Assembly (NCBI GenBank): GCA_029265905.1
Contig: JAJUGR010000009.1
Coordinates: 9,176 to 73,175 of the forward strand
DNA: 64,000 nt
Origin: Sporomusaceae bacterium
GTDB lineage: Bacteria > Bacillota > Negativicutes > Acidaminococcales > JAJUGR01
Direction: 5' to 3'
The notes beneath the pieces are model-generated. The model was not told where the DNA came from, did not search any database, and saw nothing but the letters and a program-made list of their open reading frames with translations. The number at the start of each line of letters is the position of its first letter. The first letter of the stretch is position 1. A program made the position numbers and the translations under genes. This document shows positions 1-64,000 of the stretch, piece by piece.

Positions 1-184
1 GGTCATCGCCCGCGAGACGGTCAAGGCAATGCGCAAGGACGTCTTGGCCAAGTGCTATGGCGGCGACATTTCCCGCAAGCGCAAGCTGCTGGAGAAGCAA
101 AAAGAAGGCAAAAAGCGCATGAAGCAGGTGGGCAGCGTTGAATTGCCGCAGGAAGCCTTTATGGCGATCCTGAAAATGGATTAA
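1..184 (+). CDS. lepA: Elongation factor 4 (LepA), C-terminal fragment
   Basis: Frame starting at 2 reads [53 protein letters not shown], the LepA C-terminal signature; stop at 182-184; truncated by the window edge. Confidence 0.97.
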
Positions 185-189
185 GCGCC

Positions 190-1329
190 ATGCGGGGCGG
201 ACTTTATATCCACATTCCGTTTTGCGTGCAAAAATGCTTATATTGCGACTTTCCCTCGGTGGCGGGGGCGGTCGAAACCCAGGGGGCAGCTTATGTGGCT
301 GCCCTTGTTCGTCAGGTCCAGGTGTGGCGCCGACGGTTTCCGGCCTTCGTGCCGGAGACAATCTATATCGGCGGCGGCACGCCCAGCTTGCTGACGGCCG
401 AGCAGCTGGCCGCTCTGGTTGGCGCGCTGGAACAAGCCGGGTGGTGGCAGCCGGCCGTGGAACGCTCAATTGAAGCGAACCCGGGAACCGTGACGCTCGA
501 AAAGCTGCAGGCGATGCAAACGCTGGGCTTAAACCGCATCAGTTTTGGCGTGCAAAGCTTTTCCGATGTGCTGCTGCGGGAAATCGGCCGCGCCCATACG
601 GCGGCACAGGCCGCCGAAGCGGTTGATTTAGCGGCGCAAGCAGGCTTTCGGCGGATCAACCTCGACTTGATGTATGGCTTGCCAGGGCAGAGTACGGACG
701 ACTGGGCCGAAACGCTGGCGCAAGCCGTCCGGCAGCCGGTGGAGCACCTATCCGCCTACGCGCTGACCGTTGAGGAAGGGACGCCGCTCGCCCGGCGGGA
801 GGCGTCCTGCCCCGATTACCTGCCGGACGATGAAACCGTCGCCGCCATGCAGGCGATGACGCTGTCCGCCTTGCCGGCGGCCGGCTTTGCCCGCTATGAA
901 ATTGCCAATTTTGCCAAACCCGGCGCCGCTTGCCTCCATAATATCGGCTACTGGCGCTACCGGCCCTATTTGGGCTTGGGGGCGGCGGCAGTTTCAACTT
1001 GCCGCGGCCGGCGCTGGCGCACGACGCAAGCGCTGGATGCGTATGTGGCCGATGCGGCCGCGGGGCGCTTTGCCGCTTGCGAAGCGGAAATCCTGCCGGC
1101 GGGGGTGCGGCTCGGCGAGTTCGTTTTTTTAGGCTTGCGGATGGTGGAGGGCATTTCGCTGCGGACGGTAAACCGGCGCTTCGCCATTCATTTTCAAACG
1201 ATGTTTGCCGAACAGATAAATTACCTGCGGCAGCGCGGCTGGGCCGAATTGGACAAAACGCATTTTCGCCTGACGCAAGAGGGCATGAGATGGGGCAATC
1301 AGGCCTTTTCGCTGTTCTTGCCGGACTGA
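190..1329 (+). CDS. hemW: Radical SAM heme chaperone HemW (HemN-like)
   Basis: LYIHIPFC..CxxxCxxC (CVQKCLYC), GGGTPS, YRPYLGLGAAA; conserved lepA-hemW-hrcA order. Confidence 0.93.
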   Translation: MRGGLYIHIPFCVQKCLYCDFPSVAGAVETQGAAYVAALVRQVQVWRRRFPAFVPETIYIGGGTPSLLTAEQLAALVGALEQAGWWQPAVERSIEANPGTVTLEKLQAMQTLGLNRISFGVQSFSDVLLREIGRAHTAAQAAEAVDLAAQAGFRRINLDLMYGLPGQSTDDWAETLAQAVRQPVEHLSAYALTVEEGTPLARREASCPDYLPDDETVAAMQAMTLSALPAAGFARYEIANFAKPGAACLHNIGYWRYRPYLGLGAAAVSTCRGRRWRTTQALDAYVADAAAGRFAACEAEILPAGVRLGEFVFLGLRMVEGISLRTVNRRFAIHFQTMFAEQINYLRQRGWAELDKTHFRLTQEGMRWGNQAFSLFLPD

Positions 1330-1335
1330 TTCCTC

Positions 1336-1365
1336 TTGACAGGCGGCTAGCTGTGGTGGTATTTT
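1336..1365 (+). promoter_or_regulatory. sigmaA promoter of the hrcA-dnaK operon
   Basis: TTGACA (1336-1341), 18-nt spacer, TG-n-TATTTT (1360-1365), directly upstream of CIRCE. Confidence 0.75.
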
Positions 1366-1376
1366 TTTAATAGGTG

Positions 1377-1403
1377 TTAGCACTCCTTGATGTTGAGTGC
1401 TAA
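1377..1403 (+). promoter_or_regulatory. CIRCE element (HrcA operator)
   Basis: Perfect TTAGCACTC-N9-GAGTGCTAA upstream of hrcA. Confidence 0.98.
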
Positions 1404-1428
1404 CAGCTTTCCGCAGGAGGGAAGAAAA

Positions 1429-2460
1429 ATGCTGACTGAAAGACGCCAAAATATTCTTCGGCTGATCATTGAGGACTATGTCGCTTCGGCCGAACCGGTC
1501 GGTTCGCGGGCGCTGGTGCGCAAAAATGCGCTGGGCCTGAGTCCGGCGACGATTCGCAATGAAATGGCCGACTTGGAGATTTTAGGGTATCTGGAACAGC
1601 CGCATACGTCGGCCGGACGCGTGCCTTCGGCAAAGGGCTACCGACTATACGTCGACAGCCTGCTGTCCCCCGAACAACTGTCGGAGAAGGATGTTTCGCT
1701 GATCGAGCATTGGTACCAGTCAAAAACGCAACGTCTTGACGACGTTTTTCGCCTCACTGCCAAAATTTTATCCCGCATAACGCGCAACCTGTCGTTTGTG
1801 TTGACGCAGGCGCATCAAGAACGCGTTTTCCGCTATATGAAGTTTCTGCCCCTCGACGAGCAGCGCGCGATTTTAGTGCTGGTAACCGATTCCGGGGTGG
1901 TCGAAAACCGCGTGTTTCGCTTGCCGCCGGGCGTGATCTGGGAGGAACTCGAGCAGGTGGCCGAGCGGCTCTCCAACCGGTTGGCGGGTGTTTCCCTGAC
2001 CAATCTGGACGAGCGCGTCCTGCAGGAGGTGCGAGAGGCCATCGTTCAAAACGCCGCCTTGTACGCCGATACGGTCGCCATGCTGCGCGAGACGCAAAGC
2101 GCCAGCAAGCGAGAGCAGCTCTATCTTGGCGGCGCCACCCATCTGCTGAACCAGCCCGAGTTCCGGGACTTGGAGAAGGCACGTGGGTTATTGTCCGTTA
2201 TTGAGGAAGAGCGGCTGGTGCGCGATTTGCTGCAGGTGCAAAAAGACGATGGCGTGTTCGTAACCATCGGCGAGGAAAATAAATTCAGCGGCATTCAGGA
2301 CTGCAGCATGATTCAGGCTACCTACCGGCTGGATGGCAAGACGGTGGGCACGCTGGCCGTGCTTGGACCGACGCGCATGGAATATGCCAAGATCATTTCC
2401 GTGGTGAATTTTTTGCACCATTATTTAAAGGGCGTAGTGGAACAAAACAACGAGCGTTAA
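1429..2460 (+). CDS. hrcA: Heat-inducible transcription repressor HrcA
   Basis: MLTERRQNILRLIIEDYVASAEPVGSRAL, SPATIRNEMADLE, HTSAGRVPS; ATG 1429 follows the GGAGG SD. Confidence 0.97.
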   Translation: MLTERRQNILRLIIEDYVASAEPVGSRALVRKNALGLSPATIRNEMADLEILGYLEQPHTSAGRVPSAKGYRLYVDSLLSPEQLSEKDVSLIEHWYQSKTQRLDDVFRLTAKILSRITRNLSFVLTQAHQERVFRYMKFLPLDEQRAILVLVTDSGVVENRVFRLPPGVIWEELEQVAERLSNRLAGVSLTNLDERVLQEVREAIVQNAALYADTVAMLRETQSASKREQLYLGGATHLLNQPEFRDLEKARGLLSVIEEERLVRDLLQVQKDDGVFVTIGEENKFSGIQDCSMIQATYRLDGKTVGTLAVLGPTRMEYAKIISVVNFLHHYLKGVVEQNNER

Positions 2461-2524
2461 CTTGCCGTGGCAATGTCAGGCGTTTTGCGCGCCTGACATT
2501 GATTAATATGAATGATGGGGTGAC

Positions 2525-3103
2525 ATGATGCAGCAAGAGGACCAGAATAAGCCCGTTGACGAGCAGCAAGTGCCGGCGGATGACGCCGAGGCGCAAGCTG
2601 AGACTGGCGAGGCAATGCCCAGCGAAGAGGTTGCTGAAATCGTAAAAGCTATGGAAGAAAAGCAAAAGACAATTGAAGAATTGCAGCAGCGGCTGCAACG
2701 CTTGCAGGCCGATTTTGACAACTTCCGTCGCCGGACGCAAAAAGAACGCGAGGAATTAGGCGCGTTTGTTGCCGGTGACGTAGTGTTGCGCTTTTTGCCG
2801 GTTGTTGATAATATGACGAGGGCGCTTGATGCGCAAAAAAACCAGGATCCGGAGGCGCTTCGGCAGGGGGTGGAGATGATCTACCGCCAATTGCTGCAAG
2901 GCTTGGAGCAGCTGGGCGTCGAAGCGGTTGAAGCGCAAGCCGGCACAGTCTTTGACCCGGTTTGCCACGAAGCGGTCATGATGGTGGAAAACCCCGAACT
3001 GCCCGACAATAGCGTCGAGATGGTGTTCGAAACGGGCTACCGCCTGAAAGAACGCGTCCTGCGTCCGGCCAAGGTGCGCGTAAATCGCTGCAGCGGTGAT
3101 TAA
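2525..3103 (+). CDS. grpE: Nucleotide exchange factor GrpE
   Basis: RLQADFDNFRRRT, FDPVCHEAV, GYRLKERVLRPAKVRV; position in the dnaK operon. Confidence 0.97.
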   Translation: MMQQEDQNKPVDEQQVPADDAEAQAETGEAMPSEEVAEIVKAMEEKQKTIEELQQRLQRLQADFDNFRRRTQKEREELGAFVAGDVVLRFLPVVDNMTRALDAQKNQDPEALRQGVEMIYRQLLQGLEQLGVEAVEAQAGTVFDPVCHEAVMMVENPELPDNSVEMVFETGYRLKERVLRPAKVRVNRCSGD

Positions 3104-3133
3104 GGCTTGTTCTTTGCAGTTAGCAAGATGTAA

Positions 3134-4999
<1,866 letters not shown>

Positions 5000-5018
5000 T
5001 GACGGGATGGTGTGACGG

Positions 5019-6173
5019 TTGAGCAAGCGCGATTACTACGAAGTGCTCGGCGTGTCCCGGAATGCTTCGGAAGACGAAATAAAAAAAGCCTACCGCAAGC
5101 TGGCGCGTAAGTACCATCCGGATGTGAACCGGGAAAATAAAGACGAGGCTGAAGAGAAATTCAAGGAAGTGTCGGAGGCCTATGAGGTCTTGTCTGATGC
5201 CAGCAAAAAAGCGCAGTACGACCAGTTCGGCCATGCTGCCTTTGATCCGGCGCAGGGCGGCGGATCAAACGGCTACGGTTTCGGCGGTGGCGGCTACGGC
5301 GGTTTCGGCGGCGGCTTTGATGTCGGTGACATTTTTGAAAGCTTCTTCGGCGGCGGGGCGCGCGGCGGACGCCGCCCCGGGCCGGAGCGGGGCGATGACC
5401 TGCGCTATGATTTGAAGATTTCCTTTGAAGAGGCCGCGTTCGGCGTCGAAAAGGAGATTGAGATCAACCGCGACGAGCAGTGCGACGCTTGCCATGGAAC
5501 GGGCGCCGAGCCCGGCACCCACGTCGATACTTGTCCGGATTGCCACGGCACGGGACAGGTGCAGGTTGCGCAGCAGACGATTCTGGGCCGGATGATGAGT
5601 GTTCGCCCGTGCCCGCGCTGCGGCGCTACCGGCAAGATCATCAAGACGCCTTGCAAGAAATGCGGCGGCAAGGGCCACCAACGCAAACGGAAAAAACTGA
5701 CGGTGAAAATTCCGGCCGGCGTTGATGAAGGCTCGCGCTTGCGCGTGGCCGGCGAAGGCCAGGCTGGTGAGCGCGGCGGCCCGTCCGGCGATTTGTACGT
5801 ATATTTGTTTGTCAAAGAGCATCCGCTCTTTGAGCGCGACGGCAATGACGTGCTTTGCGAAGTGCCGATCAGCATCGTACAGGCCACCTTGGGCGCGGAC
5901 ATTGAAGTCCCCACCCTGGATGGGCGGCTGACCTTCCGGGTGCCGGAAGGGACGCAGCCGGGCACGGTGTTCCGCCTGCGCGACAAGGGCATTCCCTCCT
6001 TGCGCGGCGGCGGCCGCGGCGACCAACTGGTGCGCGTCAAGGTCGTCGTGCCGAAGAAGCTGAGCGACAAGCAAAAAGATCTGCTGAAGACCTTTGCGCA
6101 TGAAACGGGTGAAAACATCAACCCGGAAGAAAAAGGTTTTTTAAAAAAGGTGAAGAACTTATTCGGTGTATGA
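5019..6173 (+). CDS. dnaJ: Chaperone DnaJ
   Basis: J-domain with HPD, G/F-rich linker, four CxxCxGxG repeats. Confidence 0.99.
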
Positions 6174-6198
6174 AAGAGTAGGGAGGAGGGCGATGCTC

Positions 6199-7140
6199 GT
6201 GAAGTGGATGGAAATGAGCGTAATGGTGGGGCACGAAGCGACGGAAGCAACGGCGAACATTTTCCACGAAGCCGGCGCCGGCGGCGTGGTCATTGAAGAC
6301 CCGCTGCTGATCAACTCCTATCGCAGTTCGGGCGCGTGGGATTATTGCGATATCCCTGAGGCGGCCGACACGGAAACGGTTACTGTGAAGGCTTATTTGC
6401 CGGTTGACGATCGCCTTGATGCCAGCATTGCGGAAATTGAACAGTCCTTGCGATCGCTGTCCTCTCGCCTGGAAAATGCAAAACCATGTGGTCCGCTGCG
6501 CTTGCGCGAAGTGCAGGAAGATGATTGGGCAAACGCGTGGAAACAGTATTTCCACCCGACGCGCATCGGCAATAACCTGGTTATTAAGCCGAGCTGGGAG
6601 GAGTATGAGCCGTTGCCTGACGACCTGGTCTTGGAAATCGATCCCGGCATGGCGTTTGGCACGGGCACGCACAATACGACCGTGCTTTGCATGGAAGAGC
6701 TGGAGCAGCTTGTCCGTCCGGGTATGCAGGTGTTTGACATTGGCACCGGTTCGGGGATTTTGTCTCTGGCGGCCGCCAAATTGGGGGCGGCTAGCGTGCG
6801 GGCGGTCGACCTCGATCCGACGGCCGTACGGGTGGCAACGGAAAATGTCCGGGACAACGGCTTGGAGTCCGTCATTTCTGTCCGGCAAGGCGACTTGCTG
6901 ATGGGAACGGAAGGGACAGCCGACCTCATTGTTGCCAACATCATCGCCAGCGTCATCTTGATGCTGCTGCCGGATGTGCCAGCCCGCTTGAACAAAGGCG
7001 GCTTTTTTGTGGCCAGCGGCATCATATCGGAACGGTTAGGTGAAATCACCCACGCCGCCCGTGAATACGGGCTGGTTGTGGATCGTGTCGTGGAGCGTGA
7101 CGGCTGGGCTGTCGTCGTTGCACACAAGGAGGAAGACTGA
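6199..7140 (+). CDS. prmA: Ribosomal protein L11 methyltransferase
   Basis: IDPGMAFGTGTH, DIGTGSGIL, ANII; start is GTG 6199 or ATG 6193, after GGAGGAGG. Confidence 0.96.
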   Translation: MKWMEMSVMVGHEATEATANIFHEAGAGGVVIEDPLLINSYRSSGAWDYCDIPEAADTETVTVKAYLPVDDRLDASIAEIEQSLRSLSSRLENAKPCGPLRLREVQEDDWANAWKQYFHPTRIGNNLVIKPSWEEYEPLPDDLVLEIDPGMAFGTGTHNTTVLCMEELEQLVRPGMQVFDIGTGSGILSLAAAKLGAASVRAVDLDPTAVRVATENVRDNGLESVISVRQGDLLMGTEGTADLIVANIIASVILMLLPDVPARLNKGGFFVASGIISERLGEITHAAREYGLVVDRVVERDGWAVVVAHKEED

Positions 7141-7141
7141 A

Positions 7142-7900
7142 TTGCCGCGTTTTTTTGTTGAACGAACAAGTGAACAGACAGCGGTTATCAGCGGGACGGA
7201 TGCGCATCATTTGCGTTCCGTCCTGCGTCTGCGTCCGGGCGACGCTCTGACCGTCATCGACGAACGGCAACAGGCCTTCCAGGCCGAACTGACGGCTTAT
7301 GAAGCGGATCGCGCTTTGGTGCGGCTGGTGGCGCCGGAGGCCATTGAGCGGGAGGCGGAAGTGGCGGTTTATCTGGTGCAGGGCCTGGCCAAAGGCGAAA
7401 AGATGGAATGGATCATTCAAAAGGCGGTTGAGCTTGGCGCGGCCGGGGTTATCCCGCTTAGCGCCAGCCGCAGCGTCGTGAAGTTGTCGGCGGACAAGGA
7501 AAAGGTCCGTCAGCAGCGCTGGCAGCGGATTGCCGGCGAGGCGGCCAAGCAGTGCTGCCGCTTGCTGGTGCCGGAGGTGTTTCCGGTTGCGAAGCTGGCC
7601 GAGGTGCAGGCTTTGCTGCCGGTTGGCTGCCTTTGCCTCCTGTGCGACGAAGCGGCGGCCCAGGGCGAAACGCTGCCAGGCTTAAAACAGGTTTTGCGCC
7701 GCGCGGACGCACCTCCGCCGGCTGTTGCGCTGTTTATCGGCCCGGAGGGCGGATTTACGCGCAAGGAGGTAGCGGCGGCCGCCGCCTTTGGGGCAAAGCG
7801 CGTCTCGCTGGGGCCGCGCGTCCTGCGGACGGAAACGGCCGCCGTCGCTGCCGTGACGATTGTGATGTATGAGTTGGCGGACGTGGGAGGAGAAGCATGA
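7142..7900 (+). CDS. rsmE: 16S rRNA m3U1498 methyltransferase RsmE
   Basis: HHLRSVLRL, QKAVELG, FIGPEGGF, LGPRVLRTETA; TTG start after AAGGAGG. Confidence 0.96.
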   Translation: MPRFFVERTSEQTAVISGTDAHHLRSVLRLRPGDALTVIDERQQAFQAELTAYEADRALVRLVAPEAIEREAEVAVYLVQGLAKGEKMEWIIQKAVELGAAGVIPLSASRSVVKLSADKEKVRQQRWQRIAGEAAKQCCRLLVPEVFPVAKLAEVQALLPVGCLCLLCDEAAAQGETLPGLKQVLRRADAPPPAVALFIGPEGGFTRKEVAAAAAFGAKRVSLGPRVLRTETAAVAAVTIVMYELADVGGEA

Positions 7901-9207
7901 ACCCTGCTTGGAGAGTAGCTTTTTATACGCTCGGCTGCAAGGTGAACCAGTCGGACACCGCGGCGATGGAAGCGATGTTCCGCGCAGCAGGGCACTCGAT
8001 CGTGCCAGCGGAAGAGGCAGCCGACGTCTACGTGATCAATACCTGCGTGGTGACAAACGTAGGGCAAAAGAAATCGCGGCAGATGATTCGGCGTCTGGTG
8101 CGGGAGCATCCGGCCGCGTTGGTCGTTGTGACGGGCTGCTATCCACAGACGGCCGCGGAAGAGGTGCGCCAGATTCCGGGCGTCGGTCTGATTGTCGGCA
8201 ACCAGCACCGCCCGCAACTGCTCGCCTTGGTGGCGGCGGCGAAGGCCGGCGGCCAGCCGGTGTCGGCGGTTGACAAGATCACCCAGGCGCGCGAGTTCGA
8301 AGATCTGCCCATCGCGGCTTTGAGCAGCCGTACACGGGCTTTTTTAAAAATTCAGGAGGGCTGCCAGCAGTATTGCTCGTACTGCATTATTCCTTATGCC
8401 CGCGGCCCTTACCGTTCCCGTCCGCTTGACAGCATCCGCCGCGAGGTGGAAAAACTGGCGGCGGCCGGCTTCCAGGAAATTGTCCTCCTGGGCATCCATC
8501 TTGGCGCCTATGGCCGCGATCTGCCGGGGGTTACGCTTTTAGATGCCGTAAAAACGGCGCTGTCCGTACCTAATTTCGCCCGCTTGCGCTTGGGCTCGCT
8601 TGAGTCGGTGGAGGTAGAAGCCGGGCTGCTGGAATTAATGCGCGACGAGCCGCGCCTGTGCCGGCATCTTCACCTGCCCTTGCAGGCGGCGGACGACAGC
8701 GTGCTGCAGCGAATGAACCGCCCGTACCAGGCGGCGGACTTTGACCGGCTGCTGGCGGCGGCGCATCGCCTGGTGCCGGGGTTGGCGGTCACGACCGACG
8801 TTATTGTCGGATTCCCCGGCGAAACGGACGAACAGTTTGAGCGGGCGCGGCAAACGATTGCCGCCTGGCCGCTGGCCGGACTGCACGTTTTCCCCTACTC
8901 GCCGCGTCAGGGAACGCCGGCGGCCGCGTGGCCGGAGCAGGTGCCGGAGGCAGTCAAGAAAGCCCGCGCCCACGCCTTGTCGGAAGTGGACCGGCAATTG
9001 CGCGCGCGCTTCCACCAGTCGCTGGTCGGTACAACGCAGCGCGTGTTGTTTGAAACGCAGGGGGCGGACGGCTTGATCGAAGGCTTAACCGACAACTATG
9101 TGCGCGTGATGGCGGTCGGTGATGAAGCGTGCCTGGGGCGCCTTGTGGACGTTGCCATTCAATCGGCTAATGCTGAATTTGCGTTTGGGGTTATTTCCCA
9201 ACAATAG
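7897..9207 (+). CDS. mtaB: tRNA methylthiotransferase MtaB
   Basis: TLGCKVNQ, INTCVVT, CQQYCSYC radical SAM motif, IVGFPGET; follows rsmE. Confidence 0.94.
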   Translation: MNPAWRVAFYTLGCKVNQSDTAAMEAMFRAAGHSIVPAEEAADVYVINTCVVTNVGQKKSRQMIRRLVREHPAALVVVTGCYPQTAAEEVRQIPGVGLIVGNQHRPQLLALVAAAKAGGQPVSAVDKITQAREFEDLPIAALSSRTRAFLKIQEGCQQYCSYCIIPYARGPYRSRPLDSIRREVEKLAAAGFQEIVLLGIHLGAYGRDLPGVTLLDAVKTALSVPNFARLRLGSLESVEVEAGLLELMRDEPRLCRHLHLPLQAADDSVLQRMNRPYQAADFDRLLAAAHRLVPGLAVTTDVIVGFPGETDEQFERARQTIAAWPLAGLHVFPYSPRQGTPAAAWPEQVPEAVKKARAHALSEVDRQLRARFHQSLVGTTQRVLFETQGADGLIEGLTDNYVRVMAVGDEACLGRLVDVAIQSANAEFAFGVISQQ

Positions 9208-9218
9208 TTGCCGCTTCA

Positions 9219-9247
9219 GCAGGAGTTTTCCCCCGGAGAGCGAATAA
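9219..9247 (+). promoter_or_regulatory. sigmaH-type promoter upstream of the HIT gene
   Basis: GCAGGAGTT-N11-AGCGAATAA, close to the B. subtilis sigmaH consensus RNAGGAWWW-N11/12-RNNGAATWW. Confidence 0.65.
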
Positions 9248-9301
9248 AAACCAGATGACACAGCTTTGATCCACACGTATGGAACGAGGGGAGGTGTAGG
9301 A

Positions 9302-9646
9302 ATGACGGATTGCCTTTTTTGCCGCATTGCCAATAAAGAAATTCCGGCCACGATTCGCTATGAAGACGACACCTTCCTGGCTTTTGCCGATATTAGCCCG
9401 CAGGCTCCCAGCCATACGCTGATAATTCCCAAACGCCATGTGGACAGCCTTTCGGCTGCGACGGACGATGACGAAGCCTTGCTTGGCAAGCTGCTGCTCA
9501 CAGCGCAGAAGGTTGCCCGCCAGGAAGGCTTGCTGGAAGATGGCTACCGCGTAGTCATCAACACCGGCGAGGCCGGCGGACAGACGGTGCGGCACTTGCA
9601 TGCGCATCTGCTGGGCGGCCGCGACATGCAATGGCCGCCGGGCTGA
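9302..9646 (+). CDS. Histidine triad (HIT) nucleotide-binding protein
   Basis: DCLFCRIA, PQAPSHTLIIPKRH, GQTVRHLHAHLLGG. Confidence 0.95.
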   Translation: MTDCLFCRIANKEIPATIRYEDDTFLAFADISPQAPSHTLIIPKRHVDSLSAATDDDEALLGKLLLTAQKVARQEGLLEDGYRVVINTGEAGGQTVRHLHAHLLGGRDMQWPPG

Positions 9647-9656
9647 CAGGTTATAG

Positions 9657-9686
9657 TTGACAGAAGCACTGCTTTGTCGCTATAAT
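9657..9686 (+). promoter_or_regulatory. sigmaA promoter of rpsU
   Basis: TTGACA (9657-9662)-N18-TATAAT (9681-9686). Confidence 0.85.
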
Positions 9687-9749
9687 AGACAGGTGTATTA
9701 GGTTTGTATATACACTTCCCTAAGGTTGCAGATGAGGGGAGGGATAAAG

Positions 9750-9926
9750 ATGGCAGAAATTAAAGTCGGCAAAAATGAAACACTTGATAGTGCGCTCCGC
9801 CGTTTTAAGCGGGCTACGCAAAAAGCCGGCGTCTTGTCCGAAGTCCGGAAACGCGAACACTATGAAAAACCAAGTGTTAAACGTAAGAAAAAATCCGAGG
9901 CAGCTCGTAAACGCAAAACCAGATAA
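9750..9926 (+). CDS. rpsU: 30S ribosomal protein S21
   Basis: [21 protein letters not shown]...[24 protein letters not shown]. Confidence 0.98.
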
Positions 9927-9944
9927 GGATTTGGGGGGACGGGT

Positions 9945-10397
9945 ATGTCATTAATGGCACGCTTGACTGACGATATGAAGCAGGCCATGAAAGACAAAGA
10001 AGCGGGCAAGTTCCGCTTAGGTGTTATTCGCATGGCGCGTTCGAGCATTAAAAACGCCGAAATCAATGAGCGTCGGGAATTGACCGATGATGAGATTTTG
10101 ACGATTTTGAGCAAGGAAGTTAAGATGCGCCGCGATGCGGCCTGTGAATTTGAGAAAGCTGGCCGAATGGATTTGGTAAGCGGTGTCGAAGCGGAAGCAG
10201 CGATCTTGATGAGTTATCTGCCGGAACAGCTGTCTGCCGAAGAGGTAGAAGCGATCGTGAAGCAGGCGGTTGAGCAAACACAGGCCACGTCCGCTCGTGA
10301 GATGGGCAAGGTCATGGCGATTGTCATGCCGCAGGTTAAAGGCCGCGCTGACGGCAAACTCGTCAATGAGATGGTGCGTAAGGCGCTTGGCGCTTAA
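9945..10397 (+). CDS. yqeY: GatB/YqeY domain protein
   Basis: DMKQAMKDK, YLPEQLS, MGKVMAIVMPQVKGRADGK; conserved rpsU-yqeY pair. Confidence 0.93.
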   Translation: MSLMARLTDDMKQAMKDKEAGKFRLGVIRMARSSIKNAEINERRELTDDEILTILSKEVKMRRDAACEFEKAGRMDLVSGVEAEAAILMSYLPEQLSAEEVEAIVKQAVEQTQATSAREMGKVMAIVMPQVKGRADGKLVNEMVRKALGA

Positions 10398-10403
10398 AGA
10401 CCG

Positions 10404-10440
10404 ACGGAAGGGAAAGAAGATTCCCTTCCGTTTTCTTTTT
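10404..10440 (+). terminator. Rho-independent terminator after yqeY
   Basis: ACGGAAGGGAA / TTCCCTTCCGT 11-bp stem followed by a T-rich tract. Confidence 0.85.
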
Positions 10441-10445
10441 GTTTC

Positions 10446-10474
10446 GAAGGATTTTGACCGGATGGAGAGAATAA
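10446..10474 (+). promoter_or_regulatory. sigmaH-type promoter upstream of nfeD-floA
   Basis: GAAGGATTT-N11-AGAGAATAA immediately after the yqeY terminator. Confidence 0.7.
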
Positions 10475-10512
10475 AATATAGTAACAAGCGACCCAGGGAG
10501 GGTGGTGTACAT

Positions 10513-11850
10513 ATGCGGGTGAAAAGAAACGGCTGGCTGCGCAATTGCTTTCTGCCGGTGCTTTTATTTCTAATCAGTGTGCTGCCTGCTGCAAGCGCCG
10601 CAGCCGCTGGCGAAAACCCCTCCGACAGCATTGTTTGGGTGGTTGTGCGAGGGGAAATCGATCAAGGCCAGGCGGCGCTTGTCAAACGGGCCATAGAGCA
10701 GGCGGATCAAAAGCAAGCTAGAGCGATCGTCATTGAAATGGATACGTTTGGCGGCCTGGTTGATGCCGCTGTGTCGATTCGCGACCTGCTGATCGCCCAG
10801 CAGCGGCCGACAGTTTGTTATGTTCGCAACCGCGCCTGGTCGGCAGGCGCGCTGATTGCCATGGCGAGCCAGCATATTTTTATGGCGCCGGGCAGCAGCA
10901 TCGGTGCGGCGGAGCCAATTCCGGCCACGGAGAAAACGATTGCGGCCGTCAAGGCTGAATTCGCGGCGACGGCCGCGAAAACGGGACGCAACCAGCGGGT
11001 GGCGGAGGCGATGGTCGACAAAACGCTTGGCTTCGAACCCTACGCCAAGCCAGGACAGATTTTGGCGCTCACAGACGAGCAGGCAATCAGCGTCGGCTAT
11101 GCGGCAGCGATTGTGGCGGATCGGGGGCAACTGCTGGGAAAAATGGGGTGGCAGGACGTCTCCGTTGACGAGTTCAACTTAACGCTGGCGGAACGCGGCG
11201 TGGCGCTGTTGTCCGATCCTGCAGTCAAAAGCATACTGCTGTCGCTGATTGTACTGGCGTTGATGGCGGAAGTCAAAATGGCCGGCAGCGGCGTCGGGAT
11301 CGGCATAGCCTTTTTGGGCGCGGCGCTGTTGTTTGGCAGTGAATGGATCAGCGGCACGGGGGGATGGCTGGAGATGCTGCTGTTTTTGGCCGGCGTTATT
11401 CTGCTGGGGATTGAAGCGATAGTTCCAGGCTTTGGCTTTTTTGGCGTCAGCGGCATTGTTTGCCTGACGGCGAGCTTTTTCTTCATCCTCGGCGGCAACG
11501 CGCAGGCGGTTTTGTGGATGGCGTTCAGCGTGGGGCTGGCCATCATCCTGTTTTTGGTGCTGATGCGTTACCTGCCGAAAAGCAGCCTATGGGACAGGTT
11601 TGTTTTACGCGAGGTGGAAGGCCAGCGCGAAGGCTTCAGCTCGGCCAACGACCATCGCCACTTGATCGGCAAGACGGGCGTAGTTGTTTCCAAACTGCGG
11701 CCCGCCGGCGTGGTCGAGCTGGACAACCAAAAATACGACGTTGTTTCAGAGGGCGAGTTTGTTGAAGCAGGCACATTGGTGCAGGTTGTGAGCGTTGAGG
11801 GCGTGCGCATTGTCGTTCGCGCGGTGCGCACCGAAGAATGGCTGAAATAA
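10513..11850 (+). CDS. NfeD family membrane protein with ClpP-like protease domain (YqeZ-like)
   Basis: Signal peptide, DTFGG and AWSAGALIA (SAG nucleophile motif), several TM helices, C-terminal OB fold (LRPAG..DVVSEG); adjacent to floA. Confidence 0.9.
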   Translation: MRVKRNGWLRNCFLPVLLFLISVLPAASAAAAGENPSDSIVWVVVRGEIDQGQAALVKRAIEQADQKQARAIVIEMDTFGGLVDAAVSIRDLLIAQQRPTVCYVRNRAWSAGALIAMASQHIFMAPGSSIGAAEPIPATEKTIAAVKAEFAATAAKTGRNQRVAEAMVDKTLGFEPYAKPGQILALTDEQAISVGYAAAIVADRGQLLGKMGWQDVSVDEFNLTLAERGVALLSDPAVKSILLSLIVLALMAEVKMAGSGVGIGIAFLGAALLFGSEWISGTGGWLEMLLFLAGVILLGIEAIVPGFGFFGVSGIVCLTASFFFILGGNAQAVLWMAFSVGLAIILFLVLMRYLPKSSLWDRFVLREVEGQREGFSSANDHRHLIGKTGVVVSKLRPAGVVELDNQKYDVVSEGEFVEAGTLVQVVSVEGVRIVVRAVRTEEWLK

Positions 11851-11866
11851 AAGGGGGAGAAATTAA

Positions 11867-12874
11867 ATGGCAACAGTATTCGGCAGTTTGTTCTTTCTAG
11901 TTCTTGTTATCGTCGGCGTGGTGATCTTCTTGCACTTTGTACCGGTCGGGTTGTGGATATCGGCAATGGCGGCCGGTTCCCACGTTGCCATTTTCACACT
12001 GATCGGCATGCGGCTGCGGCGCGTACCGCCGGCGCAGATCGTCATGCCCCTGATCAAAGCCAACAAGGCAGGCTTAGAAATAAATGCAAACCAACTTGAA
12101 GCACATTTTTTAGCGGGGGGCAACGTTGACCGGGTGATCGACGCTTTGATCGCGGCCCAGCGCGCAGAAATCCGCCTGACGTTTGAACGTGCCTGTGCGA
12201 TCGATTTGGCCGGCCGCAACGTCTTGGAAGCCGTACAAATGAGCGTCAATCCGCGCGTCATTGAAACGCCGATTGTTTCGGCCGTGGCCAAAAACGGCAT
12301 TGAACTCAAGGTGAAAGCGCGTGTTACGGTGCGGGCCAACATCGACCGCTTGGTGGGCGGCGCCGGTGAGGCGACGATCATCGCCCGCGTCGGCGAAGGC
12401 ATCGTTACGAATGTTGGTTCGGCCCCGGAACACGGCGTGGTATTGGAAAATCCGGACCTGATTTCCCGGACGGTACTGCAAAAAGGGCTTGATGCCGGGA
12501 CGGCGTTTGAAATTTTATCGATTGATATCGCCGACGTCGACGTGGGACGCAATATCGGCGCCGAACTGATGACAGATCAAGCCGAAGCCGACAAACGCAT
12601 CGCCCAAGCCAAGGCTGAGGAACGGCGGGCAATGGCGGTGGCAAAAGAGCAGGAAATGCGCGCCTATACGCAAGAGATGCAGGCGAAGGTTGTGGAAGCG
12701 CAGGCACAGGTGCCGGAAGCGCTGGCGCAGGCGCTGCGCGAAGGCCGGTTAGGCGTGATGGATTACTATCAGATGAACAACGTGATTGCCGACACGGAAA
12801 TGCGCAGCAGCTTGGCCGGGACAGGCCAGCCGGCAATAAAACCGCCGGCGTCCGAACCGCCGAAAAAAGGGTGA
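11867..12874 (+). CDS. floA: Flotillin-like protein FloA (YqfA)
   Basis: [50 protein letters not shown]. Confidence 0.96.
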
Positions 12875-12883
12875 TGAAGGCCT

Positions 12884-13249
12884 ATGGAGGACATTCTCAT
12901 TGGTTTGCTGTGGATTTTTCTGTTTTTCGGCTTGCCGGAACTGCTGCGCAAGAAACGGCGTCCGCAGGAATATGAGTATCCGACCTTTCCGGATGACGCG
13001 CCAACCACAGAAACAATAGAAACCGCGCCGGTTGAACCGGGCATCATCACGGAGGCGCCGTTCATTCCGCCGTCTTGGTCGGAAAAGCCGAAGCTGCGGC
13101 TGCCGGAAACAACCGTGCAATTACAGACTGTCGAACCGTCGCCGCCCCAGCTGGAGGAGTTGCGCCGCGGCATGTTGTGGCACGTGGTTTTGTCGCCGCC
13201 CGTTGCCGCGCAACGCGGTCGAGGGCGAAAAAATCGGTGTGGCTGGTAA
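12884..13249 (+). CDS. Hypothetical membrane-anchored protein (yqfB position)
   Basis: N-terminal TM segment, Pro/Glu/Thr-rich linker, C-terminal LRRGMLWHVVLSPP motif; SD present; third gene of the nfeD-floA unit. Confidence 0.6.
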   Translation: MEDILIGLLWIFLFFGLPELLRKKRRPQEYEYPTFPDDAPTTETIETAPVEPGIITEAPFIPPSWSEKPKLRLPETTVQLQTVEPSPPQLEELRRGMLWHVVLSPPVAAQRGRGRKNRCGW

Positions 13250-13263
13250 GGGGTGCATGTTTA

Positions 13264-14232
13264 ATGGAAAAGGCAGAGATCAGGATACGCCTGGAAGATG
13301 CCCAGGAAGCGGCGGCTGTCTTTGGCCGCAATGACGAGTTCTTGCGGCTGATCGTAGAGCGCTATGCCGCCGCCCGCATTTTGACGCGGGGGGAAGAAAT
13401 TGTCATTAACGCTGAGCCTCAGGAAGCAGAACGGATTCGCCGTCTGTTCGAGGAACTGCTTTTTTTACACCGGCAGGGCAATATCCTGACCTCCCATGAG
13501 GTCACCTATGGCATCCGGATGGTGGAGGAAGGGCGGGCGGAAAGCCTGCACCACATGTTTTCCGACACGGTGCTCGTGACCTACCGCGGCAAGCATGTCA
13601 AGTCCAAGACCTTGGGGCAGTGGACTTATCTGAAAGCCATCCAGCAGAACGCCGTCACAATTGGCATCGGGCCTGCCGGCACGGGCAAGACGTACCTGGC
13701 CGTCGCTATGGCGGTTTCCTTCTTGAAGCAAAAAGAAGTCGAGCGGATTATTTTGACCCGCCCGGCGGTTGAGGCGGGGGAGAAGCTGGGTTTTTTGCCC
13801 GGCGATCTGCAGGAAAAGGTTGACCCGTACTTGCGGCCGCTGTATGATGCCTTGTATGAGCTTATCGGTGCGGAAACGTTCCAAAAATATATGCAAAAAG
13901 GGATTATCGAGGTGGCGCCGCTCGCCTACATGCGGGGGCGGACACTAAATGACGCTTTTATTATTTTGGATGAGGCGCAGAACACGACGCCCGAGCAAAT
14001 GAAGATGTTTTTGACGCGGTTGGGGTTTGGCTCGCGCATGGCGGTAACCGGTGATGTGACGCAGGTAGATCTGCCGCACGGCAAAATGTCCGGACTGAAG
14101 CAAGCCGAACAAGTGCTGGCCGGCGTTCCAGGCGTCGCGATTGTGCGCTTTGCCGAAGGTGATGTCGTACGCCATGAATTGGTGGGCAGCATCATCAAGG
14201 CGTACGAGCGTTTTGAACAGCAACGGCAATGA
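13264..14232 (+). CDS. phoH: PhoH family protein
   Basis: GPAGTGKT Walker A, RPAVEAGEKLGFLPGD, LAYMRGRTL, DEAQN; start reset to ATG 13264. Confidence 0.96.
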   Translation: MEKAEIRIRLEDAQEAAAVFGRNDEFLRLIVERYAAARILTRGEEIVINAEPQEAERIRRLFEELLFLHRQGNILTSHEVTYGIRMVEEGRAESLHHMFSDTVLVTYRGKHVKSKTLGQWTYLKAIQQNAVTIGIGPAGTGKTYLAVAMAVSFLKQKEVERIILTRPAVEAGEKLGFLPGDLQEKVDPYLRPLYDALYELIGAETFQKYMQKGIIEVAPLAYMRGRTLNDAFIILDEAQNTTPEQMKMFLTRLGFGSRMAVTGDVTQVDLPHGKMSGLKQAEQVLAGVPGVAIVRFAEGDVVRHELVGSIIKAYERFEQQRQ

Positions 14233-14253
14233 AATCATAAAGGGGCGTTTGCT

Positions 14254-14721
14254 TTGAATATTTGGCTGGAAGATGAGCAAGACAAAGTGCCGGTTACGCC
14301 GGTTATTGAAGCATTGATCAACACGGTGCTGGAGGAAACCGCCCGCCGGCATGAACTGTCCGACGAAACGGAGGTCAGCGTCACGCTGGTGGATGATGCG
14401 CGGATTCAAGCGATCAACCGCGACTACCGGGGCATTGACCGCCCGACGGATGTCATTTCTTTTGCGCTGGAGGAGGGCGACGAACCGGCGATTATCGGCG
14501 GTCCGGCTGAATTGCTGCTGGGGGAAATCGTCATTTCGATGGAGACGGCGCTGCGGCAAGCGGACGACTACGGCCATACGCTAGAGCGGGAAGTCGCTTT
14601 TTTGGCGCTGCACGGCATGCTGCATTTGCTGCAGTATGATCACATAACGCCGGAGGACGAGCGGGTTATGCTGGACAAACAGGCAGAAATTTTGACTGCG
14701 CTGGGCATTAACCGGGAGTAA
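14254..14721 (+). CDS. ybeY: rRNA maturation RNase YbeY
   Basis: NRDYRGIDRPTDVISF, LGEIVIS, HGMLHLLQYDH zinc motif. Confidence 0.97.
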   Translation: MNIWLEDEQDKVPVTPVIEALINTVLEETARRHELSDETEVSVTLVDDARIQAINRDYRGIDRPTDVISFALEEGDEPAIIGGPAELLLGEIVISMETALRQADDYGHTLEREVAFLALHGMLHLLQYDHITPEDERVMLDKQAEILTALGINRE

Positions 14722-14736
14722 GCCGGGAGGAAGGTT

Positions 14737-15087
14737 ATGGATTGCAACAAAAGATGGAGTGATGCAGTTTATCACGCCTGGAACGGAATCTGGTATTGCC
14801 TGCGCCGGCAGCGCCATATCCGGGTAGGCGTGCTGGTGAGTCTCGTTGTCATGCTGGCGGCTTGGCATTGCCGCTTCTCCCGCGAGGAATGGGCGTTGCT
14901 GCTACTGACGATGACGGTCGTACTGGCGCTGGAGATGGTCAACACGGCGCTGGAAGCGGTTGTTGACATGGTGACGCTGGAGTATCATCAGTTGGCAAAG
15001 CTGGCAAAGGATGTCGCGGCGGGAGCGGTGCTGCTCTCGTGTCTGGCGGCGGCCGGCGTGGGCTTTTGCCTGTTTATTCTCAGATGA
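14737..15087 (+). CDS. dgkA: Diacylglycerol/undecaprenol kinase (DgkA family)
   Basis: LEMVNTALEAVVD, AKDVAAGAV; phoH-ybeY-dgkA-cdd-era synteny. Confidence 0.9.
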   Translation: MDCNKRWSDAVYHAWNGIWYCLRRQRHIRVGVLVSLVVMLAAWHCRFSREEWALLLLTMTVVLALEMVNTALEAVVDMVTLEYHQLAKLAKDVAAGAVLLSCLAAAGVGFCLFILR

Positions 15088-15101
15088 AAGCGGGTGGCCG
15101 C

Positions 15102-15497
15102 ATGGACAAATTGCGCGAGATGGCGCTGGCGGCGCGAGAACAAGCTTATGCCCCCTACTCGGGCTTTCGCGTTGGCGCGGCCCTGGCGGCACAGGACGGC
15201 CGGATTTTTGCCGGCGCCAATGTTGAAAACAGTTCCTATGGCCTTACGCTTTGCGCTGAGCGCAGCGCAGTGGCGGCGGCAGTGGCGGCTGGCGCCCGCA
15301 CTTTTTCCGCCTTATATGTCGTGGCGGATTCCCCCGTGCCGGTGGCGCCGTGCGGCGCGTGCCGGCAGGTGATCGCGGAATTCCACATTCCGCTGGTTAT
15401 CATGGCGAACTTGGCCGGCGAAGAGCGTCGGAGTTCCTATGCCGAATTACTACCCTACGCTTTTTCGACGGAGATGATGGAAGGAGGAAGAAAATGA
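15102..15497 (+). CDS. cdd: Cytidine deaminase
   Basis: AYAPYSGFRVGAA, GANVENSSYG, CAERSA, PCGACRQ. Confidence 0.96.
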   Translation: MDKLREMALAAREQAYAPYSGFRVGAALAAQDGRIFAGANVENSSYGLTLCAERSAVAAAVAAGARTFSALYVVADSPVPVAPCGACRQVIAEFHIPLVIMANLAGEERRSSYAELLPYAFSTEMMEGGRK

Positions 15498-16411
15498 GCC
15501 AGGAGCAAGAAAAGAAGCCTTTTCGCTCAGGTTTTATTGCGGTGGTCGGCAGGCCGAATGTGGGGAAATCAACCCTCATCAACAGCCTGGTGGGCCAAAA
15601 GCTGCTGATTATGTCGGATAAGCCGCAGACGACACGCAATCAATTGCTGTGCATCTTAACGACGGATACGTCGCAAATGTTGTTTTTAGACACGCCGGGT
15701 ATTCACAAGCCTAAGCACAAGCTGGGTGAATTTATGGTCGCGCAGGCCGAAAAAACGCTGCGTGACGTGGATGTGACGCTGTTTGTCGTCGATGCGACGG
15801 AAGAACGGGGACCGGGGGAAAACTTTATCCTCGAGTATCTGGCAAAATCGGAAGTGCCGGTTATTTTAGTGGTGAACAAAATCGATCAGCTTTCGGGTCC
15901 GGATGCGGTATTGTCGGTAATCAACCGCTATTCGCATACGATCAATTTCAATGCCGTGGTGCCGATCTCGGCGCTCGAGAAGACGAATCTGAGCAAGCTG
16001 CTGGAATTGATTGAAGCCGAGCTGCCGGAGGGGCCGATGTTTTATCCGGCCGACATGGTGACCGATCAACCGGAGCGCTTTGTTGCGGCGGAACTCATCC
16101 GCGAAAAGCTGCTTCATGTCATGCGGGATGAAGTGCCGCACGCCATTGCGGTCGAAGTTGACGAGATGAAGACGCGGGAAAACGATGACGTATACATTCG
16201 GGCCAATATTTACGTGGAGCGCGAGTCGCAAAAAGGGATCGTCATTGGCGCCGGCGGTAGTGTTTTGAAGGAGGTCGGCCGTCTGGCCCGCCAGGAAATC
16301 GAGACGATGCTGGGCAATCGCGTCTACCTTGAGCTGTGGGTCAAGGTGAAGAAGGACTGGCGCAACAAGGACGGCAGCCTGCGTTCCTTTGGGTACGGCG
16401 ATAAAAAGTAA
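15494..16411 (+). CDS. era: GTPase Era
   Basis: GRPNVGKS, DTPG, NKID, KH domain with GIVIG; ATG 15494 after GGAGG. Confidence 0.98.
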   Translation: MSQEQEKKPFRSGFIAVVGRPNVGKSTLINSLVGQKLLIMSDKPQTTRNQLLCILTTDTSQMLFLDTPGIHKPKHKLGEFMVAQAEKTLRDVDVTLFVVDATEERGPGENFILEYLAKSEVPVILVVNKIDQLSGPDAVLSVINRYSHTINFNAVVPISALEKTNLSKLLELIEAELPEGPMFYPADMVTDQPERFVAAELIREKLLHVMRDEVPHAIAVEVDEMKTRENDDVYIRANIYVERESQKGIVIGAGGSVLKEVGRLARQEIETMLGNRVYLELWVKVKKDWRNKDGSLRSFGYGDKK

Positions 16412-16487
16412 GTTTTCAGGGCGGGAAGTTTCTGGCTGCTAATCGCGGCAGACAGGCGATTTTTCCGCTCGGTGGGGGAGATGCGTT

Positions 16488-17825
16488 ATCGATACGGCGG
16501 CTTATAGTGCGGTGAAGTTGTTGGCGGCCCTGGCCTTGGTCGGGGTGAACGCCTTTTTTGTCATGGCTGAGTTTTCATTAGTTCGCATTCGTAAAACCCG
16601 GCTGGAAGAACTGGTGCATCAGGGCAATGGGCGTGCTGCGCTGTCGCTGAAAATGGCGAATGCGCTGGACGCTTATTTGAGCGCGAGCCAGCTGGGCATC
16701 ACGCTTGCCTCTCTTGCCTTGGGTTGGCTGGGGGAGCCGGCGGTGGCCTCGCTGCTGGAGCCGCTGATCGTAGGCTATATGCAGTTTGTCCCCGGCTGGT
16801 TCGTGCAAACGCTTAGCTTTATTGTGAGTTTTACGGTCATTACCTTTTTACATATCGTCTTGGGTGAATTGGTGCCGCGTTCCCTCGCCTTGCAGCGCGT
16901 GGAGACGATTGCGCTGTTTAGCGCCTGGCCGTTGTACGCTTTCTACAAGCTGGGCTACCCGGTTATTGTCTTGTTTAATCGTACGGCCAGGATGATGCTG
17001 GCGGCGTTAGGCATTGAACCGGCTTCCGAAACGGATATAGCGCATTCCGAGGACGAGCTGCGGATCATTGTCAGCGCTAGTGAGCGGGGCGGCGTGCTGG
17101 ACCGCATGGAAAGCCGCATGATCGATAATGTGTTTGATTTTGCCGATCGCATGGCGCGGGAAGTAATGGTTCCCCGGCAGGACATGGTCTGCTTGTTTGT
17201 CGAGGACAGTTTTGCCGAGAACCTGGAGGTGGTGCGCTCGACCGGGCACACGCGCTACCCGTTGTGCAAGGATGACAAGGACCACGTCCTGGGCATGGTG
17301 CATATCCGCGACGTCATGGAGATCCACTGGCGCAAAAAAGAGGCCGCTGCTTCATCTGACTTGGCCGACGTGGTCCGGGAACTGATTGTCGTGCCGGAAG
17401 CAATGCCGATTGCCAGCTTGCTGCAACGCATGCAAAAAAAACGCATCCAACTGGCGTTGGTCGCCGATGAATATGGCGGCACGGCGGGGCTGGTGGCGAT
17501 GGAGGACTTGCTGGAACAAATTGTAGGCGATATTCAAGATGAGTACGATCAGGAAGAAGCAGAAATGACGCGCCTGCCGGACGGTTCATATGAATTTGAC
17601 GGCATGGTCTTGCTCGACGAGGTGTTTGACCTCTTGCAGATTGACTTGCCGGAACAGGAAGCAGACACCTTGGGCGGTTACGTGTTCGGCCTGTTGGGCC
17701 GGCGGCCGGAAATTGGCGACAAGGTGGCGATCGGCGAATATGCCTTTGAAGTGCTGCGGGTGAAGGGGTTCAGGGTTGTGCGGCTTCGGGCTCAACGGCA
17801 AGCGCCGCCGACGGGAGCCGAGTGA
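16488..17825 (+). CDS. HlyC/CorC (CNNM/DUF21-CBS-CorC) membrane protein
   Basis: NAFFVMAEFSLV, SQLGITLASLALG, GELVPRSLA, tandem CBS (AREVMVPR, TRYPL, DEYGGTAG), CorC domain. Start uncertain: ATC 16488 fits the SD; first canonical codon is GTG 16512. Confidence 0.9.
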   Translation: MDTAAYSAVKLLAALALVGVNAFFVMAEFSLVRIRKTRLEELVHQGNGRAALSLKMANALDAYLSASQLGITLASLALGWLGEPAVASLLEPLIVGYMQFVPGWFVQTLSFIVSFTVITFLHIVLGELVPRSLALQRVETIALFSAWPLYAFYKLGYPVIVLFNRTARMMLAALGIEPASETDIAHSEDELRIIVSASERGGVLDRMESRMIDNVFDFADRMAREVMVPRQDMVCLFVEDSFAENLEVVRSTGHTRYPLCKDDKDHVLGMVHIRDVMEIHWRKKEAAASSDLADVVRELIVVPEAMPIASLLQRMQKKRIQLALVADEYGGTAGLVAMEDLLEQIVGDIQDEYDQEEAEMTRLPDGSYEFDGMVLLDEVFDLLQIDLPEQEADTLGGYVFGLLGRRPEIGDKVAIGEYAFEVLRVKGFRVVRLRAQRQAPPTGAE

Positions 17826-17826
17826 C

Positions 17827-18585
17827 ATGGCTGACGATAAAGGGCTATACCAGGATGAGGCCATTGTCCTGACGGTTAAGGATTGGCAGTGGCAGGACCG
17901 CATCGCCATGCTGCTGACAAAAGAAAAAGGCAAGCTGCCGGTGCTGGCCTTTGGCGCCAAGCGGATGCGCCAGTCCTGGAACGCCCAGCTGCAGCCTTTA
18001 TCCTGCTTGCGGGTGTCCGTTAAGCTCGGCACGCGCATGGCCGTTTTGCGGGCGGCGGAGCGGATTGGCTCACTGCATTTGCCGGACGAGGCGCTGGAAG
18101 TAATGGCTTACGGCGCCGTCATGGCCGAGGCGACGGCCGCGCTGCTGCCCGATGAAGAACCGCATCCGGCGGTGTTCGATTTGCTGGCGGCGGCGGTGCC
18201 GGCCTTAGTGGCCCGCAATCCGCGCCTGATTGCGCTCACCTATTTAATCCAGATGCTGCGCTTGTGCGGCTACGAACCGGATTATGAACGGTGTGCGCTG
18301 TGCCAGCAGCCGGTGGCGGGCAAGGCCTTTCGCCTGGAACCGCTGCAAGGCGGCGTCGTTTGCGGCGCGTGTGAGGCCGGGGTGCCGGCGGAACCGGAAA
18401 CGGTCGATTTGTTAATGCGCTTGAGCCAGCTCAGCTTTGCCGCCGAGGAAAAATTCACTGTGCGTGGCAAACAGCTGCTGGAGGCGGAGCGGTTTATCTA
18501 TCGTTTCCTGCAGCTGCAGATGGACAAGCCGCTTCAGTCGCTGCGCTTTTTGCAGCAGCTCGGGCAAACGCTGCTGAAGGGCTGA
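17827..18585 (+). CDS. recO: DNA repair protein RecO
   Basis: EAIVL..LLTKEKGK..AFGAKR OB fold, CALC...CGAC zinc finger; era-recO-glyQS synteny. Confidence 0.88.
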   Translation: MADDKGLYQDEAIVLTVKDWQWQDRIAMLLTKEKGKLPVLAFGAKRMRQSWNAQLQPLSCLRVSVKLGTRMAVLRAAERIGSLHLPDEALEVMAYGAVMAEATAALLPDEEPHPAVFDLLAAAVPALVARNPRLIALTYLIQMLRLCGYEPDYERCALCQQPVAGKAFRLEPLQGGVVCGACEAGVPAEPETVDLLMRLSQLSFAAEEKFTVRGKQLLEAERFIYRFLQLQMDKPLQSLRFLQQLGQTLLKG

Positions 18586-18587
18586 CC

Positions 18588-18617
18588 TTGACAAGGCGAA
18601 GCTTTATTTGCTATAGT
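18588..18617 (+). promoter_or_regulatory. sigmaA promoter of the glyQS leader
   Basis: TTGACA-N18-TATAGT with extended TG. Confidence 0.8.
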
Positions 18618-18621
18618 CATA

Positions 18622-18826
18622 AGAGACTTTGTGATGATCCAGACAAGTAGCTGCCCCAAAGCGAGCCGGAGAGGGTGAAAGCCGGCATTGGCAGTGAAGG
18701 CACTGGTGAGCAAAAAGACAACTTTATCCGTCAGAGCCGGGCTGGTCTGCCAGCCAAGCAGGGTGGAACCGCGGGAGCATGCTCCCGTCCCTGCAACAGC
18801 AATGTTGCAGGGACGGGAGTTTTTTT
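18622..18826 (+). promoter_or_regulatory. Glycine T-box riboswitch (leader of glyQS)
   Basis: T-box AGGGTGGAACCGCG (18760-18773); specifier GAA-GGC (Gly codon 18699-18701); AGTA, AG and GNTG boxes; 17-bp terminator 18782-18819 with a GCAA loop followed by a T-run. Confidence 0.95.
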
Positions 18827-18849
18827 ATGATAAAAAGGAGGAAGACAGC

Positions 18850-19731
18850 GTGAATTTTCAAGAGATCATTTTGACCTTGCAAACTTTTTGGGCCGGACAA
18901 AAATGCGTTTTGGGACAGCCCTACGACATTGAAAAAGGCGCCGGCACCATGAACCCCAACACCTTTTTGCGGGCCTTGGGCCCCGAGCCTTGGAATGTGG
19001 CCTACGTTGAGCCGTCCCGCCGCCCGAACGACGGCCGTTACGGCGACAATCCGAACCGCCTGTTCCAGCACCACCAGTTTCAGGTGATCATGAAACCGTC
19101 GCCGGCCAACATCCAGGAATTGTACCTGGAAAGCCTGGAAAAACTAGGCATCAATCCGACGGAACACGACATCCGCTTCGTCGAGGACAACTGGGAATCG
19201 CCGACGCTCGGCGCCTGGGGCCTGGGCTGGGAAGTTTGGCTAGACGGCATGGAAATTACGCAGTTCACCTATTTCCAGCAGGTTGGCAGCATTGACGTCA
19301 AGCCGGTTTCCGTTGAAATCACCTACGGCCTGGAACGGCTGGCCATGTATATCCAGGGCAAGGAAAATGTTTATGATCTGGAGTGGGTTGACGGCGTCAC
19401 CTACGGCGACGTTTTCCACCGCAATGAAGTGGAACAGTCGGTCTACAATTTTGAACTGGCTGATACGGCGCTCTTGTTCGACCTGTTCGACAAATATGAG
19501 AAGGAGGCGCAGCGCATCATCGCGGCAGGCTACGTGCTGCCGGCGTACGACTATGTGTTGAAATGCTCGCACACCTTCAATTTGCTGGACGCGCGGGGCG
19601 CCATCAGCGTCAGCGAGCGCACGGGCTTCATTGCGCGGGTGCGCAATATGGCGCGCTTGTGCGCGTCTGCTTATCTTGAACAGCGGGAGCAGCTTGGCTT
19701 TCCCATGCTGAAAGGGGGAAAAAAAGCATGA
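18850..19731 (+). CDS. glyQ: Glycine-tRNA ligase alpha subunit
   Basis: [40 protein letters not shown]; GTG 18850 after the SD. Confidence 0.99.
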
Positions 19732-21785
19732 GCGAAGTGTTTTTGCTTGAAATAGGCACGGAAGAAATCCCGGCGCATTTTTTGCCGGGCATTTTGGAGC
19801 AGTTGGAAAAAGGCGCGCACGCCTGGTTGGCGGCGACTGGCGTGGAAGGCGCCACCGTCAGGGCGCTCGGGACGCCGCGCCGCATGGCGCTGACGATTGC
19901 TAATCTGCCGGCGCGTTTGCCGGACCGCGTGGAAGAAAACCGCGGTCCGTCGGCGGCGGTTGCTTATAACGCCCAAGGCGAACCGACTAAAGCCGGGCAG
20001 GGCTTTGCCCGCGGCCAGGGCGTCGCGGTGTCGGATTTGGTCATCCGCGAAGGATATGTATACGCGGTTAAACAAATTGCCGGCGCACAAACCGGTGCCG
20101 CTCTGTCCGACTGGCTGGGCAGCCTGCTCGACGGCTTGAATTTCCCCAAGAACATGCGCTGGGGCGATCTGGACGTGCGCTTTGTCCGTCCGATTCGCTG
20201 GCTGGTGGCGATGCTCAACGAGGCTGTTCTGCCCTTCACCTATGCGGAAGTGACCGCCGGCAACCTGACGCGGGGCCATCGCTTTTTAAGCGAGGGCGAG
20301 ATTGTCATTCCCGCAGCGGCTGATTATGAAAGCGTGCTGGCGCAGGCGAGCGTCATTGTCGACCCGGCGCAGCGCAAGCGCCTGATTGTGGCGCAGGTCG
20401 CCGCGCTTGCCGAACAAGAAGGCGGACGCGCCCTCATGGACGAAGACCTGCTGGAGGAAGTCATCTACCTGGTTGAATATCCGACCGCCTTGTGCGGCCG
20501 GTTTGACGAAACGTTTTTGAACCTGCCCAAGGAAGCGGTCATTACGCCAATGAAAGAACACCAGCGCTATTTTCCGGTCGTGCGGGAAGACGGCTCCTTG
20601 CTGCCGCTGTTCATCACCGTGCGCAATGGCGGTACGGCGCACCTTGACGTTGTCGCCCATGGCAATGAACGCGTCTTGCGGGCCCGGTTGAGCGATGCGG
20701 CCTTCTTTTACGCCGAGGACAAGAAGCAGCCGCTGGCGGTCAAGGGGGAAAAATTAGCGAACGTCGTCTTCCAGGAAGGCCTCGGCTCGATGCGGGACAA
20801 AACGGCTCGCCTGGCGTCGGTTGCCGCCAAGCTCGCCGAACTGGTCGGTGCGGCGGCGGAAAAAGAGGCGGTGGCGCGCACCGCAGCCTTGTCTAAGGCT
20901 GACCTGATGACGAACATGGTCAATGAATTCCCGGAATTGCAGGGCATCATGGGGCGGGAGTACGCCTTGCTCAGCGGAGAGGCAGAGGCTGTGGCCCAAG
21001 GCATTTACGAGCACTACCTGCCGCGTTTTTCCGGCGACGAGCTGCCGCAGACGACGGCCGGCCGTCTTGTTTCCCTTGCCGACAAACTTGACAACATTGT
21101 GGCGACCTTCAGCCGCGGGTTGATTCCCAGCGGTTCGCAGGATCCGTACGCGCTGCGCCGGCAGGCGCAGGGCATCGTCCAGATCCTTGCTGATTCAAAA
21201 TATCCGCTGACGCTCGACGCGCTGTTTGACATCGCCATGGAGTCCTTGGCGATTGATGCCGATCGGCAAGCGGCGCTCAAGCAGGCGTTGGCTGATTTCT
21301 TCGGTTTGCGCATTCGCAACCTGCTGGCGGAAAACGGGACGCGGCATGACTTGCTGGAAGCGGTATTGTCCTCGCCGGCGGTGCTGATTGCCGACATGCT
21401 TGCCAGGGCGACAGCGCTGAACGCCTTCTCCGAATTGCCGGCCTGGCCGTCGATTGTGCAAACCTTTACCCGGGTGGCCAACCTGGTCAAAGACGGGGCG
21501 GCTGCGCCTGTCCAGGCAGAGCTGTTCGTCCACCCGTCAGAAGGGGCGCTCTATGAAGCGGTCCGGCAGCAACAGCAGAAAGCGGCGGCTTTGCTGGCCG
21601 ACCGCAATTATGAAGGGCTGCTTGGCCTGACGGCGGAATTGGCCGAGCCGGTCAACGCCCTGTTCGACAACGTCATGATTATGGCGCCTGAGGCAGAGGT
21701 TAAGCAAAACCGGCTGGCTTTGCTTGCGTCCGTGCGCGATTTTGCCCTGCAGGTGGCTGATTTGAGCAAGGTTGTCATGGAATAG
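19728..21785 (+). CDS. glyS: Glycine-tRNA ligase beta subunit
   Basis: [50 protein letters not shown]. Confidence 0.98.
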
Positions 21786-21824
21786 AAAAAAAGCAGGTGA
21801 AATTTTTCATTCACCTGCTTTTTT
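21786..21824. terminator. Terminator after glyS (symmetric A/T tails)
   Basis: AAAAAAAGCAGGTGAA ... TTCACCTGCTTTTTT inverted repeat. Confidence 0.85.
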
Positions 21825-21826
21825 CT

Positions 21827-21855
21827 TTGAGCAATATAGTGTATACTAATAAAGT
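21827..21855 (+). promoter_or_regulatory. Candidate sigmaA promoter of ppsA with a near-palindrome in the spacer
   Basis: TTGAGC-N17-TAAAGT; TAGTGTATACTA (21837-21848) lies in the spacer. Confidence 0.5.
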
Positions 21856-21897
21856 GAGATTGAGGTAAATAACATACAACAATAGCGGAGGGATAGC

Positions 21898-24288
21898 ATG
21901 GACAAAGAAAATGCACTGTTGCTCTGGTTTGAAACAATCAACCGTGAAGATGTGGCCATCGTCGGGGGAAAATCAGCATCATTGGGCGAAATGACGTCGA
22001 AAACCGCGGTGCCGGTTCCGTACGGATTTGCGACAAGCGCGCATGCCTACCGCTATTTTGTTGAAAAAAGCGGGCTGAACAAAAAAATCGAAGCGCTGCT
22101 GGCCGGCCTGACCGACGTGGAAAACGGCCCGATGCTGCGCCAGGTGAGCAAGCAAGTGCGCGAGGCGATCATGGCGGCCCAAATGCCGGACGATCTAGCG
22201 GAAGCGATTCGCAACGCCTACCGCGAACTGGGTGAAAAGGTTGGCGAGATGAACCCGTTTGTCGCCGTCCGTTCCAGCGCGACGGCGGAAGATTTGCCCG
22301 ATGCCAGCTTTGCCGGCCAGCAGGAGAGCTACCTGAACGTTCGCGGCGCCGATGAAGTGATTGATAAAGTGAAAGAGTGCTACGCCTCCACGTTTACTGA
22401 CCGGGCGGTTTATTACCGGGTGAAAAAGGGCTTTGAACACCTGGACGTTGCCTTGAGCGCCGTCGTGCAAATGATGGTTTTCTCCAAAGCGTCCGGCGTC
22501 ATGTTCACCGTGGACGTGGCCACCGGCAATGATAAGAATATCATGATTGAAGGCGCCTGGGGCCTTGGCGAATACGTTGTGCAAGGGATCGTGACGCCCG
22601 ATATTTACCTGGTTGAAAAGCAGTCGCTGTCAATTGTGGAGCAGGTCGTGACTGAAAAGAAGGTGCAGCTTATCCGCATGCCGGGCGGCGGTTGCGAGGA
22701 TGCGGCTGTGCCGGCGGAATTGGTTCATGCGCCGGTGCTGTCGCCGGGACAGGTGCGCGAACTGGCCGGCTACGCCTTGGCGATTGAAAAGCATTACGGC
22801 TGCTACATGGATATTGAGTGGGGCATTGACGAGCGGAACAACAAATTGTGGATTTTGCAGGCGCGCCCGGAAACCGTCTGGTCGCGGCGCAACAAAACAA
22901 ATGAACAAACCGCAAATAAGGAGGCGCAACCAGTGACAAGCGAACGGCGCGTAGTGGCGAAAGGCCTGCCGGCCAGCCCCGGCAAAGTATCCGGCATTGC
23001 CCGTGTTATCCTCGATCCTTCTTTGATCGACACCTTCCATGAGGGTGAAATTTTGATCACCGAAATGACCGCACCGGACTGGGTGCCGGCTATGAAAAAG
23101 GCAAAAGCGATTGTCACCGATTCGGGCGGCATGACCTGCCACGCCTCGATCGTCAGCCGCGAACTCGGCATCCCGTGCGTCGTTGGCACGAAGAGCCGGG
23201 GAACGGCCGGCACGCTGGCCATTGAAAACGGCACGCCGGTCACGGTTGACGCAACGCACGGCATTGTGTACGCCGGCATTTTGGAAGAGGCGGCGCAAAA
23301 GGAACAGCAGCCGGCGCAGCAAGCGGCTGTTGCGGCGGAAGTTTTCCCGGTGACGGGCACGAAGATCTACATGAACCTGGGCGACCCCGATCTGGCGGAA
23401 AAATACGGCGTTCTGCCCTGCGACGGCATCGGCTTGATGCGCGAAGAATTTATCTGGACGACCTACATTCACGAGCATCCGCTGCACCTGATTGAAACGG
23501 GCCGGGCCGATGTGGTTGTCGACAAGCTGGCCGAAGGCATGCAGAAGGTTTGCCAGGCACTGTCGCCGCGGCCGGTTACGCTGCGCTTCAGCGATTTCAA
23601 ATCCAGCGAATACCGCGACTTGAAGGGCGGCGATAAGTTTGAGCCGTATGAGCCGAGTGCGCTCCTGGGCTGGCGCGGCGCTTCCCGCTACTATGATCCG
23701 AAATATATTGAAGCCTTCCGCCTTGAAATTCAGGCGGTGAAAAAAGTGCGCGAAGAATACGGCTTGAAAAACCTGCATGTCATGATCCCCTTCTGCCGTT
23801 CTGTTGACGAAGCGGCCAAGGTTACGGCGATCATGGCGGCGGAGGGCCTGCAAAGAGGGCCTGACTTCAAGGTTTGGCTGATGGCGGAAATCCCCTCCAA
23901 TATCATTATGGCCGATCAGTTCAACCAGTATGTCGACGGTTATTCCATCGGCTCTAACGACCTGACGATGCTGGTCTTGGGCTGCGACCGCGACAACGAC
24001 ACGGTTTCGCACATCTTTGACGAGCGCAACCTGGCGGTCAAACGGGCGATCCGCCACTTGATCGAGGTGGCGCACAAGGCGGGCAAGACCGTATCGATTT
24101 GCGGACAGGCGCCGAGCGTCTATCCGGATTTCACCGAATTTTTGATTCGCAGCGGCATTGACTCCATATCCGTCAACCCCGACATGGTCGGTTTCACCAA
24201 AAAGCTGGTGGCGCAAGTTGAACAGCGCGTCATGCTGGAAGCCTTGACCGGCCGCGGCATTGCCGAAAAGGAAGATTACACCTGGTAG
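21898..24288 (+). CDS. ppsA: Phosphoenolpyruvate synthase (pyruvate, water dikinase)
   Basis: VGGKSASLGEM, VRSSATAEDLPDASFAGQQESY, QARPETV, phospho-His GGMTCHASIVSRELG, GSNDLT; 796 aa. Confidence 0.95.
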   Translation: MDKENALLLWFETINREDVAIVGGKSASLGEMTSKTAVPVPYGFATSAHAYRYFVEKSGLNKKIEALLAGLTDVENGPMLRQVSKQVREAIMAAQMPDDLAEAIRNAYRELGEKVGEMNPFVAVRSSATAEDLPDASFAGQQESYLNVRGADEVIDKVKECYASTFTDRAVYYRVKKGFEHLDVALSAVVQMMVFSKASGVMFTVDVATGNDKNIMIEGAWGLGEYVVQGIVTPDIYLVEKQSLSIVEQVVTEKKVQLIRMPGGGCEDAAVPAELVHAPVLSPGQVRELAGYALAIEKHYGCYMDIEWGIDERNNKLWILQARPETVWSRRNKTNEQTANKEAQPVTSERRVVAKGLPASPGKVSGIARVILDPSLIDTFHEGEILITEMTAPDWVPAMKKAKAIVTDSGGMTCHASIVSRELGIPCVVGTKSRGTAGTLAIENGTPVTVDATHGIVYAGILEEAAQKEQQPAQQAAVAAEVFPVTGTKIYMNLGDPDLAEKYGVLPCDGIGLMREEFIWTTYIHEHPLHLIETGRADVVVDKLAEGMQKVCQALSPRPVTLRFSDFKSSEYRDLKGGDKFEPYEPSALLGWRGASRYYDPKYIEAFRLEIQAVKKVREEYGLKNLHVMIPFCRSVDEAAKVTAIMAAEGLQRGPDFKVWLMAEIPSNIIMADQFNQYVDGYSIGSNDLTMLVLGCDRDNDTVSHIFDERNLAVKRAIRHLIEVAHKAGKTVSICGQAPSVYPDFTEFLIRSGIDSISVNPDMVGFTKKLVAQVEQRVMLEALTGRGIAEKEDYTW

Positions 24289-24299
24289 CATGAAATGGG

Positions 24300-24338
24300 A
24301 AAATCGTTGCAGGGGCTTCTCTCTGCAACGATTTTTTT
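24300..24338 (+). terminator. Terminator after ppsA
   Basis: AAAATCGTTGCAG / CTGCAACGATTTT stem followed by a T-run. Confidence 0.85.
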
Positions 24339-24405
24339 AGAAACAGGAGCATTTTTTCGGCAGGCGTATTATAATAAAATAACCGCTTTGGATTACAGGA
24401 GAGGG

Positions 24406-25065
24406 GTGAAGAGCATTTCGCTGTCAACGAGGCAACGCACTATTGTCGATATTGTAAAAAACGAGGGACCCATCACCGGCGAGCAAATCGCCGAGCGGGT
24501 TCATGTTACGCGAGCCGCCCTGCGATCTGACCTTGCTATTTTGGTGATGAGCGGCTTGCTCGATGCCAGACCCAAGGTGGGGTATTTCTATACCGGAAAA
24601 AATACGCTGGCTTTTTTTACGGAAGAGCTGAAACTGGTGCTTGTGCGGGATATCCAATCCGTACCGGTCGTGTTGCCGGTGACGGCGACGGCCCATGATG
24701 CAGCGGTGACGCTGTTTTTGGAAGACGTGGGCACGCTTTTTCTCGTCGAAGGACAGGGAGTCTTGGCCGGCGTTGTTTCACGCAAGGATTTGCTGAAGGC
24801 CGCTTTGGGGAAAGGCGGTGATTTGAGCCAGGTGCCGGTCAAAATGGTGATGACGCCGCTGTCCAAACTCATCGTAACCGAGCCGGAAGAATCGGTGGTC
24901 ACGGCGGCGCGAAAAATCATCGATAACGAGGTCGATGCGCTGCCGGTCGTCCGGCCCTTGGAAAGCGGCGGCCGGGATTATGAGGTTGTCGGGCGGTTAA
25001 CAAAAACGAACCTGGCGCGGTTGCTGGTCGATCTCGCTGAAGGGAAAAGGGGGTACTCATCATAG
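24406..25065 (+). CDS. ccpN: CcpN-like HTH plus CBS transcriptional repressor
   Basis: GPITGEQIA..TRAALRSDLAILVMSGLLDARPKVGYFYTG matches B. subtilis CcpN as I recall it; two CBS domains; adjacent to a yqfL/ppsR gene. Start is GTG 24406 or ATT 24415. Confidence 0.88.
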   Translation: MKSISLSTRQRTIVDIVKNEGPITGEQIAERVHVTRAALRSDLAILVMSGLLDARPKVGYFYTGKNTLAFFTEELKLVLVRDIQSVPVVLPVTATAHDAAVTLFLEDVGTLFLVEGQGVLAGVVSRKDLLKAALGKGGDLSQVPVKMVMTPLSKLIVTEPEESVVTAARKIIDNEVDALPVVRPLESGGRDYEVVGRLTKTNLARLLVDLAEGKRGYSS

Positions 25066-25880
25066 CGAACCTGCCAATTATTTATGCCATCTCCGACTCG
25101 ATCGGCGAAACGGCCGAATCTGTCGCCAAAGCGACGGCCAGCCAGTTTAATTCGGGCAAGTTTGATATTGTTCGTATTCCGTATGTCGATTCGGTGGAGC
25201 AAGTGGAAAAAGCCGTGAAAGAGGCGTCTGAGCACCATTCGCTCATTTGCCATACGCTCGTTTCGCCGGACCTGCGGGAGGCGTTCGACCGAATGGCGGC
25301 TGAGTACGACGTGGTGGCCGTGGACATTCTAGGCCCGATGCTGCGGGCGGTTCAGGAAGTTTCCGGCCTACAGCCCAAAAACCAGCCGGGCTTGATCCAC
25401 ACGCTCGACCAGGAGTATTTCAAGCGGGTGGAAGCGGTTGAATTTGCCGTTAAATATGATGACGGCAAAAATCCCTGGGGGCTGCTCAAGGCCGACATCG
25501 TTATTCTCGGCGTGTCACGCACGTCGAAGACGCCGCTCAGCATGTATCTGGCCCATAAGCGCCTCAAAGTGGCCAACGTGCCGCTGGTGCCGGAAATCAT
25601 GCCGCCGGAGGAGTTGTTCCGCGTGCCGCCGCAAAAAATCGTCGGCCTGATTATCGACCCCTTTAAGTTGAATGAAATCCGCGCCGAGCGCCTGAAAACC
25701 ATGGGGCTTACGGCCGACGCCAGTTACGCCAACGTCACCCGCATTTCGGAAGAACTGGAGTATGCAAAAGCGATCATGCGCAAGCTGCATTGCACCGTCA
25801 TCGATGTCTCCAACCGGGCCATTGAAGAGACGGCCAACATGATCTTAGAGCATGCCAAACGCATTGAAGCACTGAAATAA
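25062..25880 (+). CDS. Pyruvate dikinase/PEP synthase regulatory kinase-phosphorylase (PSRP/DUF299, YqfL)
   Basis: Frame is open from 25041: IYAISDSIGETAE, YFKRVEAVEFAVKYDDG, GVSRTSKTP, DVSNRAIEETA. No ATG/GTG/TTG occurs before the N-terminal motif; ATA 25062 is proposed. Confidence 0.93.
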   Translation: MANLPIIYAISDSIGETAESVAKATASQFNSGKFDIVRIPYVDSVEQVEKAVKEASEHHSLICHTLVSPDLREAFDRMAAEYDVVAVDILGPMLRAVQEVSGLQPKNQPGLIHTLDQEYFKRVEAVEFAVKYDDGKNPWGLLKADIVILGVSRTSKTPLSMYLAHKRLKVANVPLVPEIMPPEELFRVPPQKIVGLIIDPFKLNEIRAERLKTMGLTADASYANVTRISEELEYAKAIMRKLHCTVIDVSNRAIEETANMILEHAKRIEALK

Positions 25881-25914
25881 AAAAATCACCTGCCGCTTGC
25901 GGCAGGTGATTTTT
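25881..25914. terminator. Bidirectional terminator between ppsR and the lptA-like gene
   Basis: AAAAATCACCTGCCGC TT GCGGCAGGTGATTTTT perfect inverted repeat between convergent genes. Confidence 0.88.
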
Positions 25915-25930
25915 GATTGAGGTCGTATTA

Positions 25931-26407
25931 CTATTCTAGAAACACGTTGCTGATGACGTTGTAGACGGCCCGGTCGACGCGCGTGACGGAATCGTTGCGC
26001 CGGATCACGACATTGCCGGTAAAAACGGCCTGCTTCGTCTTCCAGTTATAAGTAGCCTCGTCGGATTCAATGGACAGCCCGTTGCGGGAAAAACGGATCT
26101 TACCGCTGATGTCAGCTTGCTTTTTTGTGCCATATACGTAAACGCTGTCGCCGGAAAAGTTGATGTCGTCTTGCTTCAGGGTAATCCCGCCGTTGCCCCA
26201 GACCTCCATGCCGGCCATGTCAACGCGCGCTTCGCCGGCTGTAATGATGCGGTTGCCGGTTTCAATGTAAACGTTGCCTTTGAGGACATAAAGCCCGGTC
26301 GTCGGATCGAGATACTGCTGATCGGAGCGGATGACTGGCTTGGCGGCAAAGGCGCCTGCAGCCGGCAATAAAACAAGAAGCAGCAGGAGCGCCACAATGC
26401 GTTTCAT
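25931..26407 (-). CDS. LptA/OstA-like secreted beta-jellyroll protein
   Basis: Signal peptide ending AFA; repeated strands (LKGNVYIE, ITAGEA, IESDEATYNW, VFTGNVVIRR) typical of LptA/LptD-N domains; recognised by pattern only. Confidence 0.7.
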   Translation of the reverse strand: MKRIVALLLLLVLLPAAGAFAAKPVIRSDQQYLDPTTGLYVLKGNVYIETGNRIITAGEARVDMAGMEVWGNGGITLKQDDINFSGDSVYVYGTKKQADISGKIRFSRNGLSIESDEATYNWKTKQAVFTGNVVIRRNDSVTRVDRAVYNVISNVFLE

Positions 26408-26483
26408 TCATTAATCACCTCTGATTATTATTATAGCAGAAAATTACATGTGTGAATAGAAGGATTGGGAGAGGACGTTCGGT

Positions 26484-27470
26484 ATGACAAGGATACGGCA
26501 ACGCTTGGAAGAGCAGGAATGGATCAATCTGCATGCGGCGGCGGCAAAGAGCAGCGAGGCCGTTCGGGTGGTGCCGGAAGAGCCGTGCCCGCTGCGGACG
26601 GCGTTTCAGCGCGACCGAGACCGCATTTTACACAGCAAGGCTTTCCGGCGGTTAAAACAAAAGACACAGGTCTACATAACACCGGGCGATCATTTCCGCA
26701 CGCGCATGACGCATAGCTTGGAGGTAGCCCAAATCGCACGCACGATTGCGCGGGCCTTGGCGCTCAACGAGGATTTGACCGAAGCGATTGCCCTGGGGCA
26801 CGACGTGGGGCATACGCCGTTTGGCCACGCCGGCGAATTGGTGTTAGATGAACTGACGGGCCATTTTCGCCACAATGAGCAAAGCTTGCGGGTGGTGGAT
26901 TATTTTGGCCGCGAAGACAGGGGGCTTAACCTGACCGAAGCGGTGCGGGACGGGATTTTGCACCATACGGGCCCGGGCATGCCAAAAACTTTGGAAGGCA
27001 AGATCGTGCGGGTGGCTGACCGCATGGCGTATTTATGCCACGACTATGACGATGGCTTGCGGGCGGGCATCCTGCAGCCCGGCGATTTGCCGCCGGCTGT
27101 CTGCATGGTGTTAGGGGAAAATCCTTCGGCGATGATCACGGCGATGGTGACTGACATGATTTTCACCTCGCAAAATCTTGACGACATCGGACAGTCGCCC
27201 CAGGTCGGCGAGGCGATGGCGGCGTTTCGCGAGTTTATGTTTGAGCGTGTTTATTTTTCGGAAACGCTGGCCGCCGACCGGAAAAAAGCGCAGCTAGTGG
27301 TTCGCAACCTGCAGGAGCTGTTTTTGTCTTCGCCCGAGCTGCTGCCTGTCGAGTATCGGGGCCATGTGGCGCGATGGGGGATTGAGCAGGCGACAGTCGA
27401 CTATATTGCCGGACTGACCGACTCGTACGCGATTCGTTTGTTTCAGCAACATTTCATACCGGCAATGTGA
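26484..27470 (+). CDS. dGTP triphosphohydrolase-like HD protein
   Basis: FQRDRDRILHSKAFRRL, RTRMTHSLEV, GHDVGHTPFGHAGE, DYIAGLTD. Confidence 0.93.
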   Translation: MTRIRQRLEEQEWINLHAAAAKSSEAVRVVPEEPCPLRTAFQRDRDRILHSKAFRRLKQKTQVYITPGDHFRTRMTHSLEVAQIARTIARALALNEDLTEAIALGHDVGHTPFGHAGELVLDELTGHFRHNEQSLRVVDYFGREDRGLNLTEAVRDGILHHTGPGMPKTLEGKIVRVADRMAYLCHDYDDGLRAGILQPGDLPPAVCMVLGENPSAMITAMVTDMIFTSQNLDDIGQSPQVGEAMAAFREFMFERVYFSETLAADRKKAQLVVRNLQELFLSSPELLPVEYRGHVARWGIEQATVDYIAGLTDSYAIRLFQQHFIPAM

Positions 27471-27479
27471 GAATAAGAA

Positions 27480-27508
27480 AGAGGATATCGGCGCAAGGCA
27501 TTGAATAT
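27480..27508 (+). promoter_or_regulatory. sigmaH-type promoter upstream of dnaG-rpoD
   Basis: AGAGGATAT-N11-ATTGAATAT; the B. subtilis dnaG-sigA operon is known to have sigmaH promoters. Confidence 0.7.
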
Positions 27509-27554
27509 ACTGTAATAGAAGAATGGCAAGTAAACAGGTTCCGGAGGGAATGGA

Positions 27555-29345
27555 ATGCGAGATGGACGCTATCAGGCCTGGATTGAGCGAATCAAGGCTG
27601 AAAGCGATATTGTGTCGGTGGTAAACGGTTACACGAAGTTGGAGCGGCGGGGCAGAACGTACTGGGGCTGCTGCCCCTTTCACCAGGAGAAAACGCCGTC
27701 CTTTTCGGTTACGCCGGACAAGGGGCTTTTTTATTGCTTTGGCTGTCAGGCGGGCGGCGATGTTATCAGCTTTCTGATGAAGGTTGACCATTTGACGTTC
27801 ATGGACGCGGCCAAGAAATTGTCCGTTCAGCTGCACATCCCGGTTCCCGAACGGGAGCAAACGCCGCAAGAGCAGGCGCGGGAAAAGCAACTGGCGAAGA
27901 TACGGGAGGCAAATGGGCTGGCGGCCCGCTTTTTTCACGCCTGTCTTGAACAAACGGAACAAGGCCGCCTGATGCGGCAGTACCTGCGCAACCGGGGAAT
28001 CGACAAGGAGACAAGCGAAAAGTTCATGCTGGGCGCGGCGCTTGATCGCTGGGACGCTTTGTTCAAGGCCTTGTCAAAGCGGGGCGTAGAGCCGGAAATA
28101 ATGCTGGCTGCCGGCCTGATCGTCAAACGCGAAAAAGGCGACGGGTATTATGACCGCTTCCGCAATCGCGTCATGTTTCCGATCAAAGACGCCCACGGGC
28201 GGGTGGTCGGATTCGGCGGCCGCGCCATGGGCGACGCTTCGCCGAAATATTTGAATACAGGCGAGACGGAATGGTTTAACAAGCGCCAATTGCTGTATGC
28301 GCTTGACATTGCGCTGCCGGTGATCCGCAAGGAACGTCAGGCCATAGTCGTGGAGGGGTATATGGACGCCATTTCCATGCATGCGGCAGGACTGCAGCAA
28401 ACGGTCGCCTCCCTGGGAACGGCCTTTTCCGAGCAGCAGGCGCGCCTCTTGGCCAAAATTGCGGATTCGGTTTGTTTTGCTTATGACAGCGACGCGGCCG
28501 GGCAGCAGGCTACCGGCAGGGCGTTGGAGATAGTCAGGAAAATCGGCCTCAAGGCGAAGGTCTTGTTGCTGCCTGACGGCAAGGATCCTGATGAATACGT
28601 TCGCAACCATGGGGCGCAGGCGATGGTGGCCCTCTTGAACCGGGCGGTGTCGCCGCTGACCTTCCAGGTTGAACAAGTACTCGCCAAAGCGAATTTGTCC
28701 ACGCTGGCAGGAAAAATTGAGGCCGTGTCGAATATACTACCATTCCTGGCAGACGCGGAAAGTACTGTTGAAGTTGCCGAGCAGGTGCGTCAGCTCGCGG
28801 GGCGGCTCGCTATCGATGAAGGCGTGGTGCAAAGCGAGCTTCGTGCCTATCTGCGAAAAACCGGCACCAGGCAGCCGGCGCTCGCGCCGGCTTACCGTCG
28901 CCGCGGGCCGGTTGAAACGGCCTGGGTTGAGGCGGAACGCCAATTAGTACTGTTAATGCTGTATGATCCGGGGTTGACGCCTTATCTGGCAGCCGAGCTG
29001 CCGGAAGGCTTTTTGGGGGAAGAGCGGGCGGAGATTTTCCGGGTTTTGTGCGAAAAGCATGCGGCCGGTGAAAAGCCTTCCGGCGAGTCCTTGGTCGGCA
29101 TGCTTCCGGAGCGGGCCGGAGCCGAACTGGCCAGAATACTGGTTACTGACTATGTGCCGCCGGAGGATATGATGAAGACGGTGGAAGACCTACTGCGCCA
29201 AGTGCAGCGGGCCAGACTAGAGCAGCGGTATGAACAGCACCGGTTGCAGGCTGATGAATTTGAACGGATGGGGGATAGCCGCTTTTTGCAGGAATTAGCA
29301 GAAAGTCAGCGAATTAAAGATGAAATTAAAAGATTGTTGGGTTAG
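27555..29345 (+). CDS. dnaG: DNA primase
   Basis: CPFHQEKTPSF..CFGC zinc finger, DRFRNRVMFPI, PKYLNT, TOPRIM VEGYMD and YDSDAAG. Confidence 0.98.
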   Translation: MRDGRYQAWIERIKAESDIVSVVNGYTKLERRGRTYWGCCPFHQEKTPSFSVTPDKGLFYCFGCQAGGDVISFLMKVDHLTFMDAAKKLSVQLHIPVPEREQTPQEQAREKQLAKIREANGLAARFFHACLEQTEQGRLMRQYLRNRGIDKETSEKFMLGAALDRWDALFKALSKRGVEPEIMLAAGLIVKREKGDGYYDRFRNRVMFPIKDAHGRVVGFGGRAMGDASPKYLNTGETEWFNKRQLLYALDIALPVIRKERQAIVVEGYMDAISMHAAGLQQTVASLGTAFSEQQARLLAKIADSVCFAYDSDAAGQQATGRALEIVRKIGLKAKVLLLPDGKDPDEYVRNHGAQAMVALLNRAVSPLTFQVEQVLAKANLSTLAGKIEAVSNILPFLADAESTVEVAEQVRQLAGRLAIDEGVVQSELRAYLRKTGTRQPALAPAYRRRGPVETAWVEAERQLVLLMLYDPGLTPYLAAELPEGFLGEERAEIFRVLCEKHAAGEKPSGESLVGMLPERAGAELARILVTDYVPPEDMMKTVEDLLRQVQRARLEQRYEQHRLQADEFERMGDSRFLQELAESQRIKDEIKRLLG

Positions 29346-29402
29346 TTGTTGTGATGGTCGTAGCAGCCTTGTACAGGCATCAGAGGGAAAGGGGGGGATT
29401 GC

Positions 29403-31004
29403 ATGACTTCCAAAAAGTTGCCTCAAGAACAAGTGAATGAGTTGTTGCATAAAGGGAAGAAGCGTGGCGGCATGCTGACCTATAAAGAAGTTATGGACTC
29501 CATGCAGGCGGAAGAGCTCTCCCCTGATGACATTGACGATATGTATGAGCTTTTTTCGCACAAGGGCATTGAAATTGTCGACGAACTCCCCGATGGGGCC
29601 GTGCCTGAAGCGCCTGACCTGCCCATTGTCGAGGAGGAAGGCGAAGAGAGCCGCGAAGAGCTTGATTTGGACCTCTCGATTCCCGAGGGGATCAGCATCG
29701 ATGACCCCGTCCGCATGTACCTAAAGGAGATTGGCCGCGTTCCCCTTCTGACGGGGGAAGATGAAATCAAGCTGGCCAAGCGGATGGACAAAGGCAATCA
29801 GGCGGCGTTGATCCGCGACCGCGGCGAGGTGGCGTCTGTTGCCGCCCTCAGGCCGGTCGGTGACGAATCGTTTGAGGAATTGTTCGAACGCGTTAATCAT
29901 ATGCTGGCGGAGGAAACGGCCTCAATCGTCAAGCGTGACGTCGAGGCAGTGCTTGTTTCGCTGATCCAAAAGGCCGCGGCTGACGGCAACCAGCTGACTT
30001 CGGCCGACGTGCAGGTGACGGGCGCTGAACTGACGCGTGACGAGACGCAGCAAATCACGCGCAGCCTGGTGGCGCACAAAATCAATATCATGTCGGCGCC
30101 GCCGGTCGTGCTGAAGGCGCAGACTACGGACAAGGAAGGAAACTACCTGGCCGAAATCAACACGTTCCTGGATTGCATCGGCACCCGCTTGGAGCATGAT
30201 AATGACGCTTATGCGTTCGTCGCGTACCAGGAATGTCAAAAACGTTTTTCCGGCTTGCTCAACCAGGTCATTGACAAGGGCGAGGCGGCGAAACGCTGCC
30301 TGTCGGAAGCAAACCTGCGCTTGGTTGTCAGCATTGCCAAGCGGTATGTCGGACGCGGCATGCTGTTTTTGGACTTGATCCAAGAGGGCAACCTCGGCTT
30401 GATTAAAGCGGTTGAGAAGTTCGACTACAACAAAGGCTATAAGTTCAGCACGTATGCGACCTGGTGGATTCGTCAGGCGATTACGCGGGCGATTGCCGAT
30501 CAGGCGCGGACGATACGCATTCCCGTGCACATGGTGGAAACGATCAACAAATTGATCCGCGTCTCGCGCCAACTCCTGCAGGAACTGGGCCGCGAGCCGC
30601 TGCCGGAAGAGATTGCCAAGGAAATGGACACCACCGTGGAACGCGTGCGGGAAATCATGAAAATCGCCCAAGAGCCGGTTTCGCTGGAAACGCCGATCGG
30701 CGAGGAAGAAGATTCGCATTTGGGCGATTTCATCGAAGACCAGGATGCGCCGGCCCCGGCGGATGCCGCCTCCTTCATCCTGCTGCGCGAGCAGCTCGAG
30801 GAAGTGCTGGAAACGCTGACGCCGCGGGAAAAGAAGGTGCTCCAGCTGCGCTTCGGGCTCGAGGACGGCCGCAGCCGGACGCTCGAAGAAGTCGGGCAGC
30901 ATTTCGGGGTTACCCGCGAACGGATTCGCCAAATCGAGGCGAAAGCGCTGCGCAAGCTCCGCCATCCGAGCCGCAGCAAAAAGCTGAAGGACTTCTTAGA
31001 GTAG
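29403..31004 (+). CDS. rpoD: RNA polymerase primary sigma factor RpoD/SigA with a large insertion
   Basis: Region 1.1, [47 protein letters not shown], region 4 [16 protein letters not shown]; 533 aa. Confidence 0.98.
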
Positions 31005-31031
31005 AGCTTGTCTAATGGCAACGGACTGCGC

Positions 31032-31060
31032 TTGACAGGAAAGTTGCGGCGCTCTATAAT
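31032..31060 (+). promoter_or_regulatory. Consensus sigmaA promoter of the tRNA pair
   Basis: TTGACA-N17-TATAAT. Confidence 0.92.
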
Positions 31061-31073
31061 ATAGCCGTTACTT

Positions 31074-31148
31074 TCCTCGATAGCTCAATGGTAGAGCACG
31101 CGGCTGTTAACCGCGGGGTTGTAGGTTCGAGTCCTACTCGAGGAGCCA
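31074..31148 (+). tRNA. tRNA-Asn (GTT)
   Basis: Acceptor stem TCCTCGA/TCGAGGA, anticodon GTT at 31106-31108, GTTCGAGTC T-loop, encoded CCA. Confidence 0.97.
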
Positions 31149-31151
31149 TAC

Positions 31152-31226
31152 GGGCCTATAGCTCAGCGGTAGAGCCGCCGGCTCATAACCGGCTGGTCCC
31201 TGGTTCGATCCCAGGTGGGCCCACCA
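31152..31226 (+). tRNA. tRNA with CAT anticodon, most likely tRNA-Ile2 (lysidine type)
   Basis: Acceptor stem GGGCCTA/TGGGCCC, anticodon loop CTCATAA (CAT 31184-31186), encoded CCA. G1-C72 pairing excludes the initiator tRNA; stem and loop resemble Firmicute Ile2. Confidence 0.88.
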
Positions 31227-31240
31227 AACCAACATAGTCT

Positions 31241-31271
31241 GGCGAAGTCGATGCGGCTTCGCCTTTTTTTT
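31241..31271 (+). terminator. Terminator after the tRNAs
   Basis: GGCGAAGTCG / CGGCTTCGCC stem followed by T8. Confidence 0.88.
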
Positions 31272-31295
31272 ACTGGACGAAGGGGGTAGTAAAAG

Positions 31296-31979
31296 ATGGA
31301 ATTGGATCGCCGCTTGGCCGCCTTGGCTGATTTCGTGCCGCAAGGCGCCCGCCTGGCCGACATCGGGACGGATCATGCTTATTTGCCGGCCTGGCTGGTG
31401 CAGCAGGGAAGGATTAAGCAGGCCATTGCTTCGGATGTTTTGCCCGGTCCCTGTCAGGCCGCGGAAAAAACAATCGCTGCCGCCGGCCTGAGAGGTCAGA
31501 TTGCCGTGCGGTGCGGCGACGGGCTGGCGACGCTTGCGCCCGGCGAAGCGGACACGATTGCGATTGCCGGCATGGGGGGGGCGACCATGATCGCTATTTT
31601 GGAGCGCGAGCCTGAGGTTGTGGCCCGGGCGCAACAACTGATTTTACAGCCCATGGGCGGCGTGGCCGGTGTGCGGCGCTGGCTCTATGAGCATGGCTGG
31701 CACTTGGACGGGGAAAACGTGGTGGTTGAACGCGGGCGCTGGTATGAAGTTTTGTCCGCCCGGCCCGGCTGGCGGCCCTGTCCCAGCGAGGCGCTGCTGT
31801 GGCTAGGGCCTGTTTTGGCCCAGCAGCGCCATCCGCTGTTGGCGGAACATGCCGCCTTTATTTTGAATAAGCTGAAGCGGACCCTGGCGGCGATGCAGGG
31901 CGGCAAAGACACCGGCGACCGGCAGGCTGACTACCGCCGGCTGATTGCGCAGATCGAGGAGGTTGTGGCAAAATGGTGA
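31296..31979 (+). CDS. trmK: tRNA m1A22 methyltransferase TrmK
   Basis: RLADIGTDHAYLP, GDGL, IAGMGG, LILQPM. Confidence 0.94.
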   Translation: MELDRRLAALADFVPQGARLADIGTDHAYLPAWLVQQGRIKQAIASDVLPGPCQAAEKTIAAAGLRGQIAVRCGDGLATLAPGEADTIAIAGMGGATMIAILEREPEVVARAQQLILQPMGGVAGVRRWLYEHGWHLDGENVVVERGRWYEVLSARPGWRPCPSEALLWLGPVLAQQRHPLLAEHAAFILNKLKRTLAAMQGGKDTGDRQADYRRLIAQIEEVVAKW

Positions 31980-33076
31980 CGGTAGCAGATGTGCTTGACG
32001 CATTGGAGGCGATTGCGCCGCTGGCCCTGGCCGAACCGTGGGACAACGTCGGCTTGCTCTTGGGCGACAAACAGGCGGCGGTCGGGACGATCGGCATCGC
32101 CCTTGACGTGACGCCCGAGACGCTGGCTGCGGCAGCGCGGGCGGGGGTTGACTGCCTGATTACGCACCATCCCTTGCTTTTTGCCGCGCAGAAAAGATTT
32201 GTCGCCGAGCAATGGCCGGACCGGGCGGTTCTTGAGCTGATGCGGCGGGGAACGTCCCTGATCGCCATGCATACCAACCTGGACAAGGCGAGGGGCGGCG
32301 TAAATGATTGCCTGGCAGCCTGCTTGCAGTTGGAGCGGATTCGTCCGCTTGAGGAGGAGCCGCAGGCGATGCGCAAATTGGTTGTTTTCGTGCCGGAGAG
32401 CCATGTTGAGCTGGTGGCGCAAGCGATCGGCGCGGCCGGGGCAGGGCAGCTCGGACATTATCGCGATTGCAGCTTCAGGACGGCGGGGGTTGGCGCATTT
32501 CGGCCGCTCGACGGCGCCAAGCCCTACATCGGCCGGCCGGGAAAATTGGAAAAAGTGGCGGAAGTGCGGCTGGAGGCGCTCGTTGCGGAAGCGTTGACGG
32601 ACAAGGTGCTGGGCGCGATGCTGGCTGTCCACCCGTACGAGGAGCCGGCTTATGACCTGGTGGCCCTGGTGAATGATTTTAGGCGGCCGGGATTGGGGCG
32701 AATCGGCGAGTGGCCGGAAGCGGTTACGCTGCAGCAGGCGGCCAAGCTGGTTCGGCGCGCGTTTCCAGGAAGGATGCTGCGCTTCGCTGACGCCGGGCAA
32801 AAGGTGCGGACCGTGGCGCTGTGCGGCGGAAGCGGCAGCGACCTCTGGCGGACGGCGCAACGCGCCGGGGCGGACTTGCTGATTACGGCTGACTGCAAGT
32901 ATCATGAGGCGCAGCGGGCCTGGCTGTCGGGGCTGAGTCTGATCGACCTGGGTCACGATGATTCGGAGCGGCCCGTTTTGACAGCGCTGGCGACGCGGCT
33001 TGAGGAAGCGCTGAGCGCGCAAAGCGGCGTGAAGACGATTGTCCTGGCGCAAGCTTCGCTTTGGCAGGCAGAATGA
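31973..33076 (+). CDS. Nif3-like dinuclear metal centre protein (YqfO type, with inserted PII-like domain)
   Basis: WDNVGLL, ITHHP, HTNLD, KLVVFVP..GAG..G.Y..CSF, HPYEEPAYD, GHDDSE. Confidence 0.93.
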   Translation: MVTVADVLDALEAIAPLALAEPWDNVGLLLGDKQAAVGTIGIALDVTPETLAAAARAGVDCLITHHPLLFAAQKRFVAEQWPDRAVLELMRRGTSLIAMHTNLDKARGGVNDCLAACLQLERIRPLEEEPQAMRKLVVFVPESHVELVAQAIGAAGAGQLGHYRDCSFRTAGVGAFRPLDGAKPYIGRPGKLEKVAEVRLEALVAEALTDKVLGAMLAVHPYEEPAYDLVALVNDFRRPGLGRIGEWPEAVTLQQAAKLVRRAFPGRMLRFADAGQKVRTVALCGGSGSDLWRTAQRAGADLLITADCKYHEAQRAWLSGLSLIDLGHDDSERPVLTALATRLEEALSAQSGVKTIVLAQASLWQAE

Positions 33077-33080
33077 TTGA

Positions 33081-33109
33081 TTGACGGACCGGGCCAGGTG
33101 TGCTATTCT
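33081..33109 (+). promoter_or_regulatory. sigmaA promoter of rnpB
   Basis: TTGACG-N17-TATTCT with extended TG. Confidence 0.8.
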
Positions 33110-33117
33110 TAACTTCA

Positions 33118-33486
33118 GTCAGCAGGTAAGTGAAAAAGACAATCGCGTGTGAGCCGTGCGCTCATCCGAGGAAAGTCCGAGCTCCACAGGGCGGGATGCT
33201 GGGTAATGCCCAGCGAGGGTGACCTCAGGGAAAGTGCCACAGAAATGTGTACCGCCGGCTTGGCCGGTAAGGGTGGAACGGTGCGGTAAGAGCGCACCAG
33301 CAGTCGGGTGACCGGCTGGCTAGGTAAACCCCATCTGGAGCAAGACCGAATAGGGAAGGGATGAAGCGGCCCGCTGATCCTTCCGGGTTGTGTCGCTTGA
33401 GCCGGCAGGCAACTGCCGGCCTAGATAAATGATTGTCGCCGCGCAAGCGGAACAGAACTCGGCTTATTGATCACTTGACTGCTGAC
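33118..33486 (+). ncRNA. rnpB: RNase P RNA (type A-like)
   Basis: GAGGAAAGTCCGAGCTCC, GAAAGTGCCACAGAAA, GGTAAACCCC, AACAGAACTCGGCTTA conserved regions; the ends pair (33118-33133 with 33471-33486); exact ends approximate. Confidence 0.97.
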
Positions 33487-33530
33487 GAAAGAAAAGACAG
33501 CGACCTCCGTCGCTGTCTTTTCTTTCTTTC
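33487..33530 (+). terminator. Terminator after rnpB
   Basis: 18-bp perfect stem GAAAGAAAAGACAGCGAC / GTCGCTGTCTTTTCTTTC. Confidence 0.88.
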
Positions 33531-33533
33531 TGT

Positions 33534-33562
33534 TTGACAGTGGACCCGGAGCACGATACAAT
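33534..33562 (+). promoter_or_regulatory. sigmaA promoter of trxA
   Basis: TTGACA-N17-TACAAT. Confidence 0.85.
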
Positions 33563-33608
33563 AAAATTGAACCTACCCCCTAGGGTGGGGGATTGAGGAG
33601 GAGTGAAT

Positions 33609-33932
33609 ATGAGCGTTGTAAACATTGCCAGTGAGCAGGAATTTCGTGATTTGCTAGCAAATACAAGCAAACCCGTGCTGATTGATTTTTGGGCCACCTG
33701 GTGCGGGCCTTGCCGCATGGTTGCACCGGAAGTGGAAGCGGTAGCGGAAGCGATGGGGGAACAAGCGGTTGTGGCTAAAGTGAACGTGGACGAGCTGGGC
33801 GGCGTGGCCGGACAGTACAAGGTAATGAGCATTCCTACCCTGCTGATTTTCAAAGCCGGCGTGGAAAAAAACCGCATTGTTGGTTTTCGTCCGCGCAAGG
33901 ATATCCAAACCGCATTAGAAGCGGCGCTGTAA
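33609..33932 (+). CDS. trxA: Thioredoxin
   Basis: DFWATWCGPCRM, SIPTL. Confidence 0.97.
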   Translation: MSVVNIASEQEFRDLLANTSKPVLIDFWATWCGPCRMVAPEVEAVAEAMGEQAVVAKVNVDELGGVAGQYKVMSIPTLLIFKAGVEKNRIVGFRPRKDIQTALEAAL

Positions 33933-33945
33933 GAAAATAGAGTCG

Positions 33946-33977
33946 AGTCCGAAAGGTGCAGCTTTCGGACTTTTTTT
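33946..33977 (+). terminator. Terminator after trxA
   Basis: AGTCCGAAAG / CTTTCGGACT stem followed by a T-run. Confidence 0.85.
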
Positions 33978-34017
33978 CGGCAGGGGCAATTTTCCAGTTT
34001 GCAAAAGGAGAGGTTTT

Positions 34018-34389
34018 ATGTTGCGTGGAATTCGGGGGGCGACTACGGTCGAGAGAGATGACGCTGCGGAGATTGCCAGCAGCGTGCAGGAATTGCTGGC
34101 TTTGCTGCAAGCTGACAACGGGTTTTCGACGGAAGATATCGGCGCGGTTATTTTTAGCTCCACGCCGGATTTGTCCGCGGCCTTTCCGGCTGCCGGGGCG
34201 AGGCGGATGGGACAGGAATGGGCGACGGTGCCGCTGTTCGGGACGATGGAAATTGAGCACGAGGGAGCACCGGAACGCTGCATCCGCGTGCTGATTTTGT
34301 GGAATACCGAAAAGCAGCAGCGCGAGATTAAGCACGCTTATTTGCGCCGCGCAGCGGCGCTGCGGCCCGATATTGCAAAAAACGCCTAA
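34018..34389 (+). CDS. aroH: Chorismate mutase, AroH class
   Basis: MLRGIRGATTV, FSSTPDL..FPA..AR, CIRVLI, YLRRAAALRPD. Confidence 0.94.
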   Translation: MLRGIRGATTVERDDAAEIASSVQELLALLQADNGFSTEDIGAVIFSSTPDLSAAFPAAGARRMGQEWATVPLFGTMEIEHEGAPERCIRVLILWNTEKQQREIKHAYLRRAAALRPDIAKNA

Positions 34390-34405
34390 ATTTTTTTTGC
34401 CGGCG

Positions 34406-34434
34406 GCAGGAGTTTTTGCCGACGCAGCGAATTA
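34406..34434 (+). promoter_or_regulatory. sigmaH-type promoter upstream of the c-di-AMP riboswitch
   Basis: GCAGGAGTT-N11-AGCGAATTA, almost identical to the motif at 9219. Confidence 0.7.
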
Positions 34435-34451
34435 AGATTAAGCGTTGAGTT

Positions 34452-34562
34452 ATACAGCCGAATCCTACTCAGGTACGGGGGAACCAATCTATTGGGGTGA
34501 ATTCCGCTTTTGCGGAAAGGGTGCCTACAACCCTAACCCGTCAGCTAACCCCGGAGGCTATG
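34452..34562 (+). promoter_or_regulatory. c-di-AMP (ydaO/yuaA) riboswitch
   Basis: GCCGAATCC..AGGTACGGGGGAACC..TTGGGGTGAATTCC..AACCCGTCAGCTAACCCCGGAGGC matches the ydaO consensus; it sits upstream of a cell-wall hydrolase, a typical target. Confidence 0.92.
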
Positions 34563-34579
34563 GAGAGGGGAATGAATTT

Positions 34580-35251
34580 TTGACGAAATCAGTGCGCTTT
34601 TTTGTGTTGGTGGCGGTTTTTTGTTTGACGGCTTTTTTGCCAACGGTGGCTTCGGCTGCTTACCACAAGGGTGATCGGGGCGAGGACATTACAGCCATTC
34701 AGGAGCAGCTCATGGAGCTGGGGTACGGCGTAAAGAGCGCGGACGGCGTGTTCGGCAATGAGACGCTGACGGCCATCAAGGCCTTCCAGCGCGACAGGGG
34801 CATGGAAGTCGACGGCGTCATTGGCGAGGAGACTTACCGGGCTTTGATGGGCAGAACGATTCCTGCCAGTCGTGCCGGTTCCGTAACCTTGGCCCGGCGG
34901 ACGATCAGTCTGGCCATGCAGTATGAAGGCGTTCCCTACGTGTTTGGCGGCACGACGCCGAATGGTTTTGACTGTTCCGGCTTTACCCGCTACGTTTTCG
35001 CCCGGGCCGGCGTATCCTTGCCGCGAACGGCCGATGCGCAGTATAACATGGGAACCCCGGTATCGATCAATCGGTTGCAGCCCGGTGATTTGGTCTTTTT
35101 CACTACATATGAGGCAGGGGCCTCGCATGTGGGCATCTATCTCGGCGATGGCGAGTTCATCAGCGCCACTTCCAGCCGAGGGATTGCAGTGGCCAGTCTT
35201 TATAGCGGTTATTGGGGCGATCGGTATATCGGAGCCCGGCGGGTTGATTAA
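34580..35251 (+). CDS. Secreted NlpC/P60 endopeptidase with peptidoglycan-binding domain
   Basis: Signal peptide ending ASA, PG-binding domain (GDRGEDI..IQ..L, DGVFGNET..AIKAFQ, DGVIG..T), PYVFGG..FDCSG, LQPGDLVFF, HVGIY. TTG 34580 follows the SD. Confidence 0.95.
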   Translation: MTKSVRFFVLVAVFCLTAFLPTVASAAYHKGDRGEDITAIQEQLMELGYGVKSADGVFGNETLTAIKAFQRDRGMEVDGVIGEETYRALMGRTIPASRAGSVTLARRTISLAMQYEGVPYVFGGTTPNGFDCSGFTRYVFARAGVSLPRTADAQYNMGTPVSINRLQPGDLVFFTTYEAGASHVGIYLGDGEFISATSSRGIAVASLYSGYWGDRYIGARRVD

Positions 35252-35268
35252 TTGTACAAACGACGGTA

Positions 35269-35293
35269 AAGGGAGCGCTTGCGCTCCCTTCTT
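35269..35293 (+). terminator. Probable terminator after the NlpC/P60 gene
   Basis: AAGGGAGCG / CGCTCCCTT stem with a short T tail. Confidence 0.6.
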
Positions 35294-35310
35294 ACATTGA
35301 GGAGGTTGGT

Positions 35311-35874
35311 TTGATGGAGCGGAAGGAAGCGGTTGCTTTGCTGCAACAGCATGTTAAGCAGGAGGCGCTGATTAAGCATTGCGTGGCGGTTGAAATTGCC
35401 ATGCGCGCTTATGCCAGGCGCTTTGGCGAAGATGAGGCCTATTGGGGGACCGTGGGGCTGCTGCATGATATTGATTTTGAACAGTATCCGGACGACCATC
35501 CGCATCATGCGCGGGAAATCCTGGGTGTGGCCGGTTTTGACGAAGCCTTTATTGTTGACGTGGAGTCCCACGCGCGCGACTGGCCTCAAGAACGTTCGCT
35601 CTTGCAAAAAACGCTGCTTTCCGTCGATGAGATGACGGGTTTTGTCATTGCCTGCGCGCTCGTGCGGCCGGATCGCAGCCTAAAGACGCTGGAAGTAAAG
35701 TCGGTCAAAAAGAAGCTGAAGGACAAAGCCTTTGCCCGCGCCGTCAACCGGGAGACTTTAATCGAAAGCGCCCTGCAATTAGGTATTCCCCTGGAAGACC
35801 ACATTGCTTTTGTCACCCAGGCGCTGGCGGAAGCGGTGGAGCAACCGGTTTACGCACCCTACCATCTGGTATAA
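35311..35874 (+). CDS. HD/HDIG domain metal-dependent phosphohydrolase
   Basis: KHCVAVE, GLLHDIDFE, VDEMTG..ACALVRP, KDKAFARAVNRE. Confidence 0.85.
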   Translation: MMERKEAVALLQQHVKQEALIKHCVAVEIAMRAYARRFGEDEAYWGTVGLLHDIDFEQYPDDHPHHAREILGVAGFDEAFIVDVESHARDWPQERSLLQKTLLSVDEMTGFVIACALVRPDRSLKTLEVKSVKKKLKDKAFARAVNRETLIESALQLGIPLEDHIAFVTQALAEAVEQPVYAPYHLV

Positions 35875-35909
35875 TAAAAAAACGACTCCGCCGGAGTCGT
35901 TTTTTTATT
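35873..35909. terminator. Bidirectional terminator
   Basis: 17-bp perfect stem AATAAAAAAACGACTCC / GGAGTCGTTTTTTTATT between the HD gene and the convergent small ORF. Confidence 0.9.
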
Positions 35910-35994
35910 CAGGAAACAGATGATCCCAAGCCGCATACAATAAGATCAGCACGGCCGCAAACAGCAGGCCAAAGTCGCCAAGCAGTTGTTCCAT
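35905..35994 (-). CDS. Small hydrophobic protein (29 aa), absent from the ORF track
   Basis: MEQLLGDFGLLFAAVLILLYAAWDHLFPE*; SD GAGGTGA 6 nt upstream; minus-strand TTGTTT-N17-TATAAT promoter (36044-36016); stop falls in the bidirectional terminator. Confidence 0.7.
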   Translation of the reverse strand: MEQLLGDFGLLFAAVLILLYAAWDHLFPE

Positions 35995-36055
35995 TCCGGT
36001 TCACCTCGCACTTTCATTATAAGGGCGGGGCAGGGCGGAAACAAGGGCTGCAATT

Positions 36056-36106
36056 TGTGAACAATCTGTGACAAACGATTCAACTCGCCGCCGTTTCCGG
36101 TATAAT
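36056..36106 (+). promoter_or_regulatory. Promoter of the two-component operon with an upstream direct repeat
   Basis: TGTGAA-N5-TGTGAC (36056-36072) upstream of a weak -35 and TATAAT (36101-36106). Confidence 0.55.
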
Positions 36107-36135
36107 GTAGATGAAAGCAAAAAGGAGGCGGACAA

Positions 36136-36840
36136 ATGGAACAAGGGCTGATACTCCTTGTGGATGATGAACCGCAAATTCGTGAGATTTTGCGGTTGTA
36201 TTTTGAGAAAGAAGGGTTTCGCGTCGTGGAGGCGACTGACGGCGCCGAGGCGCTTGTCCTGCAGCAAAAACTTGAACCCCAGCTCATTATACTTGATTTA
36301 ATGCTGCCTGTGCTGGACGGTCTGGAGGTTTGCCGGCAAATCCGCAAGAACTCCGCTGTGCCGATTATCATGCTGACGGCGAGGGAAGAGGACGACGACC
36401 GCATTTTGGGACTGGAAACCGGAGCGGATGATTACGTGACAAAACCGTTCAACCCGCGCGAAGTGGTGGCCCGGGCGAAGGCCGTGCTGCGCCGCGTGCA
36501 GGATGGGACTGCGGCGGGCGCCGGGCAAGCCAAGGAGCAGGTGCGGATTCCTGGCCTGGTGATTGACATGGGAGCGTACCGGGTCCAGGTGTTCGACCAG
36601 GTTGTGGAACTGACGGCGCGCGAAACTGAGCTTTTGCATCACCTGGCCTCGCATCCAGGACGCGTTTTCACCCGGGAGCAGCTGTTGGAATTGGTGTGGG
36701 GATTTTCCTATTACGGCGACACCCGGACTGTGGATACGCATATCAAACGCATTCGGCACAAACTGGCGATGCCGGCGGATGCGCCTTTTGACATCAAAAC
36801 GGTATGGGGCGTCGGCTACAAGCTCGAGGTCAGGCCATGA
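36136..36840 (+). CDS. OmpR/PhoB-family response regulator
   Basis: LVDDE, LDLMLP (phospho-Asp), GADDYVTKPF, winged helix (FTREQLL..VWG, RTVDTHIKRIR, TVWGVGY). Confidence 0.97.
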   Translation: MEQGLILLVDDEPQIREILRLYFEKEGFRVVEATDGAEALVLQQKLEPQLIILDLMLPVLDGLEVCRQIRKNSAVPIIMLTAREEDDDRILGLETGADDYVTKPFNPREVVARAKAVLRRVQDGTAAGAGQAKEQVRIPGLVIDMGAYRVQVFDQVVELTARETELLHHLASHPGRVFTREQLLELVWGFSYYGDTRTVDTHIKRIRHKLAMPADAPFDIKTVWGVGYKLEVRP

Positions 36841-38399
36841 AACCGAGATTTTCGCTGCGCTGGCGAATGACGGGCTATTTTTTGGGCACCGCGATTGCGG
36901 TGATTGTACTTGTTCTGGCGGGCGTCACCTTCTTGCTGCGGGATTATACGCTGGAGGCCAAGACGGAAGAAATGGCGAACCGGGGGCGGGAAATGGCCCA
37001 GCTCTCCGCCGACTTTTTTTCCGGCGCGCTGTCGCGCGAGCAACTGGCGGACTATTTTTCGGCGGTTGATCCGCTGTTGGGCGCCCGGATTTGGCTTTTG
37101 GACGAAGAGCGCCGGCCGGTGGTTGTTTCGCAGGTGCCGCGCAACCCCATGCAGACGCCGCCTATGGGCGAGCGCCGCAACCAGATGGGCATGCGGATGG
37201 GGCAGGGTCCGGAGAACGGCAAAGGCGCCAATAAAGCGGACTTGCGGCGGGAGAGCCCCTTCCACGGGTCGCCTGCTTTAGAAGCGCGGTTGGACAAAGC
37301 TTATGCCGGCGAGGGGCAGTCGATGCTCCGCCTCCTGCACCCCTATTATGACGAGCAGATGCTGATCGGCTTTTTCCCGGTGCGCCACCAGGGCGAGGTG
37401 GCCGGCGTGTTGGTGCTGGCGGCCTCGGTGCAGGGAATGGATGCGTTTTTGTACCGGCTATATGGCTTCGTGGCGCTGGCGGGTGTGGCTGGCGTCATTG
37501 TGGCGGTGCTGGCGGCGTTCCATCTGTCCGGGCGCTTGGCCAAGCCGTTGATTGCGATGCAGGGGAGCGCGGCGAGGATGGCCGCCGGCGACTACAGCCA
37601 GCAACTGTCTGTTGGCACAAATGATGAAATCGGCGACCTGGCCGCTTCCTTAAATAAACTGTCGCATGACTTGGCTGCTTTTGTGAACAAGATGACTAGC
37701 CTGGAAAGCATGCGGCGCGACTTTGTGGCGAACGTGTCGCATGAACTGCGGACGCCGCTGACGATTATTCGCGGCTATAATGAAGCGATGCTTGACGGGA
37801 CGGTTACGGACGCAAAGACCACCAAGCGTTATCAGGAATTCATCCGCGACGAGGTGATCCGCCTGGAGCGCCTGATCAGGGAACTGCTGGATATAAGCCG
37901 GCTGCAGTCGCGGCGGGAGCGCTTTGCGGAACCGATCGATTTAAGCGAGCTTGTTGAAGAGACGGGGCGGCGCTGGGAGGATGTGGCGCGGCAAAAAGGC
38001 GTCGACTTGAAAGTGGCGGTTGAACCGGCGCTGCACATAAAAGGAAACGGCGACAGGCTGGTACAGCTGCTGGTTATTTTTCTGGATAATGCGCTCAAGT
38101 TCACGCCGGCGGGCGCGGCAATCACGCTGGCCTTGCAACGCCGCGCGGACCGGGCGGTGCTGACAATCGCCGATCAGGGCTGCGGCATAGCGCCGGAAGC
38201 ATTGCCTTTTATTTGGGAGCGGTTTTACAAAGCGGATAAGTCGCACGTGCGGGTTGACGGCGGTACCGGACTTGGACTGGCGATCGCCAGGGAGATTATT
38301 GAGCGGCATGAAGCAAGCGTTGACGTCGAAAGCGCTGTCGGCAGCGGTACGGCGTTTACGGTCTGCTTTCCCCTGCTGACTGGAAACAAGGAGAGATAG
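36837..38399 (+). CDS. Sensor histidine kinase (2 TM, HAMP, HisKA, HATPase)
   Basis: DEIGDLA HAMP, NVSHELRTPLT, FLDNALKF, DQGCGI, FYKADKS, GGTGLGLAI. Confidence 0.97.
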   Translation: MKPRFSLRWRMTGYFLGTAIAVIVLVLAGVTFLLRDYTLEAKTEEMANRGREMAQLSADFFSGALSREQLADYFSAVDPLLGARIWLLDEERRPVVVSQVPRNPMQTPPMGERRNQMGMRMGQGPENGKGANKADLRRESPFHGSPALEARLDKAYAGEGQSMLRLLHPYYDEQMLIGFFPVRHQGEVAGVLVLAASVQGMDAFLYRLYGFVALAGVAGVIVAVLAAFHLSGRLAKPLIAMQGSAARMAAGDYSQQLSVGTNDEIGDLAASLNKLSHDLAAFVNKMTSLESMRRDFVANVSHELRTPLTIIRGYNEAMLDGTVTDAKTTKRYQEFIRDEVIRLERLIRELLDISRLQSRRERFAEPIDLSELVEETGRRWEDVARQKGVDLKVAVEPALHIKGNGDRLVQLLVIFLDNALKFTPAGAAITLALQRRADRAVLTIADQGCGIAPEALPFIWERFYKADKSHVRVDGGTGLGLAIAREIIERHEASVDVESAVGSGTAFTVCFPLLTGNKER

Positions 38400-38401
38400 T
38401 G

Positions 38402-38923
38402 ATGTTGCAGTTGCTTTCGCCCAAACGTCGGTTGCGGCGTCCGGAAGACATTACGGCGGCGTTCTTGCACGAGAACGGCATCAGGGGCATCCTGCTTGAT
38501 GTTGACAATACGCTGTTGCCCTGGGAAGAAAAAGAGCTGGCGCAAGCAACCCGGCAGTGGGCGCAGGAGATCTTGGCGCAAGGCATTGCGATCGTCCTGG
38601 TATCGAACAACCGCCCGCAAAAAGTGGCGCATGTGGCGCAGCAGCTTGGCGTGCGGGGGATCCCCCACGCAAAAAAGCCTTTTGCCGGCGGTCTGAAAAA
38701 GGGACTGGCGCTGCTGGGGCTGAAAGCGTGCGAAACGGCGATTGTCGGTGACCAGCTCTTCACCGATGTGCTGGGCGGCAACCGGATGGGGCTTTTGACG
38801 ATCTGGGTGCGGGCCCGCAGCCGCAACGAGTTCATCGGCACGCGGCTGGTGCGCAAAGTGGAAAAGCTGGTTGTGCGGCGGCTGGAGAAGAACAAAAGCA
38901 TGCCGGAGGAGGGATGGCTGTGA
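38402..38923 (+). CDS. yqeG: YqeG-family HAD IIIA phosphatase
   Basis: LDVDNTL, VSNN, AKKP, VGDQLFTDVLGGNR. Confidence 0.93.
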   Translation: MLQLLSPKRRLRRPEDITAAFLHENGIRGILLDVDNTLLPWEEKELAQATRQWAQEILAQGIAIVLVSNNRPQKVAHVAQQLGVRGIPHAKKPFAGGLKKGLALLGLKACETAIVGDQLFTDVLGGNRMGLLTIWVRARSRNEFIGTRLVRKVEKLVVRRLEKNKSMPEEGWL

Positions 38924-39699
38924 AGTTTGCCTTGATACAAATGCTGGTGAAGGAAAAAGCCGGCGAGGAAAATATCGCGCATGGACTGGCCTTGTTGGAG
39001 CAGGCGGCCGAGCAGGCGGACGTATTGGTGCTGCCGGAGGTTTGGACGACAGGGTATTCTTTAGGCCGGGTGCGCGAGGTAGCCGAGACGCTGGACGGCG
39101 AAGTGGCGGCCCAATTGCAGAGCCTGGCGGCGCGAAAGAAAGTGGGCATTATTGCCGGGTCCATGGCCATGAGCCGGGACGGTCAGGTCTATAATTGCGC
39201 GCCGGTGTGGGGGCGCGAGGGGCAACTGATCGGCACCTATGAAAAAATTCATTTATTCAGCCTCTATCAGGAAGAAAAAATCTTTTCCCCGGGGCAAAGG
39301 CGCCTGGTGGCGACGGTTGACGATTGGAAGATCGGATTGGGGATTTGTTACGACTTGCGTTTCCCCGAACTATTCCGCATCATGGCCGCGCAAGGCGCGG
39401 AATGCTTTGTGGTGCCAGCCGAGTGGCCGGCGGCGCGCGGGGCTGATTGGCGTTTGCTGGTGCAAGCGCGTGCGGTGGAAAACCAAGCCTATGTCGTCGG
39501 CGTCAACTGCGTGGGGCACTTTAAAAGCGCGCCGTTTTACGGCCATTCCATGGTGGTGGGGCCGGACGGGACGATTTTGGCGGAAGCAGGAAACCAAGAA
39601 GAAATTCTAATAGTGGAGCTGGACCGGCAGGCTGTGCAGCGCGCCCGCCGGCAAATGAGCGTGCTGCTTGACCGCCGCCCGGACTGCTATGTCGAATAA
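38914..39699 (+). CDS. Carbon-nitrogen hydrolase (nitrilase/omega-amidase family)
   Basis: LPEVWTTGY, YEKIHLF, ICYDLRFPE (Glu-Lys-Cys triad), RAVENQ. Confidence 0.93.
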   Translation: MAVKFALIQMLVKEKAGEENIAHGLALLEQAAEQADVLVLPEVWTTGYSLGRVREVAETLDGEVAAQLQSLAARKKVGIIAGSMAMSRDGQVYNCAPVWGREGQLIGTYEKIHLFSLYQEEKIFSPGQRRLVATVDDWKIGLGICYDLRFPELFRIMAAQGAECFVVPAEWPAARGADWRLLVQARAVENQAYVVGVNCVGHFKSAPFYGHSMVVGPDGTILAEAGNQEEILIVELDRQAVQRARRQMSVLLDRRPDCYVE

Positions 39700-39833
39700 G
39701 GCCGCTTTTCCGGCGGCGGTGGCTTCGCTGCCGGTAAAACAGCGGCTTGCCGCCAGCATAAGAAATGCTAATTGAGAAAAGGAAGGTTTTAAGCCGTGGT
39801 GAGCGAAAAAGTATCGCCAGAGGTGAATCTTCC

Positions 39834-40979
39834 ATGCCAGTCTTTTCGTATACAGCCAAAAGTTTCGATGGTGAACGCTACGCCGGCGTCCTGACAGCGG
39901 AAAGCCAGCGGGATGTGATTGCTTATATAAAACAGAATAAGGGGATACCTATCAGTATTTTGCGCTCAAAGGAGCATGGAACGGGCTTACGCTTGTTTTA
40001 TGCTCTTTTTTGTGTGGCGCGCTTGCGCGAATGGTCAGTGTGGTGCCTTTCCCTATCGCGCCTGCTGGCGGCCGGCATTCCTGTCTTGCGGGCCCTGCGG
40101 CTGCTGGCGCGGCAGATCCGCTCCCCGACCGTTTGGCGCGCGTTTGATGACGTCATTGCCGATGTTACAGCAGGGGCATCCCTGAGCAGCGCATTCAAAA
40201 GCCGGGGAGCGGCTATCCCCGACCTGGTCCAGGTTATGGCGGCCGCCGGCGAGCAGAGCGGACAGCTGGAAGAAATGCTGGACACGCTGGGGCGGTTTTT
40301 GCAGCGCCAGGAGGCCTTTCGGCGCCGGGTGCGCGGCGTGCTGGCTTACCCTGTCGTCCTGCTTGGCGCCGGCCTCGTCGCGACCGGGGTGTTCCAGCTG
40401 GTGGTTCTGCCGCGCTTTGACCAGCTCTACGCCTCTTTTTCCGTCCAAAGGCCGGCTTTTTCCGGCTTGGCGCTGGCTCCGTTCGTGGCCGTGGCAGTCG
40501 GCTGTTGCAGCTGGCAGTTGCTCTATCAGCCCTTTCAACTGTGGAAGAAGGTGCAGTTGGCGCTTTTTTGCCGCACGATGAGTTTTTTGCTGCAGGCGGG
40601 CGTCAACTATCTTGATGCCGTGTCGCTGGCTTGCCGGACGATTCGGTTTTTCCCGGGCTGCCAGCAGCATAGTGAGAGCCTGGTGGCGGGCTTGGCGCAA
40701 GGGCGTTTGCTGTCAGACCTGCTGCAGGAGTGGCGTGCCTTGTTCGATCCTGTTACCATTGGGATCTTGCAGGCGGGCGAGGAGTCGGGCCGCTTTGACA
40801 TGGCCTTTGCCCTTGGCGCGGAGCAGGCGGAAGCGTCAGCGGAGCAGTTGGCGGAAAACTGGGTGTTATGGTCGCAGCCGATGTTTATTTTGCTGATGAC
40901 GGGTCTGACCGGGGGCTTGCTCTATCGGTTTATTATGCCGCTTTTCCAACTGGCGATTGCGCTCCCGGAACAACTATAA
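39834..40979 (+). CDS. Type II secretion/type IV pilus platform protein (GspF/PilC/ComGB family)
   Basis: LLAAGIPVLRAL, AGEQSGQLEEML, LAYP, second GspF repeat AGEESGRFD, QP; ATG 39834 after AGAGGTGA. Confidence 0.88.
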   Translation: MPVFSYTAKSFDGERYAGVLTAESQRDVIAYIKQNKGIPISILRSKEHGTGLRLFYALFCVARLREWSVWCLSLSRLLAAGIPVLRALRLLARQIRSPTVWRAFDDVIADVTAGASLSSAFKSRGAAIPDLVQVMAAAGEQSGQLEEMLDTLGRFLQRQEAFRRRVRGVLAYPVVLLGAGLVATGVFQLVVLPRFDQLYASFSVQRPAFSGLALAPFVAVAVGCCSWQLLYQPFQLWKKVQLALFCRTMSFLLQAGVNYLDAVSLACRTIRFFPGCQQHSESLVAGLAQGRLLSDLLQEWRALFDPVTIGILQAGEESGRFDMAFALGAEQAEASAEQLAENWVLWSQPMFILLMTGLTGGLLYRFIMPLFQLAIALPEQL

Positions 40980-40996
40980 GCGAGGTGGAATGTACA

Positions 40997-41395
40997 ATGA
41001 GGCTAAAAAGCAAAAGTGCCTGCAGGCGCAAGGGTTTTACCTTGCTGGAGGTCGTGGCGGTGGTGGCCATGCTCGGGGTGTTGGCGAGCATGCTGCTGCC
41101 GTCGGTTGAAACCTATATCAGTCGGTCGCGGGACATGAAATTGGTATCGGATTTATCAGTGGTTGATAGTGCGATCATGCTGTATCGTTTGGATGAAGGG
41201 GCGCTGCCGGCTTCGCTGGATGCGCTGCAGCCGGCGTACATACATGATCAGAAACTGACGGATGCGGCTGAGCAGACTTTTGTCTATACTGTCAATACGC
41301 AAAAAACCGGCTACACGCTTACGGGGAAAAAGGCCGACGGCACGGCCGTCTACTCCAAGGGCAGCACGGTGCCGGAGGCGACGACCGGTGTCTAA
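40997..41395 (+). CDS. Major pilin/pseudopilin (GspG/ComGC-like)
   Basis: Basic leader and canonical G|FTLLEVVAVVAMLG motif with E5, followed by DL..VDSAIMLY.LD.G.LP..L..L.P.Y. Confidence 0.9.
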   Translation: MRLKSKSACRRKGFTLLEVVAVVAMLGVLASMLLPSVETYISRSRDMKLVSDLSVVDSAIMLYRLDEGALPASLDALQPAYIHDQKLTDAAEQTFVYTVNTQKTGYTLTGKKADGTAVYSKGSTVPEATTGV

Positions 41396-41840
41396 GCAAA
41401 AAGCCCTTGCAAGAAGGGGAACATCAATTGCAGAAGCGTTGCTGGCGGTTATGATGACGATGCTGGCGGCCAGCTTGTTTTTAACGATGGCGGTACAATA
41501 TCAGCCTGCGCTGCAAAAAATCCAGGTCGAGAATGCCGCCATGGCGTTGATGCAAGATTTGTACCGGGTGCAGTCGAAAAATGTGAACAGCGACGGGCAG
41601 TTTGTGCTGCATGTGGGGCAAGGAAAAGGGACGTACAGCATTCGTTCGGCGACGAGCATCGTATGCGAAAGGCGCTTTGACGGCGTGCAGTTTTCTTCGG
41701 CGCCGCTGAGCTTCACGTTTTATTGCGACGGGGCGCCGCGTGAGGGCGGTTCTATTTTCGTCAACGCGAGCGATCAGTCGGCAAGCTGGTGCGTTACCGT
41801 CCTGCCCGTCACCGGCCGGATTGCTGTGCGCCGGACATGA
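41388..41840 (+). CDS. Minor pilin-like protein (GspH/ComGD-like)
   Basis: RRG|TSIAEALLAVMM with E5 and a hydrophobic helix; GTG after GGAGG. Confidence 0.7.
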   Translation: MSKQKALARRGTSIAEALLAVMMTMLAASLFLTMAVQYQPALQKIQVENAAMALMQDLYRVQSKNVNSDGQFVLHVGQGKGTYSIRSATSIVCERRFDGVQFSSAPLSFTFYCDGAPREGGSIFVNASDQSASWCVTVLPVTGRIAVRRT

Positions 41841-42184
41841 GCGGCGGCTTGGCGGCTAGACGCGGCCTGGTCCTGCTGCTGTTTGCGGCAGCCGGCCTGG
41901 TCGTGCTTGTGCAGGTTGCGGCGGTGGGCGCCCTGCTGAACAAAGCGGCGGCGGTGGTGATTGGGGCCGAAGAATGCCAGCAAGCGCTGGACTTGGCTCA
42001 GGACATGGTTTGGCAGGTGGACAGCGGGCTGGTCGCGGAAACAGGGGAAGAAAAAAACGGTTCCTGGTCGGTTGCCTGGCGTAAAAGCTGGTGCGATGAG
42101 CTGCAAGGCTGGCGCATCCACGTAACGGTGGCCGGCACCTCGCTTGGGCGCAATTGGGCGACACAGGTCACGACCTTTCGCTAG
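41837..42184 (+). CDS. Minor pilin-like protein (degenerate)
   Basis: RRG|LVLLLFAAAGLVVLV without E5; ATGA overlap with the previous gene. Confidence 0.55.
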   Translation: MSGGLAARRGLVLLLFAAAGLVVLVQVAAVGALLNKAAAVVIGAEECQQALDLAQDMVWQVDSGLVAETGEEKNGSWSVAWRKSWCDELQGWRIHVTVAGTSLGRNWATQVTTFR

Positions 42185-42194
42185 GGATGATGGG

Positions 42195-42731
42195 ATGCGC
42201 TTACAGCGAAAAGGGAATATGCTTGCTTCGACCCTCCTTTTTCTTAGCTGCCTGGTCCTGATCGGGTTGGCCGGCGTGCAGTTGCTGCTAGCCGGCCTGC
42301 GGGTGTGGGAAGCGGGCATGTCGGCGCTGCTGCTGGACAACAACGGACGGGCGGTTTGCCGGGCCCTGGAAAGGGAGTTGAACGCTGAGCTGGCGGATGC
42401 GGCTGTGCGGGTTGGGAGCGATGGGGATGTGCTGGTCGGGAATGGCGTAAGGGCGGGGCGGGAATATTCCTTTTTCAGCCAGCCATCGCCGGAAACCGGA
42501 CGTCGGGCTGTCTATAGGAGCGTTTCTGTTGCTGGGCAGGCGCCGGGGGTGAATCCGCTTACTGACCCGAACAGCGTGGCAGTCACTGCTTGGCAAGTGC
42601 GCTGCCTGTCGAAAAACACCGTGGAAGCGGCGTTTCAACTGCAGGATATCCGGACGGGAAGGAGACGGGAATATCATGTGCTTTTGACCTTATACAATGC
42701 AAGGGCGGCGGCCGAAACGGGGCAGTACTGA
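42195..42731 (+). CDS. Minor pilin-like protein (PilW/GspJ position)
   Basis: RKG|NMLASTLLFLSCLVLIG followed by AV..ALEREL; operon position. Confidence 0.55.
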   Translation: MRLQRKGNMLASTLLFLSCLVLIGLAGVQLLLAGLRVWEAGMSALLLDNNGRAVCRALERELNAELADAAVRVGSDGDVLVGNGVRAGREYSFFSQPSPETGRRAVYRSVSVAGQAPGVNPLTDPNSVAVTAWQVRCLSKNTVEAAFQLQDIRTGRRREYHVLLTLYNARAAAETGQY

Positions 42732-43690
42732 TTTTTTTGCTGGTTATCGGACTGTTGCTGCTGTCAGCCGGCGGGTATTTGCTTAAAACGGCGGTCAATG
42801 AATACAGTGCCGTCCGGGCCGAGGCAGAAGCAAAACAGGCGCTTGTGCTGGCGGCCGGCGTGATGCGGCCCTTGGCGCGCCAGTACGAAAAGAATCAGCT
42901 GCAAACAGGAGTTTCAGCCTGGCATGACGAATATACGCCTACAGACACGCCGGGCGGAGGACTTCGCTGGCGGACTGCGCTTTACGGCCAGCCGCCAGAA
43001 GTGGCCTGGCTTGTTGCGGAAGCGCAGAGCGGGCAAAGCACCCGCACGGTGGAAAAAGGCTTTTTTGCTCCGCCCGGGGGCGCCGGGCAAGCAGCGTACC
43101 AGCAGGCGTTATATGCCGGAACCGGCTTGACGGTAGCCGACCAGAGCGTGCTGGCCGAAAATGTGTTAAGCGGCGGAACCGTCCTTGTCGCCGGACAGCC
43201 TTTGCCGGAGCGGTCTTATCGGCCGTTGCCGCTGCCGCTGCCGGCTTGGGCGGCCTATACGCGCGGACGCGCCTTCCCTGCTTATTCTTTTTGGCTGAGT
43301 GGCGGGACCGAAGGGCAGTTTTATAACGGCTATCTGGCTTCTCGCCAGCAGACGGGGTATTTTTATCCCGGCCTGCGGATTGACGGCGATGGCGTTTTCA
43401 TTAATCCGTTGGAGATTGAAATCGGCCAAGGCGTGGCTTTTACCGGCGATGTGCGGATTATCAGCGCGGGGAGCGTGCTCATACGCGATCGCGTTCAGCT
43501 AAAGCAAGCCTTCATCTATGCCCGAGGCGGGATTGTGTTTGGCAATGGGGTTTCTTTTTCGGGCGTGGCTGTGACGCCCGGCACGATAACGGTCGGCAGT
43601 CAGTGCTCCATAGCGTGGGACAATCGGGTGCTGCGACCTTTTCAAACGCCGATTACGATTAGCGGGAAGGAGTTGGTTTCTTGGAACTGA
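42590..43690 (+). CDS. PilX/ComGG-like large minor pilin; start uncertain
   Basis: G|AVLIFLLVIGLLLL...AEAKQALVLAAG pattern typical of PilX/GspK-like proteins, with a beta-rich C-terminus. No well-placed canonical start. Confidence 0.55.
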   Translation: MASALPVEKHRGSGVSTAGYPDGKETGISCAFDLIQCKGGGRNGAVLIFLLVIGLLLLSAGGYLLKTAVNEYSAVRAEAEAKQALVLAAGVMRPLARQYEKNQLQTGVSAWHDEYTPTDTPGGGLRWRTALYGQPPEVAWLVAEAQSGQSTRTVEKGFFAPPGGAGQAAYQQALYAGTGLTVADQSVLAENVLSGGTVLVAGQPLPERSYRPLPLPLPAWAAYTRGRAFPAYSFWLSGGTEGQFYNGYLASRQQTGYFYPGLRIDGDGVFINPLEIEIGQGVAFTGDVRIISAGSVLIRDRVQLKQAFIYARGGIVFGNGVSFSGVAVTPGTITVGSQCSIAWDNRVLRPFQTPITISGKELVSWN

Positions 43691-43974
43691 AAAATTACAT
43701 GGAAGAGTTGGTGTGGTCGCGTTTGGATGAGGTGATGGCGGCTCACCAAGGGGTTTGCCGCTGTGAGCATTGCCGCTATGACGTGGCTGCATTGGCGCTT
43801 AATTTTTTGCCGACCCGTTATGTCGTGACGGAAAAAGGCGAGATTTACACGAAGTTGAACACGCTGGAGCAGCAGTTTGACATCGACATTGTAACGGCGA
43901 TCAGCCGCGGCGTGCTGATTGTAAAGAGCCGCCCCCGCCACGATATGGCCGAGAAAAAGCCCTTTGAATGGTAA
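43681..43974 (+). CDS. Late competence development ComFB-family protein
   Basis: MELKNYMEELV..CRCEHCRYDVAALALNFLP.RYVV..G..PRH family pattern. Confidence 0.88.
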   Translation: MELKNYMEELVWSRLDEVMAAHQGVCRCEHCRYDVAALALNFLPTRYVVTEKGEIYTKLNTLEQQFDIDIVTAISRGVLIVKSRPRHDMAEKKPFEW

Positions 43975-44009
43975 AAGGAGGTTGCGCCCCGGCGCAACCT
44001 CCTTTTTTT
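43973..44009. terminator. Bidirectional terminator between ComFB and the LarA-family gene
   Basis: AAAAGGAGGTTGCGC / GCGCAACCTCCTTTT stem followed by a T-run. Confidence 0.88.
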
Positions 44010-44017
44010 AGCAATCC

Positions 44018-45286
44018 TTATTTTTCGCTGGCCAGAACCGGGACGGTTAGGCCGCCTTGCGGCATAAGCAGGGTCGTTGGGTTGGGGCCGAGCTTTTTGT
44101 GGGCGATGGCGACCGCCTCATCCAGCGTTGCGGCGGGGGTGAACAGCAGCAGGCTTGCCAGCTCGGGGGGCAGCGCGGAAACAAGGATGAATTCGGCCTT
44201 TTTCATCAAGCGGGTGACCGCATACGCCTTGTGGCCGCCGATGACGAAGTTTTTGCGGACCTCTTCCTCAATGCGTTCCGGCGTCTGATATTTTTTCATC
44301 CAGTCGATCATCATGTCGGAGCCGACCCCTTCAATGCATTCCGCCAGCAAAATGACGACGCCGCCTTCCCGCACGGCCAGCCAGGCGTTGTCCATCGTTT
44401 TTTGCATTTGGTAGACATTGATATCCTTGGGGTAGCCGCCGCAGGTGGCGATGACCAAATCAGCCGGTTTTTCCAGCGGCGTTCCGTAGATGCTCTCGAC
44501 AAATTTGCAACCGGCCAAGTGGGCCTCGATGTAATCGCCGGCGAACACGCCCAGGAATTCCTTCTTTTCATTCAGCACCACATTTAGCAAAAAGCTGGGG
44601 CGGCACATTTCCGCTCCTTCCACCTGATCGTCGTAAACCGGATTGCCTTTGAGGCGTCCGAGGCCGGCGTTGGGGTGGAGCATGAACGAATGGTTGTGGC
44701 GGATCGTTTCATGGGCGGACACGCCGGGAAAAAGCGCCTTGCGCCCGCCGCCGAAGCCGGCGAAAAAGTGGTAGACGATGCTGCCGGTGCAGATGATGTG
44801 ATCCGCCTCCACGGCGCGTTTGTGAAAGGCGACCGGCGTGCCGAAGCTGGTCGTTCCGAGCGTTACAAAGTCTTCGGCTTTTTTGGCCTCGCTGTTGTAC
44901 ATGGCGACGCGTTTGGCCACTGGCTCGCCGACCAGCTCCGTCATTTCTTCGCGCGATAAAATATGGTGTGTGCCTAACGCGAACAAAATCGTGATGTCTT
45001 GATCCGGAATTCCGGCGCTGTTGAGTTCGTCGAGCAGCACCGGTAAAAATACATCGCTGTTAGCGACGCGGGTTGAATCGTTAACGAGCAGGGTGACGGT
45101 TTCGCCCGGCTTGACCAACTGCGCGAGCGGCGCCGAACCGATCGGGTTGCGGATCGCCTGCTGAATTGCGGCGACGGGATCGGCCAGTACGGGCTTTTCG
45201 GAAATCTTTAGCTCGGCGGCTACCTGTGCAGGATCCATCTCTAACGAGAACTTTGTCTTGCCATACTTGAAGTGATACAGAGCCAT
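44018..45286 (-). CDS. LarA-family nickel-pincer-dependent racemase/epimerase
   Basis: NDSTR, ALGTH, HFFAGFGGGRKALFPG, HNH, GGYPKDINVYQMQK match the LarA superfamily. Confidence 0.9.
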   Translation of the reverse strand: MALYHFKYGKTKFSLEMDPAQVAAELKISEKPVLADPVAAIQQAIRNPIGSAPLAQLVKPGETVTLLVNDSTRVANSDVFLPVLLDELNSAGIPDQDITILFALGTHHILSREEMTELVGEPVAKRVAMYNSEAKKAEDFVTLGTTSFGTPVAFHKRAVEADHIICTGSIVYHFFAGFGGGRKALFPGVSAHETIRHNHSFMLHPNAGLGRLKGNPVYDDQVEGAEMCRPSFLLNVVLNEKKEFLGVFAGDYIEAHLAGCKFVESIYGTPLEKPADLVIATCGGYPKDINVYQMQKTMDNAWLAVREGGVVILLAECIEGVGSDMMIDWMKKYQTPERIEEEVRKNFVIGGHKAYAVTRLMKKAEFILVSALPPELASLLLFTPAATLDEAVAIAHKKLGPNPTTLLMPQGGLTVPVLASEK

Positions 45287-45323
45287 AAACACGACCTCCC
45301 ATGATCATCAAAATACAATTATC

Positions 45324-45352
45324 TTATTCGCGAACGGAGGGAAATATCCTGT
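45324..45352 (-). promoter_or_regulatory. sigmaH-type promoter upstream of the LarA-family gene
   Basis: Minus strand ACAGGATAT-N11-CGCGAATAA. Confidence 0.7.
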
Positions 45353-45413
45353 TGTATTTTTATTCTAAATCATGTATTATGAATTGAAACCGCAACGAAT
45401 GGAGGGGGCTGGC

Positions 45414-45881
45414 ATGACCGGAAAAGTGATTTACCGCCCGGCTGTTTTTGCCGATGTGGAGGCATTGTATCATTTGTTGAGCGCCTATGCAAAAGAAGGC
45501 TTGATGTTGCCGCGAGCACGCAGCGTACTATATGAAAACCTACGCGATTTTGTTGTTGCTGAAGTAGATGGCGAGGTTGTCGGGGCTGGCGCCCTGCATT
45601 TCTTATGGGACAAACTGGCGGAAGTCCGTTCTCTCGCCATTGCGCCCGAATGGGCCAAGAAAGGGTTGGGCCGGGAAATCGTCCGCCGCCTGGAAGAAGA
45701 CGGCCGGAAGTTTGGCGTGACGATGTTCTTTGCGTTGACCTACCAGCCGGGCTTTTTTACAGCCTGCGGCTATGAGCGGGCCGAAAAGGAAATGGTGCCG
45801 CAGAAGGTTTGGAAGGAATGCGTCTATTGCCCCAAATACCCTGACTGCGATGAAATTGCGATGATTAAGCACATTGTTTGA
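45414..45881 (+). CDS. GNAT acetyltransferase, short N-acetylglutamate-synthase-like
   Basis: MLPRARSVLYENLRDF, AEVRSLAI, FALTYQP.FF, PQKVWKECVYCPKYPDCDEIAM; substrate not certain. Confidence 0.8.
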   Translation: MTGKVIYRPAVFADVEALYHLLSAYAKEGLMLPRARSVLYENLRDFVVAEVDGEVVGAGALHFLWDKLAEVRSLAIAPEWAKKGLGREIVRRLEEDGRKFGVTMFFALTYQPGFFTACGYERAEKEMVPQKVWKECVYCPKYPDCDEIAMIKHIV

Positions 45882-45887
45882 GCGCAC

Positions 45888-45931
45888 AAAACAGCGGCCG
45901 GCAGCAAGTGGCGATGCCGGCCGCTGTTTTT
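45888..45931 (+). terminator. Terminator after the GNAT gene
   Basis: 16-bp stem AAAACAGCGGCCGGCA / TGCCGGCCGCTGTTTT. Confidence 0.85.
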
Positions 45932-45964
45932 GCCGTTCGGGCGACGGCGAATAGTTGTGCTGAA

Positions 45965-45994
45965 GAAGGAATAACAGACGCTGATTGCGAATTT
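45965..45994 (+). promoter_or_regulatory. sigmaH-type promoter upstream of the CoA-binding protein gene
   Basis: GAAGGAATA-N12-TGCGAATTT. Confidence 0.6.
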
Positions 45995-46044
45995 AATATG
46001 ATGGCAAGCGGATTTTCAAGCATGAGTTGAAGGGGGTTGGCGCA

Positions 46045-46431
46045 TTGAATAAGGATGTTCTCCATTTGCCGGTCTGGGCTGTTGTGGGGGCGACTGACAA
46101 TCCCAGCAAGTTTGGCTGCAAAATTTACCGATTCATGAAAGCGGCCGGTTACGAAGTGCTGCCGGTCAATCCTGGCCTAAAAACACTTGACGGAGAGCCG
46201 TGCTACCCGTCTTTATTGGCGTTGCCGAAAAAGCCGGATGTCGTGGACGTGGTTGTTCCGCCCAAGGTAGGCGAACAAATTTTGCGCGATGCCGCAAAAG
46301 CCGGCATTGAACACGTGTGGCTGCAGCCGGGGGCGGAATCGGACGACCTGATCGCCTTAGGGGAAGAACTGGGCCTCAATGTCATTCATCATGATTGCGT
46401 CCTGGTGGCGGTGCGAAACCGGAAGGGGTAG
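46045..46431 (+). CDS. CoA-binding protein (YccU-like)
   Basis: AVVGATDNPSKFG, VLPVNP, YPSL, VWLQPGAES, DCVLV. Confidence 0.9.
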   Translation: MNKDVLHLPVWAVVGATDNPSKFGCKIYRFMKAAGYEVLPVNPGLKTLDGEPCYPSLLALPKKPDVVDVVVPPKVGEQILRDAAKAGIEHVWLQPGAESDDLIALGEELGLNVIHHDCVLVAVRNRKG

Positions 46432-46471
46432 ACAGCCAGTTATGTGGTTATGTGGTGCCTGACCCCGCTGA

Positions 46472-46513
46472 GCAGACAAAAGGGGCGCACATCCGTGCGC
46501 CCCTTTTGTCTGC
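46472..46513. terminator. Bidirectional terminator
   Basis: 19-bp perfect stem GCAGACAAAAGGGGCGCAC / GTGCGCCCCTTTTGTCTGC between convergent genes. Confidence 0.9.
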
Positions 46514-46521
46514 CTTGTGCT

Positions 46522-46710
46522 TTAGACCAGTGCGTTCAAGTCAGCCATCAGCTTGTCAATGTCAATGCCGTGTGCGGCGGCGCCTTGCTCGATCGTTTCA
46601 AAACGAGCGGCGATGCAGCCGAGGCAACCCATGCCGTGTTGGCGCAAAACGCCTGCTGCGCCCGGATGCGCTTCTACGAGTTCGATAATCCCCATTTCTT
46701 TGGTGAACAT
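46522..46710 (-). CDS. DUF1858 small redox-disulfide-domain protein
   Basis: MFTKEMGIIELVEAHP...GMGCLGCIAARFETIEQGAAAHGID pattern with CxxC. Confidence 0.88.
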   Translation of the reverse strand: MFTKEMGIIELVEAHPGAAGVLRQHGMGCLGCIAARFETIEQGAAAHGIDIDKLMADLNALV

Positions 46711-46935
46711 GGACGGTTTCCCCTCTTTTCCTATCATTTCAATTCATTATATCACCATCGGATTTTGAAGTCGACTAAAAAAGAGGGTTGCCGCGCCCCA
46801 ACGGCTGTGCGAAATGGCGCAGGGAACGGTCGTGGATATTTGCTTGTGGGACCTAAGTCCTAATTTTAAAAAAGGTTTGAAATTCTCCCGATTGGAGGAG
46901 GATTTCTTTTTTTTTGCACGAAATAGACTGGTAAT

Positions 46936-46972
46936 GTGGTGATTTGTGGTGAAAAGTGGAGGAGAGGTGGCG
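46936..46972 (+). promoter_or_regulatory. MraZ-binding direct repeats
   Basis: GTGGTG-N4-GTGGTG-N4-GTGGAG-N5-GTGGCG just upstream of mraZ, matching the Firmicute GTGG[A/T]G repeats. Confidence 0.88.
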
Positions 46973-46978
46973 GAGCAA

Positions 46979-47410
46979 ATGTTCATGGGCGAATATGAAC
47001 ACAGTCTTGATGCCAAAGGCCGCCTCTTCTTACCCGCCAAATTCCGCGAACAGCTGGGCGAACAGTTTGTCGTTACAAAAGGCTTGGACAATTGCTTGTT
47101 TGTTTATACCCAGCAAGAATGGAAGCTGCTTGAAGAAAAGCTACATAAGCTGCCGCTGGCCAAGAAAGAAGCACGGGCTTTCGTGCGGTTTTTCTTTTCG
47201 GGCGCGGCGGAAGTGGAATCAGATAAGCAAGGCCGGGTGCTCTTGCCGCAAAACTTGCGGGCGCATGCGGCGCTGGAGAAAGATGTGATTGTGGTTGGCG
47301 TTGCCAGCCGCATCGAACTGTGGGACAAAGCAAAGTGGGAAGCTTACACGGCGGCCTCGGATGAAGCGGTGGCGGACATCGCCGAAGAACTTGCAGATTT
47401 AGGCATATGA
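46979..47410 (+). CDS. mraZ: Division/cell-wall cluster repressor MraZ
   Basis: [35 protein letters not shown]. Confidence 0.98.
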
Positions 47411-47427
47411 ACAGATGAGGTGGCAGC

Positions 47428-48363
47428 ATGATTGAGTTTCACCATGTCAGTATTTTGGCGCAGGCCTGCACGGATTGGCTGATTCAGGATCCAAACGGCA
47501 TCTATGTGGACGGCACTGTCGGCGGTGCCGGGCACGCACGGCAGCTGGCGGAACGGTTGCAGCCCGGCGGCACCCTGGTGGCGATCGACAGGGACCCGGA
47601 CGCCTTGGCGGTGGCGGCGGAACGATTGCGGGATCTTCCCTGCCAGGTGAAAATCATCCGCGGCAACCATCAGCAGATGGGGGAATTGCTTGATCGGTTG
47701 GGTATTTTGGCGGTGGACGGCATCCTGCTGGACTTGGGCGTATCCTCCTTCCAGCTTGATACGGCGGAGCGCGGCTTTTCCTACATGCATGACGGGCCGC
47801 TTGACATGCGGATGAATCCGGAGGATCCCTTGGACGCCGCCCGGATTGTCAATGAATACAGCGAAAAAGAACTGGCGGAGATTATTTTCAGCTACGGCGA
47901 GGAAAGATGGGCCAAGCGGATTGCACAGTTTATCGTGCAAAAGCGGGCGGAAAAGCCGATCGCCACAACCGGCGAGCTGGTGGAGATCATTAAGCAGGCG
48001 ATTCCTGCTGCGGCCAGAAGAGAAGGGCCGCACCCCGCCAAGCGCACCTTTCAGGCGTTGCGCATCGCCGTTAACGGGGAGTTGGCAGGATTGGAAAAGG
48101 GCCTGCTGGCGGCGGTGGAACGATTAAAGCCCGGCGGCAGGATTGCCGTGATCACCTTCCACTCGCTGGAAGACCGGATCGTGAAAAAAACGTTTCAAAA
48201 CCTGGCGAAAAAATGCATTTGTCCGCCGAACCTGCCGATTTGTACTTGTCAGCACCAAGCGGTATTGAAAAAATTGTCCTGGCAGGCGCCGAGCGAAGCA
48301 GAAGTTGAGGCGAATCCCCGGGCGAGAAGCGCAAAGCTGCGCATGGCGGAAAAAATATCATAG
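47428..48363 (+). CDS. rsmH: 16S rRNA m4C1402 methyltransferase RsmH
   Basis: DGTVGGAGH, DLGVSSFQLD, GPLDMRM, FQALRIAVN, FHSLEDR, NPRARSAKLR. Confidence 0.98.
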   Translation: MIEFHHVSILAQACTDWLIQDPNGIYVDGTVGGAGHARQLAERLQPGGTLVAIDRDPDALAVAAERLRDLPCQVKIIRGNHQQMGELLDRLGILAVDGILLDLGVSSFQLDTAERGFSYMHDGPLDMRMNPEDPLDAARIVNEYSEKELAEIIFSYGEERWAKRIAQFIVQKRAEKPIATTGELVEIIKQAIPAAARREGPHPAKRTFQALRIAVNGELAGLEKGLLAAVERLKPGGRIAVITFHSLEDRIVKKTFQNLAKKCICPPNLPICTCQHQAVLKKLSWQAPSEAEVEANPRARSAKLRMAEKIS

Positions 48364-48397
48364 TTCCTAAATTTAATAAAAATTAGGAGGCTATCTG

Positions 48398-48811
48398 ATG
48401 CTGGCGAAAAGAGAAATAGATTGGCAACAATACAATCAGGCTGAGGAAGTCGTTTTCCCGCGAAAAAAGCCGGGTGAGGAGAAAAAGCTCAACTTTCAGC
48501 TGCGCCGCCGGTGCCTGATGCTGGCGGCGGTAATCACCTTATTTGCCGCCGCCACGACGGCAAGAAGCGATACGCTTAACCAGGCCGGCTTCGATTTGGT
48601 CGGACTGAAGCAGACGGAAAGCGGTTTATTGCGAAACACGGAAAATCTTCAGGTGGAAGTTGCCAGGCTGCAGTCGCTGGAGCGGATCAAAACGGTAGCG
48701 ACACAGCAGCTCGGCATGCAGCAGGCCACGGCCAACTGGTACGTGAAGGCCGGCGCGCCGGATATGGTGAAAACGCCGCAAGCGGGCACTGCCGTTTTGG
48801 TTCAACGGTAG
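48398..48811 (+). CDS. ftsL: Cell division protein FtsL-like
   Basis: Cytoplasmic N-terminus, single TM, leucine heptads, SLERIKTVATQQLGM; follows rsmH. Confidence 0.8.
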   Translation: MLAKREIDWQQYNQAEEVVFPRKKPGEEKKLNFQLRRRCLMLAAVITLFAAATTARSDTLNQAGFDLVGLKQTESGLLRNTENLQVEVARLQSLERIKTVATQQLGMQQATANWYVKAGAPDMVKTPQAGTAVLVQR

Positions 48812-48868
48812 GCTGCGGTGATTGTTCAAGCCAGTACATAAACCCTGAAACGCTTGTTTAGGAGCATT

Positions 48869-48896
48869 TTGTACTAGCACTTATTTATGCTATAAT
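48869..48896 (+). promoter_or_regulatory. Internal sigmaA promoter upstream of murE
   Basis: TTGTAC-N16-TATAAT with extended TG in the 164-bp ftsL-murE gap. Confidence 0.7.
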
Positions 48897-48975
48897 AAAG
48901 CCGGGTTATTTCAGCAGCCTTTATGGCTGCTCTTTACTTTCTGCTTGGTTAAACGAGTCTGCGCAAAGGAGCTGC

Positions 48976-50469
48976 ATGAACATGAGTAAAACAATTGCCG
49001 ATTTAATTGCTTTGCTGCCGGAATGCACCGTGGTTGGCGAGACGGATGGCGTCATTACGGATGTGACGGCTGATTCGAGAGAGGTTGCGCCGGGGGCGAT
49101 GTTTTTTTGCCTGGTGGGCGCCAAGACCGATGGACATCAGTATATCGCCAAGGCTGTTGAAGCGGGCGCCCGGTGCATTGTGGTTGAGAAAATGCCCACT
49201 ATTGCCGTGCCGGGAGTGACCGTTGTTCAAGTTTTGGATACGCGGGGTGCTATGCAACGTATGGCGCCTTTCTTTTTTGACTACCCGGCCCGCCGGCTGC
49301 GCATGATCGGCGTGACGGGCACCAACGGCAAAACGACAACGACCCATATGATCCGCCAGCTGCTCCTGGCGCAGGGCAAGCGGGTGGGCTTGCTCGGAAC
49401 GATCCACACGCTATTGGACGAGGAAGTGCGCACGGCGGTCAACACCACGCCCGACGTGATCGATCTGCAGCGCTTGCTGGCGGAAATGGCGGCGCGCGGC
49501 ATTACCCACGTGGTGATGGAGGTGTCCTCGCATGCCATCAGCCTGGAGCGCATCGCCGGCTGCGAGTATGATGTGGCCGTGCTGACGAATATCACGCAGG
49601 ACCACCTTGACTTTCACAAAACGTTTGAAGCTTACGTGGCGGCCAAAAAGCAGCTGTTCACAGGCATTGCGCCCGATGCGCGGGACAACCATTACGTCGT
49701 GGTCAATGCTGACGATCCCTCGTCAGCCGGTATCGCCGCCGACTGCACCGCGCCGGTCATCCGTTACTCGCGGAGCGGGGCGGCTGACGTGACGGCCGCC
49801 AACATCCGCCTGGGGGCAAAGGACATGTCGTTTGACTTGACCGTGGCTGGCGAAAGCATTCCGCTTGCCCTGGCGATCACGGGTCTTTTCAATGTCGAAA
49901 ACGTGCTGGCCGCCGTGGCAGTGGCGCAGCGCGAAGGGATGGCGCTGGCTGATATTCAGCGGGTGCTGGCCTCGTTCGCCGGCGTGCCGGGGCGGTTTGA
50001 ACTGGTGGAAGCCGGTCAGCCGTTTACGGTGGTGGTCGACTACGCGCATACGCCGGACGGCTTGCTGAACGTGATTCAAACGGCGCGGGCGATAACAAAA
50101 GGCCGCTTGCTTGTTGTTTTCGGCTGCGGCGGCGACCGCGACAAGACGAAACGGCCGATTATGGGGAAAATCGCCGCCGAATTGGCTGACATACCGGTTT
50201 TGACGTCAGACAACCCCCGCACGGAAGATCCGGAACAAATTTTGGATGACGTTGCCGCCGGCGTTTTGCCGGTTATCGGCGAGAAGAAATGGCTGCGCTT
50301 GCCGGACCGCAAGGCGGCGATTGAACAGGCCTTGTCCTTGGCGCAAGCCGGCGACGTGGTGCTGATTGCGGGCAAAGGGCATGAGACGTACCAGCTCATC
50401 GGCGGGAAAACGTATCCCTTTGACGACCGGCTGGTGGCTAGAACATACTTGGAGGGAAGGGCATGGTAA
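48976..50469 (+). CDS. murE: UDP-MurNAc-dipeptide:diaminopimelate ligase MurE
   Basis: GVTGTNGKTT, MEVSSH, DHLDFH, VDYAHTPD, DNPR (mDAP-specific), GKGHETYQ. Confidence 0.98.
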   Translation: MNMSKTIADLIALLPECTVVGETDGVITDVTADSREVAPGAMFFCLVGAKTDGHQYIAKAVEAGARCIVVEKMPTIAVPGVTVVQVLDTRGAMQRMAPFFFDYPARRLRMIGVTGTNGKTTTTHMIRQLLLAQGKRVGLLGTIHTLLDEEVRTAVNTTPDVIDLQRLLAEMAARGITHVVMEVSSHAISLERIAGCEYDVAVLTNITQDHLDFHKTFEAYVAAKKQLFTGIAPDARDNHYVVVNADDPSSAGIAADCTAPVIRYSRSGAADVTAANIRLGAKDMSFDLTVAGESIPLALAITGLFNVENVLAAVAVAQREGMALADIQRVLASFAGVPGRFELVEAGQPFTVVVDYAHTPDGLLNVIQTARAITKGRLLVVFGCGGDRDKTKRPIMGKIAAELADIPVLTSDNPRTEDPEQILDDVAAGVLPVIGEKKWLRLPDRKAAIEQALSLAQAGDVVLIAGKGHETYQLIGGKTYPFDDRLVARTYLEGRAW

Positions 50470-51881
50470 CAGTAGGGCAGCTCTTGGCTATCACCGGCGG
50501 ACAATTGCTGCAGGGCGCCCCGGAGATCGTTGCCGCGGGCGTGACGACTGATTCGAGAGCGGTAGAAAAAGGCGCGGCGTTTTTTGCCCTGAGCGGTGAG
50601 CGGTTTGACGGGCATGAATATGCCGCCCAGGCCGTCAGCCAAGGCGCGGTGTGCGTGGTGGCGGCGAAGGCGGTCACGGTGCCGCCGGAGGCGGCGGTGA
50701 TCCTGGTGCAGGACGTGCTGGCCGCTTACCAGCAGGTCGCGGCCTGGCACAGAGGCCGGTTCGCCATTCCCGTGATCGCCATCACCGGCTCAAACGGCAA
50801 AACGTCGACAAAAGAGCTGATTGCGGCCGTGCTGCAATCGCACATGGCTGTTTTGAAAACACAGGCCAATTTCAACAACGAAATCGGCCTTCCCAAGACG
50901 CTGCTGCAGCTGAACGACCGGCATGAAGCGGCGGTCGTGGAAATGGGAATGCGGCAGCTGGGCGAAATCCGCCTGCTGGCGACGATAGCCAGCCCCACCG
51001 TCGGCGTGGTCACCAATGTTGGTGAAACCCACATTGAGCGCTTGGGGAGCATTGAGAACATCGCCTGCGCCAAACAGGAACTGGTTGACTGCCTGGCGGC
51101 CGACAGCCTGGCGGTGCTAAACGGCGACGACCCCTATGTGCGCAAGATGGCGGCAGCGGCCAAGGGGCGTGTTGTTTTATACGGCGAGGCGGCGGATTGC
51201 GACTACCGCCTGCTTTCCTATGAGCTGCGGGCGCTGGATAGCACGTTTGCCTGGCAGGAAAACGGCGGCCCGGCTTACCAGGCGACGCTGCCCGTTTCCG
51301 GCAAGCACCAGCTGCTGAACGCCATGGCGGCGATTGCCGTGGCGCGCCACGTCGGCATGACGCCGGAGGCGATCAACCGGGCGCTGGCGACGGCCTCCCT
51401 AGGCGATCTGCGCCAGCAATTAGTAACCTGCGGCAAGGTGCGCGTTTTAAATGACGCCTATAATGCCAGCCCGCTGTCGATGGCGGCGGCGCTCGAGCTG
51501 CTGGTCGTTGCCGGGCAAACCAACCGGCGCGTGGCGTTGCTGGGCGACATGCTGGAATTGGGAAAGGCGGCTGAACGGGCCCACTACGAGGTCGGCCAAA
51601 AAGCGGTTGCGTGCGGCGTGGCTGTACTGGCGGCGGTCGGGGATTTTGCCCCCTTTGTGGTGCAAGGCGCGCAAGCGGCCGGGCTGGCCAATTGCGCCGC
51701 CTTTAGCGATAAAGAAGCGGCCTGGCAGTGGCTGGCGCCGCAATTGAAGGACCACGATCTTGTTTTATTGAAGGGTTCGCGCGGTTTGAAAATGGAGACG
51801 TTTCTGCCCCTTTTCAGCGCGCTTTTGTTAGATAATTGTCAGAATAAGCCGCTTGCCGGCCGCGAGGGAGGCGCAGTATGA
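50463..51881 (+). CDS. murF: UDP-MurNAc-tripeptide:D-Ala-D-Ala ligase MurF
   Basis: TGSNGKTSTKE, NFNNEIGLP, EMGM, DAYNASP, GDMLELG, KGSRG. Confidence 0.98.
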   Translation: MVTVGQLLAITGGQLLQGAPEIVAAGVTTDSRAVEKGAAFFALSGERFDGHEYAAQAVSQGAVCVVAAKAVTVPPEAAVILVQDVLAAYQQVAAWHRGRFAIPVIAITGSNGKTSTKELIAAVLQSHMAVLKTQANFNNEIGLPKTLLQLNDRHEAAVVEMGMRQLGEIRLLATIASPTVGVVTNVGETHIERLGSIENIACAKQELVDCLAADSLAVLNGDDPYVRKMAAAAKGRVVLYGEAADCDYRLLSYELRALDSTFAWQENGGPAYQATLPVSGKHQLLNAMAAIAVARHVGMTPEAINRALATASLGDLRQQLVTCGKVRVLNDAYNASPLSMAAALELLVVAGQTNRRVALLGDMLELGKAAERAHYEVGQKAVACGVAVLAAVGDFAPFVVQGAQAAGLANCAAFSDKEAAWQWLAPQLKDHDLVLLKGSRGLKMETFLPLFSALLLDNCQNKPLAGREGGAV

Positions 51882-52837
51882 TAAAACAGAGCCTTATGGC
51901 GGCGAGTGCCGCTTTTGCTATAACCGCGCTGCTGGCGCCCCTTGTCATTCCTGTTTTGCGCCGGCTAAAAGCCGGACAGAGCATCCGCGAGGAAGGGCCG
52001 AAAGGACACCAGAAAAAAGCCGGCACGCCCACGATGGGCGGGCTGATTATGATTCCGGCCGTTGCGGGGGTCACGCTTTGGTTTGGCGGCGCGACGAAAG
52101 AAACGCTGCTTGCTCTTTTTCTTTTTATCGGCTATGCGTTGGTCGGCTTGGCGGACGACGCGCTGAAGGTTGTTTTCAAACGCAATCTGGGCTTGACTGC
52201 CCGGCAGAAACTGCTGGGGCAGCTTGCGATCGCGCTGGTTTATTTTGTTTTCAGCGGCGGCAAGCTGCATCAATTGTGGCTGCCCTGGTCCGGTCAGTGG
52301 CTGGAAATTGGCGCGGCGGCCGGCGCCATCTTCATGTTTTTAGTGATGGTCGGCACCACCAACGCCGTCAACCTGACCGATGGCTTGGACGGCCTGGCGG
52401 CGGGCGTCACGGTGATTACGGCGCTCGTTTATTCGATCCTGTGCCTGGACGCGGCGCAACCGGCCCTGGCTGTTTTTGCCGCGGCGATTGCCGGCGCCTG
52501 CGCCGGGTTTTTGCTGTTTAATGCGCACCCGGCCCGGGTGTTTATGGGCGACACCGGCTCGCTGGCTTTAGGCGGCGCATTGGCGGCCCTGGCGCTGGAG
52601 ACTCGGACCGAGCTGCTGCTGGTTGTGATCGGCGGCATTTATGTGGCCGAAGCGCTGTCGGTTATTCTGCAGGTGGCTTCTTTTAAAACCACCGGCAAGC
52701 GGATTTTTTTGATGAGCCCGCTGCACCACCACTTTGAACTGAAAGGCTGGAGCGAGTGGCGCATTGTCTTGGTATTTTGGAGCGTTTCGGCGGTGCTGGG
52801 GGTTCTGGCCCTGCTGATATGGCATTTGAGCAGATAG
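51878..52837 (+). CDS. mraY: Phospho-MurNAc-pentapeptide transferase MraY
   Basis: KAGTPTMGG, NAVNLTDGLDGLA, FMGDTGSLALG, PLHHHFE. Confidence 0.98.
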   Translation: MIKQSLMAASAAFAITALLAPLVIPVLRRLKAGQSIREEGPKGHQKKAGTPTMGGLIMIPAVAGVTLWFGGATKETLLALFLFIGYALVGLADDALKVVFKRNLGLTARQKLLGQLAIALVYFVFSGGKLHQLWLPWSGQWLEIGAAAGAIFMFLVMVGTTNAVNLTDGLDGLAAGVTVITALVYSILCLDAAQPALAVFAAAIAGACAGFLLFNAHPARVFMGDTGSLALGGALAALALETRTELLLVVIGGIYVAEALSVILQVASFKTTGKRIFLMSPLHHHFELKGWSEWRIVLVFWSVSAVLGVLALLIWHLSR

Positions 52838-52850
52838 GGAGTGAGCGGTT

Positions 52851-54215
52851 ATGACAGGGGAACGCATTGGCGTGTTTGGCGCCGGCGTCAGCGGAATTGG
52901 CGCAGCTGAGGTGCTCGTCGCCCAGGGCGCGAAAGTAACGCTGTTTGATGAGCGGGATGACGAAAAGACGCGGGCGAAGCTGCAAGGCCTTGGCCTTGAC
53001 GTCGAGCTGGCGCTGGGCAAGGCGGCGGCCGAACGGTTGCGCACGATGGATAAAATTGTTTTGTCCCCGGGCATTTCCATTTTCCATCCGGAGGTGGCGG
53101 CCGCCCAGGCGGCCGGCGTGGAAGTGCTGAGCGAAGTGGAGCTGGCTTACCGCCTGACTCAGGCGAACGTGATTGCCATTACCGGTACGAACGGAAAAAC
53201 GACGACCACCACGTTGGTGGGCGAGATTATGAAAAGCCTGCCGGTTAAAGTGGCCGTGGGCGGCAATATCGGCCAGGCCCTGTCCAAAGAGGGGCTGGCG
53301 GTTGGCGCTGGCGATTGGCTGGTGGCGGAAATTTCCAGCTTTCAACTCGAAAGCGTCAGCACTTTCCGTCCGCATATCGCCGCCATTTTAAACATCACGC
53401 CGGACCATATCGACCGTCATAAAACGCTTGCGGGCTACATAGCCGCGAAGGAGGCCATTTTCCGCCGACAGGGGGCCGATGATTTCCTGGTGCTCAATTA
53501 TGACGACGAAACCGTGCGGGGCATGGCCGGAAAAACTGCGGCGCAGGTCTTTTTCTTCAGCCGGAAAACGCAGTTGAAAACTGGCTTCTGCCTGGACCAG
53601 GGCTGGCTGGTGGCCAACCTGCCGGCCGGGCAGGTGAAAATTGCGCCGGCCGCGGAGATGAAGATTATCGGCGGCCACAATGTTGAAAACGCGCTGGCCG
53701 CCATCGCCTGCACTTACCTGGCCGGCGTGCCGGTCGAGGCGATTCGCAAGGCGCTGGCCGCTTTTACCGGCGTTGAACACCGCATTGAGCTCGTGACGAC
53801 AATCGCCGGCGTTTCCTATTACAACGACTCCAAGGCGACGAATCCGGAATCGACGGTCAAGGCGCTGGAGGCCTTTGACGGCGGCATCGTGCTGTTGGCC
53901 GGCGGGCACGACAAGATGACGGATTTGACGGAAATGATGGCGCTCGTCCGGGAACGGGCTGACGAATTGATTTTGTTTGGCGAAGCGGAGGCGCGGTTTG
54001 CCGCCGAAGCCGAAAAAGCGGGCGTCAAGAGCATCCGCCGCTGCGGCATGGATTTCGGCGCGGCCGTAAGTCTGGCGCATGAGCTGGCGAAAGCGCCTCA
54101 GGTGGTGCTGTTGTCGCCGGCGTGTTCGTCTTACGACCTGTTCGACAATTATGAGCAGCGCGGACGCGTGTTTAAGGACGCGGTCCGCGCCTTGGCAGCG
54201 CAGGGAAAGCGGTGA
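52851..54215 (+). CDS. murD: UDP-MurNAc-Ala:D-Glu ligase MurD
   Basis: ITGTNGKTTTT, EISSFQL, DHIDRH, HRIE, NDSKATN, LSPACSSYD. Confidence 0.98.
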   Translation: MTGERIGVFGAGVSGIGAAEVLVAQGAKVTLFDERDDEKTRAKLQGLGLDVELALGKAAAERLRTMDKIVLSPGISIFHPEVAAAQAAGVEVLSEVELAYRLTQANVIAITGTNGKTTTTTLVGEIMKSLPVKVAVGGNIGQALSKEGLAVGAGDWLVAEISSFQLESVSTFRPHIAAILNITPDHIDRHKTLAGYIAAKEAIFRRQGADDFLVLNYDDETVRGMAGKTAAQVFFFSRKTQLKTGFCLDQGWLVANLPAGQVKIAPAAEMKIIGGHNVENALAAIACTYLAGVPVEAIRKALAAFTGVEHRIELVTTIAGVSYYNDSKATNPESTVKALEAFDGGIVLLAGGHDKMTDLTEMMALVRERADELILFGEAEARFAAEAEKAGVKSIRRCGMDFGAAVSLAHELAKAPQVVLLSPACSSYDLFDNYEQRGRVFKDAVRALAAQGKR

Positions 54216-54219
54216 CGAC

Positions 54220-55332
54220 ATGCGGTTTTTGCTAGCCGGCGGAGGGACCGGCGGACATATTTATCCGGCGCTGGCGATTGCCGGGGCGCTGCTCGCGCGG
54301 CGCCCCGGGTCGGAGGTGCTGTTTTGCGGCACGCAAGCCGGCTTGGAGACGGAGCTGGTTCCGGCCGCCGGCTACCAGTTGCGCCTTCTGTCTGTGCGCG
54401 GGTTTCGCCGCAGTCTGGGGCTTGATACCGTGCGCAGCGCTTTGGCGGCCGTGCGGGGCCTCTGGGAAGCGTACCAGCTGCTTGGCGCGTACAAGCCGGA
54501 TGCCGTTATCGGCACCGGCGGCTACGTCTGCGGCCCCGTGCTGTTGGCGGCCTGGCTGCGCGGCGTTCCGGCCTACCTGCAGGAGCAAAATGCCATGCCC
54601 GGCGTGACGAACCGCCTGCTGGCAAGGTTTGTGCGCGCCGCTTACCTCGGGTATGAAGAGGGCCGGCCCTTTTTTAGCCAAACGCGTTCCGTCTTGTGGA
54701 CGGGCAACCCCCTGCGGGCGTTGGGCAGTGAAGAAAAGAGCGCGGCGCTGGCGAAGCTGGGCCTCGACGCCGCGAAGAAAACCGTCTTGATTACCGGCGG
54801 CAGCCGCGGCGCCCGCTCGATCAACCGGGCGGTGGCGGCTGCCTTCAAGCAGTTGACGGCCGATCACGGGGTGCAGTTTTTGCATGTCACCGGCCGCGAC
54901 GAGTATGAAGCGACGAAGGCCTTGCTCTTGGAGCAAGGGCTGGCCGACTGTCCGGCTTTCCACCTGCGGCCCTACCTTCATGACATGCCGGTCGCGCTGC
55001 GGGCGGCGGATTTGGTCCTGTGCCGCGCCGGGGCGATTGCGTTGGCGGAGGTGGCGGCCTTGGGCCTGCCGGCTGTTTTGATTCCTTATCCCTATGCCAC
55101 CGGCAACCATCAGGAGGCCAACGCCCGGGCGTTTGAAAAGCGCGGGGCGGCGGTTGTCCTGCTGGATAAGGATTTGAGCGGCGACAAGCTGGCGGGGCAA
55201 TTGCTGCCGCTGGTTCATGATGAAAAAAGACTTGCCTTGATGCGGCAGGCGGCCAAAACCCTGGCCAAACCGGGGGCCGCGGATGACATAGCGGACCACC
55301 TCCTGGCGGATCTTGCTGCAATGAGCGTATGA
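54220..55332 (+). CDS. murG: MurG glycosyltransferase
   Basis: GGGTGGHIYPALA, GTGGYV, EQN..PG.TN, GGSRGA, RAGA, HQEANA; ATG 54220. Confidence 0.98.
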   Translation: MRFLLAGGGTGGHIYPALAIAGALLARRPGSEVLFCGTQAGLETELVPAAGYQLRLLSVRGFRRSLGLDTVRSALAAVRGLWEAYQLLGAYKPDAVIGTGGYVCGPVLLAAWLRGVPAYLQEQNAMPGVTNRLLARFVRAAYLGYEEGRPFFSQTRSVLWTGNPLRALGSEEKSAALAKLGLDAAKKTVLITGGSRGARSINRAVAAAFKQLTADHGVQFLHVTGRDEYEATKALLLEQGLADCPAFHLRPYLHDMPVALRAADLVLCRAGAIALAEVAALGLPAVLIPYPYATGNHQEANARAFEKRGAAVVLLDKDLSGDKLAGQLLPLVHDEKRLALMRQAAKTLAKPGAADDIADHLLADLAAMSV

Positions 55333-55345
55333 GGGGGAACTATAT

Positions 55346-56728
55346 TTGTTTGAGCAATTTCAGCAATTTCACTTTATCGGCATTGGCGGGGCGGGCATGA
55401 GCGCGATTGCCTCCGTCTTGCTGGCGCGCGGTTTCCGGGTCACTGGCTCGGATGCGAAAGAGTCGGCGGCTACGGCGCGGCTGTTGGCGGCCGGGGCGAC
55501 GATTTTCATCGGCCATGACGCCGCGAACGTGCCTGACGACTGCGCGGTTGTACTATCGACGGCCATCAAGCCGGACAACCCGGAGTGGCAGGCGGCGAAG
55601 ACGAAGCGCCTGCGCGTTTTCCACCGGTCTGATTTGATGGCGGCGCTGGTGAACGAGCGGACCGGCATTGCGGTTGCCGGCGCGCATGGCAAGACGACCA
55701 CGACGGCGATGCTGGCGGCGGTATTCCTGCAGGCCAAGCTTGCTCCGACCGTCCTAATCGGCGGCGACGTGACGGCGATGGGCGGCAATGCCTGCAACGG
55801 GGACGGCGCCTTTGTCATCACGGAAGCGGATGAGAGCGACGGGTCGTTTTTAAAGCTGCGCCCCAAGTATGCCGTTGTCACCAATGTCGAGGACGATCAC
55901 CTGGACCACTACGGCTCCATGGAAGGCGTCCGGGAAGCTTTCCACACCTTCTTGACCTATCTGCAGCCGGGCGGCAAGGCCGTCTTGTGCGCCGATCAGG
56001 CGGAGGCGAAGGCGCTGGCCGCCGCTTATCCGGAAAACAGCGTGACTTACGGCACTGGGGCGGATGCCGACTGGCAGGCCCGCAACGTCCGTTTTGACGG
56101 CATGCATACTACGTATGAAATTTGGCATGACGGCCTGCTGGTCAGCGAGGTGCGGCTGGCCGTGCCGGGCAGCCATAACGTCTTGAACTCGTTGGCCGCC
56201 ATCGTGCTGGCCCATTATGCCGGCGTCGAGGTGGCGACGGCTGTTGCCGCTTTGGAAGCCTTCCGCGGCGTCCACCGGCGCTTTGAGCTTAAAGGCGAGG
56301 CGCACGGCATCAGGGTGATTGACGACTATGCCCATCATCCGACGGAAGTGGCCGCCACCTTGGCCGCCGCCAGACTGGTTGCGCCCAAACGCATCGTGTG
56401 CGTGTTTCAGCCGCATCGCTTCAGCCGCACGCAGCTTTTGGCGGAGGAGTTCGGCAAAGCGTTTGCCGACTGCGATGAGTTGGTTTTGACGGATATTTAT
56501 TCAGCCGGCGAAGCGCCCATCCCGGGCATTACCGGCGAGACTCTGGTCGAGGCGGTGGCGCGCTGCGGCGGCAAAAAGGCCCATTACGTCCAATCGCTGG
56601 AGGCGCTGCCGGCCTTTTTAAAAGCCTTTGCCAAGCCCGGCGACATGGTGATGACGATGGGCGCGGGCAATATCTATCAAGCCGGCGAAAAGCTGCTGGC
56701 TGAACTGAAAAGCGGGGTGTTGGCATGA
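55346..56728 (+). CDS. murC: UDP-MurNAc:L-Ala ligase MurC
   Basis: HFIGIGGAGMS, AGAHGKTTTT, EADESD, DDYAHHPTE, FQPHR. Confidence 0.98.
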   Translation: MFEQFQQFHFIGIGGAGMSAIASVLLARGFRVTGSDAKESAATARLLAAGATIFIGHDAANVPDDCAVVLSTAIKPDNPEWQAAKTKRLRVFHRSDLMAALVNERTGIAVAGAHGKTTTTAMLAAVFLQAKLAPTVLIGGDVTAMGGNACNGDGAFVITEADESDGSFLKLRPKYAVVTNVEDDHLDHYGSMEGVREAFHTFLTYLQPGGKAVLCADQAEAKALAAAYPENSVTYGTGADADWQARNVRFDGMHTTYEIWHDGLLVSEVRLAVPGSHNVLNSLAAIVLAHYAGVEVATAVAALEAFRGVHRRFELKGEAHGIRVIDDYAHHPTEVAATLAAARLVAPKRIVCVFQPHRFSRTQLLAEEFGKAFADCDELVLTDIYSAGEAPIPGITGETLVEAVARCGGKKAHYVQSLEALPAFLKAFAKPGDMVMTMGAGNIYQAGEKLLAELKSGVLA

Positions 56729-57678
56729 ACAAGGAACGCGTTGCCGTAGTGATGGGCGGCCCTTCGACAGAGCGCGAGGTGTCGCTGCGGACGGGGGCGG
56801 CGATTGCGGGCGCCTTGTCCGCTCGCGGTTATGACGTCGTATCGATCGACCTGGAACCCAAACGGTTTGTCGACCAGATCAAAGAGAGCGGCGCGACGGT
56901 CGTTTTCAACGCCGTCCATGGCTTGTACGGCGAAGACGGGGCGATGCAGGGCGCCCTGGATATGCTGGGGATTCCCTACACCGGCTCGGGCGTGCTGGCG
57001 AGCGCGCTGGCGATGGACAAGGTTATGACAAAGCGCCTCTTTCAAGCAACGGGCATCAACACTCCGTCCTGCCTGTTCTTTTCCCCGGCCCAATCCCGGC
57101 GCGAGCAAGTGGCGAGCGTGCTGGCGCATTTCTCGCTGCCGGTTGTCGTCAAAGCCTCCTGCCAAGGCTCGAGCATCGGCGTTGTGATTGTCGAGCGCGA
57201 GGCGGATCTGCCGGACGCCTTGAATGAGTGCTTCGCCCTTTCAAAGGAAGTGCTCGTCGAGGAGTTCATCGACGGGCGGGAAATTACGGCCGCGGTAATC
57301 GGCGGCAACGGCGAGGCCGAAGTGCTGCCGCTGATCGAAATCGCGCCTCATTCGGGACGCTATGATTATGCATCAAAATACACGGCCGGCGCAACGGACT
57401 ACCTGGTGCCGGCGCCGTTGTCGGAAGGCGCCAGCGAGCACATCGCCGAGCTGGCGAAAAAAGCCTACTGCATGGCGGGGTGCGCCGGCGTGGCGCGGGT
57501 CGACTTTATGCTCCGCCGCTCGGACGACACCGCTTTTGCCCTGGAAATCAACACGATTCCTGGCATGACGGCGACCAGCCTCGTGCCAAAGGCGGCGGCG
57601 GCGGCTGGCATTGATTTCCCGTCGCTGTGCGAAAAATTGCTGCTTGCTGCTCTGGCCCAGAGGCAAAACAAAGCGTAG
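56725..57678 (+). CDS. ddl: D-alanine-D-alanine ligase
   Basis: GGPSTEREVS, HGLYGEDG, MDKVMTK, GSSIG, YDYASKY, EINTIPGMT. Confidence 0.97.
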   Translation: MNKERVAVVMGGPSTEREVSLRTGAAIAGALSARGYDVVSIDLEPKRFVDQIKESGATVVFNAVHGLYGEDGAMQGALDMLGIPYTGSGVLASALAMDKVMTKRLFQATGINTPSCLFFSPAQSRREQVASVLAHFSLPVVVKASCQGSSIGVVIVEREADLPDALNECFALSKEVLVEEFIDGREITAAVIGGNGEAEVLPLIEIAPHSGRYDYASKYTAGATDYLVPAPLSEGASEHIAELAKKAYCMAGCAGVARVDFMLRRSDDTAFALEINTIPGMTATSLVPKAAAAAGIDFPSLCEKLLLAALAQRQNKA

Positions 57679-57691
57679 CTTGGAGGCAAAG

Positions 57692-58453
57692 ATGTCCACA
57701 ACGCAAGAACGATTTGCCGAGCATCGGCGCCAGCGGCAACGGCGGCGACGGCGCTGTCTGAAGGGGGTTGTGCTTGTCATCAGCCTGTTCCTGCTGGTCA
57801 GGGGGGCGGCTTTATCGCCCTGGCTGGTTTTCGCCTATGCGGAGATTTCCGGGGCGCAGCAGCTGGGGCGGTCTGAGGTCCTGGCGATTGCCGGGCTGCA
57901 GGAGCCGTTTAACCTGTTGGCCGCCGATCCGGCCGTGATCGCCCGCCGCTTGACGAGCGACTTGCGCATTGAGTCGGCGCAGGTCGTCCGGCAATATCCG
58001 GCGACGCTGACGATCCAGGTCAGGGAGCGGCGGGTGGCGGCCTACGTCCGGCATAAATTGGGCGTTGCCCAAGTTGACGCCAGCGGCATGATTTTAACCC
58101 TGGGCAAGGCCGTGCGCGATGCCAAGGCGCCGATGATAACGGGCACAGCGCTCGACGCCGGGTATATCGGCGACACGGCAGCGGCCGAGCATCCCGTCGC
58201 GATCTTGACGGCGTTTTTAAGCCGGCTTGATCCCTGGACGACCGGACAACTGTCGGAGCTGCAGGTCCTTCCCAACGGGACGGTGCAGGCCATTACCATG
58301 CAGGGCGTGCCGATCAAACTGGGCAATCTGGCCCAGGTCGCCGATAAGGCGGGCCTAGCGGATACGGTCGTGAGACAAATTGTGCCGATTAGCCATCAAG
58401 TAGCAGCGGTGGACTTGACTTTTTCCAGGCCCTATATTACAGTGAAAAAATAA
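57692..58453 (+). CDS. ftsQ: Cell division protein FtsQ/DivIB
   Basis: Basic N-terminus, TM, POTRA domain (IESAQVVRQYPATLTIQVRER); dcw position. Confidence 0.85.
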   Translation: MSTTQERFAEHRRQRQRRRRRCLKGVVLVISLFLLVRGAALSPWLVFAYAEISGAQQLGRSEVLAIAGLQEPFNLLAADPAVIARRLTSDLRIESAQVVRQYPATLTIQVRERRVAAYVRHKLGVAQVDASGMILTLGKAVRDAKAPMITGTALDAGYIGDTAAAEHPVAILTAFLSRLDPWTTGQLSELQVLPNGTVQAITMQGVPIKLGNLAQVADKAGLADTVVRQIVPISHQVAAVDLTFSRPYITVKK

Positions 58454-58479
58454 GTGGGCGAAAGTGAGTTGAATAACCG

Positions 58480-59172
58480 TTGTTCCCCAATCGACAAGCT
58501 AAGCTGGTGGTAACAGCCGTATGCATGGTGCTGGGGCTGATGCTGGCGGCGCAGTTTAGGACGACGCAAGAACTGAAAGCTTCTCTTCCTTATCAACGCA
58601 TCGAAGATTTATCCGCGCGTCTTACCCAAACGGAAAAAGAGCGTGACACGCTGCGCAAAGAAGTGCAGCGGCTCAAGGAGGATACCGGGGCGGAAGTGCT
58701 GACGAAAGAACTTCAGCAGCTGAAAATGAACGCCGGCGTCCTGCCCGTCTCCGGACCAGGCGTTGTCGTCAGTTTGGACGACAGCAAAAAATCGACGAAG
58801 CCGGGAGAAAATCCGAACCTCTACCTAATTCATGACGATGACCTGCTGAAGGTGATCAATGAATTGCGGGCGGCCGGGGCGGAAGCGATTGCCATCAACG
58901 AGCAGCGCCTGATCGCCACGTCGGAGATTCGCTGCGCCGGTCCGACTGTTTCCGTCAACAACAGCCGGTTTTCGCCGCCTTACGTCATTCGGGCGATTGG
59001 CGATCCCAAGAGCCTCGAGGCGTCCTTGAAAATGCGGGGCGGCGTCATCGAAACGCTCAAGTTCTGGGGGATACAGGTAAGCGTTGCCCCGGAGGAGGAA
59101 GTGCTTGTGCCGGCGTTTAAAGGCGCGTTCCGCTTCGAATATGCCAAGCCGGTGCGGGAGGGGAAATCATGA
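58480..59172 (+). CDS. DUF881 family protein (YlxW/YlxX-like)
   Basis: LGLMLAAQF, GPGVVVSLDD, IHDDDLLKVINELRAAGAEAIAINEQR, PPYVIRAIGDP. Confidence 0.92.
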   Translation: MFPNRQAKLVVTAVCMVLGLMLAAQFRTTQELKASLPYQRIEDLSARLTQTEKERDTLRKEVQRLKEDTGAEVLTKELQQLKMNAGVLPVSGPGVVVSLDDSKKSTKPGENPNLYLIHDDDLLKVINELRAAGAEAIAINEQRLIATSEIRCAGPTVSVNNSRFSPPYVIRAIGDPKSLEASLKMRGGVIETLKFWGIQVSVAPEEEVLVPAFKGAFRFEYAKPVREGKS

Positions 59173-59498
59173 TTTATCCATTGGCAGGGGTTGCCTTAGG
59201 GCTGATCATCGGGCTGTTTTTGCCGATCCGGATACCGCAGGAATACGCGAAATTCATGTCGGTAGCGTTGTTGGCGTCTTTGGATTCTGTGTTTGGCGGC
59301 TTGCGTTCGGCGTTGGAGAAAAAGTATGATAACGAAATTTTTATCAGCGGCTTCTTCTTTAATGCGCTGCTCGCGGCGGGTTTTGCCTATATAGGCGAAC
59401 GATTGGGCATTGATCTTTACTACGTTGCTCTGCTGGCCTTCGGCCTGCGCATTTTTCAGAACTTGGCCATCATCAGACGATCGTTGCTGGGGAAATGA
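59169..59498 (+). CDS. sbp: Small basic protein Sbp (DUF1290)
   Basis: VALLASLDSVFGGLRS, FISGFFFNALLA, RIFQNLAIIRR. Confidence 0.92.
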   Translation: MIYPLAGVALGLIIGLFLPIRIPQEYAKFMSVALLASLDSVFGGLRSALEKKYDNEIFISGFFFNALLAAGFAYIGERLGIDLYYVALLAFGLRIFQNLAIIRRSLLGK

Positions 59499-59523
59499 CC
59501 TGTCAAAATATTTTTTCGGGTTA

Positions 59524-59552
59524 ATAGGGATATGCAAAAATGTGTTGAATAT
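59524..59552 (+). promoter_or_regulatory. Near-consensus sigmaH-type promoter upstream of ftsZ
   Basis: ATAGGGATA-N11-GTTGAATAT (AGGG instead of AGGA); B. subtilis ftsAZ has a sigmaH promoter. Confidence 0.5.
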
Positions 59553-59618
59553 ATATAATTGTGATATGTTCAACCAGCATTATGGGCTTACGGAGCGCGA
59601 GTGAGGAGGAACAACTGC

Positions 59619-60692
59619 ATGATCGAAATGGACATGGAGCAAGGCAAATATGCCAAAATTAAGGTAATTGGTGTCGGCGGCGGCGGCAACAACGCTGTCA
59701 ACCGCATGATTGACGCAAACGTTCAAGGCGTTGAATTTATTTCCGTGAATACGGATGCGCAGGCACTGTTGATGGCGCAGGCCGCTTCCCGGATTCAAAT
59801 TGGTGAAAAACTGACCAAGGGTCTTGGCGCAGGCGCCAACCCTGAAATCGGTGAAAAAGCGGCGCAAGAAACGCGCGACGAGCTGATCGCAGCCTTGCGC
59901 GGCGCTGATATGATTTTTGTCACGGCCGGCATGGGCGGCGGTACGGGCACCGGCGCGGCGCCGATTGTCGCCGAATGCGCCCGTGAAGTCGGCGCGCTTA
60001 CGGTCGGCGTGGTGACCAAGCCCTTCTCCTTTGAAGGCAAGCGCCGTCTCGGCCAGGCTGACAACGGCATCGAGCGCTTGCGCGAAAAGGTCGACACGCT
60101 CATCACGATTCCCAACGACCGGCTGCTGCAGGTCATTGACAAGCGCACGCCCATGGTTGAGGCGTTCCGCATTGCCGACGACATTTTGCGCCAAGGCGTA
60201 CAGGGCATTTCCGATTTGATTGCTGTTCCGGGCCTGATCAACCTTGACTTTGCCGATATTAAGGCGATCATGTCTGACGCCGGTTCGGCCCTGATGGGCA
60301 TCGGCCTGGCAAAAGGCGACAACGGCGCGGTGGTAGCAGCTGAAGCGGCGATTAAGAGCCCGCTCTTGGAAACCTCCATCGACGGCGCGCGCGGCGTGCT
60401 GTTCAACATCACCGGCGGCCGCAACCTGAGCCTGTTCGAAGTGAACGAGGCGGTCAGCATCGTCGAAAATGCGGTTGACCCCAATGCGAACATTATTTTC
60501 GGTGCGGCCATTGACGAAGCGCTGGAGGATGAAATCCGCGTGACGGTCATCGCCACCGGTTTCGAAGGGGCCCGCTCCTTTGCTTCGATTCCTTCAATCA
60601 ATGAAGAAGTGCTGGGCAAGCCGGCCGCCAGCGCCCCCATTTTCACGCGCCCCAAGCTGGATGACATCCCGGCCTGGATTCGCGGACGCTGA
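59619..60692 (+). CDS. ftsZ: Cell division protein FtsZ
   Basis: [18 protein letters not shown] tubulin signature, NLDFAD, VTVIATG. Confidence 0.99.
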
Positions 60693-60724
60693 TTGCAGCG
60701 GCATTGGACAAATGAAAACCGTTC

Positions 60725-60753
60725 GGAGACTAGCGCAGGCTAGTCTCCTTTTT
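60725..60753 (+). terminator. Terminator after ftsZ
   Basis: GGAGACTAGC / GCTAGTCTCC stem followed by T5. Confidence 0.88.
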
Positions 60754-60763
60754 GCTCTTAAAA

Positions 60764-60811
60764 ACACTATATTTAGTAACTAAACTCCTGAAAAAGAACT
60801 ATATATTGAAA
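60764..60811 (+). promoter_or_regulatory. Tandem NrdR boxes
   Basis: ACACTATATTTAGTAA (60764-60779) and GAACTATATATTGAAA (60796-60811) fit acaCwAtATaTwGtgt and are 32 bp apart; the second overlaps the -35. Confidence 0.88.
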
Positions 60812-60833
60812 AAAGCGCTCGCTGTGGTATAAT
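60806..60833 (+). promoter_or_regulatory. sigmaA promoter of nrdR-nrdD-nrdG
   Basis: TTGAAA-N16-TATAAT with extended TG. Confidence 0.8.
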
Positions 60834-60862
60834 GAGAAACATGAGCAGAAAGGGTGAGAAAA

Positions 60863-61342
60863 GTGCGGTGTGCGTTTTGTGGATTTGGCGACAGCCGGGT
60901 AATTGACTCCAGAGCGGCGGAGGACGGCAGCGCCATTAAGCGGCGTCGGGAATGCCCCGCGTGCAACCGTCGGTTTACGACGTTCGAGCGGCTGGAAGAG
61001 ACGCCTGTTTTGATTGTCAAAAAAGACGGCCGGCGCGAACAGTTTGACCGCAACAAGCTGCTGGGCGGCTTGCTGAAGGCGTTTGAAAAGCGCCCGACCT
61101 CCATGGAGCGGATTCAATCCCTTGTTGAGCTCATCGAACGTGAACTAAGAGCCAGCGGTGACGCAGAAGTACCATCGGAAAAAATTGGTGAACTGGTTAT
61201 GCAGCATTTGCCGGAAGTCGATCAGGTTGCTTATGTTCGTTTTGCCTCTGTTTATCGTCAGTTCGGAGACTTAAACAATTTTATGCAGGAATTGCAGCGC
61301 ATTATGGCGTCTCAAAAGAGCGGAGAGGAAGCGAAAAAATGA
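60863..61342 (+). CDS. nrdR: Transcriptional repressor NrdR
   Basis: CAFC..SRVIDSR..IKRRRECPAC..RFTTFER zinc ribbon, ATP cone, DQVAYVRFASVYRQF. Confidence 0.98.
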   Translation: MRCAFCGFGDSRVIDSRAAEDGSAIKRRRECPACNRRFTTFERLEETPVLIVKKDGRREQFDRNKLLGGLLKAFEKRPTSMERIQSLVELIERELRASGDAEVPSEKIGELVMQHLPEVDQVAYVRFASVYRQFGDLNNFMQELQRIMASQKSGEEAKK

Positions 61343-63360
61343 GTATGTTCCAGAAAATTATGAAGCGCGATGGCCGGGAAGTCGAATTTAGCGAACGCAA
61401 AATTACGGACGCCATCTTCAAGGCGGCCAAGGCGGTGGGCGGCGAGGACCGCGAGCTGGCCATGGAAGTTACCCTCGATGTGCTGCGCTACTTGAAACAG
61501 CAATACAACGGCACTGAGTTTACGGTTGAAGACGTGCAGGACGCCGTGGAAAAAATGCTGATTGAAAAGGGGCATGCGCGTACGGCAAAGGCGTACATAC
61601 TGTATCGTGCGCAACGCTCGGCGATCCGCAGCGCCAAATCGGAACTGATGGACGCGGTCGGCGAGATCCTGGTCGAGACGAATCGCGACAACGCGAATAT
61701 TTCCAACTCCCCTTCGGCGAAAATGCTGCAGATTGCCAGCGCCGCCAGCAAGGAATACTACCTGAACCGGCTGATTCCCGCGCCCATGGCGCAGGCGCAC
61801 CGCCGCGGCGATATCCACATTCATGACCTGGACTTTTACGGGAAGACGCTCAACTGCATCAATATCCCGCTGAATAAATTGCTGGCCGATGGCTTCAACA
61901 ACGGGCATGGCTACATCCGGCCGCCTAAACGCCCAGGCTCGGCGACGGCGCTGGCGGCGATCATTCTGCAAAGCAGCCAGAACGACATGTTCGGCGGCCA
62001 GTCGTTCGGCTTCTTCGACTACGACATGGCGCCGTTCATGGAAAAGGCGACGGACGAGGAAGTTTACCAGGCGATGGAAGCCCTGGTGTACAACTTGAAC
62101 AGCATGCACAGCCGGGCCGGCGCGCAGGTGCCCTTCTCCAGCCTGAACCTGGGGCTCGATACGTCGGAAGCGGGCCGCAAGGTGATCAAGAACCTGCTCC
62201 TGGCCTATGAAAAGGGCCTCGGCCGCGGCGAGAACCCGATTTTCCCGAACATCATTTTCCGGATCAAGGCCGGCGTGAACTTCAACCCCGGCGACCCGAA
62301 CTACGACCTGTTCCGCCTGGCGATCCGCGTGGCGGCGCAGCGCCTCAATCCGACCTTCAGCTTCATGGACAGCAGCTTCAACAAGCCGTACAACGGCGAA
62401 GTGGCCTACATGGGTTGCCGGACCCGCGTCATCTCCAACCGCCACGGGGCCTCCCAGACGAGCGGCCGCGGCAACCTGAGCTTTACGACCATCAACCTGC
62501 CGCGCCTGGCCCTTAAAGCGGAGCATAATATCATGCGCTTTTACCAGTACCTGGACGAACTGGCTGATTTGGTCGGCGAGCAGCTTTACCACCGCTACCA
62601 GGTCCAGTCGAAACTGCGGGTCGCCGATTTGCCCTTTTTGATGGGGCAGGGCCTGTACATGGGCTCGGAGAACCTGGGGCCGCACGACTGCATAGAAGAG
62701 GCGATCAAAAACGGCACCCTGTCGATCGGCTTTATCGGCCTGGCGGAAACCCTGATCGCCCTGACCGGCGCGCATCACGGCGAGCAGGGCGAGGCGCAGG
62801 TGCTGGGCGAGGAAATTGTCAAGTTCCTGAACAGCAAGGTGGAGAAGCTCGCGGACAAATACGACCTCAACTACACGCTGATTGCGACGCCGGCCGAAGG
62901 CTTGTCCGGCCGCTTCATCAGAATGGACCGAAAGGAATTCGGCGTCATTCCGGGCGTGACGGACAAAGAGTACTACACCAACTCGTTCCATGTGCCCGTT
63001 TCCTACCCGATCAGCGCCTACGAGAAGATGAAGATCGAAGGCCGCTTCCACCGCCTGACGAGCGCCGGCCACATCAGCTACGTCGAATTCAGCTCGCCGC
63101 CGGTTAACAACCTGACGGCGGTCGAGGATATTCTGCGCCACATGGCCGCCTGCGACTGCGGCTACGTCGGCCTGAACTTCCCGATCGATTTCTGCGACCA
63201 ATGCGGCTACACGGGCGTTATTGACGAGGACTACTGCCCGCAGTGCGAATCGGCTTCCCTGCGGCGCGTAAGAAGAATCACCGGTTATTTGAGCGTGGTG
63301 GAGCGGTTTAACGACGCAAAGCGCAGCGAACTGGAAAACCGCGTCAGCCACTTCGGGTGA
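61339..63360 (+). CDS. nrdD: Anaerobic (class III) ribonucleotide reductase, catalytic subunit
   Basis: N-terminal ATP cone, HIHDLD, NC and YMGCRT cysteines, ATPAEGL, CxxC-CxxC, RRITGYL glycyl-radical motif. Confidence 0.98.
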   Translation: MSMFQKIMKRDGREVEFSERKITDAIFKAAKAVGGEDRELAMEVTLDVLRYLKQQYNGTEFTVEDVQDAVEKMLIEKGHARTAKAYILYRAQRSAIRSAKSELMDAVGEILVETNRDNANISNSPSAKMLQIASAASKEYYLNRLIPAPMAQAHRRGDIHIHDLDFYGKTLNCINIPLNKLLADGFNNGHGYIRPPKRPGSATALAAIILQSSQNDMFGGQSFGFFDYDMAPFMEKATDEEVYQAMEALVYNLNSMHSRAGAQVPFSSLNLGLDTSEAGRKVIKNLLLAYEKGLGRGENPIFPNIIFRIKAGVNFNPGDPNYDLFRLAIRVAAQRLNPTFSFMDSSFNKPYNGEVAYMGCRTRVISNRHGASQTSGRGNLSFTTINLPRLALKAEHNIMRFYQYLDELADLVGEQLYHRYQVQSKLRVADLPFLMGQGLYMGSENLGPHDCIEEAIKNGTLSIGFIGLAETLIALTGAHHGEQGEAQVLGEEIVKFLNSKVEKLADKYDLNYTLIATPAEGLSGRFIRMDRKEFGVIPGVTDKEYYTNSFHVPVSYPISAYEKMKIEGRFHRLTSAGHISYVEFSSPPVNNLTAVEDILRHMAACDCGYVGLNFPIDFCDQCGYTGVIDEDYCPQCESASLRRVRRITGYLSVVERFNDAKRSELENRVSHFG

Positions 63361-63869
63361 AAAACATGAACACAACAACGATTCGGGTCGCACACCTGTT
63401 GGGTGAGTCGGTAGTGGACGGCCCCGGCATTAGGGCGGTGGCGTTTCTGCAAGGCTGCCCCCGGCATTGTCCGGGCTGCCACAACCCGGAATTGCTGCCG
63501 GTTGAGGGCGGCGACGAATGCAGCGCCGAGGAACTGGCTGATGCGCTGCTGTCCGAGCTGACCCCGATCCATCGGGGCATTACCTTCAGCGGCGGGGATC
63601 CGCTATTGCAGGCCGATATGCTGGGCGACGTCGTTTTTCTCCTCAAACGGGCCCGGCCGGATCTGACCATCTGGCTCTATACCGGCTACTTGTTTGAAGA
63701 CGTGCGCGACTTGCCGGTGATGAACGCCATCGACGTCGTAGTGGACGGACCCTATGAACAGGACAAGCGCGATTTGACGCTGCCCTTTCGCGGCTCCGCC
63801 AACCAGCGGATCATCGATGTCCCGGCCAGCCTGGCGCAAGGCAAGGTTGTGCTGTGGGAAAACCAATAG
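63357..63869 (+). CDS. nrdG: Anaerobic RNR activating radical SAM enzyme
   Basis: SVVDGPGIR, CPRHCPGCHN, TFSGGDP, VDGPY..FRGSANQRIID. Confidence 0.97.
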   Translation: MKNMNTTTIRVAHLLGESVVDGPGIRAVAFLQGCPRHCPGCHNPELLPVEGGDECSAEELADALLSELTPIHRGITFSGGDPLLQADMLGDVVFLLKRARPDLTIWLYTGYLFEDVRDLPVMNAIDVVVDGPYEQDKRDLTLPFRGSANQRIIDVPASLAQGKVVLWENQ

Positions 63870-63882
63870 CATGCTTTCTGAC

Positions 63883-63918
63883 GAAAAACACGGTTCCGCA
63901 GAGCCGTGTTTTTCTTTT
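63883..63918 (+). terminator. Terminator after nrdG
   Basis: GAAAAACACGGTTC / GAGCCGTGTTTTTC stem with a T-rich tail. Confidence 0.85.
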
Positions 63919-63936
63919 GCGCGAGCCGCCTCGATG

Positions 63937-63965
63937 GCAGGATTTTACCGGCCCATCGCTAATTG
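63937..63965 (+). promoter_or_regulatory. Possible sigmaH-type promoter for the gene beyond the window
   Basis: GCAGGATTT-N11-CGCTAATTG (-10 reads TAAT instead of GAAT), followed by a GGGAGG SD at the window end. Confidence 0.4.
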
Positions 63966-64000
63966 TAACCATAGCAAACGCTTGGCAATCGGGAGGGAAA

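Follow-up and report, generated by a model that had tools for sequence, protein, structure and literature searches.

The primary sigma factor of Acidaminococcales carries a lineage-specific non-conserved region whose core is probably a diverged copy of region 1.1

We analysed the housekeeping sigma factor gene of a Sporomusaceae bacterium within a 64,000-nucleotide stretch of contig JAJUGR010000009.1, which as a whole is called the window in the following and in which all features discussed lie on the plus strand. The open reading frame at 29403–31004 encodes a protein of 533 aa, which Pfam and NCBIfam profiles identify as RpoD/SigA, the primary (group 1) sigma factor. Directly 5' of it lies the open reading frame of the DNA primase gene dnaG (27555–29345), which ends 57 nt upstream; the same dnaG–sigma order occurs in the relatives L112–L114 and in E. 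coli and thus represents a conserved dnaG–sigA pair. Assignment to group 1 is based on regions 1.1, 1.2, 2, 3 and 4, all of which score above their Pfam gathering scores: region 1.1 with its acidic linker covers aa 7–85 (29421–29657; PF03979, 67.2 bits), region 1.2 aa 101–134 (29703–29804; PF00140, 61.2 bits), region 2 aa 302–370 (30306–30512; PF04542), region 3 aa 379–455 (30537–30767; PF04539) and region 4 aa 468–521 (30804–30965; PF04545). The NCBIfam profile of Firmicute RpoD (NF006666, 370 positions) matches in two pieces with 619.5 bits at a cut-off of 572. The gene is the only full-length match in its own genome, where the three other matches are weak (E 5e-13 to 1.2e-4) and reside in open frames of 221–253 aa. 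Since this sole primary sigma factor is the one that carries the insert described below, the insert works inside the active holoenzyme.

The insert comprises 162 aa (N132 to G293; 29796–30281) and lies between the Pfam matches of region 1.2 and region 2, which is the position of the lineage-specific non-conserved region (NCR) of sigma factors. A first-pass annotation of the locus had described 486 extra in-frame nucleotides between regions 1.2 and 2.1, and this could be confirmed by stop-free translation as well as by alignment of B. subtilis SigA (7CKQ_F, 371 aa), which follows the query up to residue 133 and resumes from residue 290. Measured between the same boundaries, the spacer has 165 aa here versus 4 aa in insert-less Firmicute sigma factors, in line with the annotated expectation that Firmicute SigA has almost no NCR at this point. 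Less general is the DKG repeat that had been noted to bound the insert: both copies are present as codon triplets, the first at the end of region 1.2 (GACAAAGGC, 29787–29795) and the second at the junction with region 2.1 (GACAAGGGC, 30273–30281), but most relatives have xQG, EEG or ERG in place of the second, leaving Gly as the only conserved residue. We therefore reject the direct repeat as a duplication scar of general significance.

In the AF2 model, which was computed from shallow alignments (19 sequences) and reaches a moderate full-length mean pLDDT of 67, the insert is located exactly at the turn between the region-1.2 and region-2.1 helices. Both helices are extended and hold between them helix alpha-A (aa 157–176, 29871–29930), a sigma-1.1-like module of 54 residues (aa 178–231, 29934–30095) and a C-terminal part (30096–30281) consisting of a low-confidence loop (aa 232–248), helix alpha-B (aa 249–266) and, from aa 269, the first part of the long region-2.1 helix. 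The module is tethered by short segments, with loops at aa 141–156 and 231–248. Its predicted elements H180–193, E197–199, H200–206, H212–224 and E228–230 follow those of the protein's own region 1.1 (H8–20, E24–26, H27–33, H41–53 and E57–59) in order, lengths and spacing at an offset of 171–173 residues, with pLDDT values of 80–91 for alpha-A and across most of the module, and the same H-E-H-H-E topology is obtained when the module is predicted alone (pLDDT 74.7). A Foldseek search with the excised module against 350,542 PDB chains placed sigma 1.1 of T. maritima (2K6X) first, sigma 1.1 of B. subtilis (5MWW; TM 0.67, rmsd 1.8 Å over 53 columns) second and a SigA model (9A58_A) third, with TM values of 0.52–0.67 among the top matches to this predicted query structure; the search with the full-length model returned whole sigma chains only and was uninformative on the insert. 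E-values of 0.46–2.8 are individually non-significant, because the domain is small. The structural comparison proposed in the first-pass annotation thus came out in favour of its idea, and on the predicted structure the module is assigned to the sigma-1.1 fold.

Invariant positions of the insert are E171 in alpha-A, R178, T211 and E214 in the module, and L249 and G293 in the C-terminal part. Those that can be placed, namely E171 and R178 around alpha-A and the T-x-D-E helix cap, look structural. No conserved basic patch was identified in the insert from the alignments of relatives, and both observations together weaken a model of conserved DNA contact. Alpha-A always occurs alongside the module, since insert-profile positions 21–46 co-occur with it in the lineages designated f29 and f18.

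The suggested survey of RpoD in Negativicutes recovered the insert in 66/66 sampled genomes of the order Acidaminococcales and related inserts in three further lineages of the class (G060, f18 and f29), so that the feature is real but not confined to this genome. The insert had no match in about 220 other Negativicutes genomes that were sampled, and most other Negativicutes sigma factors are open frames of 369–395 aa. RpoD of Acetonema longum DSM 6540 (family f29) has 701 aa and contains an insert of ~336 residues with four tandem sigma-1.1-like repeats, while this genome and its order as a whole have one module in ~160 aa. Compared to sigma 1.1, Acetonema repeats 1 to 4 reach probabilities of 94.7, 95.7, 77.7 and 91.8%, respectively. 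Alpha-A and the module of the window correspond to repeat 3 (E 6e-11 per genome; 97.6% probability and E 4e-12 in the repeat-3 comparison), and the window-type module matches the f18 module with 96.4% probability (E 1e-9). The Acetonema-type and f18 NCRs can be considered true homologues of the insert, and by these profile comparisons its module is the orthologue of the one module in f18 and of repeat 3 in f29. The f18 NCR (226–230 aa) features one clear module and a C-terminal part; in the second half of this insert (F18b), no sigma-1.1 likeness is detectable. In f31, another Negativicutes family available as two sequences only, the 125–129-aa insert has no detectable relation to either our insert or sigma 1.1. 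When 5.8 billion proteins were searched through a word index, the insert region yielded four relatives and the Acetonema insert two, counts which reflect the word filter and not rarity, and phmmer against 1.84 billion representatives returned nothing but a Phascolarctobacterium sigma fragment with a frameshift and one spurious repeat protein. Values of dN/dS are 0.02–0.19 for the insert, 0–0.10 for region 1.1 and 0.002–0.008 for regions 2–4. The insert is under purifying selection, at a rate about that of region 1.1.

From these data and the sequence comparisons below, it is quite probable that the insert represents an NCR of the housekeeping sigma factor which is specific to the lineage and has a diverged internal copy of region 1.1 as its globular core. 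In hhalign, positions 47–98 of the insert pair with positions 7–61 of region 1.1, a register which is identical in the sigma-1.1 HMM and the AF2 model and which is also that of the earlier alignment by eye of insert nucleotides ~29946–30092 (AVLVSLIQ...INIM) with the N-terminus (EQVNELL...IEIV), including its 2-residue gap. Profile–profile comparison of the module gives 91% probability (E 1e-6) with the order's own region 1.1 and 84% (E 8e-6) with region 1.1 of 49 insert-less sigma factors. The shared pattern reads L-[LI]-x-K..G-x-L-T..[ED]-[VI]....L-[ST]-x-[DE]-E...I-x-[IV]. A direct signal comes from a sigma-1.1 HMM trained on the 49 insert-less sigma factors, and so holding no insert sequence: it matches the Acetonema insert with 47.7 bits, E 2.6e-15 and three significant domains, and gives 21.8, 20.1 and 11.7 bits for the inserts of L112, L117 and L021. 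Most Acidaminococcaceae inserts yield no direct signal with this HMM, and the homology of the copy in the window consequently rests on profile–profile and transitive evidence.

A module of sigma-1.1 type could also have been captured, its donor being a foreign sigma gene or another gene that encodes a small, related domain of winged-helix-like type. No DNA-level trace of a duplication survives, and the best match of the insert HMM among PDB sequences, in which no sigma NCR was matched, is the MarR-type winged helix of AdcR, a weak hit (E 0.042) that marks the fold class as common. We nevertheless regard capture as unlikely. Among Pfam families, sigma 1.1 alone has individual stretches in the Acetonema insert that pass E 1 (PF03979 yields three such stretches in Acetonema RpoD, for which the output gives no positions), and the best PDB matches by structure are sigma 1.1. 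Furthermore, each of the Acetonema repeats resembles the N-terminal sigma-1.1 profile more closely than it does the remaining repeats, which is what an origin from region 1.1 would predict, and GC and GC3 of the insert equal those of the remainder of the gene.

Acidic character underlies the DNA mimicry of sigma 1.1, and in holoenzyme structures the tip of the 1.2/2.1 hairpin lies outside sigma-2, far from the downstream channel. Both points bear on whether the internal copy retains the job of sigma 1.1, as a further autoinhibitory DNA mimic which would insert into the RNAP main channel or keep free sigma from binding promoter DNA. With a mean charge of −0.8 (range −5 to +4) versus −6.1 for region 1.1, the module has lost this acidity, and it is not followed by an acidic linker, which in region 1.1 has a mean charge of −12.9. 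Short tethers moreover hold it at the hairpin tip. On the other side, its predicted fold is shared with region 1.1 and, by analogy, a copy tethered in the NCR could reach a site of the spirochaete type, since in a spirochaete holoenzyme a site next to the NCR, later taken by upstream fork DNA, can also be filled by sigma 1.1 (bioRxiv 10.64898/2026.02.09.704077). We give this retained role as little credence as capture. The module thus shares with region 1.1 (PF03979; 2K6X, 5MWW) the H-E-H-H-E arrangement, spacing, motif pattern and profile–profile similarity, but it is internal, near neutral and under the Pfam threshold in this genome, and it lacks the N-terminal position, the strongly acidic surface and the acidic linker by which sigma 1.1 is a DNA mimic. 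The first-pass annotation had proposed that the NCR position holds a sigma-1.1-like fold of lower acidity, which is supported by four independent tests (profile–profile similarity, AF2 topology, Foldseek ranking and orthology) and agrees with this charge difference.

An ordinary helical, lineage-specific NCR unrelated to region 1.1, its likeness to the latter owing to chance or to convergence of a small helical fold, is highly improbable. It would account for the failure of the Pfam search on the insert alone that had been recommended, as neither Sigma70_r1_1 (PF03979) nor NCBIfam matches the insert of the window even at E 10, and for the absence of a BLASTP match between the insert and the protein's own N-terminus. 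The insert of the window also scores only 6.4 bits with the sigma-1.1 HMM, above the 99th percentile of shuffled sequences (4.6) and below the highest of 2500 shuffles (11.1), and no Foldseek E-value falls below 0.4. However, the hhalign scores of module versus region 1.1 (32.3, 35.3, 28.8 and 30.4) lie ~10 or more SD above the column-shuffled mean and at ~2x the reversed controls; for scores of 32.3 and 28.8, the shuffled means were 9.9 and 9.6, and the highest of 400 shuffles reached 17.6. The orthologous and paralogous Acetonema repeats are matched by the insert-free HMM and by PF03979, the top PDB folds are those of sigma 1.1, and the same register recurs in every method. We therefore consider an origin unrelated to region 1.1 largely refuted. 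That the insert is an intein, the remnant of a mobile element or an assembly or annotation artefact, for which only its size and the flanking DKG repeat would speak, is practically excluded, for inteins in agreement with the first-pass annotation: no Hint, intein or endonuclease profile matches and the junctions (G131/N132 and G293/E294; the insert ends in K292–G293) offer neither Cys, Ser or Thr at the first or +1 position nor a terminal His-Asn, while the open frame is kept in all 66 independently assembled genomes of the order, selection is purifying, composition is native and the DKG repeat is not conserved.

With the core best read as an internal copy of region 1.1, the insert can be placed among known NCRs. 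The NCRs of group 1 sigma factors are lineage-specific and vary in size and composition (PMC4598750), spanning residues 128–373 in E. coli sigma-70 and 72 residues in T. aquaticus SigA (bioRxiv 10.1101/256826). Our insert shares with these two the insertion point between regions 1.2 and 2.1 and the helical hairpin of sigma-2. Kinship with the E. coli NCR is rejected, since there is no match to PF04546 (Sigma70_ner) at E 10, and for the E. coli NCR the insert HMM gives 1.2 bits and the sigma-1.1 HMM no match. In contrast to these two, the core of our insert is best explained as a domain duplicated from region 1.1, and our literature search found no paper describing any NCR as built from region 1.1. 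The insert can be regarded as a so far undescribed kind of NCR, built from duplicated sigma 1.1. As its origin we propose that, in an ancestor within the Negativicutes, the region-1.1 coding segment was duplicated inside the gene, once or repeatedly, and placed into the 1.2/2.1 turn, and that the acidic, DNA-mimicking surface was lost afterwards.

For its function, models are offered by the alpha-helical NCR protrusion of Spirochaeta africana and by mycobacterial RbpA, both of which differ in fold and for which homology is not expected. The spirochaete NCR protrusion touches positions −17 to −19 (bioRxiv 10.64898/2026.02.09.704077), and R157 of the E. coli NCR touches template DNA at −16/−17 (bioRxiv 10.1101/256826). 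By analogy, and only tentatively, the domain may project from the outer face of sigma-2, where the beta-prime clamp and the DNA duplex around −13 to −20 would be its neighbours, as for the E. coli and spirochaete NCRs. There it could modulate how open complexes form or how the promoter is cleared, or offer a surface for docking, whereas autoinhibition from within the main channel would not be its role. The first-pass annotation had named regulator docking or promoter melting as putative roles. A co-occurring beta-prime insertion as partner was not found, the beta-prime open frame having 1322 aa here versus 1320 aa in an insert-less lineage. More speculatively, and at rather long odds, NCR-embedded sigma-1.1 copies might be cis-acting gatekeepers tethered beside the upstream-fork site, which would occupy or shape the duplex path from −12 to −20 or trade places with sigma 1.1 at the N-terminus. 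If so, promoter opening in these diderm Firmicutes would gain a tunable step that depends on copy number.

Region 1.1 is regarded as a hallmark of the N-terminus of housekeeping sigma factors, and the NCR is taken for a lineage-specific spacer unrelated to it. On the reading favoured here, one to four diverged region-1.1 copies make up the NCR of this essential protein in several Negativicutes lineages, the carriers including the gut genera Phascolarctobacterium and Acidaminococcus and the model diderm spore-former Acetonema longum. The insert would show a route by which NCRs can be formed, namely intragenic domain duplication, and is a clean marker for Acidaminococcales and their allies. It can further be considered a natural experiment, in which the sigma-1.1 fold has been relocated to the outside of sigma-2 without its acidic, DNA-mimicking surface. 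Should these copies contact DNA, the beta-prime clamp or the N-terminal region 1.1, they would constitute a new layer of initiation control.

The primary sigma factor of the window is encoded on the forward strand by an ORF of 533 aa (29403–31004), which starts 57 nt downstream of dnaG (27555–29345) and is directly followed by the genes for tRNA-Asn(GTT) and tRNA-Met(CAT) (31074–31226). Downstream of this tRNA pair lie two overlapping ORFs (31296–33076), whose sequences appear to resemble TrmK-type methyltransferase and Nif3/YqfO-type proteins, the kinds encoded behind sigA in B. subtilis. All five sigma-70 regions were recognised by Pfam, with region 1.1 at aa 7–85, region 1.2 at 101–134, region 2 at 302–370, region 3 at 379–455 and region 4 at 468–521, and the Firmicute RpoD equivalog NF006666 (370 positions) matched above its cut-off, split in two pieces. 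Since a whole-genome search found no second primary sigma factor in this genome, the insert-bearing protein must be the working housekeeping sigma factor. The presence of an extra segment between regions 1.2 and 2.1 could be confirmed: the alignment with B. subtilis SigA (7CKQ_F, 371 aa) ends at residue 133 and restarts at 290, and the spacer between one fixed pair of boundaries amounts to 165 residues, compared to 4 in insert-less Firmicute sigma factors. The 486 extra in-frame nt described in the first-pass annotation (29796–30281) translate without a stop into 162 residues, flanked by DKG codons exactly where they had been placed. As a duplication scar this DKG repeat was rejected, since it is not conserved in relatives; no DNA-level scar is left, and neither GC content nor GC3 nor skew changes abruptly at the insert.

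Rather than being peculiar to the window's genome, the insert characterises its lineage. In a whole-genome search, 40 of 41 genomes, covering 18 genera of the Acidaminococcales, gave a full-length sigma match (query about 2–533), the sole exception being 75% complete; named members of the order among the records are Phascolarctobacterium, Acidaminococcus and Succiniclasticum. We additionally surveyed 301 Negativicutes genomes, part of a larger class, with an HMM of the insert, which matched over its whole length in each of the 66 genomes sampled from the order and in one MAG of another family, recorded as 'Negativicutes bacterium' (G060). Partial matches were obtained in family f18 (sigma factor of ~590 aa, insert of 226–230 aa) and in family f29 (~700 aa and 336–338 aa), to which RpoD of Acetonema longum DSM 6540 belongs. 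The ~220 other genomes gave no match and are taken to lack the insert, because their sigma open frames are mostly 369–395 aa long.

Within the insert, the first-pass annotation had proposed an apparent second copy of region 1.1. Single-sequence BLASTP of the insert against its own N-terminus gave no match, phmmer against 1.84 billion representatives returned nothing useful, and neither Pfam, including its Sigma70_r1_1 model, nor NCBIfam gave a match in the window's insert. The proposed register was reproduced by hhalign, aligning insert positions 47–98 to region 1.1 positions 7–61. A set of 14 aligned inserts scored 32.3 against region 1.1 of the same proteins (P 4.6e-5), and the excised sigma-1.1-like core (aa 178–231, the module) was aligned to the order's own region 1.1 with a probability of 91% (E 1e-6). 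Aligned to the same region of 49 insert-less Firmicute sigma factors, the whole insert scored 28.8 and the module 30.4, where column-shuffled controls gave means of 9.6–9.9 (sd 1.6–1.8, maximum 17.6 in 400 trials) and reversed profiles 10.1 and 13.5. A sigma-1.1 HMM built from insert-less sigma factors only, which recognises region 1.1 of E. coli at 45.7 bits, matched the insert of Acetonema longum at 47.7 bits (E 2.6e-15) with three individually significant domains, and PF03979 likewise matched three stretches in this RpoD. Four domain hits each were observed in the two other f29 inserts (L112, 21.8 bits; L117, 20.1 bits), followed by the inserts of G060 (11.7 bits), f18 (L115, 9.5 bits) and the window (6.4 bits, HMM positions 6–60), with the 99th percentile of shuffled inserts at 4.6 bits. 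The window's own module is detected as a copy of region 1.1 through profile–profile and transitive evidence only.

The AlphaFold2 model of the full protein, calculated from a shallow alignment of 19 sequences, reached a mean pLDDT of 67. Its predicted elements in region 1.1 (H8–20, E24–26, H27–33, H41–53, E57–59) and in the module (H180–193, E197–199, H200–206, H212–224, E228–230) are identical in order and lengths at a constant offset of 171–173 residues, and pLDDT is 80–91 over most of the module, above that of region 1.1. The module is flanked by helices alpha-A (157–176) and alpha-B (249–266) and by lower-confidence loops (about 141–156 and 231–248), with the region-1.2 helix prolonged as far as residue 140 and that of region 2.1 beginning at 269. 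Modelled alone (aa 174–236), the module keeps its topology (pLDDT 74.7), and a Foldseek search of 350,542 PDB chains with this model bore out the likeness, ranking sigma 1.1 of T. maritima (2K6X) first, that of B. subtilis (5MWW; TM 0.67, rmsd 1.8 Å, 53 columns) second and a SigA model (9A58_A) third; the E-values of 0.46–2.8 are non-significant for a domain this small, and the weight rests on the ranking. With the full-length model, Foldseek returned whole sigma chains only. Across the order, mean column identity is 44% for the insert, 49% for region 1.1 and ~95% for regions 2–4, with dN/dS values of 0.02–0.19, 0–0.10 and 0.002–0.008, respectively. The insert is fixed in length and in few residues (E171, R178, T211, E214, L249, G293); those invariant residues that can be placed lie around helix alpha-A and the T-x-D-E helix cap, the counterpart of L-S-P-D-E in region 1.1, and look structural.

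In profile comparison, the Acidaminococcales module matched repeat 3 of the four-repeat Acetonema-type insert (probability 97.6%, E 4e-12) and the f18 module (96.4%, E 1e-9), and in each of the three lineages helix alpha-A accompanies the repeat-3-type module, as seen with the insert HMM. Acetonema repeats 1 to 4 matched the sigma-1.1 profile with probabilities of 94.7, 95.7, 77.7 and 91.8%. Since every repeat is nearer to this N-terminal profile than to its sister repeats, the sequences fit region 1.1 being the source and slowest-evolving copy. In the simplest history, intragenic duplication in an ancestral Negativicute would have placed a region-1.1 segment in the 1.2/2.1 turn, followed by either a gain of three repeats in Acetonema or their loss in Acidaminococcales. 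In the f18 insert (L113, L115), the second half (residues about 125–200) ends in a ...IEGGNLALSYGLL motif, which also ends the segment after repeat 4 in Acetonema-type inserts (...IEGSYLSLAHHLL); with a probability of 0.3%, this half is not detectably like sigma 1.1, and it may represent repeat 4 in degraded form.

Further sigma variants were observed in relatives. Some Phascolarctobacterium carry a second, diverged sigma-70 paralogue of 602 aa (~45% identical; MDY2637184.1; L116:720-2528 on G017:C12, also in G242 and G296), in which region 1.1 is followed by a long acidic/Lys-Ala-Pro-rich linker. As the insert specific to the order is also present in this paralogue (insert HMM positions 23–161, E about 1e-21), the sigma gene was duplicated after the insert arose. 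In f31, Negativicutes with genomes of ~1.4 Mb (L119, G160:C1; L120, G196:C1), the primary sigma factor has a different 1.2/2.1 insert of ~125–129 aa and a Lys-rich N-terminal extension of ~150 aa, neither of which showed a detectable relationship to region 1.1 or to the insert of Acidaminococcales with these two sequences only; each of the two genomes has another sigma gene at a distance of ~1.2 kb. A long Lys/Val/Thr-rich extension precedes region 1.1 in the Acidaminococcaceae-type sigma P0006, which recalls the basic tails at the N-terminus of actinobacterial HrdB/SigA, and similarly long open frames (697–871 aa, putative starts) occur in Acidaminococcaceae genomes G038, G005, G022, G034, G037, G239, G254 and G287. 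An insert-bearing Acidaminococcaceae-type sigma (61% identical) is encoded on a 4-kb contig of an 'Acholeplasmataceae bacterium' MAG (L031, JAAYAE010000322.1), a contig that is probably mis-binned. In an uncultured Phascolarctobacterium (L034, CASEGD010000001.1), the sigma match measures 1621 nt, a length not divisible by three, and its translation contains 21 stops, suggesting a frameshift or an error in the assembly; P0007 (140 aa) likewise derives from a Phascolarctobacterium sigma factor as a fragment with a frameshift.

By position, the insert is the non-conserved region (NCR) of group 1 sigma factors. It shows no sequence relation to the E. coli NCR in Pfam and HMM comparisons, the sigma-1.1 HMM does not match that NCR, and the insert profile revealed no relation to any NCR in the PDB. 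What this site does is established for two other systems. In E. coli, residue R157 of the NCR touches the template DNA at -16/-17, and the NCR favours opening (10.1101/256826); in Spirochaeta africana, positions -17 to -19 are contacted by a protrusion of the NCR, and sigma 1.1 itself can dock next to this NCR (10.64898/2026.02.09.704077). Judged by its position, the module would sit at the outside of sigma-2 as the globular head of an NCR, and would tune open-complex formation or escape, or act as a docking surface, a mechanism we consider possible but offer tentatively. No insertion in beta-prime co-occurs with the sigma insert. With the sigma-1.1 family the core of the insert shares fold and superfamily, although it stays below the Pfam threshold and has neither the family's position nor its charge. 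The lower acidity suggested for the internal copy holds, with a mean charge of -0.8 (range -5 to +4) compared to -6.1 for N-terminal region 1.1, -12.9 for the acidic linker after it and about -6 for the whole insert. The module, being near neutral, has lost the property to which DNA mimicry by region 1.1 is attributed; that it keeps a gatekeeper or autoinhibitory role, as the shared fold might suggest, appears unlikely. We found no description of a sigma-1.1-derived NCR, or of the insert itself, in a literature search with most subscription journals outside its coverage, which is absence of evidence only. The domain architecture seen here in an essential protein is clear, unexpected and testable.
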